DNA of 15,909 nucleotides from Archangiaceae bacterium. GTDB lineage: Bacteria > Myxococcota > Myxococcia > Myxococcales > Myxococcaceae. The stretch lies in assembly GCA_043750125.1 (NCBI GenBank), contig JAYVCD010000237.1:1-15909 (forward strand). The letters are read 5' to 3'. The position numbers and the translations under genes were made by a program. How positions within the stretch are numbered: the stretch's first letter is position 1; each line of letters begins with the position of its first letter. This document shows, in pieces, positions 1 through 15,909 of this stretch. The notes below the pieces were generated by a model, which saw only the letters and a program-made list of their open reading frames with translations, had not been told where the DNA came from and searched no databases.

Positions 1-101
1 CCGTTGATCCCGAGAGCAGTCGGTCCGTTGATCCCGAGAGCAGTCGGTCCGTTGATCCCGAGAGCAGTCGGTCCGTTGATCCCGAGAGCAGTCGAGGGAC
101 G
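1..101 (+). repeat. Head-to-tail 24-bp tandem repeat (CCGTTGATCCCGAGAGCAGTCGGT) ending in a REP-like imperfect palindrome
   Basis: Exact copies at 1-24, 25-48 and 49-72. A fourth copy at 73-94 continues as AGGGACG, giving CCGTTGATCCCGAGAGCAGTCGAGGGACG with a TCCC/GGGA stem. There are no spacers. The array may extend left of the window. Confidence 0.9.
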
Positions 102-1068
102 CTCGTTTTTCTTTGGCGTGCTGCTGCTGCTCACCCTGCTTCCGGCGGCCGCCTTTGCGCAGCGCGAGACGACGCGCGACTCGCTGGACCGGCTGGAAGA
201 AACGCTGACCCTGCGGCTCGAGGCAGGCACCGGGCTGGTGATCAAAGACCTCGTTCCGGCGATCGTCGTCAGCGTCAACCCGGCGTTCGAAGAGACGAAG
301 GCCTGGTTTCCCACTGCCGCGCTCGCCACCCTGGTTCGGGTCTTCGGAGCCGCGGGCCTTCGCTCGTGCGAGGCGTGCCGCGCTCCCCGGCTGTACATGG
401 CCGACGGAAAGATCGAGCACATCACCACCAACCTCGGCACTCCTGAGATTACCCGCCTGGACGACATGGTCCGGGGGAAGGGAGCCCCGGCGCGGACGGC
501 GATCTGGTTGGACGAGACGGCCGAAGGCGTGAGCATCCGGATCATCGACCTGCGCAACAGCCGGATCGTGATGGCCGAGAACTTCGACCCTTCGCTGACC
601 GAGCCGGCGCAAACCGAGAAGAACCTGGCGCTCGCCCGCGAGCTCGACCGGCGCGCGCGGGGCAACAGCATCACCCAGGCCTTCGTCGACGTGACCGTCT
701 TCCCCAATCAGCACATCTCGTTCGATTGGGCCGAGCAGTGGGGCGACAACAACACCAACCTCTCGGGCTTTACGATTTCAATCCTGGATCCGGTGGTGGG
801 CGTCGGCGGCTCGTACTACCGGGTGCTCCCGTTCGCCTTCAACCTGATGGTCGGAGCGAAGGTGCTGCTCAGCGTACCGACCGGGTTGGTGCGCGCTCTG
901 AGCCCGAACTCAGGCAACGTCATCGACCCGCTGCTGACCGGAGTCTTCGTGGTTCGGTTTCCGTTCGGCCGTTCGAACTACGGAATCGCGCTGACCGTGT
1001 CGACCAACGGGAAGGTCGGACTTGGATTGTCCTTGTTGAACATCTCTTTGCTGCCCTTCTTGCCATGA
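4..1068 (+). CDS. Exported protein with a CsgG/FlgO/LpoB-like periplasmic domain and a C-terminal outer-membrane beta-strand region; start uncertain (TTG at 4, 28, 52 or 76, or upstream of the window)
   Basis: The frame is open from position 1. Signal peptide FFFGVLLLLTLLPAAAFA-Q; CEAC motif; VSIRIIDLRNSRIVMA strand pattern typical of CsgG/TolB-N-like folds. The C-terminal third consists of alternating amphipathic strands (VGVGGSYY, LMVGAKVLL, YGIALTVST, VGLGLSL). The stop overlaps the next start (ATGA 1065-1068). Confidence 0.7.
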   Translation: MIPRAVGPLIPRAVGPLIPRAVGPLIPRAVEGRSFFFGVLLLLTLLPAAAFAQRETTRDSLDRLEETLTLRLEAGTGLVIKDLVPAIVVSVNPAFEETKAWFPTAALATLVRVFGAAGLRSCEACRAPRLYMADGKIEHITTNLGTPEITRLDDMVRGKGAPARTAIWLDETAEGVSIRIIDLRNSRIVMAENFDPSLTEPAQTEKNLALARELDRRARGNSITQAFVDVTVFPNQHISFDWAEQWGDNNTNLSGFTISILDPVVGVGGSYYRVLPFAFNLMVGAKVLLSVPTGLVRALSPNSGNVIDPLLTGVFVVRFPFGRSNYGIALTVSTNGKVGLGLSLLNISLLPFLP

Positions 1069-1694
1069 ACCGAACCCTGCTCATCTGTCTTGCCTTGTGC
1101 AGTGGTTGCGCTGCTCGCAACTACACCTACTACCTGATTGAACCGGCGCCGACGAAGCACCCGGCGCTGAAGGAAGAAGGCACGTTGACCCGCCCGTTCG
1201 GCTTCGGCTCGACGACCGCGATGAAGGTCCGCTGGAACGACGGGAACCTGATCACCGAGGTCGACATTCCGATGCTCGCGACCGGGCAGCGCATCGTGGT
1301 CGAGCACGGTGCGGGCAGCCGCGATGTGAAGACCATTCCTCCCACCCGCGTCGTCGCTCCGCCCCCGACGGCCGCCGACGCGTCGCTGATCGAGGCCTAC
1401 CGTGCGCGAGGCTTGCGGGTCGATGACACCGCGCCCGAAGTCAGCATCAGCCGGGCCCGAACGCTGATGCAGGAAGCCACCAAGACCGGCAACTATTCGC
1501 TCGCGCTCGAGTGGTGCGAGACGGTGTTGCAGCGGTACAAATCGCACCCGGAATTCTTGCGCGCGAAGGCCTCGCTGCTGTTGATGATGGGGGAACGCGA
1601 CAAGGCGATCGAGGTCTACGAGCAGGTCGAGACGATCGAAAGCGATCCCACGGTGCGCAAGAAGCTCGAAGAACTCCAAAAGCAGCAAAAGTAA
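1065..1694 (+). CDS. Lipoprotein with C-terminal TPR-like helices (209 aa)
   Basis: ATG 1065 overlaps the upstream TGA. MNRTLLICLALCSG-C lipobox. The segment ARTLMQEATKTGNYSLALEWCETVL...FLRAKASLLLMMGERDKAIEVYEQV fits TPR consensus. The track start at 726 is an upstream overextension. Confidence 0.8.
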   Translation: MNRTLLICLALCSGCAARNYTYYLIEPAPTKHPALKEEGTLTRPFGFGSTTAMKVRWNDGNLITEVDIPMLATGQRIVVEHGAGSRDVKTIPPTRVVAPPPTAADASLIEAYRARGLRVDDTAPEVSISRARTLMQEATKTGNYSLALEWCETVLQRYKSHPEFLRAKASLLLMMGERDKAIEVYEQVETIESDPTVRKKLEELQKQQK

Positions 1695-1708
1695 AAGGGA
1701 AACCAACA

Positions 1709-2419
1709 ATGCAAATCATCGGATTCATCTTGTTGGGCTTTGTCGTCTGGCTCGGCTTCTCGGACCGCGGCGACGCGACCGTCATTTCGGCATTCGACGG
1801 CCACGCGCTGACCATGGTGCTCGCGGGCTCGATCGCCGCAGTGTTGATCAGCTCGAGCAGCACCACTGCGCTGCGCACGCTGCTGTGCCTGCGAGAGTTC
1901 ATTCCCGGCCTGCGGTTGATCGGCAAGGCGACGAAGGAAATGGAAACCGAGCGCGACCAGCTGTACGCGATGTGGCGCGAAGGCAAGCGCAGCGGGGCGC
2001 TGTCGATCGCCGAGAAGAGCCGCTTTCCCGCGGTGAAGCAGATGGTCGATCTCATTCTCAACCGGTCTCCCGAGGTCGCCAGCGCGAAGGTCTTCCTCGA
2101 GCTGCGCCACGAAGAGCTGCTGCGGTGGCAGCCGGCGGTCAACAACTGGGAAATGCTCTCGAAGCTCGGCCCTGCGATGGGCATGGTCGGGACCATCACC
2201 GGCATGATCCAGATGTTCCGCAACATGAGCGCGGACAACCTGAACATCGGCGCCTCGATGTCGCTGGCGCTGCTGGCCACCCTGTACGGGGTCGCGTTCG
2301 GCGCGGGCATGGCCGGGCCGATCGGCCACTTCCTCAACGGACTGCTCGACGAGCGGCTGGGCTTTCTCGAGCGGTGCGAGAAGAGCGTCAACGAGCTCGT
2401 CGCCCGTGGCGGAGCGTGA
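1709..2419 (+). CDS. motA: MotA/PomA-type stator A subunit (236 aa)
   Basis: ATG 1709 follows AAAAGGGA. Two N-terminal hydrophobic segments, a cytoplasmic loop (WREGKRSGALSIAE...VKQMVDLIL), then GPAMGMVGTITGMIQM and MSLALLATLYGVAFGAGMAGPIG, the MotA/PomA TM3-TM4 signature. Confidence 0.9.
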   Translation: MQIIGFILLGFVVWLGFSDRGDATVISAFDGHALTMVLAGSIAAVLISSSSTTALRTLLCLREFIPGLRLIGKATKEMETERDQLYAMWREGKRSGALSIAEKSRFPAVKQMVDLILNRSPEVASAKVFLELRHEELLRWQPAVNNWEMLSKLGPAMGMVGTITGMIQMFRNMSADNLNIGASMSLALLATLYGVAFGAGMAGPIGHFLNGLLDERLGFLERCEKSVNELVARGGA

Positions 2420-2422
2420 TCC

Positions 2423-3040
2423 GTGCAACGGCGCGCGAAGGGACATGAAGAGAGTTGGCTGCTCAGTTACGCAGACCTGATCACCAACCTGCTGCTGTTC
2501 TTCGTCGTGCTGCTCAGCGCGGCGCAGCTGAACAAGAGCCGAATGCAGCAGATCGTCAAGAGCATCTCGGGCGCTGAACAGCCGGCGAGCCTCGAGTCGA
2601 TTCGAAAAGAAATCGACGCGCAGATCGCGAAGAAGGAACTGCAGCAGCTGGTGCAGACCACGCTGACCGCCGAAGGGCTCGAGCTGTCGTTGAATTCCGG
2701 GCTGGTGTTCGATTCGGGGAAGGCCGTCATCCGTTCCGAGTTCGACAAGACCGTCACCTCGATGCTGCAGGTCCTGGTCCCGTACTCGACGAAGTACAAC
2801 TTCGCCGTCGAGGGCCACACCGACCCGACTCCGATGCTCAGCGGCGGCAGCAACTGGGATCTTTCCAGCGGTCGCGCGATCGTCGTTCGCCAGCGACTGG
2901 AAGACATCGGCATCGTGCGCACCCGCATTCGGGTCGAGGGTTACGCGGACACCAAGCCGCTGCCCGAAGAGCAACTCAAGGGGCTTTCCCCCGAAGAACG
3001 CCTGGCCCGGCATCGCCGCGTCGTCGTGAGGATCTACTGA
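2423..3040 (+). CDS. motB: MotB/PomB-type stator B subunit with OmpA-like peptidoglycan-binding domain (205 aa)
   Basis: GTG start after GGAG. WLLSYADLITNLLLFFVVLL carries the essential Asp (D18). A plug-like amphipathic helix follows (KSRMQQIVKSI). OmpA_C motifs VEGHTD, NWDLSSGRA, GYADTKP and RHRRV are present. Confidence 0.92.
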   Translation: MQRRAKGHEESWLLSYADLITNLLLFFVVLLSAAQLNKSRMQQIVKSISGAEQPASLESIRKEIDAQIAKKELQQLVQTTLTAEGLELSLNSGLVFDSGKAVIRSEFDKTVTSMLQVLVPYSTKYNFAVEGHTDPTPMLSGGSNWDLSSGRAIVVRQRLEDIGIVRTRIRVEGYADTKPLPEEQLKGLSPEERLARHRRVVVRIY

Positions 3041-4890
3041 TGAGACCTTCAATTTTTCTGCAGTCGCTGATCTTGCTGTTCGCGCTGCCGCTGAGCGCCG
3101 GCGCCCAGTCGACCGCGATTCCGGTGCCTGAGAAGCACATTCCCGGTCCGGTGCTGATGGACCTTCGCGCGCTCGAGAGTCAGTTTGATCTCTTCTTGAG
3201 CCGCGACTGCGCCCCCGAGCGGTGCGTCTCGAAGGGCTGTACCTACCGGGACCACGCGGTGGTGGATCTTCCCCGCGGCTCTTCCCTTCCCGGGCTGGGC
3301 CAGAACGAAGGGCTCGGCGCGGTCGCTCCTCAGGAATACCTGACCCAGGCGCGGTGCGAGTTCGCCCACGAGAAATCGATTTCCGCCAAGGACGTTCAGG
3401 CGTTGGTGAAGCGGCTCGAACAGCGGCTGTCGAAAGGCTGGCTGCAGGTCACCGTCAGCCGCCAGGTGCTGGAGCCGATTTCGCCTGCGCTGGCGATTTC
3501 GCCCCCGCAACTTCCCGACCCCGCGCTGGCGGCGAAGGTCGAGCCCCCGCCTGCCCTCGCCCCCCCTCCGGCCAAGTGGGAATGGGACGTAGCGCTGCGC
3601 GAGCTGTGGGTCGGGTTGCTGCCGCACTTCTCGTGGATGATTGCCCTGCTGTTGGGCACCCTGGCGACGCTGGCCATCATCTGGGGCGGCCGCCGCCTGG
3701 GCCGCGAATCGCTGGAAGAGAAGGCGATGCTGGCGCAGCTGGCCGCAGGGGACACCCAGGAAAAGAAAGAAGAGCCCGCGCTGGCGGTGATTCCGCTTCC
3801 CACCGAAGGCGAAGATCAGCTGAAGCTTGCGGGCACGAACGAAGAGCAGGGGTTCATCACCGAGCAACAGCGGTTGTGGAACGAGCGCATCGCCCAGACC
3901 GAGCTGGGCAAGGACGAAGGCGGAGTGGTCGAGCTGCTTCGCGCCTGGCTCAAGGCCGGTGAGTTTGCCTATCTGGCGAAGGCGATCTTCGTCTTCGGAG
4001 AACGGCTCTCGCTGGCGTTCTCTTCCGACGGGCAGCTGGCGGTGCGGAAGGTCGAATTTGCCGAGTACCTCAAGGATCTCGATGAGAAGCAGCTGCCGAC
4101 CGACGCCGAATTCTTCCGGGTGCTCAACCACCACGCGATTTCGTCCTCGCTGCTCGCGCAGTCGGACGCAGAGAGCTACCGCAGCCTTCGCGAAGAGTTT
4201 GGGGCCGACGGGCTGGCCCACCTGATCGAGAGCCTGCCGGCACGAAATGGAGCGCTGCTGTTCGCGATGGTGCCTTCCGATTGCCAGCACGAAGTGTCGC
4301 GCGCGCTGTCCCAGGACCTGCGGTTGCAGGTGGCCACCCAGCTGCTGGTGTCGAACCGGATCAGCAATGAAGAGCGACAGCACCTGTTCGAGACGCTCGA
4401 CAACGCGCGGGCGGGGCTGCCTTTGCAGATGCCGGCCGAGAGCAGCTCGCACGAGATCATGGACCGCGGGCGCGAGTTTGACGCCGCCGGGGCCTTGTCC
4501 GTTCTGTGCTCGCACCTGGATCCCGAGGACCGGAAAGCGGTCTTCACCCGGGCGCTCAACCGCGCCAGCGGCACCCACCCGTTCTGGTACGAAGAGATTC
4601 TCTACCCCGACATGCTGTTGAAGCTGCCGACCGAGTTGCAGGCAGACCTGCTGCTCGAGGTCGACATTCGGGCGCTGGCGGGTTGGACCTCGATGCAATC
4701 GGCGGCCTGGCAGGAAGGGTTCCTCTCACGCCTTTCGCCCACGCTGAACAACGCGATGCGGGCCAACCTCGGGGTCGGCTCGCGCGCCAATCAACTGCAG
4801 CAGGCGCGACGCGGGCACTCCGAGCTGGTCAGCGGGGTGAAGAAGCTGGTCGCGCGCGGCAAGGTCTCGTTCGCCCAGATCCTCGCGTAA
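3040..4890 (+). CDS. Putative FliF-FliG-like fusion rotor protein: signal peptide, RBM-like periplasmic domain, Pro-rich linker, TM helix, FliG-M/C-like cytoplasmic region (616 aa)
   Basis: TGATG coupling to motB. N-terminal signal peptide (LILLFALPLSAGA-Q) and TM at about 3631-3690. The C-terminal ~225 aa align nearly gap-free by eye with FliG-M and FliG-C (LLLEVD vs LLQEVD, EGFLSRLS vs EKFLRNMS, VKKLVARGKVSF vs VRRLAETGEMVI; reference recalled from memory). Confidence 0.75.
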   Translation: MRPSIFLQSLILLFALPLSAGAQSTAIPVPEKHIPGPVLMDLRALESQFDLFLSRDCAPERCVSKGCTYRDHAVVDLPRGSSLPGLGQNEGLGAVAPQEYLTQARCEFAHEKSISAKDVQALVKRLEQRLSKGWLQVTVSRQVLEPISPALAISPPQLPDPALAAKVEPPPALAPPPAKWEWDVALRELWVGLLPHFSWMIALLLGTLATLAIIWGGRRLGRESLEEKAMLAQLAAGDTQEKKEEPALAVIPLPTEGEDQLKLAGTNEEQGFITEQQRLWNERIAQTELGKDEGGVVELLRAWLKAGEFAYLAKAIFVFGERLSLAFSSDGQLAVRKVEFAEYLKDLDEKQLPTDAEFFRVLNHHAISSSLLAQSDAESYRSLREEFGADGLAHLIESLPARNGALLFAMVPSDCQHEVSRALSQDLRLQVATQLLVSNRISNEERQHLFETLDNARAGLPLQMPAESSSHEIMDRGREFDAAGALSVLCSHLDPEDRKAVFTRALNRASGTHPFWYEEILYPDMLLKLPTELQADLLLEVDIRALAGWTSMQSAAWQEGFLSRLSPTLNNAMRANLGVGSRANQLQQARRGHSELVSGVKKLVARGKVSFAQILA

Positions 4891-6884
4891 TGAAGACCTT
4901 CGGCCCGCTGGGAATGCTCCTCGTGCTCTGCGCCTGCAACAAGGTGCCGATCATCGACATCCACGCGGGCTTTGCTCTGGCCGATGCCACCTGGTTCGAG
5001 GACGAGCAGACGCTGTTCATCTTCTACAAGGTCAATGCCGAGCAGGGGCTGGGGCCCGACAGCCAGATTGAAGTCACCTGGCGCACCGACGACGTAGAAG
5101 TTCCGTGGACGGCGGTCGAGACCTTGACCCCGATTCACACCCACATTCCGGTCGACTGCGGTCCGCACACGATGTGCGGCAGCACCAGCCTCAAGATCCA
5201 AAGGGTGCCGAGGCTGGTCGGGGTTCGGCTTCGCTATCACAAGGAAGGCTCGGTCTTCCTCACCGCCCCGGTCACCTACAACATCATCGGCACCGGCCCC
5301 GCGTTCACCCACCGCAGCCTGATCGTCTACGGGGTCTTCGAGCGGGCCAACAACACGGTGCAGTGGCGCGCGCGTCACCAGTTTCCCACCCTGCGCAACG
5401 AGGACGTGCAGGGCCTGGGGTTGCTGCGGGACTTCCGGATTACGGATCCGCGGTACGGCTCTGTCGTCGCACCGATGGGCAACCCTTACGGCTACGCGTC
5501 CGCGGCCACCTGCCCCACCACCCTGACCGCCTTGAGCTGGGGGCCGGTCGCGACCAATGGGCGGGCGATCTTCGATGTGAACAAGCTGCCGCTGGAAGCC
5601 TCGACCGCCCCCGGAATCTGCGCGCAGTCGGTGGTGACCGACGCGAAGGGCACGTTCGAGGCGGTGGCGATTGCGCGCAAGAATCCCGATGTCCACCCGG
5701 CTTTCCCGGTGTTGCGCACTCCGATTCGCGCCAATACCGAGGTGGGGTTTCTGCTTCGGCCGTGCATGCGGGAAATTTCGAAGGTCCACCTGTCGATGCA
5801 GGTGCAGCGGTTGATGCTCGAGGGCGCTCCGGAAATCTGCATCGACGACTTCAAGAACCCGGCGTTTGCCGATTCTCTCGCGGCGAGGCTTCGGTTGAAG
5901 ATCGACGAAGTGCGCGCCGCGGGAAAGGACATGGTCCTCACGCTCGCGCTGCACCACGACGATTCCAAAGGAGAGCTGGGCCTCGCGGTCGAGAAGGCGC
6001 TCGAGCAGATTCTTCCCTTCGAGCGGGACAAGACTTCGCCGCGGGTCAGTGGGGCGTTCGTCTTCGACAGTCTGAAGTACGCGATCGTGAGCCCGACGAT
6101 GCGCTCGCTGGTGCTGTGGTGCCCAGCGAGCATCGATGCGGTCGACCTCGACAAGATCCCCGATGAGGCCCAGCGCTCGTGTCCCCTGGTGCCCGATTTT
6201 CCGGACCTGAAGCTCGGGCCCTTCAAGTTCAGCAACCTGCCGATCCTCCCCAGTCGGCCGCAGTACCTGACCTTCATCGCAAAATATTCCGAAGCGCAGG
6301 CCGGGAAGATGCTCGAGCTGGGCTTCCTTGCTCCAGAGCGAACGCCGATTTCACAGAACGTTCAGCTCGGCGAATTTGGGGTGGCGAGCTTCTTCAACAA
6401 TGAGCGGCTCACGGCCGCGCCCACCGACGCCTTCTCGTTCTGCGCCGGCGGCGACCCGCTGTCCTCGAACGTCGTGTTTCGCAGCGCGTCCTTTCCGGCG
6501 CCGCAGCCGATTTCGAGCCTGCCGGAATTTCACAAGTTCGCTCCGGCGAGCGCGTACGAAATTGGCTTGTTCTGGAATTTCCCTTTCCTGTTGAAGGCGA
6601 AATACGAGTTCGTGGTCGCAGGCGCGGCGACCGCATTCTCAGTCACGGTTCCGTTCGGGATCACCGACGTGGCCCATAAAAATTACGCCAGCGAGCTGTG
6701 GACCGCCGCCGAGTTCCCGGTGGCGAAGACGCTCGGGCAGTGCACCCGCTACTGCGATCACCCGACCTTCGACACGGGCGGGGTCTACAACGTCGCCGCG
6801 ACGTATCGCGAGGCGTTCGCCGCCCAGTGCTACGACCCGCTGTACCCGACGCCCGCGGACGGACCCTTTCCCCGTGATCCGTAG
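4890..6884 (+). CDS. Large Cys-rich lipoprotein of unknown function (664 aa)
   Basis: TAATG coupling at 4888-4892. MKTFGPLGMLLVLCA-C lipobox. Multiple Cys, some closely paired (CGPHTMC, CTRYC). The track start at 4506 is an overextension. Confidence 0.75.
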   Translation: MKTFGPLGMLLVLCACNKVPIIDIHAGFALADATWFEDEQTLFIFYKVNAEQGLGPDSQIEVTWRTDDVEVPWTAVETLTPIHTHIPVDCGPHTMCGSTSLKIQRVPRLVGVRLRYHKEGSVFLTAPVTYNIIGTGPAFTHRSLIVYGVFERANNTVQWRARHQFPTLRNEDVQGLGLLRDFRITDPRYGSVVAPMGNPYGYASAATCPTTLTALSWGPVATNGRAIFDVNKLPLEASTAPGICAQSVVTDAKGTFEAVAIARKNPDVHPAFPVLRTPIRANTEVGFLLRPCMREISKVHLSMQVQRLMLEGAPEICIDDFKNPAFADSLAARLRLKIDEVRAAGKDMVLTLALHHDDSKGELGLAVEKALEQILPFERDKTSPRVSGAFVFDSLKYAIVSPTMRSLVLWCPASIDAVDLDKIPDEAQRSCPLVPDFPDLKLGPFKFSNLPILPSRPQYLTFIAKYSEAQAGKMLELGFLAPERTPISQNVQLGEFGVASFFNNERLTAAPTDAFSFCAGGDPLSSNVVFRSASFPAPQPISSLPEFHKFAPASAYEIGLFWNFPFLLKAKYEFVVAGAATAFSVTVPFGITDVAHKNYASELWTAAEFPVAKTLGQCTRYCDHPTFDTGGVYNVAATYREAFAAQCYDPLYPTPADGPFPRDP

Positions 6885-7701
6885 CGTTCTGCTCGCAGTG
6901 GTCCTGGCCCTGCCGCCGGCATTTGCCGCCGACGGCCCCCGCGTGCCCCAGGCTCAGCCGCCGCCCGAAGGGAAGCTCGCACCGAAGCAGGAAGACACGA
7001 GCATCGAGCGGTACCGGACCCCGTTCCAGGTGCTCAGTGAAAGCACGATTGGGCTCGCGTCCCGGGCGGTGCTCTTCGATTGGCGCAAGAGCACCGTCGC
7101 GGCGGGTTTGACCACCGGAGCCCTGCTCGAATTGAACAATTTCTACAGCACCCGGCTGGGCGGCTTCGTGCGGATGCCGGTCGGCAATCTGACCGCTGAG
7201 CTGGCCGTGACCCGGGTGTTCACCTGGGGCAGCGACAGCTCGGAAAAACTGTCGCTGACCCCGTATCGCCAGTCGGGGCGTCCGAGCCGCATCGAGCTCG
7301 AGGTGAACCTGGCCTACGCGTTGTTGGAAGGAGTGGGAACCCCGCGGCTGGGACTGCTGCCCAGCGCCGAGCTGGTGTTCTCGATCGACGTAGGGTTTCG
7401 GTACCTCTACTACCCGGGCGCATTGGGGAAGGCGAACGCCGGCCAGGTGGTCGAGGCGATCTTCGCTGCCAAGATTTCTGAGCGCGAGCTCGACTACCTC
7501 GAGCGCGAGCGACTTCCCGGAATGCAGATCGACGCGGGCCGGTACGGCTTGCTGGCCGGGTTTGCCCTGGACCTCTACTTCCGCACCGGGATCTTCCTCG
7601 AGCCGAAGGTGATGCTCGCGATTCCGGTTCTCTCAGGCCTCAGTGGCTCGCGGCTCGGGTGGTGGTGGGAATTGTCGATGGCGCTGGGCGTGTCGTTGTG
7701 A
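6874..7701 (+). CDS. Putative small outer-membrane beta-barrel protein (275 aa)
   Basis: Signal peptide VLLAVVLALPPAFA-A. Amphipathic strands TRLGGFVRM, TAELAVTRV, IELEVNLAY, FSIDVGFRY, LAGFALDLYF, IFLEPKVML and a terminal strand WWWELSMALGVSL. 11-nt overlap with the previous gene. Confidence 0.7.
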   Translation: MIRSVLLAVVLALPPAFAADGPRVPQAQPPPEGKLAPKQEDTSIERYRTPFQVLSESTIGLASRAVLFDWRKSTVAAGLTTGALLELNNFYSTRLGGFVRMPVGNLTAELAVTRVFTWGSDSSEKLSLTPYRQSGRPSRIELEVNLAYALLEGVGTPRLGLLPSAELVFSIDVGFRYLYYPGALGKANAGQVVEAIFAAKISERELDYLERERLPGMQIDAGRYGLLAGFALDLYFRTGIFLEPKVMLAIPVLSGLSGSRLGWWWELSMALGVSL

Positions 7702-9599
7702 CGAGCTGGCTGTTCCTCGCGCTGGTGCTGTCGACCGGGGCAGAGCAGAGCGAGCCCGACCCTTCGAACCAGACCCTGCTTTTCTACAACGCCCGAATGG
7801 CGATGCGAGAAGGGCGGCCGGCGGACACGCTGAAGCTGTGGCTGCTGCGAAACAGCATTGCCGAGCAGGGGTTCATTGGCAGCAACGACGAAGAGTTCCG
7901 CTCGGTGGTCTGGGCGGCGCTCGGGAGCCTGGGCCTGTGCCAGGACGGTTTCGCCAAAGACGTAGAGGGCGGAGCGGGCCTGTGGCCGCTGTCGCTTCAC
8001 AACTGGGTGCTCTACTCGTCGCGGGGAATCCCTCCGGGGCCGCGCAACCCGTACGACGCTTTCGAGGCCGCGCGGCAGCAGCGGTTCATTTCACTGCACA
8101 GCGTGCTGTCGATCGCCGAGCTGCGCACGGTGAGCTTCTTCCGCAAGTCGTGCTTCTTGCCTGAGACGACGCTGATTGCCCTGGGGAAGTCTCCCTCGCT
8201 GGATCTGACCGACCGGCTCTCGACCGGCCCTTTCTTGCGGCAGCTGCTGGTGTTGTCGTTGAAGACCCTGGTGCGCGAGAAGGTGCAGAGCGTGAGCGCG
8301 ATCGAGGCTCGGATCTTCGACCTCGACCTCGCGATGGCCCAGATGCTCGAACGGAAGGCGCGGCGGGCGGGAATGGCAGCGAAGCAGCGCGCCAGGACCC
8401 TGGGGATTTCTGAAGCCGGAGCCGGCGAAGCCCGCGAGCAGGCGGCGCAGTGGCCGGCCCATTCGGCGCAAGCGGCCTTCTTGCGCAAGAGCCTCACCTG
8501 GGACTCGAGCGAGTGGCTGACCTTGAACCGACAGCGCCGGCTCTTCCTCTACGCCCAGGCCAAGGCGTTCTCTACCCCGGCCCAACCGCCCGACCCGCTG
8601 GTGCTCTCGCTGATCGACTCGCTCATCGACCGCAACGAAGGCGCCGAGCTGGAGTCGTGGATTGGGAATTTCGATGCGAAAGATTCCGCGACACGGCGCA
8701 CGGCGCTCACCTCGGGAGAACGGGGAAAGCGGTTGCTCGAGCTCGAGCCCGCCAGCGGCTTTCGGGAAAGAGCGACGATTGCAATGCACCGAGGGGTCGA
8801 ATTCCTCGAGGCGGGGTCGATGCAGGAAGCGCTGCGCTCGTTCGCGTACGCGATGGCGAAGTCCGAAGAGTCGCGCGACGCCGCGGTGACGTTGTCCCTG
8901 GCCCGGCGTTGGGTGTCGTACGTGCTGTCGCGCTACGAGACGAACGAGCAGGTGATTGCGACGCTGAAGGCGCTGGTGCCGCGACAAGAATACAACCTGG
9001 TGATCGAAGATTTGATCTGGCGGGCGGCGCTGCGCGCGGACGAGAAGTCGTTTGACCTGGTGGTGGCGAGCCTTCAGCGCGGCAGCGCACTGGACGCCCG
9101 GGTCGCGCGGCTTCGATTGCTCGCGCAGGGAAAGCAGGGGGCGCTGGGCACGGACCTGCGCGACGCGACGGTCGACGAGCCGCATCTGGCGCTGCGTTTT
9201 GCGCGGCAGTTGCTCGAGAAGCTGGAAGCCGAAGACGTGGACGTGCGCCGTGCGAACATTCCGATGCTCAAGCTGTTGCGACAGATCTTCGACTCGTTGA
9301 TCACGTCGAAGGCGAAGGCCCAGGCTCGCGCGGCAGAAGAGTTGATCGCGCGCGCCCAGGGCATTCTCGAAGGCTTGAGCCTGTTCGACAATTCGACCGT
9401 GGGAAAAGCGCGCGAGCTCTCGCCGCGACACGAGACCTTCGCCGGGAACATTCGGCTGGCTCCTTCCGACCCGTTGCCGTGGCCGTTCGAGACCCCGGTC
9501 GCCGAGGCGCCCTCGCCGTTCACCCCGCTGGTGCTGCGGCCGGTGGAATGGCGCGACCCCAAAGGGGCGCTGGTGTTCGGCTGGAAGGTCACCGATTGA
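7698..9599 (+). CDS. Large exported alpha-helical (TPR-like) protein (633 aa)
   Basis: GTGA overlap at 7698-7701. Short signal-like N-terminus MTSWLFLALVLSTGA. TPR-like pairs LFYNARMAMREGRPADTLKLW and AMHRGVEFLEAGSMQEALRSFAYA. Confidence 0.7.
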   Translation: MTSWLFLALVLSTGAEQSEPDPSNQTLLFYNARMAMREGRPADTLKLWLLRNSIAEQGFIGSNDEEFRSVVWAALGSLGLCQDGFAKDVEGGAGLWPLSLHNWVLYSSRGIPPGPRNPYDAFEAARQQRFISLHSVLSIAELRTVSFFRKSCFLPETTLIALGKSPSLDLTDRLSTGPFLRQLLVLSLKTLVREKVQSVSAIEARIFDLDLAMAQMLERKARRAGMAAKQRARTLGISEAGAGEAREQAAQWPAHSAQAAFLRKSLTWDSSEWLTLNRQRRLFLYAQAKAFSTPAQPPDPLVLSLIDSLIDRNEGAELESWIGNFDAKDSATRRTALTSGERGKRLLELEPASGFRERATIAMHRGVEFLEAGSMQEALRSFAYAMAKSEESRDAAVTLSLARRWVSYVLSRYETNEQVIATLKALVPRQEYNLVIEDLIWRAALRADEKSFDLVVASLQRGSALDARVARLRLLAQGKQGALGTDLRDATVDEPHLALRFARQLLEKLEAEDVDVRRANIPMLKLLRQIFDSLITSKAKAQARAAEELIARAQGILEGLSLFDNSTVGKARELSPRHETFAGNIRLAPSDPLPWPFETPVAEAPSPFTPLVLRPVEWRDPKGALVFGWKVTD

Positions 9600-10249
9600 C
9601 TCCTAAGGAAATGCATCAGGCGATGAAGGCGCGCAAGCAGGAGCTGCGCACGGCCCTGCGGGCGATGCGGAAGGCGGCGCGCGAGAAGATGGACCAGAAC
9701 CCCGCGGTGCAGCGCGCGAAGGCCCGGCGGCGGCGAATACGGCGAGCGATTGGAATTGCGATCGGGGTGCTGCTGCTGTTGCTCATCCGCTGCGACTGCG
9801 GGCCCGGGGTGCCACCGGAAGGGCCGAAGGTCGAGGCCCCGGCGCCCAAAGAGCTCAAGCCGAAGAAGACGGTCACGGTGCGGGTGGGGCCGAAGAAGCC
9901 GCTCCAGGGCGACGGGACGAAGCAGAACCGCGGCGGCCTCGGCATCGGAGCTCCGGCGGCTCCGACGTGGATCGACCAGTTTCAGGTGCAGGTCGCCGCG
10001 AGGAGCCCGCGACTGGCGTTGTGCTTCACCGGAATCGATCGGCCGGGGGCGCTGCGGTGGTCGGCCTCGGTCAACCCCCAAAGCGGCGCGGTGTCGGATC
10101 ACGAGCTCGAGCCGGTCGGGCAGAGCAGCGAGCTGTCGACCGAGCAGCGCGAGTGCGTGGTGCGGGTGCTCTCGAGCCCCGTCTACAAGCTGACGGCTCC
10201 GGAGAAAGAGGCGCTGCCGAATCGGGTCAGCCTGGTGATCGAGTTCTGA
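9596..10249 (+). CDS. Single-pass inner-membrane protein with Pro/Lys-rich linker and TonB-C/AgmX-PglI-C-like domain (~217 aa; alternative ATG starts 9611 and 9623)
   Basis: TTGA overlap at 9596-9599. Highly basic N-terminus, TM AIGIAIGVLLLLLI, and linker GPGVPPEGPKVEAPAPKELKPKK. C-terminal helix-strand-strand-helix-strand pattern with Cys pair (LALCF...ECVVRVL) and terminal strand VSLVIEF. Confidence 0.65.
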   Translation: MTPKEMHQAMKARKQELRTALRAMRKAAREKMDQNPAVQRAKARRRRIRRAIGIAIGVLLLLLIRCDCGPGVPPEGPKVEAPAPKELKPKKTVTVRVGPKKPLQGDGTKQNRGGLGIGAPAAPTWIDQFQVQVAARSPRLALCFTGIDRPGALRWSASVNPQSGAVSDHELEPVGQSSELSTEQRECVVRVLSSPVYKLTAPEKEALPNRVSLVIEF

Positions 10250-10253
10250 AACT

Positions 10254-10706
10254 CTAGAAGTCGCCTTTGACCCCGAGGTTCACCTGCCCCTTCCAGACAC
10301 TGAAGGAAGGGCGCAGTGAGAACGCGCCGTCCGAATTCGACGCGCCCAGCTCGTAGCCCGCCAGAGCTCCGGCCAGCGGCAAGGTCATCGCGGCCGCCTC
10401 GCCGAGCCGGGGCATGAACATCAAAACGACCAGGGCCGTGGTCGCTCCGAGGCCCATCCCGATTCCCATCCCGGACAGCGAGCCGTCGCCGTCCAGCGCT
10501 TCGCCGACCCCGTAGACCCCCGTCCCCGCCCCGAGCCCGAAGCCGGCTTGTAGACCTGCAGCACCCGGGGTGGGGCAGTTGGGAAGAATGCCGCCCGGGC
10601 ACGGCACGAGACCGCCGATGCCGCTCTGCTGCCCGACGACTCCGCGGGCCAGGCCCAGACCCATTCCGGCGGCGCCCTGGATCAGGAGCCGAGTCGCGGT
10701 GAACTT
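10254..10706 (-). pseudogene. Gly-rich membrane/outer-membrane protein gene, probably 5'-truncated or carrying a premature stop (first ATG at 10664)
   Basis: Protein-like reading continues upstream of the ATG (KFTATRLLIQGAAG-MGLGLA) up to an in-frame TAA at 10709-10707. Motifs GVYGVGEALDGDGS, LPLAGALAGYELG and terminal strand VNLGVKGDF. No signal peptide or RBS at ATG 10664. Confidence 0.45.
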
Positions 10707-10927
10707 TTACCCCAAATCAAGACGCGAGAGCGTTGAAAGTGTTGCGTGAGGGCTTCCAGTTCTGATTGACTCTTTTCTCGCCAATGCCCGCACTGCGAAG
10801 TCACGAAGACCTCTGGGCGCGGGCCAGTCCCTGGGTCGTCCGTGCCGTTTCGTATCGTCGAAGGAAGCGGCCCGTTCCAACTGCAACACGTCCGGCCGCG
10901 GTTCCGTAGGCAGCTTCGAGGACTCGC

Positions 10928-11389
10928 CTACCGACCCTTCGCCCCTTCTCCGCGCAAGATCAGGCAGGTGCTGCTCGCCTTGGCGACCAACTTCTCGTCG
11001 GGCACGGACACCACTTCGCACTCGAGGTAGACCATCGCCTTCCCGGCGTGCACCGCCCTGGCGCGCGCCTCGAGCGTGGCGTCCCGAACCGGGCGCAGGA
11101 AGTTGATTTTCAGCTCGAGGGTGGTGAACGACTCGCCTTCCGCGAGCAGCGAGACGCACGCCATGCCCATCGCTCCATCTGCGAGATCGCAAAGAATCCC
11201 GCCGTGCAGCGTGCCCATCGGGTTGGCGTGGCGGGCGAGCCGGGCCTCCAACTTGAACACTGCAGCGCCCTTCTCGACCGAGACGGGCTCAAACCCAATC
11301 GTGACCGCCACCGGAGGCGGCAGCGTCATCGGAAACTCCGGAACCTTCTCGCCCTTCAACAAACGCTGAATTGCCTCGAGTGGAATAAT
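10928..11389 (-). CDS. PaaI-family (hotdog fold) thioesterase, ~153 aa; start uncertain
   Basis: HANPMGTLHGGILCDLADGAMG and TTLELKINFLRPV motifs. The best RBS (AGGAG 11401-11397) sits 7 nt before ATT 11389. Other in-frame ATGs are the track start at 11443, one at 11422 and the internal MTLPPP. Confidence 0.85.
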   Translation of the reverse strand: MIPLEAIQRLLKGEKVPEFPMTLPPPVAVTIGFEPVSVEKGAAVFKLEARLARHANPMGTLHGGILCDLADGAMGMACVSLLAEGESFTTLELKINFLRPVRDATLEARARAVHAGKAMVYLECEVVSVPDEKLVAKASSTCLILRGEGAKGR

Positions 11390-11505
11390 GGGGTGTCTCC
11401 TGTAAATGACGCCGCATAGCATCGGGTGTTGCGCTTTGTGCATCCCCGTTGTGTCTAGCCAGAAAGCTTCCTCCCATTTCGTCCACTCTCCTCTCTGGTG
11501 AACCC

Positions 11506-11814
11506 TTGAAAACGACCAAAAAACCGCCGACCCGCACGCTCAACCCGATTCGGAACCCGGGAAAGACCGGCAAAGGGGCAACCAAGCCGGAAGCCAAATC
11601 GAAGAAAGCCGGCTGGAAAGCCGAGCATCCGCTGAACCCGATGCCCAACCGCAAGGTCCCCACTCACCCCCTCAACCCGATCGCGCAGCCTCCCGTTCCG
11701 GCCAAGCCGATTGTCATGGTGAATCCGATCGCCCAGCCTCCCGTTCCGGCCAAGCCGATTGTCTCGGTGAACCCGATGCCGCAGCCGGCGAAGAAAATTG
11801 AGTACTACAAGTAG
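11506..11814 (+). CDS. Small basic Pro/Lys-rich repeat peptide (~102 aa) with repeated (L/V)NP(I/M) motifs
   Basis: TTG 11506 follows GGTGA (track start 11449). GC3-rich codons. Synonymous differences between repeat copies keep the peptide. The stop lies 5 nt before the next GTG. Confidence 0.6.
   Translation: MKTTKKPPTRTLNPIRNPGKTGKGATKPEAKSKKAGWKAEHPLNPMPNRKVPTHPLNPIAQPPVPAKPIVMVNPIAQPPVPAKPIVSVNPMPQPAKKIEYYK
11674..11784 (+). repeat. 48-bp coding tandem repeat, about 2.3 copies (NPIAQPPVPAKPIVxV)
   Basis: Units start at 11674, 11722 and 11770 (AACCCGATCGCGCAGCCTCCCGTTCCGGCCAAGCCGATTGTC / AATCCGATCGCCCAGCCTCCCGTTCCGGCCAAGCCGATTGTC / AACCCGATGCCGCAG). Confidence 0.9.
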
Positions 11815-11819
11815 CTCGA

Positions 11820-12590
11820 GTGCTCGACCTCAGGTCTGTCCATCGGGTGACTCGACGGGTGCACCTGCGTTTTCAAGCAGAGGCGCTGCCCGAGACCTTG
11901 AGCGAAGAAGCCTTCGCTCGCTTTGATCCATCGGTCTATTCGAGCCAGACGTTGGCGTGGGCGCGCGCCGCGTGGGAATCGCGGCTGTGCGACGAGTACC
12001 GTTCGCAGGTCGCGCTCACGCTGCTGCTCGCCGACTTGACCCAGGAAGGTTTCGCGATCGACGTGCTCGGCGCTGCGATTCGCGTCGTCCGCGACGAAGC
12101 CCGGCACGTCGAGCTGTGTCGCCGAATGGTCCGGGCGCTCGGCGGCAGCGATCTGATCGACGCAGAAGTCGCCCACGTCAGCGCTGAAGGCGACACCGGC
12201 CTGACGCGGGTGCTCGACCTCTCGCTGGGGTTCCTCTGCATCGGCGAGACGCTGTCCGCGCGGTTGATCGCCGCGGTGCGGGCCAATGCCAAAGACCCGC
12301 TCGCCCACGCGGTGCTGACCCAGATGCTGGCCGACGAATCGATTCACGGACAGTTCGGCTGGACAGTGCTCGAGCTCATCACTCCGGTGCTGTCAGCGCC
12401 CCAGCGGGCAGCCGTACGACGACGGGTTCCCAAGTTGCTGGCCCAGATGAAAATGGCCGTCGACGAATCAGCAGGCGATGGCTCGTCGACCAATCCCTTC
12501 GGAGCGCTGAGCGGAAAAGATCGCACCCGCGTCTTCAAGACCTGCGTGGCGAAGGACATTCGCCCCCGGCTGAATCGGCTCGGCTACTAA
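11820..12590 (+). CDS. Ferritin-like diiron-carboxylate domain protein (256 aa)
   Basis: Two E...DExxH ligand sets: DEYRS...RDEARH and CIGETLS...ADESIHGQFGW. Confidence 0.8.
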   Translation: MLDLRSVHRVTRRVHLRFQAEALPETLSEEAFARFDPSVYSSQTLAWARAAWESRLCDEYRSQVALTLLLADLTQEGFAIDVLGAAIRVVRDEARHVELCRRMVRALGGSDLIDAEVAHVSAEGDTGLTRVLDLSLGFLCIGETLSARLIAAVRANAKDPLAHAVLTQMLADESIHGQFGWTVLELITPVLSAPQRAAVRRRVPKLLAQMKMAVDESAGDGSSTNPFGALSGKDRTRVFKTCVAKDIRPRLNRLGY

Positions 12591-12598
12591 AGAACCGC

Positions 12599-13225
12599 TC
12601 AATCCTTCGAAGCGGGATCTCGGCTCTTCATCGTGCCCATCACGCCATCGATCCACTTGTAGCTGATGCCGTAATTCTTCGACGAATCGGCAAAGTGGTG
12701 CGCCATGTGATGGCTGCGCTGCCCCCGCCCCCAGGCGGTGAGTGGCTTGCGGTAGTGCGTCGACCAATGAATGAAGTCGTACCAGAGGTACCCCGACACC
12801 ACTCCGACGAAGAACGGAATGGTCGCGTCAGGGCGGCCGATGAGGAACAAGCCTCCACCAATCAACGCGGCGAGCGGAAGACTGGCTCCAATCGGCATCA
12901 CCAGCCGGGTCGCATCATCCGGATACTTGTGGTGGTAGCCGTGGACGATGTCGTGCAACCGGCGGGTGAAGGGGCTGTTGCCTTCCCAGTGGAAGAAGCC
13001 CTTGTGGAGGAAGTACTCCATCAATTGCCAGCCCACCCAGCCGAGAGGGAAGAACATCGCGGTCATCACCAGCGTGGTCAGGCCCTGGTACAGCGCCCAC
13101 GACTGGAGGGCGATCGCCGCGGGGATGTAGAGGACGAACGGGGTCGCCGGGTGCACCTTCGAAAAAAACTCGAAGAAATTGCTCTCGAACATCCGACCGC
13201 TCTCGTTCCGGAGGTAGTCCTTCAT
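12599..13225 (-). CDS. Sterol desaturase/fatty acid hydroxylase family protein (FA2H-like, ~208 aa)
   Basis: His boxes EYFLHKGFFH, HDIVHGYHH, YDFIHWSTH and HHMAHH, plus RLVMP and NYG. GAGG lies 7 nt before ATG 13225 (alternative ATG 13231). Confidence 0.9.
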   Translation of the reverse strand: MKDYLRNESGRMFESNFFEFFSKVHPATPFVLYIPAAIALQSWALYQGLTTLVMTAMFFPLGWVGWQLMEYFLHKGFFHWEGNSPFTRRLHDIVHGYHHKYPDDATRLVMPIGASLPLAALIGGGLFLIGRPDATIPFFVGVVSGYLWYDFIHWSTHYRKPLTAWGRGQRSHHMAHHFADSSKNYGISYKWIDGVMGTMKSRDPASKD

Positions 13226-13279
13226 GGTCATGCCTCTTAGCTCAACAGTGGAGGCCCGGTTCAAGGGGGCCCGACAACT

Positions 13280-13903
13280 TTACGAAACCTGAGTTGCCGG
13301 GGGCTTGGGCATCCCCGCCAACAACCGTTCGGCCTCGGCCCCAATCGGCCCGTGGGGGTCGAGCACTCTGGCCTTCTCGAATGAAGCCCGTGAAGCCAGC
13401 AGCTCGCCCTTCAACTTCCGGGCGACACCCAGATTGAGGTGGACGTTGGCGTTCTCGGCGTCCATGTCGAGCGCCTCTTTGAACAGCCCCAGCGCCCGGT
13501 CGAGCTCGCCCGACAGCAGCGCCTCTTTCCCTGCCTGAATCTTCTTTTCCGAGTCATTGACCAGCTCGACTTCGAGCACGGTGCGCCCGGCGAGATTGAA
13601 GACCAGCATTCGAAGCAAGCCGGCCCAGTAGAAGGTGACGCCCTCGACCGCGGCGACAGCGGCCAGCGGCAAATCGGGCAGCAGTTGCTTGCCGCGAAAC
13701 TTGAAGCGGACCTTGGTGTAGCGGCCGCGCTTGGCCCAGACGACAACCTGGGTCTTGAGCTTGTTGAGCGACTCTTCGATCTTCTTCGGGTCGATTTCAA
13801 ACGGAAGAACGCGATCGTTGCTGTGCGCCCGCGCTTCCACCTTTTCGAACCGGTGCACCTGGATTTTCTTCTTCGAGGAGGCCTTCGGCTTCTTCGCTGT
13901 CAT
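13280..13903 (-). CDS. DUF4342-like domain plus C-terminal TPR protein (207 aa)
   Basis: KRGRYTKVRFKFRGKQLLPDLPL...VLEVELV resembles DUF4342. TPR consensus in GKEALLSGELDRALGLFKEALDMDAENANVHLNLGVARKLKGELLASRASFEKARVLDP. Start at ATG 13903. Confidence 0.75.
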   Translation of the reverse strand: MTAKKPKASSKKKIQVHRFEKVEARAHSNDRVLPFEIDPKKIEESLNKLKTQVVVWAKRGRYTKVRFKFRGKQLLPDLPLAAVAAVEGVTFYWAGLLRMLVFNLAGRTVLEVELVNDSEKKIQAGKEALLSGELDRALGLFKEALDMDAENANVHLNLGVARKLKGELLASRASFEKARVLDPHGPIGAEAERLLAGMPKPPATQVS

Positions 13904-13929
13904 AGGCCATAGGCTAGCATCCGCGCCCA
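13904..13929. promoter_or_regulatory. Putative bidirectional promoter with overlapping -10 elements
   Basis: + strand TAGCAT at 13915-13920. - strand TGcTAGCCT (hexamer 13916-13911), 7 nt before ATG 13903. Only 26 nt separate the divergent start codons and no SD is evident. Confidence 0.5.
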
Positions 13930-15675
13930 ATGGCCCAGCAGAGCATGTACACGGAGTCGCTCCGCGCTTTCTTGAAGCCGGTGCTTCATTACCTCGATGA
14001 CGAATCGGTCACCGAGATCATGATCAACGGTCCCAACGACATCTGGATCGAACGAAAGGGCAAGGTCATCAAGTCCGACGCCTTCTTCTCGGAAGAGGGT
14101 CTGCTCGGGGCCGCGCGCAACATGGCCCAGTTCGTCGGCCGCCCGCTCACCGACGAGCGCCCCCGCCTGGACGCCCGGCTTCCCGATGGCAGCCGGATCC
14201 ACGTGGTGCTGCCGCCGATCGCGCGCAAGGGCACCACGATCGCGATTCGAAAGTTCTTCAAGGACAAGCTCACCGTCGACCGCCTGGTCTCGTTCGGCTC
14301 GATCGTCCCGGCGATGGTCCGCACCATCGAAGCGGCGGTGATCGTGAAGTTGAACATGGTCGTCTCGGGAGGCACCGGCTCGGGCAAGACCACGCTGCTC
14401 AACGTGCTGTCGAACCTGATTCCCCGGGAAGAGCGAATTCTCACCATCGAAGACTCGGCGGAATTGCAGCTGAACCAGGAACACCTGGTGCCCTTCGAAT
14501 CGCGCCCCGCCGACAAGTTCGGGAAGGGCGAGGTGAACATGGGCATGTTGCTCCAGTCGGCGCTGCGACTTCGCCCCGACCGGATCATCGTCGGAGAAGT
14601 GCGCGGCGGCGAAGCGTTCGACCTGATGCAGGCGATGAACACCGGCCACGGCGGCTCGATGGCGACGGTGCACGCCAACACCCCGACCGACACCCTGCGC
14701 CGGCTCGAGTCGCTGTGCCTGATGAGCGGGGTCGAGCTGCCGATGGTCGCCGTCCGCGCGCAGGTCGCCTCGGCGATCAACTTCGTCGTGTGCTGCGAAC
14801 GCCTGCAAGACGGGTCTCGAAAAGTGAACGCCGTTTCCGAAGTGCTGCCGCTGAACGAGAAGGGCGACTACCGCACCCAGGATCTCTTCTTGTTCGTCCC
14901 GGTGTCGAAGGACGAAGACGGCAACATTCTGGGCTACCACGCTCCCACCGGAATTCTGCCGACCTTCCTCGCGAAGGCCCGGGCGTATGGGTTTACCGAT
15001 CTCACCCCTGAATTTTTCGACCCCGCGTCCTACGGAATCCCTCCCCCGCCCCTGCTTCACGGAGTCGGTGAGTCCGTTCACATTCAGTGGGTCGACTCGC
15101 TCAAGCACCGTGAGAAGCACATTCCAGATCCAGAAGAGTTCGCCTCGAACTGGACGGCATTCGAAGAGAAGTTGAGGGACGATGCGCGGCAGCGAAAGGC
15201 GGGGAAGACGGTTCCGATTCCCGGCTTTCACAGTTTGCTCCAGCTCGCCGCGCTGCCCGCCCAGGGCCCGTCGGTGGTCTCTCGCCCGAAGACCATTCCA
15301 GGCCCCGTGCCCCAGGCCGCGGCCCTGCCCCGCCAGACCCGGGCGCCTCCGCCCCGACAGGTCCCTGCTTCGAACCACGACGACGTGACCCCGGTACCTA
15401 CCCGCAATCCGCTGAACGCCGCCCGCCGGCCGACCCTCGACAACGACGATCAGCAGAGCATTCCCACCGGGACGCGGCAGGCCCACGGGGTGGACGAGCC
15501 GAAGGTCGAGATTTCAGAATCGCTGCTGGGTGAAGAGAGCCTCCAGGAGTCCGAGTCCAACGACCGGATTACCCAGCCCCCCCGCACCGTGGCGCGGCCG
15601 CCGTCGGGGGTGCCCGGACGCCCGGTCGCGCGCCCCGGAGTGTTGCCGCCCACCCGACCTCCGGTGAAGAAGTAG
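13930..15675 (+). CDS. cpaF: CpaF/TadA-family Tad pilus secretion ATPase with long disordered C-terminal tail (581 aa)
   Basis: VTEIMING, DARLPDGSRIH, Walker A GGTGSGKTT, Asp box TIEDSAEL, Walker B LRLRPDRIIVGEVRGGEA and His box MNTGHGGSMATVHAN. Alternative start at ATG 13945. Confidence 0.93.
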   Translation: MAQQSMYTESLRAFLKPVLHYLDDESVTEIMINGPNDIWIERKGKVIKSDAFFSEEGLLGAARNMAQFVGRPLTDERPRLDARLPDGSRIHVVLPPIARKGTTIAIRKFFKDKLTVDRLVSFGSIVPAMVRTIEAAVIVKLNMVVSGGTGSGKTTLLNVLSNLIPREERILTIEDSAELQLNQEHLVPFESRPADKFGKGEVNMGMLLQSALRLRPDRIIVGEVRGGEAFDLMQAMNTGHGGSMATVHANTPTDTLRRLESLCLMSGVELPMVAVRAQVASAINFVVCCERLQDGSRKVNAVSEVLPLNEKGDYRTQDLFLFVPVSKDEDGNILGYHAPTGILPTFLAKARAYGFTDLTPEFFDPASYGIPPPPLLHGVGESVHIQWVDSLKHREKHIPDPEEFASNWTAFEEKLRDDARQRKAGKTVPIPGFHSLLQLAALPAQGPSVVSRPKTIPGPVPQAAALPRQTRAPPPRQVPASNHDDVTPVPTRNPLNAARRPTLDNDDQQSIPTGTRQAHGVDEPKVEISESLLGEESLQESESNDRITQPPRTVARPPSGVPGRPVARPGVLPPTRPPVKK

Positions 15676-15678
15676 CCG

Positions 15679-15909
15679 CTATTCGATTTTGAGACAGGCG
15701 ACGGGTCGGGTCTGAGCCGCGCGCGCTTCACTTTCGGGAATCAGCGAGACCATCTGCAGCCGCTGAATCACCTGGTCCCGCGCCTGCCGAATCAGCGTCG
15801 GGTTTTGACACGTGCGCATCTGTTCCCAATACCCATTGGGCGGAAGCGCCAGCGCGTACTCGGCGATCTCGGCGAGGTTCAGCTCGGCCAGCGGCTTCTT
15901 GAAGAGCTC
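15679..15909 (-). CDS. 3' end of a transglycosylase (GT51-like) domain protein, partial; not in the ORF track
   Basis: Hand translation from 15909: ELFKKPLAELNLAEIAEYALALPPNGYWEQMRTCQNPTLIRQARDQVIQRLQMVSLIPESEARAAQTRPVACLKIE*. It matches the GT51 C-terminal pattern F.K...L.LAE.A......P....P......R..VL.RM...I...E...A. TAG at 15681-15679. Confidence 0.65.
   Translation of the reverse strand, partial: ELFKKPLAELNLAEIAEYALALPPNGYWEQMRTCQNPTLIRQARDQVIQRLQMVSLIPESEARAAQTRPVACLKIE

Follow-up and report, generated by a model that had tools for sequence, protein, structure and literature searches.

A Conserved and Apparently Undescribed MotAB-FliG-Like Envelope System That Is Independent of Flagella

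The window (the whole 15,909-nt stretch of DNA that was analysed) was found to carry nine genes of a real and apparently undescribed flagellum-independent envelope system that combines a MotAB stator with a FliG-like protein; no description of such a system was found in the literature searched. Together with three genes on the adjoining contig, these genes make up a 12-gene operon which, judged from sequence, has in our estimate about an even chance of encoding a flagellum-independent, ion-driven, envelope-spanning machine in which MotA acts on the FliG-like domain of the fifth product, g5.

The nine co-oriented open reading frames of the window all lie on the + strand, are overlapping or closely spaced, and span positions 76 to 10249. 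The stop codon of g1 (76..1068) and the start codon of g2 (1065..1694) are fused as ATGA at 1065, and gaps of 14 nt and 3 nt precede g3 (1709..2419) and g4 (2423..3040), respectively. The coding regions of g4 (motB) and g5 (3040..4890) overlap in TGATG at 3040, g5 is joined to g6 (4890..6884) by TAATG at 4890, g6 and g7 (6874..7701) overlap by 11 nt (6874 to 6884), and the junctions of g7 with g8 (7698..9599) and of g8 with g9 (9596..10249) are GTGA at 7698 and TTGA at 9596. All of these reading frames and junctions were as described in an earlier note on this DNA, except that g1, begun there at position 4, more likely starts at TTG 76. This start, which is uncertain, lies inside the last unit of a 24-bp tandem repeat (3.9 copies, positions 1..94) and gives a 330-aa product; it was preferred because bases 1 to 94 are repeat and because relatives are 314 to 330 aa long. 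The repeat is not a part of the machine and broke the assembly. The end of another contig from the same MAG, C236, carries the identical 24-bp repeat and three further conserved genes, u1, u2, and u3, which indicates that the operon continues to the left of the window, as the note had suspected, and that the full unit has 12 genes; the window's repeat belongs to an insertion separating u3 from g1 and is its copy at the contig end. Envelope targeting of the window proteins was assessed by a simple hydropathy and N-terminus check, and the note's proposal that the products are directed to the envelope was supported: signal peptides were found in g1, g5, and g7, with a weak one in g8, lipoboxes in g2 and g6, and TM segments in MotA (g3; four) and in MotB (g4), g5, and g9 (one each).

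Comparisons at the sequence level support the assignment of g3 and g4 to a MotA/PomA-MotB stator and not to one of the Exb/Tol type. The 236-aa g3 product, a MotA/PomA-type A subunit, matched Pfam MotA_ExbB (PF01618) with 55.5 bits, and all 10 PDB matches of its family profile at E <= 0.01 were flagellar MotA/PomA chains (best, 1.2e-14), with no ExbB, TolQ, ZorA, or GldL among them. In a tree of 46 rows, which included 13 MotAs from the cluster, 5 flagellar-type MotAs, and 27 TolQ/ExbB-type proteins, the cluster MotAs formed a single clade (SH-aLRT 96) and were grouped with the flagellar-type MotAs against all of the TolQ/ExbB-type proteins (SH-aLRT 99). The cytoplasmic loop of the g3 MotA was the best conserved part of the entire cluster, with 70% mean column identity, and its basic K93/R94 and acidic E102 fell within one position of the MotA R90/E98 register. 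The 205-aa g4 product, a MotB-type B subunit with a TM helix, a plug, and an OmpA-like peptidoglycan-binding domain, matched MotB_plug (56.8 bits) and OmpA (44.6 bits), as anticipated for a MotB with an OmpA domain, and the Asp in its TM helix (SYADLIT) was invariant in 25 of 25 orthologues. B subunits of this plug and OmpA type are described as a hallmark of flagellar stators in an excerpt of PMC12505986. The NCBIfam equivalog cut-offs lay far above the scores of both MotA (60 versus 341 bits) and MotB (108 versus 283 bits).

The 616-aa g5 protein is membrane anchored and has, in order, a signal peptide (or a first TM segment), a periplasmic domain of about 165 aa with four invariant Cys, a TM helix (3610..3696, residues 191 to 219, followed by the positive-inside stretch RRLGR and with W199 and R218 invariant), a linker of about 50 variable residues, and a FliG-like cytoplasmic domain (3937..4869, approximately residues 300 to 610) that corresponds to part of the FliG N-terminal domain and to the M and C domains. 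Profile comparisons support the conclusion that g5 carries a true FliG homologue. The g5 family profile (A1) matched Thermotoga maritima FliG (1lkv) with an E value of 1.4e-8 and was aligned to residues 28 to 321 of Salmonella FliG (8umd_B; E 3.9e-7), thereby covering almost all of FliG. Among Atlas clusters, those nearest to g5 were long FliG_C/FliG_M proteins. The best Pfam match of the family was MgtE_N (20 of 35 members; the window's g5 scored 24.2 bits against a cut-off of 25.9), while FliG_C was touched by 2 of 35; MgtE, a nonrotary Mg2+ channel, also has a FliG-like helical domain and was among the PDB matches of the g5 profile (E 0.002). The torque-helix charges of Salmonella FliG (K264, R281, D288, D289, and R297) were aligned to S, T, A, N, and Q in g5, this stretch was the least conserved segment of the g5 family, and the FliG EHPQR motif reads LPPR. 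Since neither the charges nor the motif is conserved, a canonical rotor-stator contact is unsupported. Of the "FliF-FliG-like rotor" proposed earlier, the FliG part thus stood, on profile homology, and the FliF part was found in layout only: no member of the g5 family (0/35) matched YscJ_FliF, and hhalign of g5 against the FliF/SctJ ring-building domains gave a probability of 0.4%, with no FliF similarity detected.

Apart from one TPR, the nonmotor proteins matched nothing in Pfam, NCBIfam, or the PDB sequences. The g1 product, a secreted protein of approximately 330 aa in which a CEAC motif is conserved and the C-terminal half is rich in beta structure, had no match in any of the three, and g7 is a 275-aa secreted beta-rich protein whose family consensus ends in Phe; both may reside in the outer membrane. 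The 209-aa g2 product is a probable lipoprotein with a C-terminal TPR (TPR_14, 24.6 bits; cut-off, 23.5) and was the second best conserved protein of the cluster (dN/dS 0.075 to 0.12). The 664-aa g6 lipoprotein has many invariant Cys, His, and Trp residues and belongs to no known family; it is in the core set retained by both phyla in which the cluster occurs, and each of its 384 relatives is annotated as "hypothetical protein" or "Lipoprotein." The 633-aa g8 protein likewise belongs to no known family. The 217-aa bitopic g9 protein has a basic cytoplasmic N terminus, a TM helix, a Pro-rich linker, and a periplasmic domain of about 100 aa with two invariant Cys. It resembles TonB/TolA by layout alone and may be TonB-like; TonB_C/TolA models were matched by 0 of 26 members and no PDB chain was matched.

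The same gene order was kept in all 80 related loci, which were colinear, on one strand, and free of internal gaps, an arrangement that is far beyond chance. All nine genes were held by 53 of the 80 loci and all twelve by 50, and 29 of the 30 incomplete loci broke off within about 600 nt of the locus end; in the exception (L027), the 4.5 kb upstream of g2 are unrelated DNA. In distant relatives motAB lie on the other strand and are still beside u1-u3-g1-g2-g5-g6-g7, and in L131 and L132, the most remote of the syntenic forms, g5 was always detected and g8 and g9 were not. The g5 family was present in 56 of 401 sampled Myxococcota and in about 29 of 131 genomes of a phylum labelled Bdellovibrionota, that is, in phyla of gliding and predatory bacteria from soil and sediment, and the cluster was unmatched in whole genera of the same family (0/32, 0/21, and 0/17 genomes). 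With dN/dS values of 0.08 to 0.39, all nine genes are under purifying selection. The scans of 19 window open reading frames confirmed the earlier report that flagellar export, rod, hook, filament, FliM/N, and Che families are missing there, and neither flagellin nor rod was found in the window's own MAG (89% complete) or in two complete Archangium genomes. Three flagellated carriers encode their own FliF and FliG elsewhere, apart from the cluster. These results show that the cluster is independent of flagella. The earlier note had named beforehand three findings that would count against it, namely, loss of synteny in other genomes, carriers that always have a flagellum dependent on these genes, and a 616-aa protein unlike FliG. 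On the sequence evidence, the gene set was instead shared across two phyla, carriers were not uniformly flagellated and the flagellated ones kept their own fliF/fliG, and the 616-aa protein was homologous to FliG.

By the family scans run here, the cluster was distinct from Zorya, Tol/Exb, T9SS, and Agl-Glt, as had been claimed. It resembles the flagellar core in its MotA/PomA-type A subunit, its MotB with an invariant Asp, plug, and OmpA-like anchor, and its adjoining FliG homologue, whose membrane anchoring mimics a FliF-FliG fusion; engineered fusions of this kind assemble rings, according to an excerpt of PMC6079021. Unlike the flagellar core, the cluster has no export apparatus, rod, hook, filament, FliM, or FliN, its g5 lacks the torque-helix charges and EHPQR and has a periplasmic domain of about 165 aa without FliF similarity, and nine partner proteins of no known family are added. 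With Agl-Glt/Nfs of Myxococcus it shares the host phylum, an envelope-spanning set with an ion-driven 5:2-type motor, a TPR lipoprotein, a TonB-like bitopic protein, and outer-membrane beta proteins. AglRQS, however, is TolQ/TolR-like, mobile, and without a peptidoglycan anchor as presented in part of PMC13104615, whereas in the cluster a MotA/PomA-type motor is combined with a FliG-like partner and with a MotB anchored through its OmpA domain; no gliding model was matched, and the window's genome keeps separate CglB genes. The Ton (ExbBD-TonB) and Tol-Pal (TolQRA) systems are similar in that one operon encodes a 5:2 motor of the inner membrane, a Pro-rich bitopic protein, a TPR protein, and a peptidoglycan binder of the OmpA type, but the cluster A subunit lies on the MotA side of the tree and TonB_C, TolA, and TolB gave no match. 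MotA-type units deliver their output on the cytoplasmic side, where the FliG homologue of the cluster sits. The T9SS GldLM/PorLM motor, which serves gliding and secretion, is likewise nonflagellar, driven by PMF, and coupled to lipoprotein and outer-membrane modules; GldL, GldM, GldK, and GldN had no match in the cluster (Pfam, NCBIfam), and in the T9SS it is the long GldM, in the periplasm, that carries the output, not a FliG-like protein of the cytoplasm. MotAB homologues with a peptidoglycan-binding B subunit are also put to nonflagellar uses in Zorya (ZorAB) and SiiAB, as described in a section of PMC12204202. With PADLOC, g4 received generic ZorB-type similarity only (62 bits) and no ZorA, ZorC, or ZorD was found, and the cluster has no T1SS or giant adhesin. 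To our knowledge, neither Zorya nor SiiAB has a FliG-like partner. The same three-gene core, gene order, and FliG-like layout (signal peptide, periplasmic domain, TM, FliG-like domain) recurred in two independent, paralogous MotA-MotB-membrane-FliG-like trios, one in Archangium gephyra (L123; FliG-like protein of 576 aa, hhalign probability 97.7%) and one in a Silvanigrellaceae MAG (L120; 922 aa, FliG_M and FliG_C above cut-off, 94.7%). These differ in having other accessory genes, none of them detectable by tblastn, and periplasmic domains of about 160 or 440 aa, and no description of them was found in the literature searched.

In the machine that we propose, the engine would be a flagellar-type stator in which a plug-gated MotB (g4) holds on to peptidoglycan through its OmpA-like domain. 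Because MotA is established to turn around MotB in MotA5B2 stators during ion passage, the g3 MotA is expected to encircle MotB and to rotate while ions pass the invariant Asp of MotB. Its large, highly conserved cytoplasmic domain would act on the FliG-like domain of g5 instead of on a flagellar C-ring, and g5, encoded immediately after motB, anchored in the inner membrane, and similar in layout to a miniature FliF-FliG fusion, could form an array or ring that is pushed round or along. The TM helix and periplasmic domain of g5 would then relay the work to the lipoproteins u1, g2 (TPR), and g6 and to the beta-rich, probably outer-membrane proteins u3, g1, and g7, with g8, g9, and u2 as likely lineage-specific additions. 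We guess that the output may be the moving or exporting of surface material, for example the transport of adhesins in surface motility or the release of polymer or vesicles.

Of the other readings, one in which nothing turns is unlikely but deserves the most weight. Here the FliG-like domain of g5 would merely recruit, gate, or regulate MotAB, as the N domain does in MgtE, and the stator would be a regulated ion channel, a sensor, or the peptidoglycan anchor of an envelope complex. The nonconserved torque-helix charges and EHPQR, the MgtE_N matches, and the flexible linker that joins the FliG-like part of g5 to its TM helix are all consistent with such docking; against it stand the conserved MotA loop with its near-register charges, an alignment to FliG that covers more than one MgtE_N-like repeat, and a plug-gated, OmpA-anchored design that an excerpt of PMC12505986 gives as that of torque-generating stators. 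Somewhat less probable is a Ton/Tol-like transducer, with g5 as an accessory, in which MotAB energise g9, and g9 pulls on the beta-rich proteins of the outer membrane to drive import or export or to tether that membrane. The layout of g9 suggests this possibility, as do the three beta-rich secreted products, the Pal-like OmpA domain, and the TPR lipoprotein of the cluster and the continuing emergence of new 5:2-motor force transducers (PMC12204202, in part), yet the A subunit is of the MotA/PomA type by both profile matches and tree, g9 matched no TonB_C/TolA model or PDB chain, and it is g5, not g8 or g9, that is detected in the most distant forms.

We consider it improbable that sequence searches have failed to recognise the cluster as a specialised form of an envelope machine already known from myxobacteria or Bdellovibrio, either a member of the Agl-Glt/Nfs gliding-sporulation family or an accessory to the Myxococcales T3SS. 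The parts of the cluster are similar, its carriers belong to gliding and predatory phyla, the T3SS is said in an excerpt of PMC3459982 to be without FliG and MotAB, and just upstream, in the window's MAG, is the gene for a VWA lipoprotein weakly similar to CglB (57 bits versus a cut-off of 200). That gene, however, occupies this position in just 2 of 80 loci, and true CglB genes, three in all, were recognised by the same library in other parts of the genome (425, 419, and 330 bits). Furthermore, no cluster protein matched NCBIfam or Pfam gliding or T3SS models, the MotB-type stator is peptidoglycan anchored, unlike AglQS, and whole genera lack a match to the cluster, while the T3SS locus was present in all Cystobacterineae genomes then available, as stated in that excerpt. 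The view that the genes are a decaying, functionless relic of an ancestral flagellar motor draws on the flagellated ancestry supposed for Myxococcota (PMC2330069, in part) and is close to refuted by intact, colinear reading frames in 80 of 80 loci, by the selection on all nine genes, and by the coexistence of the cluster with complete, separate fliF/fliG in flagellated genomes. The cluster points to an ion-powered machine that would work without a flagellum and with about nine partner envelope proteins of no known family.

The window contig (C237; 15,909 bp, approximately 65% G+C) comes from an Archangiaceae MAG of 460 contigs that is 89% complete. From its left end to position 10249 it carries nine plus-strand open reading frames, g1 to g9, and the tight junctions between them that the earlier note had listed were all found: ATGA at 1065, a 14-nt gap, a 3-nt gap, TGATG at 3040, TAATG at 4890, an 11-nt overlap, GTGA at 7698, and TTGA at 9596. 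Because bases 1 to 94 are a 24-bp tandem repeat (3.9 copies) and the orthologues of g1 are 314 to 330 aa long, the g1 start was placed at the TTG at 76, which probably gives a protein of 330 aa. The suspicion that the operon continues to the left of the window was borne out by the related loci, in which three further plus-strand genes, u1, u2, and u3, lie upstream of g1. Among the 25 related loci with long flanks, u1 and u2 were each present in 25 and u3 in 23; over all 80 loci fetched, the counts were 63, 66, and 67, respectively. In the source genome, u1 to u3 are on a second contig, C236, whose end is the same 24-bp repeat as that of the window. The u3 and g1 genes of the relatives overlap by 9 nt, and those of the source MAG are separated by a repeat-bearing insertion (window 1 to 94; C236 1 to 135) in which the 24-bp repeat and a preceding inverted copy form a strong hairpin (-61.4 kcal/mol, z -5.7). 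This insertion is where the assembly broke, inside the cluster, and it seems to be the source of the TTG start of g1; an exact search of both strands found no further copies of the 24-bp unit elsewhere in the MAG. The shared repeat at the end of C236 and the u3/g1 overlap in relatives therefore demonstrate a unit of 12 genes that was split by the assembly.

The genes beyond 10249 lie on both strands and are unrelated to the cluster, encoding a thioesterase, a fatty-acid hydroxylase, a TPR protein, and a TadA/VirB11-type ATPase, among others. None was conserved beside the cluster, and the two that had any match had it in 1/80 loci each. The ATPase (TadA/CpaF/VirB11-type secretion ATPase, 581 aa, 13930 to 15675, plus strand; T2SSE, 174.7 bits) has a C-terminal extension of approximately 250 aa; it was rejected as a unit member, being found at that place in 1/80 loci. 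A 4HBT thioesterase, an AurF-like di-iron protein (under the cut-off), and the fatty-acid hydroxylase, encoded on both strands between 10928 and 13264, may be a small lipid-modification set, by synteny unrelated to the cluster. A 48-bp tandem repeat (2.4 copies, 89% matches) occupies 11674 to 11786 within a 121-aa open reading frame at 11449 to 11814 that had no family match. Directly upstream of the cluster on C236, at 2769 to 4043 on the minus strand, lies a gene for a 424-aa Cys-rich VWA lipoprotein that is weakly CglB-like (57 bits versus a cut-off of 200). This gene was also rejected as a unit member, since it was at that place in 2/80 loci. No Rfam families were found in the window or C236, and scans of promoters and terminators gave nothing exceeding shuffled sequences.

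The g3 and g4 genes encode a MotA-type and a MotB-type protein, respectively. The g3 product matched PF01618 in Pfam (55.5 bits), and its NCBIfam matches were exclusively PomA, MotA, or MotP, the best at 60.2 bits versus an equivalog cut-off of 341; the best NCBIfam score for g4, 108.4 bits, was under the equivalog cut-off of 283. Both MotB_plug (56.8 bits) and OmpA (44.6 bits) were found in g4 with Pfam. The Asp within its SYADLIT motif, which we take to be the counterpart of E. coli D32, was invariant in 25/25 orthologues. A profile of 26 cluster MotA orthologues was compared to the PDB, and 10/10 matches at E<=0.01 were flagellar MotA/PomA (best, 1.2e-14), with no ExbB, TolQ, ZorA, or GldL among them. 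The cluster MotA alignment retained both TM prolines as well as conserved K93/R94 and E102, which lie no more than one residue off the aligned register of E. coli R90/E98, the charged pair of the MotA cytoplasmic loop whose role is described in PMC7564593. A tree was made by a quick search, with SH-aLRT support and no bootstrap, from 46 NCBIfam-labeled MotA/ExbB/TolQ homologues of the source MAG, one Archangium genome, and three flagellated genomes that carry the cluster. The 13 cluster MotAs formed a single clade (SH-aLRT 96), and this clade together with five flagellar-type MotAs was separated from all 27 TolQ/ExbB-type proteins (SH-aLRT 99), which included all five of the other homologues of the source MAG. 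Stators are sorted into flagellar ("FIT") and generic ones in PMC12505986, where the flagellar stators are told from the "generic" nonflagellar ones by a plug, a linker, and an OmpA-homologous domain. Because g4 has both the plug and the OmpA domain that serve as hallmarks there, the predicted g3/g4 pair is of flagellar stator design in a nonflagellar setting.

The 616-aa product of g5 had been described in the earlier note as a FliF-FliG-like rotor, and the two halves of that description fared differently. It begins with a signal peptide (AGA|QS), after which come a periplasmic domain (approximately 165 aa) in which four Cys are invariant (C57, C62, C67, and C106), a TM helix at 191 to 219 followed by RRLGR, a variable linker, and approximately 320 conserved cytoplasmic residues. 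As a single sequence, g5 matched MgtE_N alone in Pfam, at 24.2 bits and under the cut-off of 25.9, and only 2/35 and 1/35 members of its family matched FliG_C and FliG_M, respectively, at E<=0.1. The profile of these 35 members matched T. maritima FliG (1lkv, E 1.4e-8), Aquifex FliG, and residues 28 to 321 of the 331 of Salmonella FliG (8umd_B, E 3.9e-7) in the PDB, with the first MgtE at E 0.002. These clear matches, which cover the middle and C-terminal FliG domains, demonstrate that the FliG homology is real. The neighbors of a g5 homologue in the ESM Atlas, which we treat as a lead only, were all long (480 to 720 aa) FliG_C/FliG_M proteins from several phyla. The term "FliF-like," conversely, describes layout alone, because YscJ_FliF was found in 0/35 family members at E<=0.1 (Pfam) and the hhalign comparison of the profile to six FliF/SctJ sequences gave a 16-column match at the C-terminal tip of FliF, which was discounted (probability 0.4%). 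The membrane segments, a signal peptide or TM1 and then the 191-to-219 helix, are compatible with a putative ring-forming periplasmic domain of the FliF type, held between two membrane segments. FliG is soluble, approximately 330 aa long, and a binding partner of FliF and FliM/FliN, whereas g5 is a bitopic membrane protein, and no FliM or FliN family was found among the scanned cluster proteins.

Most of the remaining cluster proteins are orphans. Searches of Pfam, NCBIfam, PADLOC, and PDB sequences returned nothing for g1, g6 to g9, or u1 to u3, and g2 contained a single TPR over the Pfam cut-off. Profile searches of PDB sequences with g6, g8, g9, u3, g1, and g7 gave nothing under E 0.1, and Pfam scans of individual members of the g9, g6, and g8 families (26 each) gave scattered chance matches only. 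The 664-aa lipoprotein g6 has many invariant Cys, His, and Trp residues, and every one of its 384 relatives is labeled "hypothetical protein" or "Lipoprotein"; the top scores of an ESM Atlas search with a g6 homologue (0.80) were at chance level. Both u1 (231 aa) and u2 (214 aa) have lipoprotein-like sequences, and u3 (405 aa), which ends in Phe, combines a signal peptide with an HCPxC motif. An hhalign match of u3 to g1 over 71 columns around the CxxC motif (E 0.03, probability 1.6%) was discounted, and nothing was found for u3 versus g7, g5 versus u3, or g5 versus g1.

We then turn to how widely the cluster is conserved. The g5 family is small: a search of 1.84 billion proteins yielded 156 representatives (50% clusters) at E<=0.001, and scoring of 8000 candidates in the 90% clusters gave 241 at the same threshold. 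Of 125 stretches of GTDB species genomes that fit the search pattern, 112 code for a relative. The best 80 loci were fetched; they are titled as Archangium, Hyalangium, or Cystobacter or as MAGs of the Polyangia, Bradymonadia, Silvanigrellaceae, and, in many cases, Myxococcaceae, with a few MAG labels that look implausible. The detected cluster genes were colinear, on one strand, and without an internal gap in 80/80 loci, g1 to g9 being complete in 53 and all twelve genes in 50. Of the 30 incomplete loci, 29 end within approximately 600 nt of the locus end, and the other, L027, has unrelated DNA upstream of g2. At E<=1e-10, g5 was found in at least 56 of the 401 Myxococcota genomes sampled, a floor because a stricter filter was applied. 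Within the family of the source MAG, g5 was present in 38/171 genomes and was patchy by genus (12/12 and 10/12 in some; 0/32, 0/21, and 0/17 in others). The cluster is probably absent from the group of the model organism, which would explain the lack of literature; judged by titles and the starts of abstracts, full-text searches returned no paper on a nonflagellar MotAB paired with a FliG-like membrane protein. In the phylum of the Silvanigrellaceae MAG (Bdellovibrionota according to NCBI; 131 genomes sampled), 48/131 genomes had a match at E<=1e-5. For 29 of the 48, the match reached the periplasmic N-terminal part, with frames of 400 to 640 aa except for one contig-cut fragment (G437, 171-aa frame); the other matches were canonical FliG or FliG-like proteins of 760 to 895 aa, the latter being common in this phylum. 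One of three distant loci was colinear throughout (u1-u2-u3-g1-g2-motA-motB-g5-g6-g7-g8-g9). The other two kept the order u1-u3-g1-g2-g5-g6-g7, with motAB divergent and 1.3 to 2 kb upstream and with g8, g9, and u2 not detected. Based on the gene content of these three loci, the core of the unit is u1, u3, g1, g2, MotA, MotB, g5, g6, and g7.

Regarding INDEPENDENCE from flagella, the source MAG (89% complete) had 0 Flagellin_N and 0 Flg_bb_rod matches, and two complete Archangium genomes likewise had 0 flagellin and rod matches; in these three genomes the cluster stator was not found in the service of a flagellum. Three other carriers do encode flagellin and rod proteins. Each has its own FliF (132 to 183 bits) and a canonical FliG with a frame of approximately 345 aa (107 to 142 bits), and in both cases where it was visible, fliF and fliG adjoin each other far from the cluster. 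The earlier note had said that its proposal of a flagellum-independent rotary motor would fall if the genes were not syntenic elsewhere, if carriers always encoded a full flagellum lacking its own fliF/fliG/motAB, or if the 616-aa protein had no FliG fold; at the sequence level, none of these was found. The source MAG also has two FHIPEP and two SctJ genes, a pattern that fits the two Myxococcales T3SS loci of PMC3459982. In a T3SS-like locus on its contig C284 (494 to 2835, minus strand), a 284-aa SctJ (YscJ_FliF, 79 bits) is encoded ahead of a 488-aa protein with FliG_C (36.9 bits versus a Pfam cut-off of 23.3), both genes sharing a strand.

At least three distinct gene sets combine MotA, MotB, and a membrane-anchored FliG-like protein. 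A second trio is present in Archangium gephyra (L123, approximately 3650 to 6915), made up of MotA, MotB, and a 576-aa protein with a g5-like layout and FliG_C at 30.7 bits, which matched the g5 family over positions 69 to 592 (hhalign probability 97.7%). Trios of this type were found in 17/176 genomes of the family. In a Silvanigrellaceae MAG (L120, contig C70, 3999 to 9144), genes for a TPR protein, MotA, and MotB are followed by one for a 922-aa membrane protein with FliG_M (33.4 bits) and FliG_C (36.1 bits) that also matched the g5 family (hhalign probability 94.7%). No accessory proteins common to the trios and the cluster were found by tblastn. This recurrence of the trio is the strongest indirect evidence for a stator working on a FliG-like protein. 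On contig C87 of the same Silvanigrellaceae MAG (L122, 3908 to 7427), MotA and MotB are followed by a 624-aa membrane protein without detectable FliG similarity; the hhalign comparisons of this protein and of a 774-aa protein from L121 to g5 were not significant.

Several other explanations of the cluster were weighed. It could be a Ton/Tol-like transducer acting through g9, whose layout is TonB/TolA-like. The Ton and Tol-Pal systems are built from an ExbB/TolQ A subunit, an ExbD/TolR B subunit, and TonB_C or TolA, from all of which the cluster differs, and we regard this explanation as improbable. Zorya has a ZorA with a long cytoplasmic tail together with ZorC/D or ZorE, which the cluster does not; a defense function was rejected, g4 having ZorB-type similarity only and g3 and the other seven proteins having no PADLOC match. 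An unrecognized variant of Agl-Glt/Nfs or a T3SS accessory is less probable still. AglRQS has been described (PMC13104615), and the NCBIfam and Pfam searches revealed no sequence homology of the cluster to Agl, Glt, or Cgl proteins; the CglB model found three true CglB genes elsewhere in the source genome. The Myxococcales T3SS is reported to be without FliG and MotAB (PMC3459982). The T9SS GldLM motor differs as well, in that no GldL, GldM, GldK, or GldN match was among the Pfam and NCBIfam results for the cluster.

Another possibility is that g5 is a docking or regulatory scaffold that does not rotate. In the g5 alignment, Salmonella FliG residues K264, R281, D288, D289, and R297 are replaced by S, T, A, N, and Q, the torque-helix stretch is the least conserved of the 35-member family, and the EHPQR motif of FliG is LPPR; the conserved cytoplasmic charges of g5 are elsewhere, at E226/E227, R283, R440, R498, E532, and position 534. 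We consider a nonrotating scaffold unlikely, if the least unlikely of these alternatives. That the cluster is a relic is hardly credible: the dN/dS values of all nine genes, calculated with two relatives, were 0.075 to 0.39, values that are rough because dS was 0.6 to 1.2.

The reading that we favor, to which we give an even chance as a whole, is that MotAB drives g5 and that g5 works a module of lipoproteins and beta-proteins. Peptidoglycan-anchored, plug-gated stator units, presumably MotA5B2 in oligomeric state, would engage the FliG-like domain that g5 has in the cytoplasm; g5 would then relay the work, via its TM helix and periplasmic domain, to the module, whose putative beta-barrels would be located in the outer membrane. 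A turning ring of g5 is a tentative proposal; alternatively, g5 could be pushed along. Equally speculative is a broader possibility, that the cluster is a second kind of rotary motor using the flagellar torque pair, in which a ring of the FliF/FliG-fusion-like g5, turned by MotA5B2, powers an outer-membrane module in place of a rod and filament and which, with the paralogous trios, would be a sister or survivor of a pre-flagellar rotor-stator module. The 5:2-motor systems are listed in PMC12204202, in the available part of which FliG is not mentioned. PMC12505986 regards both a plug-gated, OmpA-anchored MotAB and FliG as flagellar hallmarks; "Myxococc" is absent from its main text, and its supplementary tables may include the cluster MotAB clade.

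Taken together, these results describe a conserved, selected system of 9 to 12 genes, with a rotor-stator pair and without an export apparatus, rod, or filament, whose carriers, judged by record title, include cultured Archangium (A. gephyra, A. violaceum, and A. minus) and Hyalangium (H. versicolor) strains. Rotor proteins without a filament have been reported in 11% of nonmotile species and their purpose has been asked (PMC12199754), a question for which this cluster is a concrete, testable object. If MotAB drives g5, the cluster would be a new entry among the ion-driven envelope machines (flagellum, Ton, Tol, Agl-Glt, T9SS, and Zorya), would cast light on how the parts of the flagellar motor came together, and would provide a context for approximately nine protein families of unknown function. 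If it is indeed a second kind of rotary motor, it would show a use for "half a motor" in nonflagellated bacteria.

Follow-up and report, generated by a model that had tools for sequence, protein, structure and literature searches.

Gene content and synteny of the locus

The window, by which we mean the whole 15,909 nt stretch of DNA that was analysed, opens with a cluster of plus-strand genes; beyond position 10249 the genes lie on the minus strand. The cluster consists of the following genes.

4..1068, plus strand: first cluster gene in the window, secreted or outer-membrane-like, no Pfam or NCBIfam match; 5' start uncertain because the contig begins there
1065..1694, plus strand: TPR lipoprotein of 209 aa with a lipobox-like LCSGC (its orthologue L026:5900-6508 matches TPR_19 with 35 bits)
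1709..2419, plus strand: motA-like stator A subunit, 236 aa (Pfam MotA_ExbB, 54.7 bits)
2423..3040, plus strand: motB-like stator B subunit, 205 aa (MotB_plug 56.8 bits, OmpA 44.6 bits)
3040..4890, plus strand: FliF/FliG-like gene, ATG 3040-3042 to TAA 4888-4890, 616 aa
4890..6884, plus strand: Cys-rich lipoprotein of 664 aa, family-less, its start overlapping the upstream stop by one base
6874..7701, plus strand: secreted protein of 275 aa, family-less, syntenic in 5/5 close loci
7659..9599, plus strand: protein of about 640 aa, family-less, start uncertain, syntenic in 5/5 close loci
9479..10249, plus strand: last cluster gene, membrane-anchored, about 200-256 aa, start uncertain, syntenic in 5/5 close loci

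None of the neighbours in the cluster is a flagellar gene. As the preliminary description had stated, the FliG-like reading frame lies directly behind motB: the motB stop codon (TGA, 3038-3040) shares one base with the ATG, and a one-base stop/start overlap is found at the other end of the gene as well. The order motA-motB-FliG-like gene is kept in all 12 close loci, and motB is directly upstream in each of three distant family members. The 664-aa lipoprotein follows the FliG-like gene in 11/11 loci with DNA at that place; it has no match in Pfam, NCBIfam or PADLOC, and an ESM Atlas search gave no usable match. The whole downstream set is conserved in 5/5 loci and three further upstream genes in 4/4, with cluster sizes ranging from 9 to 12 genes. 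For the gene at 4..1068 an orthologue occupies the same place in four of five close loci, while the contig of the fifth ends earlier.

The stator genes

In NCBIfam the MotA-like protein matches PomA best (59 bits), TolQ reaching merely E 0.12, and all eight of its PDB matches at E <= 0.01 are flagellar MotA or PomA. The MotB-like protein carries a plug, a TM helix with an Asp and an OmpA-type peptidoglycan-binding domain, its YAD motif aligning to MotB; the best PDB match is B. subtilis MotB (1.4e-21), followed by PomB, and flagellar MotD/MotB models score 108 bits in NCBIfam. NCBIfam equivalog cut-offs are reached by neither protein. The features of a flagellar-type stator are present in both subunits, namely the MotB plug, TM Asp and OmpA-like domain and a four-TM MotA channel with a charged cytoplasmic pair, and judged by sequence the stator is flagellar-type MotA/MotB. 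The charged pair of MotA, R94 and E102, is nearly invariant in 22 orthologues and spaced i, i+8. In E. coli, MotA R90 and E98 contact FliG (PMC12505986). On the basis of the spacing and an alignment to Paenibacillus MotA, R94 and E102 would be the equivalents of these two residues.

PADLOC matches the MotB-like protein to ZorB models with 62 bits, as might be expected if a MotAB-like channel here formed the core of a Zorya-like anti-phage system. ZorA carries a long tail, for which a MotA of 236 aa is too short. The MotA-like protein has no ZorA match, six other proteins tested have no PADLOC match of any kind, and MotB scores higher to the flagellar models than to ZorB. As PADLOC found neither a ZorA-type A subunit nor any Zor effector gene, we rejected the Zorya reading, which is scarcely credible.

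Architecture of the 616-aa protein

The gene at 3040..4890 encodes a bitopic inner-membrane protein, with a FliF-like part outside and a FliG-like helical cytoplasmic part inside. All of its features lie on the plus strand.

3040..3105, plus strand: signal peptide, about residues 1-22, a hydrophobic N-terminus with an A-x-A-like site
3136..3480, plus strand: periplasmic alpha-beta-beta-alpha-beta domain, residues 33-147, RBM3-like
3625..3690, plus strand: TM helix, hydrophobic core at about residues 196-217, from the AF2 model and conservation
3877..3966, plus strand: FliF-tail-like conserved cytoplasmic helices, residues 280-309, with a DP...WL motif (weak match)
3919..4875, plus strand: FliG-homologous region, residues 294-612, from hhalign, profile against PDB and Foldseek
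4594..4866, plus strand: FliG C-terminal helical subdomain, residues 519-609, with the torque-helix equivalent at about 567-576

The AF2 model has a mean pLDDT of 85.7. At the N-terminus residues 5-14 form a helix, followed by residues 17-30 with pLDDT < 50, and the signal peptide is probably cleaved. The TM helix of the preliminary description is borne out by a long AF2 helix (182-219) in which W199 and W215 are near-invariant in the family and R218 is invariant. Clustering at 50% identity divides the family into 156 groups, most of them full length, and the protein is therefore not a decaying remnant. A search limited to longer homologues of 1079-3080 aa found none, a result of little weight.

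Homology to FliG

Searches with the single sequence of the 616-aa protein do not reach FliG: Pfam returned no FliG model at E <= 1, and thus none of FliG_N, FliG_M or FliG_C at gathering score, NCBIfam returned no FliG, and phmmer against PDB gave 0 matches at E <= 10. Profiles are therefore needed. Even among 48 family members only two reach Pfam FliG_C at E <= 0.01. A check against FliG_M and FliG_C profiles, proposed in the preliminary description, had a divided outcome, the family profile finding FliG and the Pfam FliG models leaving the single sequence unmatched.

When the 48-member family profile was compared with PDB, the six best matches were all FliG (1lkv at 7.4e-11, 3hjl, and 8umd_B over profile positions 282-586). 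An hhalign comparison of the family profile with 20 true FliGs, in which Pfam FliG_N, FliG_M and FliG_C were present in 13/13 tested, gave a probability of 97.5% and E 6.6e-12 over 298 columns. The FliG columns matched are 27-329 of 337 and so take in the N, M and C domains; the M and C domains claimed at first were both matched, and that extent proved too narrow. Salmonella FliG is matched over 5-326, although the hhalign alignment and the Salmonella comparison disagree on the register of the N domain. The three blocks aligned to FliG in the preliminary description hold their place in the hhalign alignment: residues 395-453 (nt 4222-4398) fall in the EHPQ region, residues 481-526 (nt 4480-4617) in ARM_C up to the MFxF motif, and residues 537-542, 561-566 and 600-611 run from LLKEVD to the C-terminal GxI.

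The proposed comparison of an AlphaFold model with FliG structures had a positive result. Foldseek with the AF2 model places FliG at all of ranks 1-12, and the FliG_C subdomain superposes on the model at 2.2 Å. The helical N, M and C domains are thus collinear with those of FliG, and a C-terminal helical subdomain with the torque-helix position is present. FliG homology far above chance is well supported at the level of profiles and predicted structure only, and it is likewise well supported that the last ~320 residues are a full FliG homologue, collinear over N, M and C.

The sole Pfam match of the single sequence is MgtE_N (residues 338-432, 24.2 bits; 22.6 bits in the genome scan), a model that 20/48 family members match and that true FliGs match as well. 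From this the region might be read as a helical domain that senses Mg2+ in the manner of MgtE_N or is generically ARM-like, functionally unrelated to FliG, and the MgtE N-terminal domain does belong to a helical superfamily common to FliG. However, the match lies below the cut-off of 25.9 bits and covers only ~70-95 residues, and the protein has neither the CBS nor the channel part of MgtE. A better match to MgtE_N, which would have spoken against FliG, was not seen: with the family profile MgtE reaches 3.1e-5 over 68 residues only, a lead of six orders of magnitude for FliG, whose match is also more than three times as long. In Foldseek MgtE is at rank 21 (E 0.11), and MgtE lacks the FliG_C subdomain. 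We regard this reading as very improbable; the identification of the protein as a natural, membrane-anchored FliG homologue stands.

The periplasmic domain and cytoplasmic tail

The preliminary description had gone further and called the protein an apparent fusion of FliF (RBM3 and TM) with FliG. The FliG part and the TM helix were recovered, but the periplasmic domain, of a fold that may be RBM3-like, gave no FliF sequence signal and the match in the tail is weak. Four Cys are invariant in residues 33-147, and strands 1 and 2 are joined by an SLPGLG loop. The alpha-beta-beta-alpha-beta topology may correspond to that of FliF RBM3, and the sole long loop, of 22 residues, is placed where FliF has its beta-collar (FliF 271-381). 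The fold fits RBM3, yet unrelated ferredoxin-like domains score equally, and its distance to cytoplasmic CDF C-terminal domains, OsmC and KH-like domains is no greater. AF2 modelled the domain alone (13 sequences) with low confidence (pLDDT 63.5), and Foldseek with that model gave no match at E <= 0.001 and a mixed list of OsmC, ribosomal S3, PrgK, FliF and CDF domains. Pfam YscJ_FliF and YscJ_FliF_C have no match in the protein.

In hhalign against 11 FliF proteins nothing aligned in the periplasmic part. The tail alone gave a weak match of 28 columns at residues 280-309 (E 0.0012, probability 19.6%). In FliF itself, W518 is invariant in 11/11 tails. A FliF-tail HMM lands at the same residues in 16/48 family members, with no score above the shuffled-sequence maximum. 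Unlike FliF, the protein has no TM1, RBM1, RBM2 or beta-collar and, in place of two TM helices and an N-terminal anchor, has a signal peptide, one periplasmic domain of ~115 residues and one TM helix; there is also no export gate to house. On the modelled fold, derivation of the periplasmic part from FliF is plausible.

Departures from canonical FliG

The EHPQ(R) motif of the FliG M domain binds FliM. In the family the EHPQ positions align to S-L-P-A, the Pro alone being retained, and FliG MFxF becomes (F/L)-Y-P. The torque-helix charges of E. coli FliG are R281, D288 and D289 (PMC12505986). A positive residue occupies the column of the invariant Arg in only 2/48 family members, and the columns of the Asp-Asp pair are acidic in 0/48 and 2/48. 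On these alignments the loss of the torque-helix charges and of EHPQ counts against a canonical rotor.

Compared with FliG (1lkv, 3hjl, 8umd), the protein keeps the collinear N-M-C order, the LLxEVD box and the hydrophobic core, and its gene adjoins MotA/MotB genes. In contrast to FliG, it shares only 14-17% identity, has a periplasmic domain and is covalently membrane-anchored, not soluble and docked non-covalently on FliF. Its gene also lies outside any flagellar operon, and flagellin-less genomes have it too.

Distribution relative to flagella

The cluster occurs both with and without flagellar genes; Archangium, Hyalangium and Cystobacter are among its culturable carriers. The genome from which the window derives (89% complete) yielded no match to flagellin, rod or hook proteins. 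Genomes G162 and G197 likewise have no flagellin and no full FliG_C match, only partial matches of 21.6 and 27.3 bits in frames of 667-676 aa. Canonical FliG and flagellins are encoded in genomes G088, G034 and G026, on contigs other than that of the cluster.

That canonical FliG and flagellins occur in three of the five other carriers tested, and that the stator is of flagellar type, would fit a flagellar accessory: an extra stator with a docking protein that tunes or partly replaces the rotor in flagellated Myxococcota and is a leftover in non-flagellated ones. However, identity of 60-84% and intact synteny are retained in the three flagellin-less genomes. The separation of cluster and flagellar genes, the lost FliM-binding motif and the non-flagellar neighbours speak against this account too, and we consider it decidedly improbable.

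A candidate MotAB-driven envelope machine

To our knowledge, FliG and MotAB work together in the flagellum only. The conserved operon with envelope proteins, found in flagellum-less bacteria as well, suggests an undescribed ion-driven machine. We consider it probable that this machine is independent of the flagellum, that it descends from FliF-FliG and that MotAB drives it, with rotation, ring formation and contact with MotA being the parts that we infer. The 616-aa protein would be a natural, trimmed FliF-FliG fusion made up of an RBM3-topology domain, a TM helix, a FliF-tail-like helix and a full FliG, presumably co-translated with flagellar-type MotA/MotB and with family-less lipoproteins and secreted proteins. 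Ion flow through MotA/MotB, presumably 5:2 like their flagellar relatives, would turn the MotA ring, which would push the FliG_C-like domain. Since a covalent, membrane-crossing link ties that domain to the periplasmic one, force or torque could reach the periplasmic and outer-membrane partners encoded alongside. The protein itself may form a small ring that rotates or a track that moves. A predicted complex of MotA with residues 470-616 scored 0.24, the mark being 0.32.

FliF-FliG fusions engineered in Salmonella and Vibrio are functional and assemble into rings (PMC8270960, PMC11481574; PDB 8z4d). The protein resembles them in that periplasmic RBM, TM, cytoplasmic tail and FliG follow one another in a single chain, and differs in being natural. 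A literature search that stopped short of the gene-neighbourhood supplements of PMC12505986, on MotAB homologues, found engineered fusions only and no natural or non-flagellar one; nor did it find a description of a motAB-FliG-like cluster, which those supplements might list.

As a more specific and tentative version, which may or may not hold, the cluster could encode a previously unrecognised flagellum-independent envelope machine of rotary or track type. A fliF-fliG read-through fusion that lost all but RBM3, TM2, the tail and FliG would have given a single-polypeptide rotor whose rings or arrays are driven by a dedicated MotAB. Crossing the peptidoglycan, the torque would reach lipoprotein and outer-membrane partners, and the machine would serve surface motility, secretion or remodelling of the envelope; it would occur in Myxococcota and some Bdellovibrionota.

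Non-flagellar 5:2 motors with envelope partners, among them the Agl-Glt gliding machinery, Tol-Pal, ExbBD-TonB and GldLM, have been reviewed (PMC9389320). The cluster shares with them an ion-driven A/B channel encoded together with lipoproteins, TPR and outer-membrane-type proteins in a diderm. In those systems the A subunits are of TolQ/ExbB type and coupling runs through TM helices, whereas the cluster has MotA/MotB with a plug and a FliG-fold partner. In a different account the FliG-like domain is a static scaffold or regulator that recruits, activates or brakes MotAB, energy being transferred by TonB/TolA-like conformational change through MotB or other partners, with no rotating or travelling FliG assembly. 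The lost torque-helix charges would agree with a scaffold, the cluster's partner proteins (lipoproteins and secreted proteins) are of the kind seen in Tol-Pal or Agl-Glt type systems, and the ring is something that we only infer. However, TolA, TonB and GldM couple by TM helices within the A-subunit ring and not by a cytoplasmic FliG fold, MotB has its own plug and peptidoglycan anchor, and the near-invariance of MotA R94/E102 suggests that its cytoplasmic face is in use. We therefore think a static scaffold unlikely and favour the MotAB-driven machine.

A survey of flagellar loss noted rotor proteins in non-motile species and remarked that they may have another function (bioRxiv 10.1101/2024.12.05.626484); the cluster offers a concrete case. 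A FliG homologue with its own stator and envelope partners in flagellum-less bacteria would show reuse of the rotor-stator module, and the trimmed fusion is a possible snapshot of the exaptation of flagellar parts. As a minimal MS/C-ring-like system in a single chain, it could also help in studying force transfer from a 5:2 motor to its partner. In a search of sequencing runs, RNA runs gave 0 hits, and DNA of the sequence was found in 6 runs from 2 studies (sediment metagenomes).

Gene organization

The 616-aa protein is a membrane-anchored homologue of full FliG that adjoins a flagellar-type stator within a conserved operon of envelope proteins. Its gene lies in a plus-strand run whose gene ends touch or overlap, and the GC content of the window is 61-69%.

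Genes of the plus-strand run
4-1068, +, secreted protein, first gene of the run
1065-1694, +, TPR lipoprotein
1709-2419, +, motA
2423-3040, +, motB
3040-4890, +, membrane-anchored FliG homologue, 616 aa
4890-6884, +, lipoprotein, 664 aa
after 6884 to 10249 (end of run), +, three more proteins

The ATG of the 616-aa ORF shares its A with the motB stop codon TGA (3038-3040), and the last A of its own TAA (4888-4890) is the first base of the lipoprotein ATG. Because stop and start codons share one base on both sides of the gene, the sequence suggests translational coupling of motB, the 616-aa gene and the 664-aa lipoprotein gene. The start of the first gene is uncertain because the contig opens, at positions 1-94, with a perfect tandem repeat of a 24-nt unit (3.9 copies, translated as LIPRAVGP in that frame), either a genuine repeat or an artefact of the assembly edge. 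A 48-nt tandem repeat (11674-11786, 2.4 copies, 89% matches) encodes the Pro-rich repeat of a small ORF (11449-11814). Outside the conserved cluster, a minus-strand TPR protein (13280-13930) precedes a CpaF/T2SSE-type secretion ATPase (13930-15675, +; 174.7 bits) whose C-terminal extension, about 200 aa long, is Pro-rich.

Homology to FliG

With the single 616-aa sequence, a Pfam scan gave no FliG model at E <= 1, returning MgtE_N alone (24.2 bits, below its cut-off), and phmmer found no match in the PDB. A single-sequence search alone would have led to rejection of the FliG idea. Relatives number 241 at 90% clustering, nearly all of the 120 listed being 590-650 aa long, and fall into 156 clusters at 50% identity; 48 of them made up the family profile (A1). 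Searched against solved structures, A1 placed FliG chains first (1lkv at 7.4e-11, then 4fhr, 3hjl and 3ajc), its positions 282-586 matching full-length Salmonella FliG (8umd_B), and MgtE reached only 3.1e-5 over 68 residues. Other genomes of the phylum supplied twenty FliG genes as a reference; Pfam FliG_N, FliG_M and FliG_C were present in all 13 that were scanned. Aligned with these 20 by hhalign (probability 97.5%, E 6.6e-12, 298 columns), residues 294-612 pair with FliG columns 27-329 of 337.

An AlphaFold2 model built with A1 has a mean pLDDT of 85.7. Foldseek ranks 1-12 with this model were all FliG (best E 3.2e-4), MgtE appearing at rank 21. VIA-align, run both as a second check and to scan 48,161 chains independently of Foldseek, also had FliG at the top.

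VIA-align matches of the model
1lkv, FliG M+C: value 10.9, 121 residues aligned, rmsd 3.7 A
1qc7_B, isolated FliG C-terminal domain: value 10.6, rmsd 2.2 A over 88/89 residues, model 519-609
8umd_B, Salmonella FliG: value 10.0, model 307-616 against FliG 5-326

The homology takes in the FliG N domain too, with an N-domain register that differs between the hhalign alignment and the VIA-align superposition. The three FliG-like blocks that the preliminary description had aligned with enterobacterial FliG are found at residues 395-453, 481-526 and 537-611, and hhalign against the 20 FliGs reproduces the register proposed for them. That description had also named a rival, a better match to MgtE_N or to generic ARM repeats without the helical FliG C-terminal subdomain; this reading fails, since FliG outscores MgtE and the model contains that subdomain.

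In the hhalign alignment, the 616-aa protein departs from FliG at several positions. The column aligned with the invariant Arg of the torque helix holds a positive residue in 2/48 A1 members, and those of the two torque-helix Asp are acidic in 0/48 and 2/48. Only the Pro of EHPQ is kept, and (F/L)-Y-P stands in place of MFxF. The family conserves other residues instead, namely E/D524, E532, R534, D542, W516 and W549.

The stator genes

MotB has a plug (56.8 bits), a TM helix with an Asp and an OmpA domain. The top-scoring model for MotA is PomA, TolQ reaching only E 0.12, and all eight of its PDB matches at E <= 0.01 are flagellar MotA/PomA. Judged by sequence, both proteins are of the flagellar kind, which a MotAB phylogeny described in PMC12505986 separates from generic stators. 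Across 22 orthologues, R94 and E102 of MotA hardly vary; they are spaced by eight residues, as are R90 and E98 of E. coli MotA, described in the same paper as contacting FliG. Judged by this spacing, the two pairs are probably equivalent.

The FliF-like portion

In the model, a signal peptide is followed by helix 36-56, strands 62-75 and 98-110, helix 116-130 and strand 136-143, an alpha-beta-beta-alpha-beta topology that is that of the ring-building motif. The pLDDT of this periplasmic domain is about 97, falling to 52-78 in the loop between strands 1 and 2. A Pro-rich linker, disordered in the model, leads to a TM helix that lies within 182-219; an acidic linker, likewise disordered, separates this helix from helices 258-288 and 293-306, which precede the FliG part. 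In Salmonella FliF, RBM3 is described as two segments, residues 228-270 and 382-438, separated by the beta-collar (271-381) (PMC8270960). The sole long loop of the periplasmic domain (76-97, with a near-invariant SLPGLG) occupies the place of this collar, in keeping with RBM3.

A model of the domain alone was poor (pLDDT 63.5) and its fold search unspecific. By hhalign against 11 FliF sequences, residues 280-309 alone align, to the FliF C-terminal tail (28 columns, E 0.0012, probability 19.6%), a DP...WL motif with a Trp common to 11/11. A FliF-tail HMM falls at this spot in 16/48 members but scores them no higher than shuffled sequences. In an ESM feature search, a YscJ_FliF_C cluster came up at 0.85; we regard this as a lead only. 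The FliF sequence matches are weak and the domain-only search unspecific, so the FliF reading of the outer half, argued from its topology, its position and the order of domains, is plausible rather than established. The FliF-FliG fusion first proposed thus stands as a membrane-anchored FliG homologue, widened from M+C to N+M+C, with a FliF half that is plausible only.

Distribution and synteny

Family members were found in 19 of 201 genomes of the phylum, this genome included; 36 further genomes matched only through true FliG or MgtE. Two large genera from the bacterium's own family were without a member (0/16 and 0/13 genomes), and one member occurs in Pseudobacteriovorax (Bdellovibrionota). 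The order motA-motB-616-aa gene is kept in 12/12 close loci, and the 664-aa lipoprotein gene follows in all 11 that reach that far. Seven genes, from motA through the last of the cluster, are syntenic in 5/5 longer loci. Beyond the upstream edge of the window, 4/4 loci share three extra genes, which encode two lipoproteins and a protein of 400 aa with a C-terminal Phe. Apart from TPR, the partner proteins matched no Pfam, NCBIfam or PADLOC family.

Just upstream of the cluster in one related genome (L026) are a LolA-like periplasmic carrier (42 bits) and another lipoprotein, at 650-1297 and 1294-1983, which fits a lipoprotein-rich machine. Three distant members (549-594 aa; L029-L031) point to a system that exists in a second form, divergent from the first. 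Because the family profile matches them only from position 120 onward, their periplasmic domain differs. The stator genes are still upstream, motB directly so in 3/3; the other neighbours are a different gene set, common to the three loci.

Relation to flagella

The bacterium's own genome (89% complete) gave no match to flagellin, rod or hook proteins. Of five other carriers, two lack flagellin and have only partial, weak FliG_C matches; the remaining three carry flagellins and a canonical FliG, on contigs other than that of the cluster. Since carriers include genomes both with and without flagellin, the cluster neither replaces the flagellum nor depends on it as a part.

The 616-aa protein is a FliG/FliF rotor variant with a new architecture, and the cluster is likely a new non-flagellar machine. 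MotA would act on the FliG_C-like domain, and force would pass to the periplasmic domain and its partners, the 616-aa protein working as either a ring or a track. Neither a complex prediction of MotA with residues 470-616, which scored 0.24 against a mark of 0.32, nor a search of sequencing runs, which listed no RNA run, weighs on this scheme either way. Engineered FliF-FliG fusions of Salmonella and Vibrio are described as functional and ring-forming (PMC8270960, PMC11481574). A survey of flagellar loss (bioRxiv 10.1101/2024.12.05.626484) remarked that non-motile species also have rotor proteins, which may serve a different purpose there. A full-text literature search, covering the main text of articles, found no description of the protein or the cluster.

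The same genome, with no flagellin or rod match, carries a T3SS-like cluster on contig C284 (locus L001). Injectisomes normally lack FliG.

Genes of the T3SS-like cluster
1981-2835, -, YscJ/FliF-family lipoprotein (80 bits)
494-1960, -, 488-aa protein with a long Pro-rich tail and a weak FliG_C match (Pfam, 36.9 bits; 75.8% to true FliG by hhalign)
1-531, -, ORF, FliH-like by eye

On another contig (C132), at 20767-21234 (-), a 505-aa open frame has a FliM-domain match (46.4 bits), which makes it the second protein of rotor type in this genome that lacks filament genes.
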